From the NCBI GenBank assembly GCA_001179505.1, contig CDMY01000356.1, forward strand, positions 248,001 through 312,000: 64,000 nucleotides of DNA, given 5' to 3'. Shown here piece by piece: positions 1 through 64,000 of this stretch. The notes beneath the pieces are model-generated. The model worked only from the letters and a program-made list of their open reading frames with translations. It did no database searches and was not told the DNA's origin. The position numbers and the translations under genes were made by a program. Every line of letters begins with the position of its first letter. Position 1 is the stretch's first letter. Source of the stretch: Vitrella brassicaformis CCMP3155 (Eukaryota > Protista > Chromerida).

Positions 1-822
1 TGCCCCCCACTGTGTGTCGAGTGAGGGAGTGGGGCGGGAGACCCGCTTCAGCAAATCACCTACCATCCATCCATCTGTCGATCGATCCGCACACGGCCAC
101 GCCCATGGATGCTTTGTGTGTGTGGTCTATCAATCGACGGCATGCACAGAGGGCGAAAAGGGCAGACAGGCAGTGACACCAAGCGACCCAACGCTCGTCT
201 TTGGGAGGTGCTGGCTGTCACTCATCCGGCCTGCCTCCAACCACACACACAAACACCCGCCGTGCACAGCCAGCCATAATATTGGACAACACCGACCATG
301 GCAACCGAAACACGAGCCACCCATCCGTCCATCACACCCATGCTGCCCCTAGTCCGGCTGGCCAGCGTTCATCAACAAGTCAACAAGTCTTGGCGCGAAA
401 GCAAAACCGATGAGTGTTTCACATCGAGGGGCGGCTGTCTGTGTGCCAAACGTGCAGGCGGTCACATGTGCGTGTGTCTTGGTCTGATGCACAGAGGTAG
501 CAGCGAAGTCCTTATTCTTAACAAAGCACACTGCGACCTCTACGCACCCCAACCAAGACACAGGCACGGTGCGCCAGTCGCACGAGAAACGCCTCATCTC
601 ACTCTGTCTGTCTGTCTGTCTGTCTATCTGTCCGTGTCTGGATCGCCCCCGTGCGTCCATCCTCCTCTCGCCCATCCGCACCCCCGGCCTGACGCACAAG
701 CTCGTCAACCACCGGGATACGAGAAAGACGACTGAAAGGAGGCACACCGAAGACAAGGCAAGGCAAAGCAAAATCCAGCCCGCAGCAAACAAACCACAGC
801 AGCGCGTCAGGTCAATCATCAA
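1..822 (-). CDS. Possible partial multi-exon gene for a hydrophobic/membrane protein running off the left edge
   Basis: The minus ORF starts with a hydrophobic stretch (MIDLTRCCGLFAAGWILLCLALSSV). Exon-like blocks near 500-600 and 250-340 are separated by (GACA)n/(GGAT)n microsatellite stretches. No family recognised. Confidence 0.25.
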
Positions 823-1137
823 GTAGGTGTATGTCCACCAGCCAGTCAGTCAAGTCTGTCGGTCGGTCAGATATTTGTTGGCAGGGTCGTGTTTGTCGCA
901 GGAGACGAAAACGCAACCATTCAGTCAGTCGCTTATCAACAAGATAGCAACATCAACAACAACTCAGGTTGCCTAGTGAGTGGGTGCACGGGCCCGTCAC
1001 CCCTTCCTAGCACAGGCATGTCCAGCCGCTGATCGGCGGACACGTCTGTGTCCAGCAATCAATCACTGAATGGATGGATGGCATCAGCGAACGCATGGCA
1101 TGACGACTGCACTTCACTTCATCGGTCGGTCCGTCAT

Positions 1138-2442
1138 TCATGCTTCAAAAATACAGCACAAAACAGTTGTGCCCTCCAGCACCGAGCGGCCCTCCGGCCC
1201 ACACACGTACACAGAGAGTAAGTGACACGCACCACAGAGTAGTGAGTCAGTCAGTGAGTGAGTCAGTTGGACGCCTCGCGAGTCTCGTTGTGTGCGTCGA
1301 GGACCACGGCCAGCAGGTGGAGCACCACAGCTGACGACAGCTTGAACAGGGCCTCGCACGCCAGCTCGCAGGAAACCTTGGACGCCTCCGGCAGACTCAT
1401 CGCCGTCTGGTCACGGCACCAACACACACAGAGAGATCCGTGTGCGAATCGGACCGGACACCATTGCGTGCGTGTCCTGTCTATGTGAGTCGAGTCGTCT
1501 TGCGTGGGAACGTACCTCGATGAAGGCTGTGGCCCTCTGGACGTCCGGCCGGTGCATCAGCCCCTTGATCCATGCCGCCCTCGCAGACCTCGAGCCCTCA
1601 CAGGGACACTCAGATATGGCCGTCAGACACGCAGGCGCACTCGCCCCGGCCCTTCCTCCTCTGCTCTTGCCCCGTGGGCTCGACGAGACAGCCGGCGGCG
1701 AACCAGGTGACGCGGCACTCGACACGACGTCAAGCATCGTCAGGAGGCTGACCACCACTTCCTGACGAGCCACGCTCTCAGCGAAGTCGCCATACTCTCG
1801 CAGTATGACCGTTAGCTGGTGGCGCTGGGGATGGTGCTCCATGCGGCACCTCAGGTTGGTGAGGGCGGCGCTCACGGGGGAGGGGGCACATGAGGCATGC
1901 CGGAGGTGCAGGGAGTGCTCCTCGAATGCGATGCGCTGTCGAACCACACGGTCGGCGAGGACGGGGAGTTTTTGGGCAAGCTTGGCCGCCCTCTCAAGCC
2001 TGAAAGACACATGGCAAGACAGATGTCACCAAGCAGAGAATCTCAGCCAGTCGGTCACTGGTCGGTCGGTCGCCTCTACGTACCAAAAGTCCAAGAAAGC
2101 CGCTCGCCGGCACAGCACCTCCGAAGAAGACGGCAGCGTCCGCGCACCATCGTCATCAGAACGCTCTCCCGCCCTCGTCGAGGCCGTGCGTGTGCTCCGC
2201 ACTGTGGTGCTCGACGTCCAGTTGCTGGTGTCGGTACTGCTGGGCGATAGCGTCGAGGGTAATGACTCGTAAGAGGCGCACTCTGTGGTGGCGCTGCTGA
2301 GCTGGGAGTTGTTGGACCTGGTCATCCGGCAGGGCCTGTCTTTCCTTACGCCAACGAAAGAAGCGATGAGACTCTGTGGCCGGACAAAGCGGCTGAGTGA
2401 GCCAGAGAGCGTCGGAGGTGAGAGGACAGACGAATCCTGCAT
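1138..2442 (-). CDS. Hypothetical protein, multi-exon, with Ser/Thr-rich N-terminus
   Basis: ORF 2026-2442 joins ORF 1411-2010 through a phase-consistent GT-AG intron (LDFW|LERAAKLAQ). Further small exons (TAMSLPEASKVSCELACEALFK; GRSVLEGTTVLCCIFEA*) follow. Head-to-head with the ARM gene. No motif recognised. Confidence 0.5.
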
Positions 2443-2668
2443 CGTACAAGCCGAGACAAGCGTGAATGAGTTGTGCGGGAAATGAGGACTCCGAGCGGTT
2501 TTCCGGAGCTCTTAAGGCCGGCTGTGGGCCCCCAGCGGCGTCTCAAACCGAACCATGATCTGCAGCAGCAGGCTGTTGGCTTGTTTTGCTGGAGGACTGC
2601 CGTGACAATATATGCTTGAGCATCGAATTCCCCGTCGTTTCCCTCTTGGTCTCCAGCCCATCTGAGTG

Positions 2669-5600
2669 ATGGCGGCGTTGGGTGAGTTGATCAAGGTGCT
2701 GCGGAGTGAGCAGAACTTCAAAGAGAAGCGGGGCGCCATCCGTGCCTTCGCAGCGGCATGTGGCGAGCAGGAGAATCAGCTGCGGATCCTCAACACGCCC
2801 CACTGGTTCCAGGCGCTGCTGCCGCAGCTCCTATCACTGGACATTGAGGCAAAGCGCTATGGCGCCCTCGCCGTGGCCAACCTCAGCAGCCACAAGCAGA
2901 CACACGAAGGGCTCCTCAAGCAGGACCTCATGCCGCATCTCGTCTCGCTCCTCATCGACTCAGAGGACCCACACACCACCTCCCACCTGCTGACGGCCCT
3001 CGGAAACCTCACGGCCACGCCAGCCTTCTGGCCGAGGTTTTATGACTTGAAGGTGCTGCAGATCGCCCTGAGCCGTGTGATGAGGCCAACCGGCAACGAC
3101 CCCAGTGTGGCCTCGGCGGCCTTGTTTTTGCTGGCCAACCTGACGTGTGACGGCACGCAGCGGCGGATGATGCTCGACGAGTCCATCCACGAGTACATCT
3201 TCCCCTACATGACGGCACATGCCAGCGCCGCCCAACGGCTGCAGGCCCTCACTGTCATTCGCGGCGTGACGGAAGACGAGAGCGCACAGGAGCTGCTGCC
3301 GCAATATGGGGTCATTCCCCTGCTGCTCCAGGCATTCACACTGGGCACACAGGGCCTGTCGCACATAGACACACCATCAGCACAGCAGGGGAAAGAGCCC
3401 ACAGAGGCCTCTGGGGGTGGTGGGGGCATGGATGACGGCCAGTTCATGCGGACGCTGATCGAGCTGGTGCTGGGCATCCTGCACAACCTGTCTCTGCACG
3501 CGGCCAACTCGCGGCTTCTGCTGGCGGACGCGCAGAGTATTGAGCTGCTAGAGGCGGCCGGCCTGTCTGAGGAAGAGGAGTTCACCACGTATGCCTGCAG
3601 CACCATAGCCAACATGTGCGAGGACACCGACCTACACACACCCATCAGCAACAGCCGCCTGCTGCACGTCCTGCGCGAACACTTCTTCACCGATGACCTC
3701 CCCATCCGAGCACACGTGACGAGGGCGGTGCGCAACCTGTGCATGACGCCCCGGCTACACCCCATGATCCTGCAGCTGCAGCCGGTTGCGTCGCTTCTGA
3801 TGATGGCCGACCTGGGTGACTTGGACGAGAGCGTCCGAGTGAATGCCCTCATGATTGTGGCCGCACTGGCCGCCACACACCCGACCTGTCTGGGCAGATC
3901 GGAACTCGATGATCTGGTAATTAATTATTCAACTTGGCATGTACTGGACGGACGTACACATCCGAGTGGCCGGCCAGTCAGACAGCTGAGCTAGTGTGTG
4001 CATGTGGGACACACAACAGATCTGCTATGTCCTTCTGTGTCGGTTTGTGTGGGTGCGCAGGTGCGTCTGGCCTGTGACGGCTACTGCGAGCCGGGCCAGC
4101 CGGATGACGTCCCCACTGATGTGCGGCGGTATGCCATGATGGCCTTGGCAAATGTCTCGTCCGACACAAGCGAGACGACAGACCAGCAGCAGCGGCAGGG
4201 GGATTACTATTTCCAGGACCGGCCCCTGCTGGCCAAGCTGCTGTCCAAGATGGACGACACCGAGGGAGTGGACGGCCTGTATGTCGACTACCTCGCTCAG
4301 CTGCTCCACAACTGCTGTTTGGTCGAGTCGGCGCGCACCACGCTGCACCAACTCAGCATCGAACAACGATTGCTCAACCCAAATCTCATGGACAGGTCAG
4401 CAGTGAGAGCATCCATCCATCCATCCATCCATGTGTGTGCATTCCCCCTCCTTTCTGTGTCTCTTGCTTGTCCTTGGGATGTCAGGATGTCATCTCAGGC
4501 GGCATCCTACACGTCAGACATTTGTCGGCGGCTGTCTGGTGTTGCCGAGAGCCGTGCTCGCATCTGCGACATGCGTCTGTTTTCGACGATCCACACGTCG
4601 TGGCGGGACTACCTGGGCCTTCGTGAGGTGGCCACTCGGCTGGCCCTGCTGTGCTCGACCCTGACCTATTACGACGACACCATCCATGAGTTCGTGCTGC
4701 AGAATGGCGTCTACCTGGTGGCCTTGCTCTACGACAAGGTCCCCACTGACGAGTACATCCGCGTCTGCTGCCTCCTGACCTTCCTATACATTTCCAAGGA
4801 CCCAGCAGCCCAGCGAGCCATCGCCGCAGAAGACGGCCTGCCGGTGTTGTTGGATGCGTGTCGCCAGCCGACCTCCGCACACACAGCCAACCAACAGCTC
4901 ATCTCCAACGCACTCAAGACGCTCCTGCCCTTCGCGCAAGCCGAGCAGTACCGGGGGCAGCTCGCATTGCTCGGGAGCATTGACGTGTGCTCCTTTTTCC
5001 TCTACTCGCCTGAGCTGGAGCTAAGGCAGCTGGGGCTGTACCTGCTGCAGAACCTGCTCGAAGACCCCACCGGCCGGCGCATCTTTCTGCAGATCCATCC
5101 GGAGGTCAGACCTGAAGACGACTACATTCCTGCGCTCGTCAACCTCCTACCTGGCTATAGTGGCAGCGGCAGTGGCACGGCCGTAGCTGGTGCTGGTGGA
5201 GAGGGCGGAGACGACTCGTTTGTGGGCCGTTGTGTGATCCACTGCCTGGCCTCGCTCACCTTGGAGCACCACTTCCCCACCAATCACAAGCTGGTGGACC
5301 TCCACGTGCCGCACCATCTCTTCAGCCTATTCTTCACGCAGCAGATCGACAAGGACGGCGGCGAGGCCGTCGTTAGGTTCTTTGCCGAAATCTGCCACAT
5401 GCGGGCCGTGCAAGTCTCGCTGCTACGATCGATGGACGTCATCTCCATCCTGCTGCAGGCTTACCTGTGTAGCTTCCCGCCGCGCATCTGTGCCAGGGCC
5501 GCCTCGGCTTTGCTGGCACTCAGCCGGTCCAAGTCACTGCGGTCCTTCTTTGTGCCGCACATGAATTCGATATCAGAGTGGGCCCACTTGGCTCTGTCGG

Positions 5601-8600
5601 GTGGTGGTGGCGGTGGCGAGGGGCAATCGGACAACAATGAGGAGACAATATCGGTATCTTTCAGCTCATTGTTCTGTGAGCTAAGTCTGTCTGGTGACAA
5701 GGACTGCATCGATGCCCTGCGGGACGTCAGTATCATGGACACGCTCATGCTCTACCTTTCCGCCGCCCTCCAACACACGAAGCAGTCGGGCGTGCACGGG
5801 AGCTCGTCTCTCACATCTTCTCGTGGGATGGGAGGCACGTACGTTGGAAGAGGTGCCTCGCATCCACCGCTTGTCGAGCTGCTGTTGCCGTCTGTCACCG
5901 CCATATGTGCCCTGTGCATCTCTCCGCTGGTCCGTGAGACCGAAAGATCTATGCGGTTCCCTCCGTGTTTCTTTCGCCACATGTGTCTTGCTACTTGATT
6001 CTGTTCTGAGTCTGTAGGGTGATGAGTTCCTCAAGGCGCTGCTCTTCCCGCCAACCCGCCTCCAGCTTTTTCTCTCGATCCTCAACCTCCGGGACAATGA
6101 CGTTGACTCGTCCTTCTGTCGCGGCTCGGCCCGCATCGCAATCCTGCACCGCACGGCCAATCCCGAGCTCACAGTGGATGACCTCAACCTCGCTGAGATC
6201 GCAACCGTCAGCTCCAACCAGGGCCTGAGAGACAGCACATCGACGACCGACGATGCGGCTTCCATGATCTATGACCGCCTGGGCCTCGTCCCCTCCTCCA
6301 TCTTATGTCGACAGGTCTTTCAGACGCTGTGTGTTGGACTCAGCAGCGAAGCCGTCAGGATGCCGCTGTTATCGCAGCTCAAGGTGGTGTCTCTTCTGCC
6401 CTTCTGTGCGACAGCATGCTCGTCCCCCGACTCGCAGCTCACTCTGTTTGCCTTTGCCTTTATCGCACTCCTGTCGATGGATGGCGCCAGCCGTGCAGCC
6501 CTAACGTCGACGGCCGGCCTCATGAATGATTTGCTCAGCTACTGCCGTCGTTTCGACACCCACTTCCACCCCCAGCAGCTCTTCAGGCGATACGCTGCTG
6601 TCGCCGAGGAGCACAAAGGCCGCTCGAGGAAGTACAAGGGCGGCGCAGCCGACGATATGCCGACGTCCCTTGCAGCCACCAGCACGACCTCCTTGTACTC
6701 GCCTGAGATGCTGGGCTTCCACAAGTACGTCATCGGTCTCTACACCGCGGGCAACCTTGCGGAGGACCTGCTTTTCCGTTACCCAGTGGACGGCAGCAGG
6801 ATCCGACCCGTCGCGAGGAAGGGGCTGGGCGTCCGCAGTGAGAAGGGCGGCAAGGACGAAGATTTTGATGAGCCTTTGCATTGGCGGCTCTACAAAGAAA
6901 AGCTCAAGGCTAAGGAACGAGGCGCCGTGAAATTAGCCATTGAGATTGAGGAAGACCAGGAGGACCACGATTTGGATGAAGACAGTGCACAGCTGGGACA
7001 GTCAGACGACTCGCTCCTGAAAGAGCAACTGGTACGTACAGTCGGTACGCAGACAGTGAAGGCGTGAGTGACTGGTAGATAGAAAGACTGAGATCGCTTG
7101 TCTGTCGTCTGTCTCTTTGTTTGCCTCCATTTCAGAGGCAGACGGGCGGGTCAGACCCCGCAATGGGTTCGGACGAGCATGACTTCGGCGTCACGCGATC
7201 TGTGGTGAGCGGCGGCGATGTCTCACAACTGACCGAAACGACACTGCTCCGCGCCACCCTTAAAGCTGGCCTTGACAAGACTGGCGGGTCCACATCGTCG
7301 CAATACAAGGACCCGACGAGCCCTGGTACACACAGCCAAACGGAGCGCAGCATACGCCGCCTCGATGTATCCTCTGTTCGTGTCCGTCAGGTCTGACGAA
7401 GAGCAGCACCAACTACATCGCTCAACTTCTCCTCCAGTCACTCACGCGGCTCGACTTTGGTCTTCTCTTGACAACGGTAGAAAAGAAAAGGCATGAGATC
7501 GCCAATGCAGCCAAGACGGGCACCCCGAAGGGACTGAGGAAAGGGCTGTTCTACCTGAGGGAGGAAGAGGAGGACGTCCCTGACATCGGACACCTCCTGA
7601 ATGCCATGCATGAGTTCGTGGCGACCATCCATCTGGTCATTGTGCACAACTCCTTGATCAACCCATCGTCGCCAGAAGCGATGATCGCAGGTATGCTCTA
7701 TCGAGATGTGACGTCATGTATGTATGGGAGACATGCACTTTTCTCTTTGTCGCTGCTGCGATGGTCAGGTGCCGCAGCCGCACCGGCGAGTCTGTCCGGC
7801 GGTTTTTCCTCCTTGGACAAGTCCAAAGATCTGTCCGTCTCTTCCGGGCCGAAATCCGTGAAATCTCTGCACGACCTGCACATTCCTGAGCCCTTGAGGG
7901 CACTGGACGTCAAAAAGCTGCGCAAGAAAGTCGAGGAGATGATATCGGTGAGAGGGAATGAATGCGAATCCAGCAAACCAGCCTTGTAGCCAGCATGGCA
8001 TATGACGTGCCATGCCGTGCACCGCCCCCGCAGGTTGTGTGTCGGTGCCTGGAGTATGGCATTGGTCTGGACATCACCCGGTGCATCATCGAAGCTCTCA
8101 ACCGCCTCACGTTCTTCCTGCCCTCAGTCGTCCGGCCGGGGCTGCATGGATCCGTCCTGGCTCTTCTGCGGACGAGACATGCCTTTCTGAATCCCGCATC
8201 CATCTGCTCGCTCTTGGCCAACGCATGTGCAGACACTGACGATCGACTGGAGAAGCTCGCCGAGGTGAGGCAACCGGGCTGCACTGCACTGCCAGGTCGT
8301 GTGTCAAGATGTATGTGCATACATGTCTGACGCAAGCAAAGGTGTGCGATTGATGCATGAATGTGTGCTGACTGACAGGCGGACACAGACTTTCTGCGTT
8401 CGTTCATCTTGTGCGACAACAGCAGTGCACGAAGGTACCTGCTTGGTGCGGTTGCCAACTGGAGCACAAGAGACAACCTTCGCCATGCAGTCATTAGAGC
8501 GGGGGGCCTGGACGCATGCCGCCCGGCAGGTGGGCGCAATGCAATCACACGAGAAGGGTCATTTATGCATTCCTCAACGTGTTTCGCATTTACTCTTCCT

Positions 8601-11600
8601 GCAGAGTCACGGGATGCTTTGATATCGAATTTTGCCGAGGCTTTGGAGAAAGTGCGCATATTGGCCAACCTTGGGAGGACCAAGAGCATCGAGGTCTATC
8701 AGGACATGACCAAGGAAGCGGTCGTGGCCTTTCTCGGAGAGGTCTTCCAGGTGTCGTACGCAGCTCTGCTCCACAAGCACGAGGCGGGTGTGCGGCTGCG
8801 ACTGGCAGAGCAATCGCGACAGTATGCCGACGACTCTCGCCCGCCGACAGAACGGGATGGAGGAGATGCCAGCCCAAAGAGCCCCAAGAATGTGGACGAG
8901 GCAGCAGACGTCGAGACTGAACATGACTTCAGGTCCGTCGCACCCCAGTCTTCGCCTCCCCGGTATGCAGAAGCCCTCCATCTGTCGCTCGCGTGCCTTC
9001 ACAATCTGCTGAGGGTGCGTGAGGTTCACGAAGCCATACTGAAGCATCCCAGTGTGGTCGACACCCTTTTGGCACTGGCTGAGGGCCCTCTGCCGCTCAC
9101 TCCCTCGACGCTGCGTCTCGTCTTTGCTTCTCTCGTCGCCCTGTGCTACCACCAAAACCTGGCCGGCAGGGTCTTTGCGGCCATGTCGACGTCATATGGG
9201 GCGACCACTCGGGTTGATTTCGAGCTGGAAAGGCTGCTGATTCTCGCGGCCAACATGCATTATCTGGGCACCGACGTCGATCACATCAAGGCGGATAAGA
9301 GCCTATTCATGACACTGAGCAAGTACGAAGCAGCGAGCAGCCTGTCGAGGTCTCCCTCTTTACCTGTGTGTCTTGTGCGCGTCAGTTTGTCAGTCGGCCA
9401 GCAAAACCTGACGGTGAAGCGGACGATTGCCCAGATCCTTCATCGCATCTCGATGGCGCCGGTCAGTGTACGGAAGGAGTTCTTGACGCGGGACTCGCTG
9501 CTCGTCTTGCGCAGCCTCTTCGCCGCCAAAGGACTCTTTGAGGTCCAGGTACTCACTCCAATACATGCACTCTCGCCGTCACGAGCCTGACGGACATTGG
9601 CCTTCCATTGAATCTGCCAGATCCGTGCTTTCGAGGCGGCGTATTTTCTGACAGTAGGTGCTCTTGACGTTCAACTGTGGAGCGACATGGATGTGCTGCC
9701 TCACATGTTCTTCGGCGCCTTGCACTTTAGCAAAGAAGCGGCAACCACCTCCACAGCTCACGATGCTGTGTAAGCCCACCGCCTCAAGCCAGCCTGTCGC
9801 GTCCGTCACAAGAAGTCATTTTGTGCAGGGTCGATGACGACAGGCGTCCAGGTGAGGGCGACAGCGACGAAGATGATAATGATTCGGAGGAGATGTCTGC
9901 CGAGGACATGGAGGAGGTGAAGAATTTGCAGAAGGAGGCCCTGTGGGAGGTCTTCTTCCGCACCGCTGCCTTCGTCGCCAAGGAGGAGCCGCTCGTCATC
10001 CAGCTGTCCAAACTCAGCAGCCTCGATCACATCTTGCTTGGACTCTTCGACGGAGGCGAATTTGTGGACCTTTTCAATGCCGGGACGCACTGCATGTGCA
10101 GCTTTCTCAACAGCTCGGCGGCTCACATCTTCTGGGCCAGGTGGTGTTCCAGCGGTCTCCTACAAAAGCTCAAACAGGAGGTGCAGAGGAGGCTCGAGGA
10201 TGAAGAGGAGCAAGGATCACCTGAGCAGCCCGACGACACAGAAGACGAGGAAGGATATGATCGCAGAGGGTCGGTTATTTCACACCCAGCGTCCCTGGCT
10301 CCGTCCGTGGTGTCATCGTTGGCCAACAAGAGTCCGGCACCGAGAGGCCCCCAACCGAAGCCCGCCTTCCACCCCATCCATGGGCACCGTGCCTCGGTTG
10401 AAAAGCGGACCCACTTCGCCCTCCCAGATGAGAACAAGAACGAGGAAGAGTCGGCTGAGAGAGCCAGGGCCGGAATGCGCAAAAGACGGGTGGGTGGGAG
10501 CGGCGGTCAGTTGCCACCGTATCGGCACTTGCACGTGCGGTGTTGCGTGTCTTGTCAGATGTCTCGCTACGACACGCGGCTGACAATGATCTCTGAATCT
10601 GAAGACGGCGAAGATCAGGAGGAGAAGCTCGACAAGAGCAGCGCAACCATCAGCAGGGCCGGCACCTTCAAATCAATGAAGTCGATGGGCAGGAGCACCA
10701 CCAAGTCGTTGGGGCTTACATTGTCCAGCATTCGGCGGGAGGCGACAAAGGGCGACCTTCCCGGAAAGAGAAAGTCGTCGCTAAGCATCACCTCAGTCAT
10801 GTCGTACGTGTCACTGAGTCCCACGAAGAGAATGAAGAGGGGCGCCATGCAACGATCAACTACCACGCCGCTCGGATTGAGCCTCGTGGCTCCGCCCACT
10901 CCGCACGAGGACTCTTTCCTGCGTCTCCTGCTTTTCGCCAGCGAGGACCCTGCCAGCGTCACATTTGTCTTGGAGGACGTCTTCATCGACTACCTCAAGT
11001 CGCAACTGATGCAGTAAGTAAGCGACAAACAAATGCGTTGATGCATGGCGGAAATGCTTGCTTCAGGCTGTCGAGGTTCTACGACACCAATCGCAGAAGG
11101 GAACGTCGCCCAGTGGCCCTCAGCATTGCCTACCGGCGCGAGGACTCATCAACGTCCGAAGACTCGCAAGACGAAGATTTTGCAAAAGCAGCTGTCTCAT
11201 TCAAGCTCATCGCAAGGTCCCGTCCTCTCTCATGAAAGACATACACACACTCAGTACACGTTTGTTTCTGCCGTATTGTGTATTGTGCAGGGTCATCATG
11301 AACTTGTCGACCGATCCGCGCAACATCCCTTTGATGGGCATGATGGGCGTCATCGATGCGATTGGGTCGGTCGTGGCAGCCCCCGGTGGAGCGTCCGTGC
11401 GCGTACACGCTTTGGCACTTCTCGTCATCCTCTCGGCGAGCACTGAGCTTGCACCGAGACTCATCAACTGCCAGCCCCTCGTGCGCCAGCTGTCTCTCTT
11501 TCGAGTAAGAAAACAAGATGAAGCTTGGATCGCACGAGACGCCTGTCCCGTACTTTTCTGTTCGGTGTGGTGTGGTGTGCAGGGCACTCAGGCGAGTGAC

Positions 11601-14600
11601 TTCAACCTTCCCCCTCGTGATGCCAAGCGCCTGAAGCTTTGTCTTGCAGCGCTCCACGATCGCCTTGCCAAGTCACCGCAGAGCAGACCCCCGGTCATCG
11701 ACTGGTTTGGCGTGGCGGTCATCAGACTGGCGCTGCAGGCGGACTTGCCGGACTGCACCCTGGTCTGTTTGAGGAACGTCTGCCAGATTTCGAATGACTC
11801 TGAAGCAATCCTCGAGGTATGCGATCTGTGAAGGCCTTTCTGAAAGCCTCAACTTGCTTGTGTTCTTTCTCAGAAAGGGTTCGAGGCGCCAGCCTTCTGG
11901 CCCTTCCTGTTGGCTCTGTGCAAGCTGATGCGGACACGTGTCGACGATCCAGCGACGCCCCTGGCCTTGGTGGATGCACTGCGACTTGCTAATGCGCTTG
12001 AGGAAATGGTCTCTCAGCTGACAGCGCATAAGCTCTTGCTCAACCACATCGCGATGCGGATCCTTACAAAGGTAAAGTGGGACAAGAGCTGCGCTTAAGG
12101 GTGTTCCTTCCACATGCGCTCTTCCCGCCTTGACAGGGAGTGAGCAAGATCAGCATCATCCGGACGAACCTGCAGCCTTGGATCAATTTGCAGTCCCTCA
12201 TCGACCGGATCGAGGGAGTGCTGCCGGGCGAGACATCTGATCCTTCGCGTCACTCCCTTGTCATCTACCATGAGAGCGCTATCGGTGCTGTCATGGGATA
12301 TCACCTGACCCACAGAGCCGTCAGCGAGGTCGCCATGGGTCTTCAGCTCTTCGTCTCCTTTCTCTTCCAATCTCACATTACAGCGACAATCGCACGCGGC
12401 ACTGCTGAGGACTTGCCCAAGTCTGCATTGCACGACGAGGTATGCGCGCCGACACTGCTAACAAGCTAGCCTTCGTAAGTGTCGGTGTTGATTGCCCTGC
12501 CGACAGGTCAACATATCCCACACTGGCCGGCTTGTTGAACTGTTGGCACGGCACCTCTTCCCTTCCTTATTCGTCGAGAGGGCGTCAGGTGAAGCAGACG
12601 GGCAACAACGAGCCGACGCCCCATCGCCAAGACTGAGCCCCTTCGACATCCTCGAGAAGGGCAGCGGAGAAAGCTCTCCTGCGTCTCCAGGGTCGTCGAC
12701 CTCTCCAATGATGGCAGCCACACGGCTGGACTTGGCCGTCAAGGCGTCGTGTAACCATGCGATGGTCAGCCACCTGTTAGTGGCAGTGACCCGGTTCATC
12801 CGATCCATGACCGCCTTTCCCGCCAAAACTTCGCCTTTCAACAAGCTCGTGGCCTCATGGAGATTTCGCTGCCTCGTCAAGGGCTGCTTGCTGGCCGCAC
12901 TCCAGCTGCTCTTTGAAGTAAGCAAAGGTTCGCTTTTCTGTGTGCCTCACATTGCAGGGGTGTCGTCTTGGTGGTGCAGAGCTATGACGCAAGGAAGAGC
13001 AAGGGATTCCGCGCAAAGGAGGCCGCCCTGTTGCGGTCCATCCTGGACGGCGCCCCGGCAGCTGAAGCGCCAACCGAGAAGGACAGACGGAAATCTTCCT
13101 TGCGACGCATCGCTGACGTCGGCCTCGGCCTGCACATTATCTTTGAGAACCTACTGGCGTCGATGACGTACTTTATCCTCAGCAATGACAAGTACTACTA
13201 CATGAAAGCAACGCCAGTCGAGCGGACCGAGCCGTCAGGGCTGCTTTCTCCTGACACGTCGCCAGTCCAACGAGATCAGCGCAGAGCAACTGCTCGCCTG
13301 AGCAACTTCGTGCACAGGATGGGAATGCCGCTTCTCGCCTTGTGGGTCGGAATGAAGACGGAAGGCGAGGATGATGAGCTTCTGTCCTGGGTGGAGGGCG
13401 TGGAAGCGCACCAGTGGCTTCCCAAGATCGTCGAGCTCCTTATGCATGACAGCGAAGGCCGGTTTGACAGAAGCAACATCCCGAACGCGAGTGGTCTTCT
13501 CGGCGAGGCAGTGCGCTTCCTGAGCGCGACATCGGCTGTCTATCTGCACCTCCCTCCCGACAAGGTGCCGCAGCAGTGCGTGGTCAGGTGCGCACCCATG
13601 GCTAAGAGACCAACCAAATCACATCTTGCTGTGTGTGTCTCGCAGGCAACTATCTTTGCGAGAGGTGTCGGGACGGATGTTTATCGCCACCATCCTCTCA
13701 GAGATGTCGCTGTCCGCCGAGCCATACGCTGTTGAGACGGTAGGTGCCAAAAACTGTTGCAAATAGAGATCGACACCGATGGCGTCCACCTGTTTGTACA
13801 GGTGCGGACGGCCTCGGAGCTTGTGGGGGCGCTTGTGCACTATCAGGAAGCTGCTCTGCAGCACGATCAAGACAGCTGCCGCCTGTTGACGACACTGCAG
13901 AAGAGCCTGTATGGCGGCGTCGCGTCGAGTGCGAAACTGGTAGAGGAACAGGGCATCAGCCATCGGCAGGCAGGCAGCATCGTGCTGTCCTCGATGCGAA
14001 GCCTGGCTCAGCTTGCACGGCTGTATCACTTCTTCCCGAACTTCTCAAGGTCAGAGAGCATATGTATCGGTGTTCATGCTTGTCACACATGATTGACTCC
14101 CTTGCTTGACCAGGCGCGTGCTCCAGCGAGGAATCTCAGCTGTCACCAGCACCATCCTCTCCAACAAGGTCAGCTCTGACGCAATAAAGAGCGATTGTCC
14201 TGCTTGGTGGAAAGCCACATATTCGGAAGGACCTTGATGTCCCCTCAACTAGGCACTCGGCGAGTGCCCATACGAGAGCCTCGAGGTGGTCAGCGCGTCA
14301 CAACAGCTTTTCACCAATCTCGCGCAGACGGCTCTCAGCCGGATCAGGGAGGAGGCCGGCAGGAATGCAAAGGCAGTGCCATGGCAGCTGCTGGGCGACG
14401 AGACCGTTCAGCTCTCAGACCTCCTCAACTGTGGCAGCATGACTGTCGGCCGCGCCTTTGCCGTCTCGGACCTGCACGCCGAGTACGTCGTCAAGAAATG
14501 GGGCATTGGCAGTGCATTTCTTCAACTCGTCGAGAGCGTCATCTCGGCTGTTGACGTTTCGGCTGAGAGCACTGAAGACGAGAGCGCCCTCAAGTCTTTC

Positions 14601-17600
14601 AGCGTGAATCAAGACTTCTGGTCCCAAGTGGACTGTCGGGCATTCGAAAGCTCCCTCGTGGCCGTCCACAAGGTATCGGATTGACTGATGCCGCCTTTGC
14701 TGACACCGTCACTTTGTCTTCCCGCTGCGTGCAGATTGAAGTGGCGGCGAGTGGGCTGCTGTTTTGCGAGAGAACAGCCTTGATTCTCTTTCATCTCATC
14801 CGAACCAGCTTTCCCTTCAAGCGGCGATACTTTCCTGACATGTTCGTCACGGGCAGCACGGCAAGAGTCGCACCAAAGGGCATCCGGCCCGACGATCGAA
14901 GGGGCGAAACAGTGGAGAGCGAAGCCACAAGGTATCAAAGGAGAGACTGAACACCCAACACACCACCATCACCATTCTCTTACTGTCTCAGCAAGGTGCT
15001 GTCTTCGTGCTGCGCGATCTTGTCCACTGCTTCGGCAGCTGCCACAATGGAGCAGGACCAACCAAAGGGCATTGGAAGGTATCGATGGGTCGAGACACAG
15101 CAAATCTGTGTGCCCGTGCCATGAAGGTGTGCGTCGTACGCTTGTCTTGCAGGGACGTTTCGACAGGGAAGTTGATGGGGACTGATATGCGAGATTCCCT
15201 CCAGAGCATCATCAGTCTGTCTGACCACCATCACGAGGCCGCGATCTGGCAGCTGAGGAGCCTCGCCGTCCAGAGCAGGGCGCTGGATACCACTGACCAG
15301 CTGCCGTACTTGGACAGAACCATCGACCTGCTGCTCAAAGCGCTTGAGACGAAGGGGCTGTCGAGATACGCCATTGTCATACTTCACAACTTCGCAGTCC
15401 GCTACCCAGCGACCTTTCTCTTCAAGGAGGGAACGATCCGATCCATCTGTCACTTCTACGAAAGGATGGCCAGAGCGCTCCGCGGAGGATGGGAAGAGCG
15501 ACTGTGTCAGCGGCTTGCTTTATCCACTATCCGCCTGCTTTATCTTTATTGGGCCGAGTCCCCAACAACACTTGTGACGGAGGAGACATCATTGATGGAC
15601 GTCCTCAAGGACCGACAGGAGCAGCAGCGAAGCCCCTTCGTCTCCGATTGGTCGTACGTTCTCGACTTGACGGCCCAGGGCGGCAGCAAACCCATGGCTC
15701 TTCACACAGGTGATGCATCGGTCTTTGTGTCAGTATTTTGGGCCGTCTGTCGACGATCCGAGGAGGCTTTTGTCAGCGCGCTGGTCAGCCACAACGGATG
15801 CTTGAATTTCCTGTGGAGGTGTCTCATTCAAGCGGAGGGTCTCGGTGCGGACATCGTTGGCCGGATGAGGCGTGGATCCTCAGGAACGCGAATAGTGTCG
15901 GATCACCAGCTCCCATATGATGTCGATATTGACATGCTCGACTCAAGAGCGGCGAAACCAATACCGCCGGAACAAGACCGTGCAGTCGAATCTCAACATC
16001 TTACGAAAAAGCGACATGAGAAGGCTGCCGAGTATTGTTTCGTGGCTGCAGCCAATGCTCTCTGCCTCATCTTTTCCCACCGTCCGCATCGCCACTCGTC
16101 GTCAGAACTCGATACCCTTGTCACTCAAGAGGCCACCTCTTTGCACACGAGGTGTTTCCAGGAATTCTTGAGTTCCCTGTCTCAGCGGCTTGAGGCCAAC
16201 AACAGAGTCGAGAGACTCTTGTCAGAGAGAGTAATTCAGGCCGCCGGTCAAATCCTGTCGTCGGCGATGAGGCAGCTTTCTGGCGGTGGCCAAGCTAAAG
16301 TCAACGACACGATTGCATCGATTGTTCCCGGGCTGACCACTTCCCGCACACCTTCCATCAGGTGGAACAAAGGCATACGGTTTGCACACCTGATATGTCC
16401 TGACCCATCGATCTCTCTCCTTCCGTGTAGGGCCCTTGGGGTGGGTCTGGCATATCGGAGTGGATTCTGGAAGTCGCTTACAGTTGCCCAGGAGCTGCTC
16501 AAGCAGGAGCAGTTCAAAGAGCAGCCTGAGATCGCAGCGCGGCTGCTTGCACAGCTCCTGACCACCACTAATGTGAGCAAACAGGGGGAAGAAAGACTGC
16601 ATTGCCTCGTCCACAGTCTGACAGAGGGGTTGCGTCTTGCCTACTCTACTGAATCTCAGGACACGCTAAAGCCGTACCATCAGACACAGGCGCTTCGGGC
16701 TTTGTGCACCCTCCTCAAGATGAGGAAGCTGAGCAGAGACACTGTCGAGGAGGTCGCCAAGTGTAATCCCGTCCTAGCTGGCTCTTCTCATCTTCTCCGC
16801 CTTCTCCTCGACGAAGAGCGGCTCCTCTTTGCCGACTATGTCGGTGCACTGGGCGACGTGCTGCACATTTCCACTGTGGTCGGCCGTACGGTGGCCTCGC
16901 TCCTGAGCTTTGCGTTGAAGAGGGATGATGCACTCAGAGACACAGGGGTGTGGGCGTCAGCCGACGTCCTCGAGGTATGCGTGAGGACCGCCGTGAAGCT
17001 GATGCCCTTCCAGCCCGCAAAGGCGATGAGACTCCTTGTTCTTTTGTTCGCTTCGCCACATTGCGGCAGCTACGCCAGGCAGGTTGCGCTCGTCGCTGGC
17101 GTTGCTTCAGACGCGTGCTCGTCCTTAGAGAGGTCACTGAAGGCTCAGACGGAGCTGAGACGTGCGAAGACTGAGAGCGCATCCTCCCTGTCTCTGTCTG
17201 TATGGGGGGACGCAAGCGAAGAGAACAGGGATTGGGCGGCAGAGATAAGGTGGAGCCTTGCTTTGTCGCTCCTGCTGTATTATGGGGCTGACGAAGACAG
17301 TAAGCTTGAAAATGAAGTGGCTTCAATCGCTGAAAGAGACGTTGACGCTGAGGATTTTGGTACTTTGAGGAGATTAAGGCTGAAGGTCGATGAGGTCACC
17401 GAAGACTCGCTGTTGAGAGAACATGATGAGAGGCTGATGGAGCTGCTCGTGGGACATGTAGAGCTGATGACGTCACGCCACTGCGATGAGGGACTCTTGT
17501 GGGAATGCAGCGCCACTGCGGGACTGGTCGCAGCTATGGCATCGAAGGGTGGATCAGCTGAAGCCACTGCTGTGCCGGTCTTGACGAACACGCTGCTGGC

Positions 17601-20600
17601 AGTCATGATGAGTCAGCAGACTGAAGATGTTATGGTTATTGGGGCCATTGCGCTGAGCAGTGTAGTGCACTTGTCCCTAAAGGCTGTGTCAATGCCGATG
17701 TATCACCCGAAACTGTTAGAAGGCTACAAAGACGGACCCTCCCCACTGCGCCAGGCAAGGAGGCAATAGGATACACACATGTCGGCCTGTTGGCCAGACC
17801 CTTGGCACGGAATTCTCTCAGGCCATAATCCAGCTTTCGGGTTTGGGGGATGGCTGCTTCCCATTGGAAATGGAGTATCCATCGGTTGGACTGCAGTGCA
17901 GCCTCAACCTGCTCTTCGGCCTGATGACGTCCAGAGAGGCAGTCGCAGATATCCAGAGCTCCGACACCGAGCTATTAACATGGCTCCAAGATGCGCAGCC
18001 GGCCGGCATCGAGAAGAACGAAGAATCCGTGGAGCTCGACAGTGAACGAATACAGAAGAGGAGTCGCCTGTTGGGTCTGCAGTGGCTCCAGATTGTTGTT
18101 GCCGTCTGTTATTTCGCGCGGCAGAAGATCGTGCACCATCATCTGATGCTCGTCAATCGCGCCTGTGGTGAGCGAAGTCGATTGACGGGTGTATCCCATC
18201 CCACGCCATCTCATGTATCTCGTGCATGTCTCACTCAGAAGTAGCGACCAACATCACCGTGGTGAACACGCCTGAGGGCGGCAGCAGCGACGAGAATGGC
18301 TGTGGTGCTATCCTCCTTGTGTCGTTGGAGTGTCTCAGCCTGCTCCTGTGGTCTCTGTACCCCTCGGTCAACCTGCCCTCATTCCAGCCCATCAAGGCAG
18401 TGTACCGCCACCTGGCCCTGCTCACCGCCGGAGCGGCAGTCTCAGTTGCAGCTCGGCGAGTCGCCATTGACGCACTCTGCGCATGCCTCGAGTACGAGAG
18501 GGCGGACGCTTTCGCCGAGGCAGTCGACACTTCCGCAGGCCAAGACACACGGGGGCTTCGGTGGACGGTGGTGCTGCCGTTCCTGGCCGATGCTGCGGCC
18601 ACGCTGTCAAAGCACTCCGATAAGGGGCTGTCGCTCAGTGCTATGCGACTTGCCGTGACGACAATTGGCATGGCTGCTCGAGGAGACCCAGGAGACGACA
18701 ACACAAGCGGGACAGCCTACTCTTTGTTGCTGCGAAGGCTGGTTCCAGTCCTGCTGGAGATAATGGAGGCCCCGTCCTCACCAAGCGACAGTGTTATTGG
18801 CGCATGCGAGGCTTTCGTCGATGTGACCAAGCCTCGCAGCCCCGAGTACCGTGCTGACCCGGCCGTCCTCTCGTGTCTCCTTCAACAGCCCACACTGGGC
18901 GCTTTCTTGTCCCTGCCACTTGACGCTGGTCTCGGTGGTCGAGTCGAGTCATGCTGCGGCGAGTGGCTGGAGCTGTACGGTGTGCCGCGGAGGAAGCTGG
19001 AAGGGATTGTGGTAGCCTGTCAGAAGTCGCCTTTGCTGGCTTTGCTCCGGCTGACCCGGGAGAGCTCCTCGAGACACCTTGCTGAGGACATGGGGTGGGT
19101 GTTCCTGGGCATGCTGCAGGCCGCCGATATGCCGCAGGACATGGGCACTGAGTCGTCGGCATCAGATATCTTTCGCCTACTGCTGGAGATCGTGCCTGCA
19201 GCCTCGCCACTTGCCTTCCAGCTGGCATTGGCTCTGAGGGACATGCTCGACAGGGGACACAAAGACGTCCTGGCGCGTTTTGTGGCAGTTGGCCCCACAG
19301 CAGCACAGTGGCTGGATGACGTGCTACGTCTGACTAAGAAGGATAGTGGTGCGCGGAGGACAGGGGAGGCATCCCTACTGCTTCTGAAGCTCATCTACAC
19401 TTTGGCGTTTTTCTTCCCCACGATGAGAGATATCCTCGCGCAGCATCCCTCCTTGCACGACACCCTGGCTCTGGTGCTGCAGGACATCAAGGACATCACT
19501 AACGATCAGAATGGCATCCGTGGGGGGTGTCTTGTGCTCATGGCGCGGCTTCTCGCCATGCTGTGCCAACCCTCTGTCGCATCGGACAGTGGACAAGACG
19601 ATACATCGACTAAGGTACGCCAGAGGCGGCATAGTGTGCGACGTGACTGTCATGTGTGTCTCCATCCATCCAGGGTATGGTGTCCCTTCTGGTCACGGCA
19701 CTCGGGCTCGACCGACCAGGCGATCGAGCTGGTGATGATGGGGCATCTGTGCTTTGCGAGAAGGTGACCGTTACAGCTCTCGCACAGCAGATGAGAGAGA
19801 ACCACACAGCAAGACATGCACTCGTGAAGGCCCCCTTCATGAAGATGCTCCCCAACATGCTGCTTTCGCATGCGGATCGGCACCGTCCTGGGGACTCACC
19901 CAGCCCACCACAGAGCTCTGACGCGCTGCTTGAGCTCTTCCTTCTCGGCCTGTCATCAGAGGGGCCCCGTGAGGCTTCAACACTGCTCATTGCCGACACT
20001 CCACACGAGGAGGGTTCAGGAGACATCCAGGGCCTCGAGATCCAGCCAAACATGATTCAAGCCCTGATCCGGGTGTTGGGGCGCTCTGATGGGTCTCACA
20101 TGTGAGTCAGTCGCCACATGAGCACGGGCACACCTGAATGTCGTCTCCTTGTCGGTCGTCTCCATAAAAACAGTGTGCGTCACGGTTGGCGAATCCTGGC
20201 GACGCTGGTGCAGATCCGCAGCTGCTGGAAATTCATGTACCTCCATGCAAACAGAGGTAAGGAAACAGCTTGCTTGATCTCTCTCTTCGCTTTCCTGTCT
20301 GTCTGTCTGTCTGTCTGTCGGCGTGTCCATCCATCCATCCATCCATCTGCATGTGCCACCCGTGCAGAGTCGTCTTGTTCATGTCTCCGTCGTGGGGTGC
20401 AGCTCCTCAGCTCCTCAGCTGACAAGGATGTACATGTCAATGTGCTGCGGTGCCTGTCTGCCTGTGCGGCTCATGCCTTGTTTATCGCTGTGGCGCCTCA
20501 GCACGTTGTGTTGGAGGGACCTGAGAGGCAGCCCTCATTCGTGGCAGTCGACGCTGAAAGACACTATACAGGACACACGCAATCGGCGCCGAGAGATGAG

Positions 20601-22558
20601 CATCAGTCGTCTGCGGTCAGGCAGACAAATGCGATGACCAAAAGACATGACTTCCGTACGATTGACTCCTGTGGCTTTCAGGTCGATTTCTTCTCGCGTG
20701 ATGTGTTGTTGGATATCTTGCGCTCGGCTGGAGGGCTCCCGGACTGTTTGTCGAAGGTATTGGCCTGCTGGACCTTTGGGATCATTATAACTTCCGCGGG
20801 CTCTTCCACACCACCCAGAAATGGTGTTGAGCAAGCACCGCTGCGATCGACTTCTTGGCTGAGAGATGAGGGCAGTCATCTGACCACCCTTGTCAGTCTT
20901 GCCACCAGCTTGCTCAAGGAAACCACCGATACTGCCGTCAAAGTCAGCCACATCAAGATGGATGTGAGCCACTGCTTTCCTCCTTCCATTCTTGTGCTTT
21001 CATTTATGCCATCAGGTGGGATCGTTCGTGTCGAGCCTGTGTCTGCGGTTCTTCCCGCTTGAGGCGGTGCTGCCCGAGATGGTGCCGAGCCTGGCCATCC
21101 CGGAGATCCTGTCGTGTCTCAGCCTGCCCTATCCATCCCTGCACTTCTTCATGCTGCTCCTGCTCAACATGCTCGCACTCATCAAAATGCCCTTGTCAGC
21201 CAAGGTGGACGCCAAAGTCACCAAGACCCTCGACAGGTGGGTGTGTTAACACGTGACCGAATGTCTCCGACCACGATAAGACATCGCCTGCTTTGAATCG
21301 TGCAGGTTATTCTCTCATTTGTTTGCGATCATGCTGGAGCACTCGGACTCGCGAGACGCCGAAGATGAGGAGCGACCGAAGGCTTTGGTCCTCCGGTGGC
21401 TCTGCCTGACCCGCTCGGCACCTCTGGGCGCCCACCTCCGGTCCCTCGCCATCTGCGTCCTGGGAGCTAACTGTGCTCGTGCATTCCCACACGATAGCAA
21501 GGACGGCCCGGGCACTGAAGAGTCGTCAGGTCAGGCCCTCCCTCGCCCGCCGGCAAGGCTGTTGAACATCCTGGCGCAGCTGCTGGTGGAACTGCAGATT
21601 GCACAGCGCATCGCTGCCAGCGGGCACTCAGGCAGAGAGTACATTTGCAGGTTGATGCAGAGCGCCGAGCAAAGTGGCGGTCTGCCGGGGAGGGGCAGTC
21701 AGCGGGACCACCAGGCCAACATGGACGCAGTGGAGGCATGGTGTGGGCTTTCGGCAAGGCCCGAGCTGCTGATGGGCACAGCGTGCCATCTCGCCTTCGC
21801 GGCTGCACACTTGGCTGTCGCCCACCCTGGCACTGCAACCCGGTGTCTGGCGCTGCGGTCCGCCGCATTCACGGAGCTGAACCGGTCTCGCGTCATCAGC
21901 ACGGGGGCTCGAGTGCTCAAGCCAACAGGTAGGGTATGAGGGAGGGACGGAGGGAGGGATGAAAAGCAAAGCAGTGGGGTGGGGTGGGGTGTTTGCCTGC
22001 CTCCATCCGCCCTGTGTCTGTCTCCCCACAGCCTCCACAGCATATGAGGTGGTAGCGCAGCAGGCCCTGCTCCGGTGCGCCCTCGTCACCCTGGATGCAG
22101 CCATGACATCAGCAGCTGAAGAGACGGGCGTATCGGTTGGAGGGGCGGGGGCGTCCTCTGAGGCGCTTTCCTACCTGGTGCAGCACATCCAGGCCTGCTA
22201 CGTCCCGTACAAGGCTATTGAGTCAGCACAGGAGAGAGGCGTGCAGGGGTGGCAGCTGGAAGCACTCAAAGCGACACCCACACGGGCCGTGACGAAGCTG
22301 CTGCTGTGTCTCGCGTCTGACGATAAGGCTATGGCGTTGCTGAGGGAGGTGGGGGGCGCCGATGCGCTGTTCCTGGTGGCGCGCCATGCAGGCGACGCTG
22401 AGATGCGTCGGCTGGCCACCGTGCAGCTGATGAGGATGGCAGAGTCGGTTGTGGCTGCATCGGCAGGGGGGAATGGGAATGGGAAGGTGACATCGACGAG
22501 TCTTGTGAAGCCTGGTCGGTCTCGGAGTGTGTTGTCACTCAGTCTGAGGGATCAGTAG
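2669..22558 (+). CDS. Giant armadillo/HEAT-repeat alpha-solenoid protein, multi-exon, roughly 5000+ aa
   Basis: Long exons on one strand are linked by short introns that were in phase at every junction checked (~5930-6018, 11015-11067, 17755-17821, 19615-19673). ARM-type motifs recur: RYGALAVANLS, LLTALGNL, ALFLLANL, YACSTIANMC, VTRAVRNLC, YAMMALANVS, LSLACLHNLL, RVIMNLST, LVCLRNVC. Not every junction was checked, so it could be more than one gene. Confidence 0.7.
17755..17821 (+). other. GC-AG intron in the ARM gene
   Basis: The exon ends CGC CAG, followed by GCAAGG (strong GC-donor consensus). The acceptor ttctctcag gives a phase-0 join into AIIQLSGLGDGCF and avoids the stop at 17769. Confidence 0.7.
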
Positions 22559-23136
22559 CCGTGCACAGTGGGTTCACACGCGTACGGTGCATGGCGTGTT
22601 AACACAAAGTAGGTTTCTCATCTTGTGTCTGTGTTCACTACACCCGAGTTGATCAACACGTCTGTGTCGTCTGTGTCTCGTGTGTGAGTGGACAGCTGCG
22701 TGTGTGTCTGCGTCTGTCTGCGGCAGGAGAGGGGCGGTCAATCTTGATTAACCGCCATCGATGACTGCAGCAGAGCAGTGGTGAGGGGCGAGTGTGCGGG
22801 CTGCTTTGATGTACCAAGACACACACCAACACCGACACCGACACAGGCGTGGATGCGGGTGCGGACTCCATCGCACTGACGCCATGAACGTGAATCAAAT
22901 CATCAAGTAGAGAGAGTCGTGTCTTAACAAATACCCATACTTACACACACACACACACACACACGCACGGCATGGACGGCCACGTGCCTGCCACACGTGT
23001 CAGTCAGCGACTCGGTCCTTACTGGTAGAAACAGCACAAATAGCAAACGAGCAACAGGCCGCCTTCATCCTCGCTAGCTAGCTAGCTACCTGGGCTGACA
23101 GCCTGCCTGCTCTGTGTCTGACGGTCGATCGATCAA

Positions 23137-26100
23137 TCACCCCATGCCAAAGTATTGCCGCTCGAGATGGATGAGCTTCACGAGCTCGCTAATGGACACA
23201 CACATACCAAGACAACCGGTGTGTGTCGGCCGGGTGTGATGGCTGTGTGGTCGCTTACGGAATGGCATCTTGGATGAGGGGGTCCGGGGCATTTTGCTTG
23301 ATCAAGGCGATGGTTTTGTCGAGCTCGCCCTCCTCCGTCGCATCAGACAACATGCTGCAAATGTCACACAACACAACACAACACAACACATCCACCACAC
23401 CACACCAAGCATGGCATCCATCCACCCATCTGCCCCCATCCATCCATCCGTCCCGGCTATCCGCTGGCGGACTCACTCACTCACTCGTAGAGTATTCGGA
23501 ATGAGTCCCGTCCCAGGGCGTTCTGCAGGCGGTCTCTGCTGTGCTCTATCCTGTTGCCCATCTGGGTGCGGCGAGCACGGCCCAGCCTCTCTACGGTCTC
23601 GCGCTCGCGGTCAGCCCTCTCATCGTCCACTTGGGCCTGCTGATTGATTCGTTAGTTAACAACGAGCAAAAAGAGGGAGTCGTTAACAACAGCAGTAAGG
23701 CAGGTGCACGGATGGCATTGCTTGGCTCACCCTGTCGGCTCGTGGGTGTGAGTGTGGGTGTGGCCTTGGCAGGCGCGCAGGGGGGTGCTCGAAGCGGTCG
23801 TCAGGCTCAGGGGTGTCCGATGGCGGCAGGGCTACATCTCTTCTCCTGCGGACAATCTGACGCTGCAGCTCCTCCTGACGCTGCCTGCACACACAACACA
23901 CACACACACTTGCAGACGTCATTCTCTGTGGTGTGTGCCGTGCCCCTGCCTGCTCCTGGGTGGCACACACACACACATACATGATGCGATCTGAGAGTCT
24001 GTTGAGAGTGGTTTCTGAGGGTATCTGCAGCAGGGGGTCTCTGCTGCCGCCCCCAAGCTCCTCTATCGATGGCTGCCGCTCATTCCTCCGCCTGAAGGCC
24101 TCAGACTGGAAGGCTGACGCGTCAGAAAGAAGGCCATCGGGATGGGGCGGCTCGGGCCGACGGCTGAGGGGCGGGATGCGGTGCCGACTGCCAAGACCAC
24201 TGAGACCTGCAACACACAAACAAGTAGCACAGGCAGACAGGAATGAAACACATGAGTGGCTTAGCTTCCACAGCATCAGACCAACAATCACACCACCTAC
24301 CTGAGCCTCTGGCTCGCTCCCGCGTCCCGATGGACGCACCTGGGATCGATGTGTGGGAGAGGGCAAATGTGTCTGAGCGACTCAGGTCGTCACTTTGGCG
24401 GCCGAACGAGAGGTTCGCCAGTCCCATCTTCAGCCCACTCTTGATCGACACGGGCTCGTCAGGCGTGCTCTCCGTCCGCTGCTGACCCCCAGAGCGTCCC
24501 CTGTGGACAAGACGATGCGATGCCGCCACAGCCCGCTCTCCTACCGCAGACGAAGCCGATGGGTCAGATGGCCCTGGCGGCTCCTTGCTCGCCAGTATGG
24601 GTGAGAGGATCCTGGCAGGGCCCTGTGGCACCAGCTTGCGGTCAGGAATAAGAATGTCCTTCATTCGTCCACCAAGGTTTTGCCGCACGTTGAGGCCTTC
24701 CCGACCGACGGGCAGCGGAGGCACAGCAGCATGCGCAGGGGGCGGCGGGGGTTTCTTGAAGAACACCTCGCCGCAGACGTAGATGCTTCTCTCGTCGTTG
24801 CCCTCAACGCTCGACAGCGACCGCTTGGCCACAGCGACCGGCAGAGGGAAGTGCTCCAATGGTGGCAGCCTCTGCGACATGGATCTGCGCGGCACTTGGC
24901 GCTGACGATGGCTGAGGATGCGAAAAGGGGGCGGGTAGTCTCGTGGAGGCGATACGGGAGGGACCGAGGGCGGGAATGTGCTGAGGGAGGGGGGTGGAGA
25001 GTCGGGGGGACAGCTGCCACCAAGGGGAGACGATGCCCCGTCTGCTGCCGTCGAGACAAAGGCCGGGTCGGTGGCCATGCGTGTGTGCAGGTCCGTGCGC
25101 CTCTCCACCACTCTCGCCGACGCCTCCGAGGGGCTTTCCCCGGACTCGGTCAGGCTATTGGTGGTGGGGCTCTTGCCAATATCCTCGATCTGGTCGGCCA
25201 TGCCGTCGGGCACCCGGCCGTATCCCGGCACGAAGATCTCGATAGGTTGATCGCCACCAGTGCCATTTCTCTGCCGCTTGTCCCAGCCCTGCTCCTGGAC
25301 ATGACGCTGGAACAGCCCATGACGCTGTGACAGAAGAGAAGCCCTCTCCCTCTTCGACGAAGGCGACTTGACGGGCGACTCGGACACCACCGATGGGGCC
25401 GAAGGCACGGGTGTGGCGTGGGAGGGCACAGAGGGGGAGCTGCTGTCGGGCTGTGTCGGGGGCGGGTGGCTGCCGCCGTTCTGGGGCGTGGCGAAGGCAC
25501 TGCCCCTGTCACTGCTGGCGTCGAGGTAGTCATCAACCTCCACTTGCTCCTCCTCGTTGACTACTTCCAGCGTCGACGATCCCCGGATGGGGGGTCCAGC
25601 TGGTCGTGAGAAGGGTCCCCGTGTGCGATCGATGCGGCTCTTGGCCTTGACCAAATTGGCCTTGAACTCCTGAATTGAACCAACACATGACCGACGGACG
25701 ACCCTTGACAGGACGCCCCTCTGTATGTCACTCACCCATGCACTCACTCACTCACTCACTGACCTTCTCGTGTTGTCTCTGCTGCCTTTCCTTCTCCCTT
25801 TTGAGGTCATCCCGCTGCTTCTGCGGCTCCGGCCCCTTCCGCCTCTCGAGCCTGCGGCTAGGGGCGGAGAGAAGGCTCTCATCCTTGGCAGCCGACGACT
25901 GTCTCGCCGCCCCCATGCTGGCCTTCCGCCCCCCGTCCCACCTCTTGGCCTGCTGCTTGTCCGCAACACTACGAGCGGACATCACTGGCTCGTCCAACGA
26001 CACACACGGGGACATGCCCTTTGGCTTTGCCGTCGACGGCCGCACCGTAGACGGGTCAGTGGCCTGGGGGAGACTGCTGAGCGTCGATGACCGCTCCAGG

Positions 26101-27849
26101 CCGTCGAGGTTGAGCTTCAGGGACGGCGGCTGCCGAGCCTTGCCGGCTGCGTTGCTGCGAGTCACGGCCCTGCCCTGTGTGGCGCCCTTCTTGGTGGTGG
26201 CCTTGTGTGAGTCTGGTGGGGGAGGGGGAGGGGGCGGGGCGGGATGCGGCTTGGGTGGGACAGGCCTCGGTCTCAGGGGCGATGGTATTCTCCTGCTCTC
26301 GTAGTCCTCGACGAGCTTGTGGATTTTCTCACTAACGCCGCGCAGGTGGGGCAGCAAGCCGTCTGCAGACTGCTGGTCCATCAGGTGCGCCTTCCTCATC
26401 TTGAACTCATCCCTCCTCTCCTGCAGCGAGCTCTTGCGGGAGAAGGAGCCGGACGACAGGCCGCTCACACTGCCCTCCCCATCCTCCTCGCCATGAACAG
26501 GGCTCATCTCCGGAACGCCATGGCCAACCGCAGGCGACGACGCGCCCTTGGGTAGGATGCGCCGCGGCCCCTCCCCCGCCTCACGCACCTCAGGATCGGT
26601 GGATTCCCTCAGCTGAGAAGCTGAGAGGGATGCGATCTGGGGATCGGCTCCCCCCTCGGTGTCGTCGGCTTCGATCGCATTGAGCTCCTCGGCGATGCGC
26701 AGTAGCGGGTCGGTTCCCTGACGGGATGGCTTCTTGGCGTCTTCGCGCGACGCAGCGTTGAGAGGGTGGGTCTTCATGGCCCGGCGGGCCACAGGCGAAG
26801 ACGCATCTGTCACCGTCACTGGCACGGGGGCAGTGGCGCTCACTATCAATGGCTCCGACGGCTTGGGGGCACGGTCCACCGCCCGTGACGCGCGGATGAG
26901 GGCGTCCACGTAGTGCCCCTCTGCCGTGTGTGTCACGGCGAGCCGCCTGAGGACGGCCTTCATAACATCAAGCCGCAGGATGTCCCTTGCCTCGGGTCGC
27001 TCGGCGGGGTTGTCAGCGAGCATGGATGTGACGAGGGACACGAGGGCGGGGTTGTAGTTGGCTGGCAGGGAGGGGGGGTCCATCATTGCGATTCTCCGCA
27101 CTGCAGCACCGATGTTGTTGGTGGCGAAGGGGTGCTCGAGGGTGAGCAGGAAATGCAACAGGCACCCAAGGGCCTGCCCGCACCATGGCATGGGAGGGAA
27201 AGAAGTGCGTATGTGTCACACAAGGGGTTCGCCTAGCCTTCCTTCCTCCCGCGTAGCGTACCCATATGTCACTCTTGGTGGAGTGCGCCTCATTTCTGAA
27301 GAGCTCAGGCGCCAGGTAAGACGGCGTGCCCTGCAGCCTCCCGTTGCGCTTGGTCGAGTTGAGCTGCCGACATAGGCCGAAGTCGCCCAGTTTCACCCGC
27401 ATGTTGGCCGTGAGGAGCACATTACCGGCAGTCACGTCCCGGTGGATCATGTGTTTCTCATCGTGGATGTATTCGATGGCCAGGACGATCTGTGCGAAGA
27501 TGTCGAGTGCCTCCTCGTATGTGAACGCCCTCTTGTCACGCCGCCTCTCGGCGATCTCCGCCGCGAGGTCGCCCCTCTCCGCATACTCGGTCACAATCAC
27601 CAGGAAGGTGCCGTCGGAGGTCTGGTGGATGAAGGAGGACGCGTAGCGCACCACATGTGCATGCTGCAGGCGGGAGATTGTCTGCGCCTCGTGGAGGGCC
27701 GCGTCCTTGTCCGCCGATGATGCTGACGTGATGTCCAAGCTCTTCATGACATACTCCCTCTGCGATGCCTTGTGCCGCACGAGCAGGACCCTTCCGCTGG
27801 CACCTCGAGCAATCTCCCGCACCAGCTCATAGGCCTCGAAGCTATCCAT
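23137..27849 (-). CDS. NIMA-related (NEK-like) Ser/Thr kinase with a long low-complexity tail and a C-terminal helical module
   Basis: N-terminal kinase motifs: IARGASG, EYVMK, EAQTISRLQHAHVVRY, IVTEYAERGDL, HRDVTAGN, VKLGDFG, GTPSYLAPE, KSDIW|ALGC. Terminal exons read RIEHSRDRLQNALGRDSFRILYE ... QDAIP|ELVKLIHLERQYFGMG* (stop 23137-23139). Confidence 0.85.
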
Positions 27850-28064
27850 CACTTGACGCCACTCAGCGATAACCGAGAGATGATCACCTCTAGTAAAGCC
27901 CGACACAGCGCCAGAGAGGCTCCCGATGGGCAATGATGTCGGTTTCCATCGCAGCAGGTGCAGAGGAAGCTGCAGATCGAGAAGAAAGCTTCTGAAGCAA
28001 GCGAATCTCGCTAAATGTCGTTACTCCCCTACAGTCACGGTTTCACGTCTGGCAATTGGCGCAG

Positions 28065-28078
28065 TTCTCCCGCGAGCT
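28065..28078. promoter_or_regulatory. Candidate promoter motif TCTCCCGCGAGCT (core GCGAGCT) in the NEK/MFS divergent spacer
   Basis: The same 13-mer occurs at 51487-51499. The core also occurs at 34327, 39881 (reverse), 48624 and 53385, all in short 5' intergenic regions. Confidence 0.4.
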
Positions 28079-28201
28079 GGGTCGATGAGCATGCAGTTTC
28101 ACGGACGCCAGCGTGAGTGTCAACGACGCCCACGCTAAGCAACAGAAGGAGGGTTCCTCCTCGCTGCAATCAAGAATACATTGAGGCATGACCCTCTCCT
28201 G

Positions 28202-30450
28202 ATGAGTGAAGCCGGCGCATCCAGTCCTCAGACTGGCGGTCCTGGAGCTGTTGTTCGCCGTGGACGTCCTGCTCCAAGGGATGTGAACTACTTCTTGGAG
28301 GTAGGTCGAATGCACACCAACACAATACATACGAGTACTCACACATCTGCACTGATGATTTCTTTCTCTGATTCCCAGAAAATCTCTTTCGGCCCAGCAC
28401 AGTTGTGGGTGGCGATTCTGTGGGTGTTTTCGGATGGAGCCGAGGTCTTCACATTGTCGGTCATCAACACGACCATAGGCGCCGACTGGCAGCTCTCCCC
28501 GATGAGCAAGGGGTTCCTAATGTCCATGGTCTGTCGACAGGGCACGCAACACAAGCACAGGCACAAAACACACACACACTGACCCTTATTCCTGTGGTGG
28601 ATGGATGGCCAGCTCCTGGTCGGCCTGGGCACCGGCAGCGCTATCTCTGGGTGGCTATCGGACGCTTATGGGCGGAGGAATTCCATCCTGATGGCTCTCT
28701 GCGGCATCATCGCGAGCAACCTGACCACTTTGTTTGCCACCGGCTACTGGTACATGCTCTTCTGTCGGCTTCTGGCGGGTATATCAGTGGGGTTTGGGAT
28801 ACCGGCATGGTGAGGGAGGGGGGGAGGGGGGGAGGAAAGGAACGCGCCATCTCACATCAACCCCCACTACACGCCTTCTGACTCTCTCTCTTTTCCTATG
28901 TCTTTGTGTCTGTGTGTCTGTCTGTCTGTCTGGTAGGCTTTCGCTCATCAATGAGCTTTCGCCCATCCGAGCCAGAGCGCCCCTGCAGGCAATTGGCGGC
29001 TTTTTCTTCCTCGTGGGCTCGTCATACGCCTGTGTCTCTATCATTATTGTTGACCCCATGATGCAGCACCTCTCGTGGCGGCTGCTGCTGGTGTGCGCCA
29101 CCCTCCCGGCCATCGTTGCCATTGGACCGGCCATAGTGTACCTGCCGGAGAGCCCCCACTTCTTGCTCGTCAAGGGCAGAGGCGAGGAGGCCAGGCAAGT
29201 GCTGAGATCTCTGGCGCGCACCAATGGGCGGACAATAAAGGAGCTAGAGGAGGAGAATGCGATTAGCATGCCTGAGCAGGCGGCAGCTGCCGCGGCCAGT
29301 GAGGAGGGGGCGGGCATGAGCACTATCGGCATCCTGTTAGGGAGAAAGTACCTCTTCTCGACCATTGTGTTGTGCTATTCATCTTGCTGCTTCAATCTGA
29401 CCATATACGGCCTATTGGTGAGCCCCAGCCGCTGATGCGCTGATGTGTGGCTTGATGCCGTTTGTCTGTCTCCTTGTCTGTCTGTGTTGGTGTGTGTGGT
29501 TGGTTGTCAGTACGCTCTTCCCCAGTGCTTCCCCGCCATGGAGCAGACAAGCCACATCCCTCCTGGGTACGCAGCACACCCCCTGCCATCCATCCATCCA
29601 CACGGACATACATCCATACCAATAGACAGACCCATGTGGCGGTGGATGGATGGATGGCTGATGGATGGCTGATGGATGGATGGGCAGGTACGCTCTTTTG
29701 ATCGGCGAGGTGTTTTTTTCATTGAACTGCGTCCCTCTATTGTACGCCGACGTCCTTCCGCGGGTCGTTTCCATCTCGTCTCTCCTGCTGCTCGAGGCGA
29801 CCATTCTTTTGTCCTTCTCTGGGGCGCTCGTCACTGGCCTGACCACTCTTGCGACCGTCATCATCATGACTGCGAAGCTCGTGGGCCAGACGGCCTTCTC
29901 TTTCGTCTACTTCTTCGCGTCTGAGTTGTACCCGACAGTGGTGCGGGCGTCTGGGGTGTCGCTTGCTGTGGCAATGGGCAGACTTGGTGGCATTTTCTCT
30001 CCAATGCTGTTCGAGGGGCTGACGATGGCCATGGCGCCCCCTTCATCACCCAGCACCCCGGCGCCCAGTTTGTGGGCTTCTTCCTGCTGGTGGCCGTGTG
30101 CGTGCTCGCCGACGCGATGCTCTTCTCCTGCGGTATGAAAGAGATGACAACCAATCTGTCGTTATCTATGCTGGTCTGAAACAGTGCCCTTCGAGACGCG
30201 CGGGCAGGCCCTGCTGGACGTGTACACCGATGTCCGCCAAGACACGCGCTACTCCGAGACACCGCTGCAGCGGGCCGTATCGCACCGATATCACCGAGAT
30301 CTCGAGGAGGAGGACCATGACGGCACCGGCCCCCCACGAAAGCTCTCCGTGCCGATTGCCGTGGAGAAGAGGCTGAAAGGCAGGCAGCTGGGGAACGCGC
30401 CTTTAGTGGGTGATGCGAGCAGAGCAGAAGATTACCAGGCGTGTCGGTGA
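28202..30450 (+). CDS. Major facilitator superfamily transporter, SV2/SVOP-like, multi-exon, with an apparent 1-nt frameshift at ~30037-30041
   Basis: Motifs include FGPAQLW, SDGAEVF, GWLSDAYGRRNS (MFS motif A), CRLLAGISVG, ELSPIRAR, LPESPHFL..GRGEEA, FASELYPTVVRASG and ETRGQAL. Multiple hydrophobic segments. Confidence 0.9.
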
Positions 30451-30951
30451 ATGCGGGGGACAGCGGTGTGTGGGTGACAGGCGGGAGGGCTTCATGAGTG
30501 TGTGATGGTGGGATGCGATGGCGATAGCATGGTATCTATCAGGTGAAGATGTGGAGGTGAGATGTGGTGTGGTGTCTGTCTCTTTGTTGTTGGACGTGGT
30601 TGATTGACACACATTGCTGGGAGACGGACGGGACACATCACAGCTCTGTACAGTGCGTGTCTGTCATGAAACCATCCGTCCATCCATCCATCCATCCACT
30701 CAGTCAGTCAGTCAGTCAGTCAGTCGGCCAACCAGCTCACATACGCACGCAATCGATTCATGCAGTCGGTGGATCAGCAGCTATCCAGCTATGGGACTAG
30801 ATTGGTGGACCTTGGCCACCGTCGTGTCCTTCCTCCACCTGATCGACAAACAAAAGGGGACAAACGGAAATGATCAAATGACACGGCACAACCGTGACCC
30901 TGCCCCCATTCAGTCACCCGCCGGCAGATGATCAGCACCCGTGTGGATGCA

Positions 30952-33900
30952 TCAGAAGGATAGGTCGTCTTCGCCCTCCTCATCGTCTTCGAAGTCGTCG
31001 TCGTCGTCACCATCGTCCTCCAAACCGTCGGCATCGCGCTCATACGCCTTCAACCTGACACACATACACGCACACACACACATACACGCAAAGGGGCGGG
31101 CTGTGCTGCATGTGGGCATGCATGTGGGCAGATGAGGTGGGTGTGTTGTGTGGGTGTTACTTTCGTTTGGCCTCCTGTTTGTCATTCTTCTGGAATAGCT
31201 TCTGGTAGTCGACTCGCGGCTTCCGCCCGGCAGCACCACCGCCACGGCCGCCGCCACGCTTGCCCCCACGACCCCTACCGCCACGACCAGCCTTACCTGA
31301 CGCACACACACGTACACATACGCACAGAGGCATCCATCCCAACATATATCAGCACGTATGGACAAGCATTGTGTGTGCGGGGGCTGACTGAATTTGTCAT
31401 AGAACTGGAATGCGTATGCGGCCTGGCCCATGGGGTCGGCCCGCGGCAGCTCCTGCTCCACGTAGTCCATCTCATCCACACCGACCTCACCATCATGCCC
31501 ACCATGCTCGTCATGGTCATCTCCCTCCATCTTGACAACACCACCAGCAGCAGCGGGTGCCGCTCGACCACCCCTCCCTCTACCCCCACCCCCACCCCTT
31601 CCCCTGCCGCCACGGCCCCGTTTGGCCGGCGCGATCGACTTGCGGCGGTAGTCTTGCCGCCCGACGCTCAGCCGCACCTCGAACGAGCCGAACGAGTTGA
31701 TGGAACTGCGACGCGGACGGGGCCGGCACGGCGGGGAGGGGGAATGGGCAGGGGAGGAGCCACCCGCCGATGACTCCTTCACCCGACCGCCCTCCTGCCT
31801 CCCCTTCTTGCCCGATCGGCTGAGGCGCAGGTGGCGGCCTTCAGGGTCGGGTGGTGGCCGCACCGATGGACCAGCACGCTCACTGTCGTCGGCCTGGGTG
31901 GCGTCCACCAGAGGGTCTTCCTCCATGGGCTGCGGGTCGTGTGAGGGTTGCGGGAGGTCGACGGGCTTCGGTCTCTGCCGGACGTCCTTGAACGGGTCGT
32001 GGAGGCCCTTCTGCGGCCGCCGCTCTGCCAAATGCTGCAGTTGCTGCACACACAGGCATGATATTGAGGACATGGAGGGTGGGAGGTTGCTGTGTCCACA
32101 TTTCGTCCCGTGTGTCTGATGCATGCATACCATTCTGGCTTTCTGGGGTCCTTTCGCCTTCTCAAAGTCCTTCTTGGGTGCCCCATCGCCATCTGACGTT
32201 ACGCAGCACAGAGAGGGAGGGAACACACACGAAGGGATGACCCATCCATCCATCCATCCGTCTATCCATCGATGGAAGGGATGGGTGGCTGTCACTGCTG
32301 GAGGTTCTGTTCTCTCCTATGACCGTTCTTCTTTTTCTTCTTCTCGGGGGGCGCCTTCTCGGCTCGCTCAGTCCTGACACACAGGCATAGATGAGATGAG
32401 GGGTGTAATGCTATCCGACTTGTTCCCTTTATGTGTGTCAGTTGGTCATCTCACCACATGTCATAGTATTGGGAGCACTCTGCGGCGGTGCGGCCGGTCC
32501 CGAGCTCGCGAGCAACACACTCCCAGCAGCTGCACACAAACACCCACCCAGAATGGATGAGCAATGCACCAACCGTCACAATTATCAGGCGCTTCTTCAG
32601 TGTGGCTGGCTGGCTTACTCGGGGTCCCTGAAGTCTACTTTGCCAATCGTCAAGATGCGCTCCAACTTGTCCATCTCAGCACCGGTCCACTCCTCACCAA
32701 CACGACCCTTGCTAACACCACCACTTCCTGCACCGGCAGCTGCAGCCTTCCCCCCGCCGGCGGCCTTGGCCTTGGCGCGGCCACCTGCAGCCCTAGACGC
32801 CCCCCGACGGACCACAGCAGACGGCTGGCCTCTGTCTGCTCGCTGCCTGTCGTCCTTGGCTCCTGCGCGGCCGCGTCCTGTCCTCACGGACGGCTCCGGC
32901 TGCTCGGATGGGTCAATGGCCGATGGCTGGGATGACTGCAGGCTCTCGTCGGTGTCCAGGACGTCAGAAGAGCTCTCACTCACCTGCTTCTTTTTTGCCG
33001 CCGCCTTGGCCTTGGGCTTGGCCGCAGTGGCATTGCGCTTGCGCTGCCTGGGGCCGCTCGGCACCTCATCTTGGTCCTCCTGCGAGCATGAGGGCGGGGC
33101 CGCCTTGGGAGCAACGAGTGGCCGCTTGGGTTTGCGGGGCCGGCGCATCTTGATGTCACGACCGTCGTCCCTGCCCGAATGGGACACCCTCACGCGGCCC
33201 TTCACCTCTCCCCCGCCCTTGCCCCCCTCCTGCTTGTGCTGCTGCTGCTCCTCTTGCAGCTGCAGCTGTTTCTTGAGTGCCCGGGCCTCATCTCTGTCCT
33301 TCTCAGGCTGGAACTTGCGCAGCAGCTTCTTGATGGGCGGGCCGGTCGTCTCGTCATCGTCCTGTGGTTGCTGGGCCGGTGGCACGTGTGGCGTCTGCAC
33401 TTGGACGAGGGGAAGGTCGGCGCTGGGTGACATCTGGATGGGGGCGGGAGAAGCAGGGGGAGCGGCAGGGGGAGGGGGAGGGGGATGACCACGGTAGTCA
33501 CAGGCAGGGCTGCGTGACTCGTCGCTCATGACGATGCGATTGGCCTTGCGGCGCACAGGGATGCGATCGGAGTCGTTCTCCGATGAGCCCGATCCGGCCT
33601 TGGCATAGTTGACTCGACTGTGCCGCCGTGCTGCAGATGATGGCTTGCCGTTCTTGTAGTCACCGCAGTTGGCTATCTCCTGCAGAATCCGCGACAGCTT
33701 CTTCTTGGGCTTGAGGTTTGGGTTGGCAGGGGGAGGGGAAGGGGCAGGGGGGTGGTCTGATTGGCGGACGTCTGTGGCGCCTGCTGCGTCAGCATGGGCA
33801 CCAGAGGCACCGATGTGCGCAGCGACAGACTGGCTATGAGGGGCGATGGGCTGGCCGGCATTGACGAGATGAGCTCCTGGCTTCCTCCCGTCCTCTGCTG

Positions 33901-34117
33901 CTGGTGGTGGCGCTGCTACTGGGCCATCACCGGCTGCAGATCGGTGCATCTGTGGTCTGGCATCGCTATCCACCTGCCGGTCGGCAAGCGGGGCCTTCTC
34001 ACGCACACTGCCGCCTGTTGCGAACAGACGAACAGACAGACGCACATCCATCATTCCAATCCATGCGCATTTATTCACCTTGCGCATGAGTTGACGGGTG
34101 ATCTTGCGGCATTCCAT
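30952..34117 (-). CDS. Low-complexity, probably nuclear protein with one SANT/Myb domain, RGG-rich segments and an acidic tail
   Basis: Splicing GA|gtaagc...tgcag|C gives EEWTGAEMDKLERILTIGKVDFRDPDCWECVARELGTGRTAAECSQYYDMW, which has the SANT/Myb W..W..RT..EC spacing. The protein also has basic NLS-like runs, RGRGG repeats and a terminal DDDDDFEDDEEGEDDLSF*. Confidence 0.7.
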
Positions 34118-34586
34118 CGGTCTGCGGCCTTGCACCCTCTTCACCAACACCTTCCTTTGGCCTTTTCTTCAGGGACCTCCCCAATGCGCTCGGCAACGAA
34201 GGCTCGGCATTCATCCTCAAACTCACTCAACCAACATTCATAGGCATGCCCTCCCTGAGGGTCAAGGAAGGGAACATGCCGTCCTCTTCAAAACCCTGGT
34301 CACTGCAAGCTCACGTGCGATCGTTTGCGAGCTCAAAATCTCCAATCAGGTGAAACACCCAGGGAGCGACGCCCCCCTACCAACCAGGTTTCCAGCAGGA
34401 CAGCGAAAAGCTGGTATGCAACAAACAGCGGGCCCCACGAACTCACCCGGTCCGAGGTTGGAGGTTGAAGCCCTTTGCACGGTCGACAGCGAGAGCTGCC
34501 CCTTCAGCTGATGAGGCCTTGACGGCCTGCTTGCACTGTGGGACTCAAAGGCCCTCTCTCCCTCCGCCCCCTCGTTTCCCTGTTCT

Positions 34587-35783
34587 ATGATGCCAGAATC
34601 CCAAGGCGACGCGGAGCATTCCAGCCGGTTCCTGGAGCCTCCATCACTGCAAGTGCAGGAGGCGCCCGTACAGGATGATGCTCCTGTGGGCTCTCCAGCA
34701 GCTTCCCCACCTTTGTCGGCCAAAAGCAGTGATGACGAGGGACCCGAGAAGCCACTCCTCTACTCACCTGGCCGAAGCGTACGCAGAACCACCATCCTCT
34801 CGTGTGTGTGCTTTGATGTCTTTGTCTGTTATGTGTGTGCAGTTCCCCCCTCCCACCCCTTCTGAGCAGCTATCGCAGTTCATGGTCGGCATGACGGCCT
34901 TTGTGGGGGCCACGTCGGTGGCCATCGCCGCCACCTGGCCCTTCCAGGAGCTCACCAGTTTGGGCGACTTCTTCTTCGTCGACAAGCCCTTCCTCTGGAC
35001 CATCTACGGGTGCTTCTTCGTCGGCCACACGGCGCTATACTTCATCTGCCGCACCGTGCTGCGCGTGTGCGGGGCCGAGTACCGCGACTCCCAGAAGGCC
35101 GACTCGTGGCTCATGACGCTGCTGGCTGGGATGATCGTGTTTAGCTTCGGCTGCTGGGCGCTGGTGGAGATCGTGGTGAGGGGAGGCTTCAACGAGCGGG
35201 GCTTCCGGGCAATAGTGAGGAGCGACCCGTGGCCTGCAAAGATATCGAATCTGTACTACCTGGCCAACTGCCATGCGGACCTGGTGGTGGGGTCGCTGGT
35301 GTATCCGGCGGCCATCGACATGCTGACGGGCTGGATCCACCACGCTGCTACACGGCCATCATGTGCTACGGCCTGTCGCACCGGCTCAACTTCATCATCA
35401 CCCTCTTCGGGGTGGTGGAGCTGCCCACCCTCATGATAGCCATCGGCAACATTCACACCCCGTGGCGCTTCGACTGGTCCATGGGCATCGCATTCATCCT
35501 CACACGCGTCATATACCACACCATCCTGCTGATCGTCCTCCTGGTCTACCACTACTATGTGCCGGGCTTCTATACCACGGGGGCGCTGCTGTTGCACCTT
35601 TATTGGATCACATCGTGGCTACAGAAAAAACTGGGAGGAGGGAGAAGGCTGTCGGGAAGCAGCAGAAAGAAGAATAATGAAGGTGACCCTGAGGCCCAGC
35701 TGAGTGACGGCAGGGATAGCTACGGCGCCGTGCAGATCATCAGGCAGCCGACGTGGCCGAGAGGGGAGCCGGGAGGGAGCTGA
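34587..35783 (+). CDS. TLC (TRAM/LAG1/CLN8)-domain membrane protein with an apparent 1-nt frameshift at ~35347
   Basis: Phase-0 intron at 34779-34842. Hydrophobic helices carry ADLVVG, LTGWIHH and, in the shifted frame, YTAIMCY...VELPTLMIAIG...FILTRVIYH, which are typical TLC HH/ELPT/R motifs. Confidence 0.75.
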
Positions 35784-36595
35784 GCGGGCGGGGCGGGGGA
35801 GGGAGACACGATGATGAATGAAGCTGGCCTTGCTGCTGTGGTATATATGTCGTATGTGGTCTTGGTTGGTTGGTGTTTGGACTTTCTTGGGCAATTACTT
35901 AGGGCATAAGCAATGCAATCAATGGGCGTGTGCGTGTGCATGGGTGAGGTCAGTTCTCGTGTTATGAGACCGAACACAGGACTCAAGCAGGAGAAGATCT
36001 GATTGACTTCCCTCTTGGTTGGTGCTGTCAGTGTCTGTCTCTTCTTGGTCAATGCAGCTAGCTATCTATATCGCTCATCTCATGAGTGTGGCCGTGCTGC
36101 GATGTACATATTTCAACCATCATGGCAGGCAGCTGGCCAACCACACCAATGAGTCGTTCACACAGAGTCGGTCACACACACACATCCACGATCTATGTCC
36201 ACATAAACCTACCTACGTGGCAAATTGGCTGGCTGGCTGACCAGCGGCTGTCCGTCTGTCTGGTCGCCTCCTACACGGACGGCACGACACAGCACGCAGC
36301 TGACTGCATCCATCCATCCATCCACTCAGTCAGTCAGTATGTGTGTGGCTCGGAAAACCGGCAGAGTAGTTGCCGTTTCCTTCCTGACTAGTCAGTCATG
36401 CGTTTGGCTCGAGTGCCTGTGCCTGCTTGGATGCCTTGGCCGCCGCCCCTCTCAGCGCCACAAAGGACTCGCCCGACTCACCCTCCATGTTTGCAATATC
36501 CTTGCCTGAATGATTACCAGACATACATGAGAGACACAGACAGAGTGTCTTGTATGCATCGGCTGGTTGGGAGGCATTGTCTCATCTATGGGTGC

Positions 36596-39500
36596 TTACA
36601 TACCCCTGAGTATGCCTAATGCCTCCTGGAGTGACTCGATCTCTTGTTTCCTGCGGGCCTGTCGCTCCTCGAATGACATGGGCTGGTACTCACACGTGGC
36701 CTTGAGCTTCTCGATGTAATCCAATATCGCATCCAACTCCTTCTGCACGTCAGCCTGTACCCACATTAAACCACATCACACCACACCAAACTCTGCCTAA
36801 CATTGTTCATCCTCTGGCTGCCAGACCTTGTCGCTCTTTGAGTCGGCGATGCTGTTTTCGAGGGATTTCTTCTCGGACTCCTTGCCCTTGACCTCGGCTG
36901 TCTTGGTTGCCTTGAGCACCTTGTTGTCGGCCATCATCTGCTCGTACTCCTTCTGCGCCGCATCCTCACCCGCACGAGCATCAGCCTCCATACGCGCAAA
37001 GTCGGACTCGGCCACCTGCACACACACCAAGGGGGGGATAGGGATGGTCGTGAGGATGCGTTGGTCGGTCTACGTGTCTGTCAACATAAGTACCTTTAGT
37101 ATTCCGATGACGCCATCAGCGCCGGACACCTCACGTGCGCCCGAGAAAATGTCGCCGCCGTACTCGGGAGCTTGCTGAAGGAAGGTGATCGAGTGAGTGA
37201 CACGCGGCAGTCAGCAGAAGGAAAATGTGGTTTGGTGTCTGCCACCTGGCTGGCTGACCTTTGTCTTTGATGAGACTTGTATGAGTGCCTCTGGCTTGGA
37301 GCCAGCACCAGCGTAGTAGCTATTCAGAACCTGAGGGACGACCGACAGACAGACACAGACAGCATTGCATTCACATGAGAGAGGAGAGCCCAAGACACGG
37401 AATGTGCGTGTTAGTATATGTGTGGACCTGTATTGCGGCGGCGATGGCCTCCTGTCCGTCTGCATAGTCCTTGACAGCCACCTCGTACTCAGCGTGCTCA
37501 TTCTGCCGGATCTCTGTCGCCTTGGTTTGACACCATTGACACACACACACACGCCGGCACATGAGTTTACACGCGAGCCACCCATCCATCCAGGCGTACC
37601 ACGGCCTGGTCGATTTCGGCCAGTTGTTTGTTGAGCTCAGCGATGTCCTGTGTGAGCTCTGAGACGTGAGCCTCAGCCTCCTCGATGCGTGCGGTGAGGT
37701 CGTCGACTTTGCCCGACTTGGTCTCCTGCGCCTTCTGGCTCTTCTTGCTCTCCTCATCACACCAACCCTTGTGGTCGGCCTCCTCAGCCTGGCACCACAG
37801 ACAAATACAACACACACGCACGCACGCACACCATGTCTACATATGTCTCCTTCCTCTCGTCTTTTGCCCGATGACGCACCTGTTCGTTCATGAGTCTGAC
37901 GATCATCTGGTTGATCATGTCCTTCACCTTGGCGAAGGCGTCGTTGCCCGTCGCCGTGCGAACAGCCAGCTGGGCCAGGCCCACCGAGTTGAGCTTCTGG
38001 GCGGCGCTCCGGAGCACCTGCGCCGCCCGCTCTCTGAGGACATTGCTGCGGCTGTCAGTGTGGGACTTGATCTGCACCAACGCGGGAGCTTCGCCGGCAA
38101 GGCGACGCTGAGCCACTCCCTGACACACAGACAGACAAACGGAGAGAGACATGGGATGGCGTGCATGAATCGTGAGTGTTGTGTGGTACTTGGAAGTTGT
38201 CTTCGGAGAGGATGGTTTGCGCCTCCTGCAGTGCCTTGATCTCCTCGGCCCGCGACCTCTCCCTCTCCTCCATCTCGGCGGCCTTTTGGCTGCAGGCGGC
38301 CTTAAGGTCTGTGAGGTACTTTTTGTCCGTCTTGACCGTCTTGGTCGTCTGAGACAAATCCTGCTCGTTCTGCATCCGTGCGTGCACACACCCATGGAGA
38401 CAAACACACACGCACACACAGGGAGAGAGAGAGAGATGCTCGTGCGAGTGTGTTGCAATGCGGTGTGTGTGTCTGTCTGACCTGTCCGATGGCCTCTTCC
38501 TTTGATGCCTTGGTGTTGGTGGCTTCTGCCAGTGCCTTCTGCTGTGCTGCGATTTCGTCACCGAGGGACTGGGCCAGGAGCTCAAACGCATGCTGAGACT
38601 TCATCTCCTCCCTACACGCATACACACCGCACACAGAGATGACCAAGAGATCCCTTGACCGGCGGGTGGTGTCACCCTTGCTTACTTTCTGGCGCATTTT
38701 GTGCCTGTATGGCCTTTTCCTTGAGGTTGGCGAGGACCTGCATGACGCCCCCGCTGTGAGACTCGTAGGCCTTGGCCTCGGGATTGTCGAAGCTCAACCC
38801 CACGTCATCGGGATCCTGCAAACACACACACACACCCCAACACACACCGACACAGACAGACACACACTGGTGTATGTGCGTGCATGGGGCCTGTCTGTCT
38901 GTTTGTGTGCGGGATAGCGCTACCTCTGTGGCCTGTATGAATGACCGAAGTTTGCTGCGGTCGTTGGAGTTGATGAGGGACGCATCCACGATGGTCTGCA
39001 GGGAGGTCGCCACCGTCATCAGGTCGCTCTTGAGGCCAGCGTTGGCCACGTCCGCCCGACCTCCAACGATCTGGATGAACCCCGACTTCTTCAGAATGTT
39101 CAGGGCCCTGAGAAGGAAACCACACACAGACATCCACACCAGGAGGATCCAGCCATGGTAGCCTTTGTTTCTCCCTCCCCTGTCTGTGTATTCCTTACCG
39201 GACGATGGCGTCCAGGGTCTCGCTGAGTTCCTTGTCGCTGGCAACGAACGCCTCGCGCTCACTGTCGCGAATCTCCGTGGCCTTCTTCAAATCTGCAAAA
39301 TAGATACGGCAAACACTAAAGCCGCCCTTCTTATCCCATTGTCCTCTCCCCACCTCCTCACCTTGTTCATTGGTGCTGATGCCGGCGTTGAGCTCCTCAA
39401 TTTGGGTGCCCAACTCGGCCACCTCGGCCTTCAAACTCTCAAGCGTCGCGCTCACGTCCTGCACACGCCACAACACACAACACAGCGGCGCATCTGTAGA

Positions 39501-39850
39501 TCTCTTTGTAGCTATGTGACGGCAGCGAGGCTGGCCGACCCACCTGTATGTGCTGTTCGCCGAAAGCGACTGCATCTCCCTTCTTGTCGTCTTCAGATCT
39601 GCACCACTCCTGGTAGGCGGCGAACTGCTCCTGCTCGGTCTTGCCCTCATCGACCACCTTCTTCTCCATGTCAGCCAGCAACGACAGCACCTGCACACCC
39701 ACACGCACACACAAACACGATAGATCTGACGAGACCTCGTCTGCCGTGCTGTCGGCCATGCACCTTTTGAATCGGGCCGACGTTATCCTGCGATGACAAG
39801 GCTGAAACGGCCATGAGAGGGAGAACGAACAGGAACGCGAGAGGGGTCAT
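36596..39850 (-). CDS. Secreted long coiled-coil protein built of two homologous halves, of myzozoan (dinoflagellate/Perkinsus/coccidian-type) style, with an apparent 1-nt frameshift at ~38690
   Basis: Signal peptide MTPLAFLFVLPLMAVSA. Paired motifs: PIQKVLSLL..AYQEWC / AFAKVKDMI..HKGWCDEE; SGGVMQVL / ADGVIGIL; LKAAC..EERERSRAEEIKALQEA / LKATC..FEERQARRKQEIESLQEA. Confidence 0.75.
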
Positions 39851-39981
39851 TTTTTTGTGGATTCGGAGTTTACACACAATAGCTCGCGAGAAATCCTGGC
39901 CGCAGGTTTGACGTCTGGCGCCCTTTCCGCGGCGTTCAGCGACGTTGTAGTTGACAGATTTGTCGGATTTTGGCCACTTCT

Positions 39982-41105
39982 ATGGCGGATCTTTCCCATA
40001 CGTATGTCCAGCCGCCTCCTCCTGGGAGCAGGAGGCGCAGAACCAGGGAGACTACGGTGTGGGACGAACTCGGAGACCTCCCCGGATACGAGGTGGGTCA
40101 AAGAGCGGGAGGGAGCGTGAACGAGCCGCGTAAACGTGTCCTGTGTGTGCGCGCAGTGGGTCACCGACGAGAAGGATGACGTCATGGACGAGTACGTGAG
40201 GGTAAGAAGGGCGGCGGAGCCAGCAGGACCCACACGCACGGACATCAGCGGGAGATGAGCCAACACCGTACGTCTGTCTGTCTGTATCCCATGCAGCGAG
40301 CGAGTGAGGGGATCCCGCCCCGCACGTTCCCCAGCCCACCCTCCAACTCGCCACCTGCGAGATGCAGCCTTCACTTCCCGTGGACCAACACCACATACAC
40401 CAAACCAACACCGAGACCGACCCCTCATTCGTAGACAGCGACGATCCCTCCCCCTCCTCCCTCCCCCCCTCGTCGCTACATCACACCATCAGCCGCACCA
40501 TCGGCGACCGCGGCGGTCACAGCGACAGTCTCAAGATGTGTGGTGATGACGGCGCTGAGGACGACACGCAGATGTTGCCGGGCAGCCCCGCTACCGGCCT
40601 CAGCTTCATGTCGTTGGCGAGTGTCGGGGGGATGCTGGGAGGGGCGGATGTGGCCATGGGGGCGGGGGAGGGGGGTTTGGACGAGGACGACATGTGCGGC
40701 GGAGATATGCACGAGGATAGCTGGGGGTTTGGCGAAGATACGGCCGTCGGGGAGCCGTGGAACGAGGTAATTCATGGACTGCACACACCTGAAATGAAGA
40801 CAGACCACGGGTCACATCTCACTCTGGCTGGATCTGTGTGCCTTTTGCACCAGTTGTTTATCGCTTGTCGCGTCGCCTGTAGTGTGTCTGCCAGTGGCGG
40901 TGGCGGTGGTGGTGGCCTCTACGACACCACACCGACGCCGCCGCACCACAGTGCTCAACAGGCACATCCGCTGCCCGCCTTCTTCCCGGCGGCCGTGACG
41001 ACGGGCATGCCGGTGGCCGAGCACACGCCACAGAGATACCGACACGAGCACGACGAGGGGGAGTCGAGCAGCGACGAAGACGAGCAGCTATCCGTCAGAA
41101 GGTGA
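39982..41105 (+). CDS. Hypothetical acidic, low-complexity protein, multi-exon
   Basis: Phase-0 exons MADLSHTYVQ...WDELGDLPGYE|WVTDEKDDVMDEYVR|PSLPVDQHH..., followed by D/E/G-rich sequence. Divergent from the coiled-coil gene at ~130 bp. Confidence 0.5.
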
Positions 41106-41587
41106 GCAGAGAGGGCCCCACACAGAAGAAAGTGTTCAGTGTCCCATGGGCCGTCAGTGCCATGTTTGGTTGTGTTGTGTGGCTCATGCAGGAAGAGGGC
41201 CCGCGGCCGGCTCAGCACTCATCCTCCCTCGCACACCGCTGGAGGCATGATATGAGTGCAATATCACACACACACACACACACACATATACGACACACGA
41301 TACGCATCCATCCGTCTGTCTGCGTGGATTGGATGCGTACGTGTCCATTCCATGCAGTCCATCCATTAGACCGAAGCCAGCCATGTCTTGAGAGAAAGAT
41401 CGTGTATGGTGTGCTTGGATTGGGGGGGTGTCACTCTCTCGTGAGGCGTGTGGCTGCATGCTGCTTTCAAAGGACGGATAGACGGACAGACTGACGCTGT
41501 GCGTGTGTGCGTGCTGCGGCGAGTGTGAATGAAACTTCTACACAACCCGGCGAAAACAGATTGGCAGATCGTTCAGAACGATGTGCC

Positions 41588-42708
41588 ATGGTTCATTCGA
41601 AGTCACTTGACAGACACCGCGCACACAGACATGGACGCATTGTTTGCCCTCATTTCTCTGCTCTCTGCTCTTTGCTCTTTGCTCATGCAGCGGTGTTGGC
41701 GGGCGAGGTCAGCCGTGCGTATCCAAACTGCGGCGCCTGTTGGAGTTTTGTGGCCCCTCTCTCGGCCAACGCCTCCCTGACGGCCGCCGCCGCCATCCTC
41801 TCCTTCGACTTGAGGCCCTCCGCACCCAACTTGCGCAGATCGACTGCACGCACGACACACACAGCCATTTCCAACGAGACACCTTGTTCGCGTGTGTGTG
41901 TGTGTGTGTGTGGTACGGTCTTCGAGTTTCTCTGTTGCTATGAGTTTCTGTCTTCTCGTCTGCTTGGGCTCACTGTCGTCCAACTCGCCCTTGGCCGCCG
42001 CCTTGAGGGAGACACACACACACATACACAGAGAGACATTGCTTCGTGAGTCTGTGTGTGTGTCTGTCTGTCTGTCTGTGTCGATGTGCTACCTGTGCGA
42101 GTTGTGTGATGTTGTTGCCGTCGAGTTTGATGTTTGGTTCGCCCTCGAGGTTCTCCTCGACGTGGATGTTGACGCCGCTTGGCTGCTCGACGCCCGTCGC
42201 CTCGGCCTCGAGGACGGGGCCCGGCTCCAGCGGCAGCGAGCCTTTCACGCCCGTCTTGAAACACAGCACCTCCTCGCTCAGCGCATTCATCCACACGTTG
42301 CGCGTCTGCAGCAGAGAAGACACACACAGAGAGAGAGAGGCAGGTGCGTCATTGTGTGTGTGGCTTGTGTGTGTGCGACTCTTCGATTTGGGGCGCAGAT
42401 GAGATCGGCGAAGCCCTCGAACAAACGAATGCCTGATGAATGGATGGATGGATGGATGGCCAACTCACACAGATCGGCACACTTGTCGTCTCTCTCTGTG
42501 TGTGTGTGGCTGACCGAAGCACTTGTCGAGTCCGAATGTCTCGAGCGGCAGTCTGATGTCTTTGATGTCGTATTCCCTGTCCTTGACGGTGCCCGAGAAG
42601 AGGGCGAAGCTGGTCTTGCTGAGGATGGCCGTGTGCACACTCGACTCCATCGCCTCGACGTCAACCACAAACCGCAGCAAACCGTGCTACTCGACACACA
42701 CATCGACA

Positions 42709-42740
<32 letters not shown>

Positions 42741-42778
42741 CAGAGAGACGAATGAGTGAGTGTCGATGAACGGATTGC
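41588..42778 (-). repeat. Inverted repeat, copy A (~1.2 kb; partner at 52081-53299)
   Basis: Reverse complement of 52081-53299. Exons and introns are near-identical apart from microsatellite length and a few substitutions. Similarity starts at GCAATCCGTTCATCGACACTCACTC and decays at GAACCAT in the 3' UTR. Confidence 0.95.
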
Positions 42779-43016
42779 TAACCATGCCGTCGCCACACTT
42801 GCGCATTGGCTGCTGAGCCTTCCCAGCAGTCGCATTCGACGCTGACTCACACAAACAAGACACACACACAACACAACACATGACTGCCTCTCACTCTGTC
42901 TGTCTGTCTTACTGTCTGTCTGTCTGACCTTTCTGTGCTTCTGCGGGCGGTGCTGCAAGGACACGGCCGACGGCAGCCAGACAGAGACACACACACGCCA
43001 ACCGCATGGCCACCAT
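41683..43016 (-). CDS. Secreted protein with a PH-like domain, paralog A
   Basis: Phase-consistent exons: MVAMRLACVCLCLAAVGRVLAAPPAEAQK (signal peptide)|ASNATAGKAQQPMRKCGDGM|HGLLRFVVDVEAM...LETFGLDKCF|GIRLFEGFADLICAPNRR|TRNVWMNALSEEVLCFKTG... The CF...LIC....R..W..AL pattern fits the end of a PH fold. Stop at 41683. Confidence 0.6.
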
Positions 43017-43286
43017 CGGTGCTTGATTGCGCGTTTGTGCTTGTGTTTTTGTCAGTCAATCAATCAATCCATCAATCAGGATCGATCATACATATGGATT
43101 GATTGACGTACGTATACGTACACGTGTTCAATCCAATGCATGTCGTCTCACAATATATACCGCATCATTCGTCAGACCACATACATACAACATGCATCAA
43201 CCAACATGACTCTCTGCACACCGTCATTCGATGCCCTCAACCAAAAAAGCCGTGACTCCCTCATTCACTCACTCACTCATTCACGT

Positions 43287-44327
43287 TCATGCCGTCTTGT
43301 CTCCGCCGCCGCGGCCCCTGATGTCGTCCATGGCCTGCTGGTCCTGCCTGTACTTGATGACCATGTCCCTCCTCGTCTCCATCCGCTGTCGCGTCTCGGT
43401 GTCCTTGACCGTTTGCCGCACCCCTGACGCAACCCGCTTGATGTTGCGCTTGAACTCGTCGGCGCCCCAAAAGCTGCCCTCGCGGTCCTCCTCCCAGGAC
43501 GATGACAGAATGCCGTAACTCACACCTGAACAAAACAACAGAAGACAGACAGACAGACAGACAGGCAGGCAGGAAGGAGGGAAGGAAGGACGGCCGTCGC
43601 ATTGTGAGGGTCCGTGTGTCTGAGAGGGTGGCCACTCACCGCCGAGTGCGAGTAGGAAGCTGAATTGTGTGATGTATGCGATGATGCTGGGCTCGATGCG
43701 GTAGTCGAACTGGCTGTAGAGCAGGAAACCGCCGATGAATGTCGAAAAGGCGAAGGCCAGCGGGGTGAGGAAGAAAGGAACTATCCGTGAGATGATGCGC
43801 TGAGATACCACCTCGGGCATCGTACCTACAGGCAGTCACAATAGAACATTTGTTAAGCGGCGCACCAGTCAGCTGTGCCTGTCTGTGTCAATCGGCACCC
43901 AACCCACCCACCGACCTGCATTGCCGTCTTTGCCGGCCTCCCTGAGCTGTTTGAGCCTCATCTCGTATTCTTCAAACTCCTGCAGCTCCCTCTCGTCCTT
44001 GGATATCTCCATCAGCTGCATCCGACGCAACGCCGCCTTGCCAACCTCACCATCACCAGGTGGCGGCACCGTCCCAGCCACAGCAGCAGCGTCATCCTTC
44101 CTCCTCACCTTGGGCTTCTTCTTCTTGGTCTCCACAAAGCCCTGGCCTGCCTCATACTTGGTGCCGGGCTCTGCTCGCCGTGAGCTGAGGAGGTGGCGCC
44201 TGTGGAGGGATGTACTGCGCAGGGAGGGGATAGAGAAGGCGGGTGATGCTGCAGGGGATCTGATAAAGGCTGTGGCTGGCGCGGAAGACGAGATGAACGA
44301 GACTATGCTCCAGATCACGTACATCAT
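43287..44327 (-). CDS. PAM68: PAM68-family (DUF3464) photosystem II assembly protein with a bipartite plastid-targeting leader
   Basis: Spliced core MPEVVSQRIISRI...GGVSYGILSSSWEEDREGSFWGADEFKRN matches the PAM68 PEVV..R / SYGI.S.SW...EGS..G..E signature. The N-terminal hydrophobic segment ends ATA-F and is followed by a Ser/Arg-rich transit-like stretch. Two phase-1 GT-AG introns. Confidence 0.9.
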
Positions 44328-45096
44328 GCCGATGGTAGGCGATGCCTGATCAGGGCGGCACCTTCTCAGCAGCGCCAGAATGCTTCGACCTCAGAGGCTC
44401 GGGGTTTCTTCCAAACCCTGAACCTGAAACCCTCCGAACACATGCATTCATTCATTCATCAAAAAAGTGGTACGTTCGGTCCAACACTGTTCAAGATTCA
44501 GATACTCATCTTCATCAACCGATTTCTCGCCGAGACGTCAAGAGTCTGTCTGACTGTCTCTCTCTCCTTTGTCTGCGTGTCTAGCATTCATGCGAAAAAA
44601 GTGCCGCTACAAGTGACGTACGTCGAGCCAACGCACGGCGTGGCGTGCAGAATGCAATACACGGCAGCACGGACGGAGACAAACTCATGGCCTCTCATAA
44701 AGATGATAAACTCTTCAGAGAGGTGCACTGAAGGAGAGCAACACGTACACACGGGACCACACGACACAACAGAGACACGCACAGCAAAGGCATGTGTGCA
44801 ACAACACGCACGTGATGTCCTCGGAAAAAATGAGAAAGGAAGACCCACTTAGACCACGGCTTCATTCACCTCCTCGCTGTTTTCCTCCCCCCTCTCCTCG
44901 CTGTTTTCCTCCCCCCTCTCCTGCTGCCTGTTCCGCCGGTAACCGCTCCCTCTCAGGACCCATGGCAAAATGGAGCAGGGAGCAGCTCTTTCTCGTTAGC
45001 GCGAAAGCACTGCGACCTCCTATATCAAGGCAAAACACCAAGAACGACAGATCAGACAACTGGTGACGAGGGCAAGCATGAAAGGCACGTATCGGC

Positions 45097-48000
45097 TCAC
45101 GGGGCGGTGGGTGCTTGCGTCTGTTTGCTGGTCTCCGACTTCTCCTTTTTCGCCTTTTCCTTGGACTCGAACATCTCGAGCTGCTTATCCATGTAGGGCG
45201 CATAGATCGTCTGAAGGATGAACCGACCAACAAAGCAACCAACCAACCAACCGACAAAGTTTTGTGAGAAAAGTGGCGTGTTGTTGGTGTGTGTCTGCGT
45301 ACGCCATTTCTTCTGCCGACGACTTCGAAGGTAACTTGCTGTGACGGGCCATCCACGACCATCGCCTGGCCACTCTCAACCTGGACGGACGCACGCGACA
45401 CACATTTATGGGATTTACTGCTTCGGCGTGTGTGTGTGTGTGTGTGTGTGTGTGAAATGTGTGCTCAGGTCCTTTCTGGCGTCCCTGAGTGCCTTTGCCT
45501 TCTCCTTGTGCACCTTCTGCCGCCGGCCGTTCTGACGCAAATCCAATACATCCTGCACACACACACACGATGGCGTGAGGGAGGGAGAGACCGACAAATG
45601 GACATGCAAGGTTGCCTCCCTCCCTCCCTGCCTGCCTGCCCAGGTGTGTACCTGTAGTGTGGATTTGATTCGCTCGGAGTATCTGTCCTTGGCCTTGAGC
45701 TCCCTCATGCGTCTGCTGAAGACCGTCAACAGGCTTTTGCCGGCGTCAGTGGAGTCAAGCTTCCATCCTGCACCCATGGCGACCACACGTTGCCTGTCTG
45801 TCTGTACGTCCTCTCCCTTGATGTGTTTGTTTGTTTGTTTGTTTGTGAAGTACCGATAGTGGTGATGAGTTCGCAAAGGCACTCGATGAAGAGCTCCTCT
45901 GGACAGTAGGATGCATCCGCGCCGATGAGTGAGGTGACGACCTCTTTGACGGCCTTGGCCGACAGCAGGCGACGCAGAAACAGCTCGCCGATGAACTTGA
46001 TGTCTGATATACCGATCGCAGACAGATTGATGAATCGATGAGTGAGTGGATGGATGAATGTATGTGTGTCACATGAGATGCCCACTTCCAAGTGTTCGGT
46101 CTTTGAGTTGCTTGAGCTTGATTTCCTGGTCGGCGGGCGAGAGCTTCGTCTTGTCCTCATCGCTCAACGTCATCTTGGTCTCTGGCAACCTGTTTCCACA
46201 CACAAGCACATGAACCACGTGGGTGTGTCCGTGTGCGTCTGTGTGTGCGGTCACCTCGGTCGCTCACTTTTCGAATTCAGATTGGACCTTGTTGAGGAGC
46301 ATGTTGTAGAAGGTCCTGCGCCTCTCCTTCTCGCCTGTGAACTCCAGCGACCGCCACCTGAGGATCTGGCACAGGTCGGCATAAATCCCGCTGAAGTTAC
46401 GCTCAGACACGGCCTGCGTGAATCCAATCGAACGCACACGCCGACAGACACATGCAGAATATTCCGTATTTGTCTTGCGTCTATGCCACGGACCTTTTCG
46501 AAGACGATACCGACGAATACCTCGAGCTCCTTTTCATTCTGCAGCTGCTCGCCTAGCACAGCTGAAATCACCGCAATACAGATAGGCAAGACATACACTT
46601 ACATATGCATGCCGTCCGCCAAGCCGGCGGATCACATATCAAGCTGTTCGGCGATGCTTTCGAACGTATCGTCGGTGAGCTGGTTGAGCAAATCGTCGAT
46701 ACGTGCACCAAGGGGCACCAAAGGCTTAATGGTCCCCAAGGGGAAATCGCTGCAATCACAGCACGCCACGCACACACACAGGAGAGAGGGGGTACACATG
46801 AACACGCACATACACTCACACATCGATACACGTCCAGCTACTCCCCAGTCGGGCGCTCACCTGCTCTTCCTGGCCGCCCGTAATTCTCTTCCAGGTTGCC
46901 GCTCCACGGGCACGTCGCCCAAGTTGGCCAGCTCCAAGTTGGCCAGTTCCTCGGGCGGCTTGTTGCTCACCTACGTATATATGCACCAATCGCACCTGCG
47001 GAATGAGCAGGCGCCTATACGATTTGGTCTCCGCTTACCGGTGGCTTGTGCTGGAGGAGAGTGTCTTTGGTATAGACACAGCGAGAAGTGTCCTGAATAC
47101 AATCAGCACACAGGTAAACGGCTGTCAGTGTGTGCCGCACTGTATGTGTGTGTGTGTATGTGTGTGTGTTTGGTGGCATACGTTGCTTTCGACAGTGTTG
47201 TCCTGCACTCTTGCCGAAGCCTCGGCCATGTCCAGTCGGCTGTCCGCGTTCTGATACACATGCCACACAAACACACGTACACACAGTGGCAATGCAACGT
47301 CCCTAGTGTGTTGTGTTGTGTTGTGTTCTGCCAGTTACTTACCACCGATAGAGAGATTCGTTGAGAGCACCAAGACTCCATCGCGCGCTGGGAATCCATG
47401 CTGGTCGATTGGCGCTGACCGTATCGATACTAAAGACCGCACAATTCGCTCTTCTCTGTGTGTGTTTCCTGCCAGTCTCAGCATCGTCTGTGCACGCGTA
47501 CGTGAGGGGGGCGCGAGGCAGATCGAGAGCGCCCTCCTGGTCTAGACCGAGACTGCGAACGCCCGCGAGAGGAGGAGCACCCGTTCGTGCCCTCTGCGAA
47601 CGTGACAGCTGGCCGCTGCACATCCGCATGTTCGACCTCGTCCAGGTAGATGATCCGGACCTCCTGGGGCTTGGACGTCAACTCACCGCTGAGACACACA
47701 GCCACACACAGACACGCCGAACCTAGCGTTTATGCAGAACACGTGTTTCGTGCTGTGTGTTACGCCATGCTCTTCTTGTATCCCGCAATGGCGACGTTGC
47801 AACCCAGCTGGCGGCACTCGTCGACGACCTCAGAGAATCAGAGTCTCCTGAACCCCTGACACGTCAAATGGGGACAACAGCAACAATGCTCCAGAACAAC
47901 CTCCAGAGCAGTGCTGATTGCAGAATGTTTTGGATTACAGAATGATCCATTTGATGCCCCCCTTGACAGCGGCTGACGAAGACAAGAGGACATGCGTCCG

Positions 48001-48537
48001 GATCGATGCGTGCCGTACATATGCTTGTTAATGCTTGTACCGCGTGCCACTTCAAGAGCCCGCAAGGCTATGCCGACATCGACCCCCCGCTGTTTCCTGT
48101 TCTCCTTGAAGCCGTATTTGGTGCACATACAGATGCGTTCGTGCGCCAGACCGTTGTGGAACGCTTTCCGCCTGCGTGCTCTCCTCTCAGTGTCGGCATT
48201 GCGACCCACGACGCTCAGCCTACACAGCACGCAGGACTGCAATGAAGCACGCCACGTACGCTCCTCCCTCCTCCCCTTTCTGTGCTGACCAACCATTTGT
48301 CAGGATCAGATTCGTACAAGTACGTCTGCGATATCGGCACTCCCAGCATGTCCTCCACGTGTTTGAGGAACTCGATGAAGGCCTTGACATGTAGCTCACA
48401 GCCGTGCTTGTCCTCGTAGTCTTCCTGAACAACACACAATGTCATCGCATCCTTCCTTCGTTCAGCATGCTGATTCCAACCCAGATGTTTGCCCCGTCAA
48501 AGATGGCCACAGCTTTGTCCCTGGCTGACGTTGCCAT
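45097..48537 (-). CDS. NYN (LabA/DUF88-like) ribonuclease domain fused to an eIF4G-like protein (4E-binding motif plus MIF4G), multi-exon, with an apparent 1-nt frameshift at 47836-47837
   Basis: NYN motifs: AVAIFDGANIW, KQRGVDVGIA, WIILGSGDSD[F]SEVVDECRQLGCNVAIAG, RIIYLDE. YTKDTLL lies at 47054-47074. MIF4G motifs: LLNQLTDDTFE, IVFEKAVSERNFSGIYADLC, FYNMLLNKVQSEFE, RTLGNIKFIGELF, EELFIECLCELITTIG, LQDVLDLRQN. Confidence 0.75.
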
Positions 48538-49069
48538 CCCAACCCGACCGCTCGAAGCCCCAGATCTGGCCAGATCGTCGTTCCTACTTTTCCCGCTTAG
48601 AGCAGAGAGGACGAGTTACACGGGCGAGCTGCAAGACATGAGTTTGTAATGCTTGTGGACCCAAGCTTGTGTGTCCATGACACCTCCGTCGTCACGAATG
48701 CTTGTCAGTCACTACCCCGAGCTACTGCTGATACTCCAACTATGCCCGCTGCCCCAAGAGCTGTGGCACGTGTACGATTTCAGATATGACACACAAGGTC
48801 CCACCAAAAGTTTCCCACACATGAATTGCCTCGCAACACCACTCTTTTGTGGCATCGCGACGTCACAAACACACACCAAAAATACGCACATGAACAGCAT
48901 GCAGGCCACTGGGACTATCGACAAGCAGAACGGGCCACTGCACTGCACTGCTGTCATCTCCCTGTCTTGCCGTCTCGCGACGCGACGCAACGAAAAAGGG
49001 GACAAACCGCACAGGACCTGATTTCTGCCTCTCACTCACTCACCCATGCACTCACTCACTCACTCACAG

Positions 49070-50813
49070 TCACATGACGTATGTGGCCCTGATGAACTGG
49101 ATGAAGTTGTCGACGTCCTCAAAGGTCGACAGATAACCCAACGACACACGAACAGATCTGACACACGCACACACACATCAACACAGACGAAAAGATAGAT
49201 GGGCGCTTTTCCATCCTTGCTTACCCGAGTGGTTTGCTGCCGAATGGGTTTGTGGGGTCGGAGCACGACTCCCGCACGTCACTTGCATGCTTAATGTCGT
49301 CACTTGACAAACCCAAGTAGTCCTGCACACAACATGCAGTGAACACACGGGATGCCCGCCTGCTTTGCACGCCCCCCTGCGTACCTGGCACGCTCCAGGG
49401 TTACAGAAGCATCCCGTCCTCAGGTGTATCATATTGGCAGCAGCCTCCTGCTGCACCTGGCTGAAGCTCACGTAGGAGCCGTCGGGCTTCATGACGTTGA
49501 GGTTGACGATGCCGCCTGTGGGCATCTCTCCCCACCGCCCGTAGCGCGAGATGACAGGGCGGCCGTTGAGGTGCGTGAGGGCGTCGAGCTGCTCCGCCAG
49601 GTAGGTGGTCAGCATCGACACGTGCTGCTCAATGTACGACATCCCCACAGCCTGACCAACCGACCACACACCGACCAAGAGGACCAGTGAACCGGTGTCT
49701 GAGAGGATGAGGCCGCTCACTTTGAGTTTGTCGAGTCCGTATTTGAGTGCGACAACCGACAGGAATGACACGGTGCCGTCCTCAAAGCGCAGCGAGGGGT
49801 TGTCCTTCATCTTGCACCAACGCGAGTCGCACACTGCCGCGACAACAGTGCCGCCGCCCCAATACACCTACAGACAGACACCCAAGACACACACAGCAGC
49901 ACACATTCATCTCTGTGTGCAGGGTGGGTGGGAGAGAGTTGGTATGACTGACCTTGTTGAATATTCTTGCGTCGTCATTCCTGAGCAAGAGAGCGCCGAG
50001 ACCAGTGGGGTAGCTGAAAGCCAGCGAGCCACCGACCAACACAGGCGGACGAAGAGAGACATCTGCAGCGTATGCGCTTCCTCCTCGTGACATGTCCCGC
50101 CCGTACTTACCCGAACATTTTGTAGAATGAGATGGCGAGGAAGTCCGTGTGGTACTCGGTTAGGTCAAAGCGCCTCGTCGGCGCGTAAGCAGCTCCGTCA
50201 ACCAACACACGCCACCGACACTCATCGCTCAACCCATAACTGCATGTGGACGCGCCACAATGCGCACATATGCGTCAGCCACTTCTCCTGTGCTCCTGTG
50301 TTGTGCGCCGCGCCCTTACGTCTGTATGTCGTTGATCCAGACGTTGGGGTAGTACATGCCGGCGAAGTTGTCCTTGGCTGGCATCGCAAACAGACACTCG
50401 ACCGTCGCGTTGCTCTGACTCGCAACTGTCGCCTGCACCCGCTCTGCGCTGTGCTTCCTCTCCCAGAGCGTCTGCATCACCCACTCCTCACTCACGGCAC
50501 GAAACGTCGCCCCAGCTGCATAGGCGTACTCTCTGTCATCCACACCAAACGCACCTCGTGTGCACATGCGTTCCTGTGTTCATGTGTGTGAGTGTCTGTG
50601 TGTCTTGTCTGTATGTGGCTGCTGACCTGATTCCGAGTACCGAGTTGTGGTTGACCCTGACGTAGACGAACTCGCTCCTCGGCGACCAGGGGAAGTCCTC
50701 ACCCACCATCTTCAGAGCACCCGTCGCCCCGCTGGTGAAGACCACAGAGTATTGCTGCGCGTCGGCATTGAAGAAGTCCAGCAACAGCTCACGAGCCTCC
50801 CTCAGCCGCTGAT

Positions 50814-50854
<41 letters not shown>

Positions 50855-51462
50855 AACACAAACACACACACACACACACACACGCATGACCCATCGGCCC
50901 GTTTGTCGCTTTGCATGTGGTACAAGTTAGCCGCACCAGTGAGGTCAGCGGAAGGGTTTTGGCTGTGCGCGTTGCCGTACGCGTGTGTGTCGAAGTCGTC
51001 GTAGATGGCCTTGAGCTGACTGCTCTGATACACACCGCTGCCCGTGTAGTCGAGGTATGTGTGGCCTGCACACAACACAAAACAACACAGCACAACACAA
51101 CACACCGCTCAATGCCACATGTGACACGCAGGGCAGCAGTGGCACAGACCTTCGAAGCGGGCGAGTTCCTTCATGGCCAGCTCTCGTATGGTGTCATTGT
51201 ACAGGGGAAACCGCACCATGAAGGACTGCTTCCTCTCCTCCTGCTTTGGCAGACAGTGGGACACCGGAGTCACCGCCTTGAAGCAGGAAGCAACGCCCAA
51301 GAGGGCGAAGGCACAAACGGCGACAAGAGATGACCTTCCGCATGGCGCTGCTCCCTGCCGACGGCTCGCGCACCGCCTGCAGTCATGCGCCCGTGTGCAG
51401 GGAGGATAAGCGCCGCTGCGGCGCGAGCAATTTTGTGCACTGGATCTGTCGCAGGGACTCAT
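49070..51462 (-). CDS. Molybdenum-cofactor-sulfurase-like PLP-dependent cysteine desulfurase domain (class V), N-terminal half only, with an N-terminal hydrophobic segment
   Basis: Motifs: YLDYTGSG, YGNAHS, VVFTSGAT, NHNSVLGIR, VLVDGAA, AISFYKMFGYPTGLGAL (PLP Lys), FEDGT, LRTGCFCNPGAC, GSVRVSLGYLSTFED. Stop (YVM*) at 49070-49072, with no MOSC domain following. The start codon is uncertain. Confidence 0.85.
50818..50884. repeat. Intronic (CA)n microsatellite, representative of the (CA)n/(CTGT)n/(CCAT)n/(CAGT)n tracts found in most introns and UTRs
   Basis: Directly visible. Other tracts are at ~605-630, 22942-22965, 30675-30725, 42700-42745, 45428-45453 and 52770-52850. Confidence 0.95.
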
Positions 51463-51554
51463 GCGGACGTCTGGACTGGCCTGACCTCTCCCGCGAGCTC
51501 AGCGATCTACGGAGTTAGAGAAAACCAAGTTCAGGAGCTGAGAGGAACCGCACA

Positions 51555-53215
51555 ATGCGAGAGCTGTTGGTAAGCGAAGGTATACGGGACTGAAAAGAAA
51601 CGAAACGATGTGTTTCTTTCATGTGTGCATGGATCTGGTGTTGCAGTACACGTTGGTGGGCTTCATGGCCATCGCCTCGCTGCCTGCCTACCACAGCTTG
51701 GGTAACATCGGGTGAGCTTCGCAAGATCTGGCTGTTTGGCGTCGGGGGTTACACCAAGTTTGTGTCCATGGCCATGCAGCAAGTACCTTCGTCGGCTGCG
51801 TGCCGAGCAGAGGGAGGAGGTCAAGAGAAAAGGCAGGCCCGAGGAATCACGGCTGACGGCAGTGGTCATGCGACAAGATTTGTGCATCTTCCTCTGACAG
51901 CAAGGGCACATCAGCCAGCCAAGCCGTCCGTGCAGGCAGTGTGTGTCGGGGGGTGAAGTCCTGGGGAGGGGCTCGACTTCGTTAGGTTGATAGCGTGCAG
52001 ACTCATGCTGGGTTTTGTAGTCTGGACATCGATACACATATCGGCCTTAATGATCTGTTTCTCTACTCGTCTGGAGACGGGCAATCCGTTCATCGACACT
52101 CACTCATTCGTCTCTCTCTCTCTCTCTGTGTATGTGTGTGTGTGTGTCGATGTGTGTGTCGAGTAGCACGGTTTGCTGCGGTTTGTGGTTGACGTCGAGG
52201 CGATGGAGTCGAGTGTGCACACGGCCATCCTCAGCAAGACCAGCTTCGCCCTCTTCTCGGGCACCGTCAAGGACAGGGAATACGACATCAAAGACATCAG
52301 ACTGCCGCTCGAGACATTCGGACTCGACAAGTGCTTCGGTCAGCCACACACACACTCGAGAGACGACAAGTGTGCCGATCTGAGTGAGTTGGCCATCCAT
52401 CCATCCATCCATTCATCAGGCATTCGTTTGTTCGAGGGCTTCGCCGATCTCATCTGCGCCCCAAACCGAAGAGTCGCACACACACGAGCCACACACACAA
52501 TGACGCACCTGCCTCTCTCTCTGTGTGTGTCTTCTCTGCTGCAGACGCGCAACGTGTGGATGAATGCGCTGAGCGAGGAGGTGCTGTGTTTCAAGACGGG
52601 CGTGAAAGGCTCGCTGCCGCTGGAGCCGGGCCCCGTCCTCGAGGCCGAGGCGACGGGCGTCGAGCAGCCAAGCGGCGTCAACATCCACGTCGAGGAGAAC
52701 CTCGAGGGCGAACCAAACATCAAACTCGACGGCATCAACATCACACAACTCGCACAGGTAGCACATCGACACACACAGACACAGACACACACACACAGAC
52801 ACACAGACACACAGACACACAGACACACACACACAGACACACACACACACAGACTGACGAAGCAATGTCTCTCTGTGTCTGTGTGTGTGTCGCCCTCAAG
52901 GCGGCGGCCAAGGGCGAGTTGGACGACAGTGAGCCCAAGCAGACGAGACGACAGAAACTCATCGCAACAGAGAAACTCGAAGACCGTACCACACACACAC
53001 ACACACACGAACAAGGTGTCTCGTTGGAAATGGCTGTGTGTGTCGTGCGTGCAGTCGATCTGCGCAAGTTGGGTGCGGAGGGCCTCAAGTCGAAGGAGCG
53101 GATGGCGGCGGCGGCCGTCAGGGAGGCGTTGGCCGAGAGAGGCGCAGTCAAACTCCAACAGGCGCCGCAGTTTGGATACGCACGGCTGACCTCGCCCGCC
53201 AACACCGCTGCTTGA
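51555..53215 (+). CDS. Secreted PH-like protein, paralog B, with 3' exons shared with paralog A and different, uncertain 5' exons
   Basis: 5' exons MRELL|YTLVGFMAIASLPAYHSLGNIG look like a signal peptide. From 52081 the sequence is nearly identical to paralog A (LDGINITQ vs LDGNNITQ; GAVKLQQ vs GATKLQQ). How the 5' exons splice onto the shared part is not clear. Confidence 0.5.
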
Positions 53216-53299
53216 GCAAAGAGCAAAGAGCAGAGAAATGAGGACAAGCAATGCGTCCATCTATGTGTGCGCGGTGTCAAGTGGCTTTGAACGAACCAT
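52081..53299 (+). repeat. Inverted repeat, copy B (~1.2 kb; partner at 41588-42778)
   Basis: Direct visual alignment to the reverse complement of copy A. Confidence 0.95.
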
Positions 53300-53455
53300 A
53301 CTCCTGATTGCGATTGAAAAAGGCCTTGCGCGATGGGCAAAATCGGGCCGCCAGCCAACGCCTCGCGCAACTGAACTGGCCAATGCGAGCTTATCTCGCA
53401 GAAGGAAAAGGGCGTGAAATCTGGCTGCTTTCAATTGTTTGCGTGTGAGATCAAA

Positions 53456-56400
53456 ATGATGAGCGAGAACGCCCAGGTGCGGATGGTGCGTGAGCGCACT
53501 CTGGGCAGATGTGCACCGATGCGCTTCTGGAGGGGCATCTACGCATCCAAGACGACGATAGGAAGGTACTCACGCACCAATCGGCAGGCGGGAGGCCGCG
53601 CGTCTCACTGTGTTGTCTGGCGTGTCATGTAGGATGAAGAGAGGCCCGTCCCTTCAGAGTCACCATGGTCAGTCGGGTTCCTCCACTGATCGCCCTTGAT
53701 GGCTGCTGTGTGATCCTGAGTGTTATGTCTGTGTGTGTGTGTGTGAACAGGCTGTGTCAACTCGATAAACTGGAATGAGACGGGGTCCATGCTCGTCAGC
53801 GGCAGTGACGACACGGTGAGGAAGGACCACAGACATGAACAGGGACGGAGAGGAGCGCCATCGCAACCAATGACTGTCTGCCGTGCCGTGGTGGTCGTGT
53901 GCATGCATTCATTCATTCAGGCTCTGTGCGTGTGGGACTACCCGTCTTTCAAGCTGAGGACGCGGATCGAAACGGGACACCTCGGTGAGCTCAAGGGAAA
54001 CTGATGCACTGATCGACCTGCTATGGATGCCGCCACACACTCACTCGCTTGCTTGCTTGCTTGCTTGTTTTCTCGGTACTATCCCTTGCAGCCAACATCT
54101 TCTGTGGCCGCTTCATGCCGACTGACAACGAGGTCAGCCACTCAGTCAGTCAGTCAGTCATAGCTAGGTCAAAGTGCCTGCTATGCTTTGCTTTCCCCAA
54201 CCTATCAGACGATCATCAGCTGCAGTGCCGACAGTCAGGTCCGCGTGTGCAACCTCTCCACCGGACGGCTCATACGCGTTTATACGGACCATACGGTGGG
54301 TGAGAGAGTGCGGGAGTGAACACACAACCGATGGGCAACGGGGATCTGTCTGGTGTCTGTCTGTGGTCTGATACTCAGGATCGCGTCAAGAAACTGGCAA
54401 CGGAAACAGGCAATCGTAATGTGTTTCTGAGCTGTGCGGAGGACGGCACTGTGCGGCAATTCGACCTGCGCGTCGACGACTCGAGATGTACGTACCACGC
54501 AAACACAAAACACCCACGCGCTGAGTAGCAATCCATCTGTGTGGGTGGTCAGGTGCCCGTGACGAGCCTGAGGTGCGCCCCCGTTTCGGTCGTCTGGGCA
54601 GGATGGCACGCAGAGCAGCCGACCGGTCGCCCGCCAATGTGCTCGCAATGCTCGATGGAGGTACGCACCCCACGACAAACACACAGGCAGGCAGGCAGGC
54701 AGCTGCATGGTGCTCTCTTATTGCTGTGGCTAGGTGGTGATGAGGTTGGGCTCAGCTCGATCTCGCTGGCGGCACTCAGACCTGAGTGAGCCACACGGCA
54801 TACACACAGGTGTCATCAGCAGCAAGATACACCCGTCCTTCCTTGTTCGTTATCGCAGATATTTCGTGATAGGAGGCGACAAAGCATCCATCTGGCTGTT
54901 CGACAGGTGCCGGCACCACAATCCATTATTGTGGCCACGGATGCCGTATTCTGGATGTATTGCCACCCGTCCACAGGCGCATGTTGAGCCCCCGTCCTTT
55001 GGAGTCTTTCACCAGCACGCCATCCGTCCCGGCAGCAGGTCAGACACCTACACACTTGACCCTGCCCTCACACACCCGTGTAGCTATCTGTGTTTGTCCA
55101 CGTGTTCATGCAGAGTACCAGCCGCCTGAGCGTCGCGTCCAGCGCCTCACCGGTGTCAACATCTCATACGACGGCAAACGCGTCATCGGTAGGCATGCAC
55201 ACGTGCACGAGACAGGGCATCACAGGTGCAGGCAGACAGACAAACAGTCACGTGGAGCTGTGTGTCTGTTTCGCTGGTTGCCTGGCTACAGGTTCCTGGA
55301 GCGAGGAGCACATCTACATGTTCAACGTTGACAAGGTGACCCATCTGCCAGGCACAGACAAGAGGACGGTTCATCACGTCTGTCTTGTGCCTGTCGCCAG
55401 GGCGTGGAGAGCTACACCCGCTTCCTGGCAGACAAGCGGGCGTCGAAGCGAGACCGGGACATGTCAGCCGCTGCCGAGCCCAGCAGAGCCGCTGCAGCGG
55501 CAGCGGCATCGTCAAGCGCCGATGACGGACCCAAGGACACCACCAACTCATCCCCAGACACCACCCCCTCTGCACTACCCTGTCCTACCGGCGACGCGGG
55601 CCCACAGCCCATGGACCTCGACGCACGCGGGAAGCGACCCAGAAAGGACGAGGACCGAGAGGACGAGAGCAAGGATAGCGGCGAGTCGAGTCCTCCCCTG
55701 TGCGTGCCGTCGCGGCGACTGAACCTCCCGGCGCCCCGTTTTGGCGACGGTGAGCTCGACGACCAGGACCTGAAGCCGGCCGCAGACGTGCTCGACCATC
55801 GGCCGCTCGACAAGTCGCCAGCCACGGCCGACTTACCGGCCCCCGGCAGCGGGCAGGACCGAGACAAGAAGGAAGACAGGAATAAAGAAGACGACAAGCA
55901 GCAGCAGGGCGGCGGTGATGAGTTGGAGGTTCTGGCTGGCGTGGAGGTGGACATGTTCGGGCCACCGACTCCCGGTGAAGAGCAGCGACAGCAGCAGCAG
56001 CAGCAGGATGGAGAAGGCGAGGAGCATGAGAAGGAGGACCATGATCATGATGACGACGACGACAGCGAGAGCCTCGAGAAGGCCGTGAGTTCGTCGAGCA
56101 GTGGTGGTGGTGGCGGGGGCGGCTCTGGCTCCCGGGCCGCGGCGGGGGGGTCAGGAGGGTCCGGGTCAGGCGGTGCTGCAGCCCCACATGCAATGGATGA
56201 TGACGACGACAGCGACGACGAGCCGCCCTTTATCCAGCTGCTGAGGTCCATCGCCAGGAACCGGCAGCCGCGGTCGCCTGCACGGCCTCTACCCAGGCAG
56301 CCGTGGATGATCGACCAAATGCAGGTGGGGAGACGACCACAAGAGAGCGGCACACTGCTCACTTCATCCATGTGTGTGTGTGTGTGGTTGTCATTCAGAC

Positions 56401-57639
56401 GTACACTGGTCACTGCAATGTCCGGACGGTCAAGGACGTGCAATTTGTGGTGAGTGAGTGAGTAGGCTAGGCGGGCTGTGGGGCTGTCTGTCTGTCACCG
56501 TCAGTCAGTGTGATGCACTCCCTCCCTCACTGGTGCTGGCTGGCTGTCCTGTGCTGTGCCATCCATAAACAAAGGGTCCGTATTGCGAGTACGCGGCTTC
56601 TGGCTCTGACGACGGCCGCATATTCATATGGGACGCATTCACCGGCTCACTGGTGTGGATCGGTAAGTAGGTATCACATACAGGCACTGCGCGGAAAATA
56701 TACATAAAGTGTGTCGTCTCTGTTAAACTGTGTCTGCAGGTCACGATGCCGACTGCAGTGTGGTCAACTGCATCGCGGGCCACCCCCGAGACCCAGTGCT
56801 GACCTCATCAGGAATCGACAACGACGTCAAGGTAAGGTCAGCAGAGGCAGGCCACCATGGCCCGCCCACGTGCCACACGCCATTCTCTCTTTTGTGTCGT
56901 CCCCCTGCCTGTCTGTCTGTCTGTCTGCCTGTCTCCTTGTGTGTGCAGGTTTGGTACCCCACTGCGCCAAGGAGCATGGACGTGACGACGCCAGCTGTGG
57001 CGAGAATACTCGCCGACAACGAGCGCAACCGCACCTCACTCAGGACGGGGGCCTTCCTCACACGCGCAGAGTTCCAACAGGTCACAAGAGAGACCAATGT
57101 CGACACACCTCTCGCAGGCAGCATGTTTGTATGCCTTCCGTGTGTCTGTGTGTGTGAGTGCAGTTGCGTCAGATGATCGCCTCGGGGCAGCGACACACAG
57201 ATGACGACGGGGTCAAAGACACTGACTGATCACCACACCGGGCGGCCGTCGCACATGGACAGTTGTCTGGTCTGTGTGTGTCAGGAGGATGGTGAGGGTG
57301 AGGGTGAGAGTGCCCAGCAACAGGCAGCAGCCGCCGAGACACAACATGAGGAAGAGGTCAGTCACACATGGGCCGACAGCCAATGCATCCTTCTACTCAC
57401 GCTTCCTTCGTTCGTTGGTTGGTTTAGTCCGGGAGTCAGGGCGGCGGTGGCGGTGGCCAGGGTGGTGATCAGCCCACCCGTCGCGGCCGACTGTTCGGCC
57501 GCCGAGGCAGAGGCAGGGGCAGGTAGGTACCCATACACGCACGCCATCGCAACCGGACACTCAGAGGTGAAGAGAAGATGCCTGTCTTGTGTTGCCTGCC
57601 GTCAGGGTGAGCTACACCGTTGGGTGCGAGAACCAGTAG
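53456..57639 (+). CDS. WD40-repeat DDB1/CUL4-associated factor, DCAF8/DCAF6/WDTC1-like, with a long acidic insert
   Basis: Spliced motifs: [122 protein letters not shown]. The last exon may end in CENQ* (CaaX-like). Confidence 0.85.
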
Positions 57640-58319
57640 ACAGACAGACAGACAGACAGCTCAGCCCCGCCCTCCCTGCTGGTGCCGATGCTGCATTTCT
57701 TCAAGCCGTGTGGTGGCGTGTGTGTATTGTGTCGTGTGTGAGTGAGTGAGCACATTGTTGGTCTGTGTGTGTGAGTGGCAGTGTGCTGGCTGTACGATAA
57801 ACAGATAGACCGGCGTGGGAATGGGATTGTGTGCATTCGTTCATTCCATGTGCTGTCATGTCGTTGTGGCTGAGGACGAAAACCATAGTGTTTGGCCAAT
57901 GGGTTTGTCGTGTGCGTGTGTGCCGTGGGGCTGTCTGTGTACCACCGCGGTTGTCATCCTGTGTGTGGTGTGGGCGGGCGCCACAAGTTTTTCCCTGTCT
58001 GTCTGTCTGTCTGTCTTGTGTGGGGGTATGTGACACTGGACGGTCCCCTTATCATCATGATGCACTCCTTCGTCAACAGAACAACGGTAAATATTGCCTT
58101 GTACAGTACACACACGAATCGACCAACATCGAGCCAATACACCCGAGAACAAAATGAACAGCCCAAACTCACAGCTGTGTGTTTCTCGTAGTTACAGCTC
58201 ATCTCTCTGCCCCTTGTCAGCAATCCTCCCCCACTCATTGGGGTGATCGATGGACGTCCCAAACACAAATGCCAGCCAACCACCTGCATCGCACCCCGAC
58301 ATGCAGAATCGCTTCTGTC

Positions 58320-59429
58320 TCACATGTCTCCGTGCCTCTGTTCACCTAGATTTGCCGACGGCCAGTCGGGCCAGAACGTCGTTTCTATTATGCGTCCTTT
58401 CCTCACCCCTGCTCTTTGCATCCTCGCATAGCGCAGGAGGAAGACGCCCTTGCTCATTGCCGACGTGTGCGTGCCGATGAAGTAGTCGCAGCCAGCTAAG
58501 AGCCTCGAGTCCACAATGATGCCAAGGGTCGCATGTGTCCGATTGTAGCTCCCCTCCGCCACGTTCCAGTAGTCACGGACAATGTGAAACGGCGCATTAT
58601 CCCGCGACTGCGGCCTCTGACGGCCAGGCAGCTCACTCGGCAGAAACACATACTCCATTGTCCTCTTCTGTTGTCGCTGCTGTGTCTGGAGGTGAGTGGT
58701 TATGTCCTTTGAGTCTGTAGAGACATAGACATGTCGGACACCCTCCTTCCTGAGGACATGGTCGATATACGGCTTGTACACCTGCTCGAACACGCGCCGG
58801 TCGCTCTCGCCCAGCGAGGCGTACTTGTCTCCCCGACGGACGTGCACACCGAGACACTCAGCGGACTTGTTCAGCCCCAGTGTTTCCCGCAGCTGTGTCG
58901 CCAGTGTGTCGATGAAGGGCAGCGGGTGGAACACATGCGAGACAAGAAAGGCTTGCTGCGATGTGGGGGTGTCCTGGGGGAAAGCCAGAGCAAGGGATGG
59001 CCCAAAGAAGTCGTTTACCCCGGTGTCGTAGCCGGAGATGGTGCTGCGGGGATATCGAAGCGCTTGGCTTGGGCATGCTGACCATCGGTGTCTCCCAGAG
59101 CGTCTCCTCTCCTTCTGATCAGCCGTCCTCTTGATTCTGTCCCATTGTTCTTGGGAGCCCTCGACGATGCTGCACGAGCTGTTGACAAGAGGGTTGCATA
59201 GCGGCTTGAAGAGGCAGGCAAAGCCGCCTTGAGAACAGTCACGCAAGTCCACCGCATTCCAATGCCTCTCGGCCATCATCAAAATGTCCATGCCATGGCT
59301 AACAGCCACGTTGAGGGCGCCAGCAAGCCGGAGAAGAGCCGCCCAGAAGCCGTGTGCTTTGCAGGCGGCGAGGGAGGCGTCCTCTGCTCCCATGATGACA
59401 TCGACACGCTCTTGCACTGTGGAATTCAT
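58320..59429 (-). CDS. GT23-like (FUT8/NodZ-type) alpha-1,6-fucosyltransferase catalytic domain, intronless
   Basis: An uninterrupted 369-aa ORF with LGVHVRRGDK (GDP-fucose motif I), VYVSTDS (motif II) and DSRLLAGCDYFIGTHTS (motif III). Confidence 0.8.
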   Translation of the reverse strand: MNSTVQERVDVIMGAEDASLAACKAHGFWAALLRLAGALNVAVSHGMDILMMAERHWNAVDLRDCSQGGFACLFKPLCNPLVNSSCSIVEGSQEQWDRIKRTADQKERRRSGRHRWSACPSQALRYPRSTISGYDTGVNDFFGPSLALAFPQDTPTSQQAFLVSHVFHPLPFIDTLATQLRETLGLNKSAECLGVHVRRGDKYASLGESDRRVFEQVYKPYIDHVLRKEGVRHVYVSTDSKDITTHLQTQQRQQKRTMEYVFLPSELPGRQRPQSRDNAPFHIVRDYWNVAEGSYNRTHATLGIIVDSRLLAGCDYFIGTHTSAMSKGVFLLRYARMQRAGVRKGRIIETTFWPDWPSANLGEQRHGDM

Positions 59430-59529
59430 GGCCTTTTCTCGTTTCGAGGGAGCTTAAAGAGAGCGGTTTCACGGAATCATGACGTGAGTGTGTTGTTGAT
59501 GGTAGGCTGAGGGAAACATCGGCTGGCCC

Positions 59530-62500
59530 ATGAGTGCGATGGAGCGCCAACAAGGTCAGATCATGCATGGAGGAGAAGACATTGACGACGGAGGCGCCAC
59601 TGGCAGGAAGAAGGCAGGCAAAGACAGCGTGGCGGACACCGACGAGGTATTATGCCTGGATAGATGAGATGTGCCCATCTCGCTGAATGCCTCTGCGGGG
59701 TTGCGTTGACCGTGTCTGTCCGTGTGCAGGTGGCTGATCTCTTCGATATTCAAGCTGCCAGGTCCACCGTCAGCCAACTCAAGGTACGTACCGTGAGCTA
59801 GACAACCAGACACCACCGCCCTTCGACATGCACTCGCACTCTCTCTCTCTTGTGTATATGGGTGTGTGTCCATTCATCCCAGGCCCTCTGCGACCGCCTC
59901 TCCACCAACGCAGCACCGCCCACAGAGGCCGCCGAGAACCTGACACGACTCTCCTCGCGGCTGCTCGGCCACCACCATGCCCTCATCCGGGAGATCAGGG
60001 ACGTCTGGTCATCGGGTCGGGCAGACAGAGAGGCCGTCTGCCGTGAGCGGCTGGATGAGTGGGGCGGGGTGATACTGGATGGCATGCGGTGGTGGCGCGG
60101 CGCCGCGTGGAGAGTGCCGGACAAGGCGGGGACCGAGGAGGACAGCGAAGCCATGGATACGGGTACATCCATCGATTCGTTCATTCAGCGATGCATTCAT
60201 ACGTGTATGCAGCGCTGACCTTTGTGTGTGTGTGTGTGCCGTCAGCCTTGCTGGAGGTCTGCGAGTGGCTGGATGTCGCCACAAGTGACGCGTCGGAGCG
60301 GCAGCAGCAGCGGCAGCAGCAGCGGCAGCAGCAGCGGCAGCAGCAGCGGCTGCCGCAATCTGTGACGTCCACCCCCACACGCTCGTCAGACGGCATCAGG
60401 ACAGGCTTCCTCACACCTACCAAAGAAGCCGCCCACCCACCAGAGGAGGAAAACGGCCCACACCCACACGCACAGCCACACGCCCCTCCCCCCTCCCCCT
60501 CCCCCTCCCTGGCCCTTCTGCGTCACGCCAGCACCACCCTCCCCCTCCCCCCGTCGCCCTCGTTATTTCTCGTCCATCGGTACCTGGCCATCCTGTCGAC
60601 CAACCACGGCCTTAAGTGGCGGCTTGATAACCTGCTGGCCCTTCTCACCGACCATGAGAAGACCACCGACCTCCAGACGAGGGTGGCGCTTTTGGTGGCC
60701 CGTCGCTTGAGTGAGGTTGGCTGTGTGCTGCGGGGCGAGGGCGAGGTGGCTGCGCCTGAAGGGTTCGCCGGTGAGACTGAGAGTCAAACAGTGCGATGGA
60801 AGTGGGAGTCGCGTGAGGCGGTTGCAGAGGGGAAGGAATGCCTGCAGAAGCTCCTGGTGACTGACGGACGGAGGCAGGGAGTGGCGGAGCCAACAGGATG
60901 TATTCCATGAATGCATCTCTGTGGGGTGTGTGTGTGTGTGTGTGGTTTCAGTTACTGATAGGTGCGTTTGTGTCGCCCCCTCCGCCATCCGAGAGCGGTG
61001 ACGACGCCCACGAGACATCAGCAGGAGGCTCCAGCCACCACCGCTCGCCACTCTGTCCCTACCTCTGGGACGACTCAGCCAGGAAGACGGCCAATGGTAA
61101 AAAAGAACGGATTGATCCGAAAGAGGAGAAGGTACACATTACATATACTGGTGCATCTCTGCAGGCCTGCTTGACACCCTTCTCTCCCACTTCACATCAG
61201 ACCATCCATCGGCCGACCCATGTGCCACACCCGCCCCCTTGTCCACCCTGCTCTCCCTTTCACTCCCCTCCCTCCCATCCCTCCTGTCGCCCTTCCTCAC
61301 GAGAGGCGGCGTCCCACACCGCGGCTTCCGGCGCACCGACGACCACAGGGGCTGGCAAGACGTCAAGACATTCGTCAAGGGCGACGAGAAGTGCGGGGGG
61401 GAGGGGGAAGGGGAGGAGGCCGACAGGGGTGTGTTCATAGAGGGCGAGAGGGACCCGCTGTCTGGGGTGCGGCGGGTCGGCGGGTCGGTTGATGAGGAGA
61501 TAGAGATGTCTTACAGGGGGCTGTTCTATGGCGGCGAGAGGGGTGCGCGGCACGCCATGGTGGTGGCGAGGGCGGCGCACTTCGGCCTCGTCAGTGAGGC
61601 TGTCAAGGTGAGGTGGGGAGGAAAGGGGAGTTCGTGGATGCCTTCACTCTTGACCCCTGTGTGTGTGTGTGTTGTCTGCAGTATGAGCAAGTGAGGGGCC
61701 ATGTTGCTGAGTGGCTGGCTGTGCTGCTGAGGACAATGGAGCTTTTCAGACGTAACCTATATATGGCAGAAATGCAGCCGCTGATATACAGACAGGTAAA
61801 GAAGACCGGTTGGTTCACTCACTGTTGTGTGTGTGCAGCCGACCTGCGGTACTTCGTGCTGCGGAGCCTTGGCGGCCTCGTCTCCCTCTCGTTCCCATCA
61901 GTTGAGCGACGCAGAGAGCCCATCCAATCGTCGATGCCTTCAGTCCTCCATCCTCTGTTGTCTTGTGCAGAGCTGAGGCCGTTCACTGTGCCCATACAAG
62001 CGGTCAGACAGCCAGGCAGCCAGGCAGCCCAGCACACACAGGGCACCCAGACGATCCCAATCTCCCCTTGTACCGCGTTGCAGGCGCTGAAGAACGCGGT
62101 GCCGTTTGACTCCCATGACGACGTGTATCTGGAGGCCTACGTTGACACCTACACACGAGTTCTGGTCAAGTGCTACCCACAGGCCATGTCGCTCGACATG
62201 CAGGCACAGTGAGTGAGAGACGACGGACAGGACACACAGAGAGGGAGGGAGGGAGAAAAGGAGCGAACAGAACACCACGCACGGGGCGGTTTGTGTGTAT
62301 ATACCAACCAGGGTGGCTCAGCTGCTGGAGGCCGCCCATCGTCGCATGCTGGCCTCATACCCCCGGCTGGCAGTGTTCCTCGACGCGTCGCTGCCGCTCA
62401 TCGGCAAACTGGGCAAGGCGCTCGCATTCAGTCTCAAGGTAGGTCAAGAAGACTGGTATATATATCGGTTTGTGACTGCGACGTCTGTCTGTCTGTCTGT

Positions 62501-63514
62501 CTGTCCGTGTGTCGGCGTGTTTCCTCTAGGAGTGGGTGACGCTTGTGTGTCACGGCCTAGAGTCCACACACCCGGCCTGCTGCAGAGCTGGTGAGTGAGT
62601 GAGTGAGCATCAGAAGAGGGAGAGAGGGAGAGAGGGAGAGAGAGACGGACTAGACGGATCACATGCACTGCACGTATCGCCCGTGTCTGTCTGTCTGTCT
62701 GTCAGCGCTTCGGTGTCTGCTGGCCATGATGAACACTGCCCCCAACAGGGTCGCCTACTGGTCAGCCGACATCTTCATGCGCCTGGTGGTCGCACACATG
62801 ACCTTCATCGCTTCACGACACAACCACCACCCCACACACACACCACCACAGCCACAGCAGCAGCAGCGTCCATCGCCTCTGAACCCACCGCTGCTGGACA
62901 GCGAGCGAAGGCAACTTGACGATATGAGGTCAGCCTGGCCACATAAACGATACACTGCTTGGTGATTTTTTTGTGTGGATGGATGCAGGTCTGAGCTGGA
63001 GTGGTACCTGTGCGAGTGTTGGCGTCGGATGGCCCACATCTGCGGGCCGCACTACCAGGCGCTCACCAAGGACCTGAACGCGGGCGTGAGGAGGCTGCGG
63101 AGGGACGCACGGGCGATCGAGGAGAGCGGGCTGGATGAAGTCATCACACAGCTGGTGAGGGTGCGGGTGGGTGGGTGGGTGGGGAGGCAGCAGACTGATG
63201 CCACGGCTTGTGTGGTGTTTGTGTGTGCAGGAGGGCCTCGGGAGGCGGGTGGTGGCACTGCAACACGACCTGGACTGAACGCGTTAAGGAGGGGCTGCCT
63301 ATGTCTGTCTCTCTGTCTGTCTGTCTGTCTGTCTGTCTCCCCCAAACAAACATCGACTCCTGTCAGTCAGACAAGAGACGGCTGTGTATATGTATGCTGT
63401 GCTGCACATCACATGTATGTATGTGATTTGGTGTGTGTGACCGACCAAGATAGCGGTGTATGTGTTGGTGTCTGGCTGTCCCGCCGAGAAATGCGAGACA
63501 TGGTTCCGACATGA
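59530..63514 (+). CDS. Multi-exon alpha-helical (HEAT-like) protein, possibly TTI2 (TELO2-interacting protein 2)-like
   Basis: Exons MSAMERQQ...DTDE|VADLFDIQAARSTVSQLK|ALCDRL... are in phase. The C-terminal LPLIGKLGKALAFSLK...LLAMMNTAPNRVAYW...YLCECWRRMAHICG resembles my recollection of the Tti2 C-terminal pattern. Family assignment is weak. Confidence 0.4.
60301..60349 (+). repeat. 12-bp coding tandem repeat (GCAGCAGCAGCG)x4 encoding poly-(QQQR)
   Basis: Directly visible inside an exon of the TTI2-like gene. Confidence 0.85.
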
Positions 63515-63710
63515 GTGGCCGCTTATGCTGGGACTATGATTTGCCCTTCTTGGCGAGGCAGCCAGGCAGAGACACATGAGACAGCTACCCGAAGCCGTGA
63601 TGTATGTGGCTCGATGTAGGATTGATCTGCTCGTCCATCACATCGGCAATACCTCCATCCATCCGTCTATGTAGACACACGTACGTACCGTCCACCCATG
63701 GTCGACAGCG

Positions 63711-64000
63711 TCAGGTCCTGACTGCAATGACCCTGGAGTACTCCCTGGTCTTGAACAGATACCCGCAAAGCCCGACGCCACCCAACACAAACAACACGTA
63801 CGCCACGAAACACGCCATGCTGAACCCACGCAGCCACAGAGGCGGACGCTCAGACTCGAGAGACACATCTGAACAAACAACGATGGAGGCCAGACAGACC
63901 ACGAACCATCCATCCATCCATCCATCCATCCATTTATCCGTTTTCACATGCGTTGTGAATCACAGGTGTGGGGTGGGTGACTCACCTTGCATCCTTCGCC
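63711..64000 (-). CDS. 3' end of a gene entering from the right edge, with a single-TM terminal exon
   Basis: Donor aag|gtgagt near 63985, then a (GGAT)n intron, then ...MACFVAYVLFVLGGVGLCGYLFKTREYSRVIAVRT*. Confidence 0.35.

What the first reader, a model, noticed from the sequence alone, without database searches (positions are those of the whole stretch)
45097..48537. NYN ribonuclease fused to an eIF4G-like cap-complex scaffold (NYN + YxxxxL-phi + MIF4G)
SEEN: the ORF track misses this gene. Hand splicing on the minus strand gives MATSARDKAVAIFDGANIW|EDYEDKHG...DKW|LSVVG...KQRGVDVGIALRALEVAR|AAVKGGIKWIIL|GSGDSD[F]SEVVDECRQLGCNVAIAGYKKSMA|GELTSKPQEVRIIYLDE...RSRSASRPPH|YRYGQRQ...|NADSRL...|DTSRCVYTKDTLLQHKPP|VSNKPPEEL...|SDFPLG...IDDLLNQLT. 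The introns from the NYN exons to the first MIF4G exon are GT-AG and in phase, and there is no stop between the domains once one missing T at 47836-37 is restored. KNOWN: DgxN, KgVD and SGDxDF carry the catalytic acids of NYN/LabA-DUF88 PIN-like RNases, and all are present. YxxxxL-phi upstream of MIF4G is the canonical eIF4E-binding site of eIF4G. INFERENCE: a protein that docks on eIF4E-bound caps and carries its own endoribonuclease could couple cap recognition to mRNA cleavage or silencing, as a decoy eIF4G or in stage-specific or antiviral decay. I know of no described NYN-eIF4G fusion.
Basis: partly seen in the sequence, partly recalled or inferred. Interest (0 to 1): 0.85.

Follow-up and report, generated by a model that had tools for sequence, protein, structure and literature searches.

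The report
Broken, transcribed NYN–eIF4G-like chimeric gene
In the alga Vitrella brassicaformis one spliced messenger RNA does carry an RNA-cutting (NYN) domain followed by an eIF4G-type scaffold domain, but three genuine defects break its reading frame, so it is most likely a decaying chimeric gene and not a working cap-docked nuclease.

Summary
The window is Vitrella brassicaformis CCMP3155 scaffold CDMY01000356.1. Ten of ten junctions are confirmed, and one 18-exon mRNA (48584..44433, minus strand) carries NYN-like exons, a linker with YTKDTLL, and an eIF4G-type MIF4G domain.

The reading frame is broken three times, and none of the breaks is an assembly error.
1. The "missing T" after 47837 is also absent from three full-length transcript contigs, three RNA-like contig sets and an independent DNA run.
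2. An ex-intron at 46639..46562 now starts AT instead of GT. It is retained and puts TGA and TAA in frame inside the MIF4G domain.
3. An ex-intron at 45468..45381 now starts CT. It is retained and adds a TAA.

From the first AUG the mRNA encodes only a 167-aa truncated NYN fragment (UniProt A0A7S1KBB3).

The locus is already public as CEM05221.1 / A0A0G4F0S4, a 628-aa "MIF4G domain-containing protein". That model bridges each defect with a cryptic intron that no transcript shows.

Intact relatives of both halves exist separately in Vitrella. No intact NYN–MIF4G protein was found among the relatives of the NYN half in 1.84 billion representative proteins.

Verdict: this is a transcribed, recently disabled chimeric gene. 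The architecture is real. The proposed function is unsupported.

The parts
44433..48584 (-). Whole transcription unit. It has 18 exons: 48584-48481, 48424-48294, 48219-48041, 47972-47939, 47855-47764, 47688-47502, 47429-47343, 47250-47182, 47092-47039, 46970-46861, 46749-46494, 46413-46268, 46189-46086, 46003-45854, 45767-45652, 45552-45303, 45210-45101, 45019-44433. The 17 introns are all GT-AG and 56-111 nt long.
   Evidence: Joints. JGI transcript contigs L001 and L002 are 100% identical to the rebuilt mRNA.
47678..48537 (-). ORF A is the only ORF reached from the first AUG. It gives 167 aa (P0001, UniProt A0A7S1KBB3). These are the N-terminal three quarters of a NYN domain (FDGAN 48501-48487, RGVDVG 48089-48072, GSGDSD 47854-47837) followed by 27 out-of-frame residues. 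The stop TGA is at 47680-47678.
   Evidence: Pfam NYN scores 15.3 bits, below the 24.2 cut-off. A family HMM of the paralogs scores 76.5 bits.
47836..47837 (-). Lesion 1. A 1-nt deletion in a T run gives GAT|TC where the paralogs read GD(S/K)(D/G)-F-SE. It shifts the rest of the NYN domain into another frame.
   Evidence: Alignments. No indel in RNA or in DNA run X4. L001 and L002 are identical.
47637..47837 (-). The C-terminal quarter of the NYN domain (FSEVVDECRQLG...RIIYLDE) lies in the frame of segment B. It is spliced across intron 47763-47689.
   Evidence: Family HMM 62.5 bits for this piece alone and 148.9 bits for A+X+B, against 4 bits or less for shuffles. Alignment.
46635..47837 (-). 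Segment B is a 232-codon stop-to-stop stretch. It holds the NYN C-terminus, an Arg/Ser-rich linker, YTKDTLL and the first MIF4G helix (IDDLLNQLT 46700-46674).
   Evidence: JGI called a 209-aa ORF on it, P0068.
47054..47074 (-). YTKDTLL, a match to the eIF4E-binding consensus YxxxxL-phi. It lies 65 residues upstream of the MIF4G start in the conceptual protein.
   Evidence: The motif arises in 3.5% of shuffles of the 160-aa linker.
46562..46639 (-). Lesion 2. A 78-nt ex-intron starts ATATGT (not GT) and ends TTTCAG. It is retained in all transcripts and puts TGA (46634-46632) and TAA (46601-46599) in frame.
   Evidence: Exon 46749-46494 is contiguous in X7, X8, L001 and L002. Site detail. A paralog mRNA end in X8 reads ..EVIAEKLAQQ|GEQLQNE without interruption (table 7).
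45418..46598 (-). Segment C is 252 codons (P0002). It holds the rest of the eIF4G-type MIF4G domain. Its first Met is at 46302.
   Evidence: Pfam MIF4G 92.8 bits, E 3e-26. The best solved relatives are the human eIF4G1 and eIF4GII MIF4G domains, E about 1e-24.
45381..45468 (-). Lesion 3. An 88-nt ex-intron with a (CA)n tract starts CTGAGC (not GT) and ends GTCCAG. It is retained and gives TAA at 45417-45415.
   Evidence: Exon 45552-45303 is contiguous in L001 and L002. The paralog-derived contig L083/P0070 leaves the window sequence exactly after 45469 and continues in frame.
44953..45380 (-). Segment D holds the former C-terminal tail exons (VESGQAMV...FVGRRNGTIYAPYMDKQ...). They are now in a different frame from C, downstream of its stop. 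The conceptual stop is at 44955-44953.
   Evidence: It is homologous to the in-frame tail of P0070..FVGRRTDTIYEPYMDRQ...
44874..44921 (-). A 24-nt tandem duplication lies downstream of the conceptual stop, in the 3' untranslated part of the mRNA. The transcript variant P0003 has one copy.

Best explanation
This is a lineage-specific chimeric gene of Vitrella brassicaformis. Its 5' half comes from a small Vitrella family in which an N-terminal LabA/MARF1-type NYN domain is followed by different C-terminal modules. Its 3' half is a copy of a short eIF4G-like gene with a YxxxxL-phi motif, a MIF4G domain and a conserved tail. The locus is still transcribed from one promoter, and 17 introns are spliced. 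It has since acquired three independent frame-breaking lesions: a 1-nt deletion inside the NYN core, and G-to-A and G-to-C changes at the first base of two intron donors. Those two introns are now retained and bring in stop codons. Standard translation from the first AUG therefore gives only a 167-aa NYN fragment. That fragment lacks the last helix and two strands of the fold, and the MIF4G part is not reached. Shown here: the transcript structure, the three lesions in independent DNA and RNA, the homology of every piece, and the existence of intact paralogs of both halves. Inferred: that the locus is a recently disabled, still-expressed pseudogene; that the lesions are mutations of once-functional sites; and that the fusion may or may not ever have been functional.
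For: L001 and L002, from two JGI samples, are 100% identical to the rebuilt 18-exon mRNA.

Lesion 1: there is no indel in the RNA contigs X1, X7 and X8 or in DNA run X4. The paralogs P0005, P0006 and P0010 read GDSGFSEVVDKCRQL, GDKDFSDTIDDC and GDSDFSEAVDKCRQL across the site. A family HMM gives 76.5 bits before the break, 62.5 bits after it in the other frame, and 148.9 bits when joined with X.

Lesions 2 and 3: these are contiguous exons in every transcript. The would-be introns are 78 and 88 nt, within the 56-111 nt range of the real ones. They end in a normal acceptor but begin AT and CT. Paralog transcripts are spliced or continuous at exactly those positions (table 7).

Reading through the three lesions conceptually gives one 677-codon ORF with no stop. 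The other two frames have 10 and 21 stops over the same span.

The public model CEM05221.1 is reproduced exactly only by adding three cryptic introns (47795..47689, 46708..46562, 45513..45381) that no transcript contig contains.

phmmer of the NYN part against 1.84e9 representatives finds only three Vitrella paralog clusters, none with MIF4G.
Against: All RNA evidence is assembled contigs, which drop rare isoforms. Low-level use of the cryptic or non-canonical sites cannot be excluded. The sequence on both sides of each lesion is still well conserved, and there are no further stops in 677 codons. The lesions are therefore recent, or some selection persists. The transcript seems reasonably abundant and fully spliced, which is not expected of a strong nonsense-mediated-decay target. 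All data may derive from one or two cultured isolates, so an intact allele in nature is not excluded. No test of relaxed selection was possible.
Confidence: 0.7

Rival explanations
1. One reading: the locus encodes an intact NYN-eIF4G-like fusion protein, the frameshift is an assembly error, and the protein docks on eIF4E-bound caps and cleaves mRNA.
For: There is a single transcript, in-phase junctions from the NYN part to the first MIF4G exon, the NYN acidic motifs and YTKDTLL. The conceptual 677-codon ORF is open once the lesions are bridged.
Against: The frameshift is present in independent DNA (X4) and in all RNA assemblies: X1, X7, X8, L001, L002 and UniProt A0A7S1KBB3. Two more interruptions with in-frame stops lie inside and after the MIF4G domain.
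Confidence: 0.03
2. A minor splice isoform like the public model CEM05221.1 (628 aa) is made. It would act as an eIF4G-like scaffold or decoy with a crippled, non-catalytic NYN remnant at its N-terminus.
For: The three cryptic donors (GTCGCC at 47795, GTGCAC at 46708, GTGCAC at 45513) exist and give an open 628-codon frame. Contigs cannot exclude rare isoforms (notes).
Against: None of the three junctions appears in any of six transcript assemblies. The model replaces 25 core NYN residues with 14 out-of-frame residues and deletes the first MIF4G helix, so Pfam sees profile positions 38-202 only. Both domains would be damaged.
Confidence: 0.12
3. The locus is functional in its present form. Either the 167-aa NYN fragment or an internally initiated MIF4G protein has a role, or the spliced RNA itself is regulatory, for example as an unproductive, nuclease-limiting transcript.
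For: Expression and splicing are stable in several data sets. ORF A keeps D14, D110 and D138/D140. Earlier unverified notes of this scan report other Vitrella NYN genes whose transcripts also carry frame-breaking introns or stops.
Against: ORF A lacks the helix and the two strands after SGDSD that complete the PIN-like sheet, and its AF2 model is poor, with mean pLDDT 54 and under 35 after residue 140. The first Met of segment C lies inside the MIF4G domain, behind many upstream AUGs. There is no direct evidence of any product.
Confidence: 0.12
4. Translational recoding, by a -1 frameshift at GAT|TCT plus stop-codon read-through, restores the full-length protein.
For: Re-reading one T would give exactly the paralog-like ...GDSD-F-SE....
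Against: There is no slippery X XXY YYZ heptamer at the site. Three further stop codons of two kinds (one TGA, two TAA) would also have to be read through. Ordinary exons of this gene show no in-frame stops, so the genetic code is standard.
Confidence: 0.02

Closest known systems
Vitrella brassicaformis NYN paralogs CEM20293.1 (477 aa), CEM03385.1 (456 aa, NYN + TLDc) and CEM15010.1 (618 aa)
   Same: All have an N-terminal LabA/MARF1-type NYN domain with the same motifs (DGA, DPDKW, RG-D, GD-DFSE, VAI-GY, GELK-KP, RII-LD). Identity to ORF A is 35-38%, and about 60% in the last third. Each is followed by a different C-terminal module.
   Different: The paralogs have the whole domain in one frame and pass Pfam NYN at about 39 bits. 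None carries a MIF4G domain. The window copy is frameshifted.
MARF1 NYN domain (PDB 5YAA, 6FDL) and LabA-like VPA0982 (PDB 2QIP)
   Same: These are the best structural matches of the AF2 model of the intact paralog's domain: Foldseek E 1e-5 to 5e-3, TM by target 0.56-0.65. The fold is PIN-like, with acidic residues at the strand ends.
   Different: Sequence identity is only 12-16%, and the model has moderate confidence (pLDDT 60). MARF1 pairs its NYN domain with RRM and LOTUS domains, not with MIF4G.
eIF4G middle domain (HEAT-1/MIF4G; human eIF4G1, eIF4GII, DAP5)
   Same: Segment C matches Pfam MIF4G at 92.8 bits and the human eIF4G1/eIF4GII MIF4G structures at E about 1e-24. A YxxxxL-phi motif lies upstream, as in eIF4G.
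   Different: It is much shorter than canonical eIF4G and has no MA3 or W2 domain. The first helix is separated from the rest by stops. Binding to eIF4E and eIF4A is untested.
Short eIF4G-like proteins P0012 (536 aa) and P0013 (359 aa), and the Vitrella paralog seen in P0003 and P0070
   Same: They share the layout of MIF4G followed by a ..VGRR/GQRP..Y..KEKE tail. MIF4G identity is 46-49% to P0012 and P0013, and 75-100% to the Vitrella paralog.
   Different: Those proteins are continuous ORFs, and their Pfam annotation lists only MIF4G, no NYN. The paralog is spliced or continuous where the window copy retains ex-introns.
Tetrahymena Smg6L (Est1 domain + NYN nuclease in nonsense-mediated decay; PMC5499736)
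   Same: It is an alveolate example of a NYN nuclease recruited to mRNA surveillance by fusion to another module.
   Different: It belongs to the Zc3h12a-like NYN subtype, its nuclease is C-terminal, its partner is an Est1 domain rather than MIF4G, and it is functional and tested.
Public gene model CEM05221.1 / UniProt A0A0G4F0S4
   Same: It covers the same locus (48537..44953) and shares the 16 RNA-supported introns.
   Different: It bridges each lesion with a cryptic intron not seen in any transcript. It is therefore a computational patch and not the observed mRNA.

Membership tests
NYN domain (Pfam PF01936, LabA/MARF1 type) | Profile match above Pfam's gathering score on the locus's own product | tested here: not met
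   ORF A (P0001) scores 15.3 bits against a cut-off of 24.2. The public model P0069 gives no NYN hit. Single exons give none.
NYN domain (Pfam PF01936, LabA/MARF1 type) | Significant homology to proteins that do pass the profile | tested here: met
   phmmer gives E 2.5e-12 to P0005, and P0005, P0007 and P0010 pass Pfam NYN at 38.5-39.4 bits. The family HMM gives 76.5 + 62.5 bits for the two pieces, against 4 or less for shuffles.
NYN domain (Pfam PF01936, LabA/MARF1 type) | PIN-like alpha/beta fold | tested here: inconclusive
   The model of ORF A is poor, pLDDT 54. The model of intact paralog P0005 (pLDDT 60, pTM 0.62) best matches 2QIP and the MARF1 NYN domain.
NYN domain (Pfam PF01936, LabA/MARF1 type) | Conserved acidic residues (DxxN, GxD, SGDxD) | tested here: met
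   FDGAN, RGVDVG and GSGDSD are present. D14, D110 and D138 are invariant in the alignment with the paralogs. Their catalytic role is taken from the literature on the family and was not tested.
NYN domain (Pfam PF01936, LabA/MARF1 type) | Whole domain encoded in one reading frame of the mRNA | tested here: not met
   A 1-nt deletion at 47837/47836 is confirmed in DNA and RNA.
eIF4G family (MIF4G/HEAT-1 with eIF4E-binding site) | MIF4G profile above the gathering score | tested here: met
   Segment C (P0002) scores 92.8 bits against 30.8, covering profile positions 37-202 of 203.
eIF4G family (MIF4G/HEAT-1 with eIF4E-binding site) | Closest solved relatives are eIF4G rather than CBP80, UPF2 or NOT1 MIF4G domains | tested here: met
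   The best hits are eIF4G1, eIF4GII, DAP5 and yeast eIF4G, at E 1.7e-24 to 1.9e-10.
eIF4G family (MIF4G/HEAT-1 with eIF4E-binding site) | YxxxxL-phi motif upstream of MIF4G that binds eIF4E | tested here: inconclusive
   The motif YTKDTLL is present at 47074-47054. It arises in 3.5% of linker shuffles. BLASTP finds no significant linker similarity to P0012. Binding cannot be tested here.
eIF4G family (MIF4G/HEAT-1 with eIF4E-binding site) | Complete MIF4G domain in one reading frame, reachable from an upstream start | tested here: not met
   The first helix lies in segment B. The rest follows TGA and TAA in the retained 46639..46562.
eIF4G family (MIF4G/HEAT-1 with eIF4E-binding site) | MA3 and W2 C-terminal domains of canonical eIF4G | tested here: not met
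   No such Pfam hits on segments C or D, or on P0069. The architecture is the short eIF4G-like type.
Transcribed (unprocessed) pseudogene / decaying chimeric gene | Frame-disrupting lesions verified in independent DNA and RNA | tested here: met
   Three lesions.
Transcribed (unprocessed) pseudogene / decaying chimeric gene | Intact paralogs of the disabled parts exist | tested here: met
   NYN: CEM20293, CEM03385 and CEM15010. eIF4G-like: paralog sequence in P0003, P0070/L083 and X8 variant contigs.
Transcribed (unprocessed) pseudogene / decaying chimeric gene | Relaxed selection or absence of protein product | not testable with these tools
   No paralog nucleotide sequence of sufficient length was available, and there are no population, proteomic or ribosome-profiling data.

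The most novel reading that the evidence does not exclude
The NYN-eIF4G-like fusion was, until very recently, a working protein, and may still be one in other Vitrella isolates or in wild populations. It would be an endoribonuclease delivered to eIF4E-bound caps or to eIF4A through an eIF4G-like scaffold. On this reading the sequenced culture carries a freshly inactivated allele. Support: 677 codons stay open once the three lesions are bridged, the junction between the two halves is in phase, and both domains are still well conserved around the lesions.
Probability: 0.12. Interest if true: 0.7.

Novelty: new member of a known kind. Interest (0 to 1): 0.28.

Why it matters
If the fusion were intact, it would be an undescribed way of coupling cap-complex recognition to mRNA cleavage. 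What the evidence shows is more modest but still useful.

1. A domain architecture that looks novel, and that exists in UniProt as a 628-aa model, rests on three cryptic introns that no transcript supports. Domain-architecture surveys that include this protein would be misled.
2. Vitrella has a small species-restricted family in which a LabA/MARF1-type NYN domain is joined to varied C-terminal modules, including TLDc and here an eIF4G-like part. This locus shows exon shuffling in that family and the rapid death of one product.
3. The locus is a clean natural example of intron retention caused by single-base changes at donor position +1.

Tried and rejected
- Pfam on single exons gave only partial MIF4G hits and no NYN hit. 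This was too fragmentary, so I replaced it with transcript-derived ORFs.
- NCBIfam gave nothing useful.
- phmmer and a profile of the NYN part against PDB sequences gave no significant hit. The linker likewise gave none.
- The AF2 model of ORF A was too poor to search.
- BLASTP of the linker and of the tail against the short eIF4G-like P0012 was not significant. I therefore do not claim that the 4E-motif region is homologous to other species' proteins.
- I tried to fetch the eIF4G-like paralog's own transcript. An exact 30-mer from the X8 loose end was absent from metagenome contigs. A protein-guided scan returned only distant eIF4G loci at 30-42% identity. P0003 and P0001 are not on record in the look-up of encoding contigs. 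I therefore could not tell whether the paralog has a NYN domain upstream.
- Assembly error is rejected.
- An alternative genetic code is rejected, because the other exons are free of in-frame stops.
- Alternative acceptors or donors that would repair the NYN frame without losing core residues do not exist (reading of the sequence).
- A literature search for NYN together with MIF4G found no described fusion.
Full report
**Origin and context**

The window is 100% identical to Vitrella brassicaformis CCMP3155 scaffold CDMY01000356.1 (locus L084). The finding lies between a gene for an Aminotran_5 protein upstream and a DUF3464 protein downstream.

**Transcript structure**

Three sets of public contigs (X1, X7, X8) lie on the stretch with GT-AG skips, so they are spliced RNA. 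Run X4, from another study, lies on it unspliced at an even depth of about 12.8, so it is DNA. All 14 listed joints resolve to canonical GT..AG introns on the minus strand, and I placed the three unlisted ones by their GT-AG ends.

The mRNA rebuilt from these 17 introns is 100% identical over 2595 nt to two full-length JGI transcript contigs from different samples, L001 (2768 nt) and L002 (2760 nt). The transcription unit runs from about 48584 to 44433 and has 18 exons. NYN exons and MIF4G exons are on one RNA, including a splice (47501..47430) that joins the two halves.

**The reading frame is broken three times**

The mRNA holds four homology-bearing stop-to-stop pieces.
- Piece A runs from ATG 48537 and gives 167 aa, with a TGA stop at 47680-47678.
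- Piece B covers 47837..46635 (232 codons).
- Piece C covers 46598..45418 (252 codons).
- Piece D covers 45464..44956.

Lesion 1. After GSGDSD (47854-47837) the mRNA reads GAT|TCT CTG. The three intact Vitrella paralogs read GD(S/K)(D/G)-F-SE, followed by a highly conserved helix, strand and strand. In the window this continuation lies in the frame of piece B. A family HMM built from the three paralogs gives these scores:

| Sequence scored | Bits |
|---|---|
| Part before the break | 76.5 |
| First 60 residues after the break, in the other frame | 62.5 |
| The two joined with X | 148.9 |
| 200 shuffles | 4 or less |

The base is nevertheless truly absent. There is no indel in X1, X7 or X8. 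DNA contig X4 record 10 (47178-48741) has no difference from the window. L001 and L002 and the UniProt transcript-derived entry A0A7S1KBB3 (P0001) all end in the out-of-frame tail.

Lesion 2. Exon 46749-46494 is contiguous in every transcript. Inside it lies a 78-nt segment, 46639..46562, which ends in a normal acceptor (TTTCAG) but begins ATATGT. It carries TGA (46634-46632) and TAA (46601-46599) in frame. Removing it would join ...FESIAEQL-A-VLGEQLQNE..., a normal MIF4G first-helix-to-second-helix connection. A paralog mRNA end in X8 reads ...EVIAEKLAQQ|GEQLQNE without interruption (table 7).

Lesion 3. Exon 45552-45303 is also contiguous. It contains an 88-nt CA-rich segment, 45468..45381, which ends GTCCAG but begins CTGAGC and gives TAA at 45417-45415. 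The JGI contig L083 (product P0070) is a chimera of this transcript and a close paralog. It leaves the window sequence exactly after 45469 and continues in frame with ...SDIRED|VKREEAMGG...FVGRRTDTIYEPYMDRQ..., which is homologous to piece D (...VESGQAMV...VGRRNGTIYAPYMDKQ...). The ancestral intron position is thus fixed.

Bridging the three lesions conceptually (X at the deletion, both segments dropped) gives one 677-codon ORF without a stop. The other two frames have 10 and 21 stops over the same span. The lesions are therefore recent events in what was one long frame.

**What the pieces are**

NYN half. Pfam scores ORF A at only 15.3 bits, below the 24.2 cut-off. A phmmer search of 1.84 billion representative proteins finds three paralog clusters, all from Vitrella, and these pass Pfam NYN at 38.5-39.4 bits:
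- CEM20293.1 (477 aa)
- CEM03385.1 (456 aa, NYN + TLDc)
- CEM15010.1 (618 aa)

An AF2 model of the intact paralog domain has moderate confidence (pLDDT 60, pTM 0.62). It best matches the LabA-like protein 2QIP (E 1e-5) and the MARF1 NYN domain 5YAA/6FDL. None of the paralogs has a MIF4G domain.

eIF4G-like half. Piece C scores 92.8 bits on Pfam MIF4G. Its best solved relatives are the human eIF4G1 and eIF4GII middle domains, at E about 1e-24. The nearest database proteins outside Vitrella are short eIF4G-like proteins at 46-49% identity, and ordinary eIF4G proteins follow at about 35-39%.

The motif. YTKDTLL (47074-47054) fits YxxxxL-phi. Such a match arises in 3.5% of shuffles of the linker. 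The linker has no significant similarity to other species' proteins. The motif is suggestive only.

A close Vitrella paralog. It shows up as variant contigs in X8 whose differences reproduce those of P0003. It also shows up in the chimeric assemblies P0003 and P0070/L083.

**The public annotation**

The locus is already annotated as CEM05221.1 / A0A0G4F0S4, a 628-aa "MIF4G domain-containing protein". I could reproduce that protein exactly only one way. I kept 16 RNA-supported introns and added three others: 47795..47689, 46708..46562 and 45513..45381. Each starts at a cryptic GT just upstream of one lesion. None of these junctions occurs in any of the six transcript assemblies.

The model swaps 25 core NYN residues for 14 out-of-frame ones and drops the first MIF4G helix. 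Pfam sees only MIF4G in it. The fusion is therefore in public databases, but as a computational patch.

**Interpretation**

Best explanation (about 0.7): this is a chimeric gene made by joining a member of the Vitrella NYN-plus-variable-tail family to a copy of a short eIF4G-like gene. It is still transcribed and spliced but was recently disabled by three independent mutations. The only product reachable by ordinary scanning is a 167-aa NYN fragment. That fragment lacks the last helix and two strands of the PIN-like sheet, and its model is disordered after residue 136.

Whether the fusion ever worked is open. The open frame across the junction could be inherited from the two parent genes plus a one-in-three chance of matching phase.

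Rivals:
- A rare model-like isoform giving an eIF4G-like decoy with a dead NYN stub (0.12).
- Function of the truncated products or of the RNA itself (0.12).
- An intact fusion hidden by sequencing error (0.03, contradicted).
- Recoding (0.02).

**Caveats**

All RNA evidence is from assembled contigs, which cannot exclude rare isoforms. The cultures behind the data sets may share one origin. I could not retrieve the paralog's genomic locus, so I could not test whether it has a NYN domain upstream.

Earlier first-stage notes of this scan mention another PIN-MIF4G candidate and other Vitrella NYN genes with frame-breaking introns. I did not test them and use them only as leads.

**Novelty and score**

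The literature search found no described NYN-MIF4G fusion. The only such protein I saw is the patched model of this locus. The architecture is new on paper, but the locus does not encode it intact. I score interest at 0.28. This is a real, instructive case of gene birth and decay and a warning about the annotation. It is not a new mechanism.

Noticed in passing
window 41588-42778 and 52081-53299: An inverted repeat of about 1.2 kb at 92-97% identity flanks a 9.3-kb segment. That segment holds the DUF3464 gene, the NYN-MIF4G gene and the Aminotran_5 gene. ORFs inside the repeat arms have no Pfam hit.
   Followed up: partly
L083 (JGI Ga0186270_102284) 1813-2608; P0070; P0003: Transcript assemblies are chimeras between this locus and a close eIF4G-like paralog, which is 75-100% identical exon by exon. 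The paralog has an intact C-terminal tail with a long Gln/Pro/Ala-rich extension. Its genomic locus and N-terminus were not recovered.
   Followed up: partly
P0005, P0006, P0010 (CEM20293.1, CEM03385.1, CEM15010.1): This is a small NYN family found only in Vitrella among 1.84e9 representative proteins. A LabA/MARF1-type NYN domain at the N-terminus is followed by unrelated C-terminal parts: TLDc in one, a low-complexity tail in another, and an unassigned roughly 350-aa region in the third.
   Followed up: partly
window 44874-44921 (minus strand): A 24-nt perfect tandem duplication lies in the 3' untranslated part. The transcript variant behind P0003 has a single copy and one fewer CA-repeat unit at 45416-45466. 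This suggests length polymorphism or assembly collapse.
   Followed up: no
window 47300-47335, 47130-47180, 45416-45466, 45800-45850 and others: CA/CAAA microsatellites are frequent in the introns of this gene and break the short-read assemblies there. Read laying masked 45221-45261, 45416-45466 and 45608-45645.
   Followed up: no
window 48695-48741: The RNA contigs X7 and X8 have high depth (615-1330) and loose ends just upstream of the gene's 5' end. These could come from a repeat or from an abundant unrelated transcript that shares this short stretch (tables 2 and 7).
   Followed up: no
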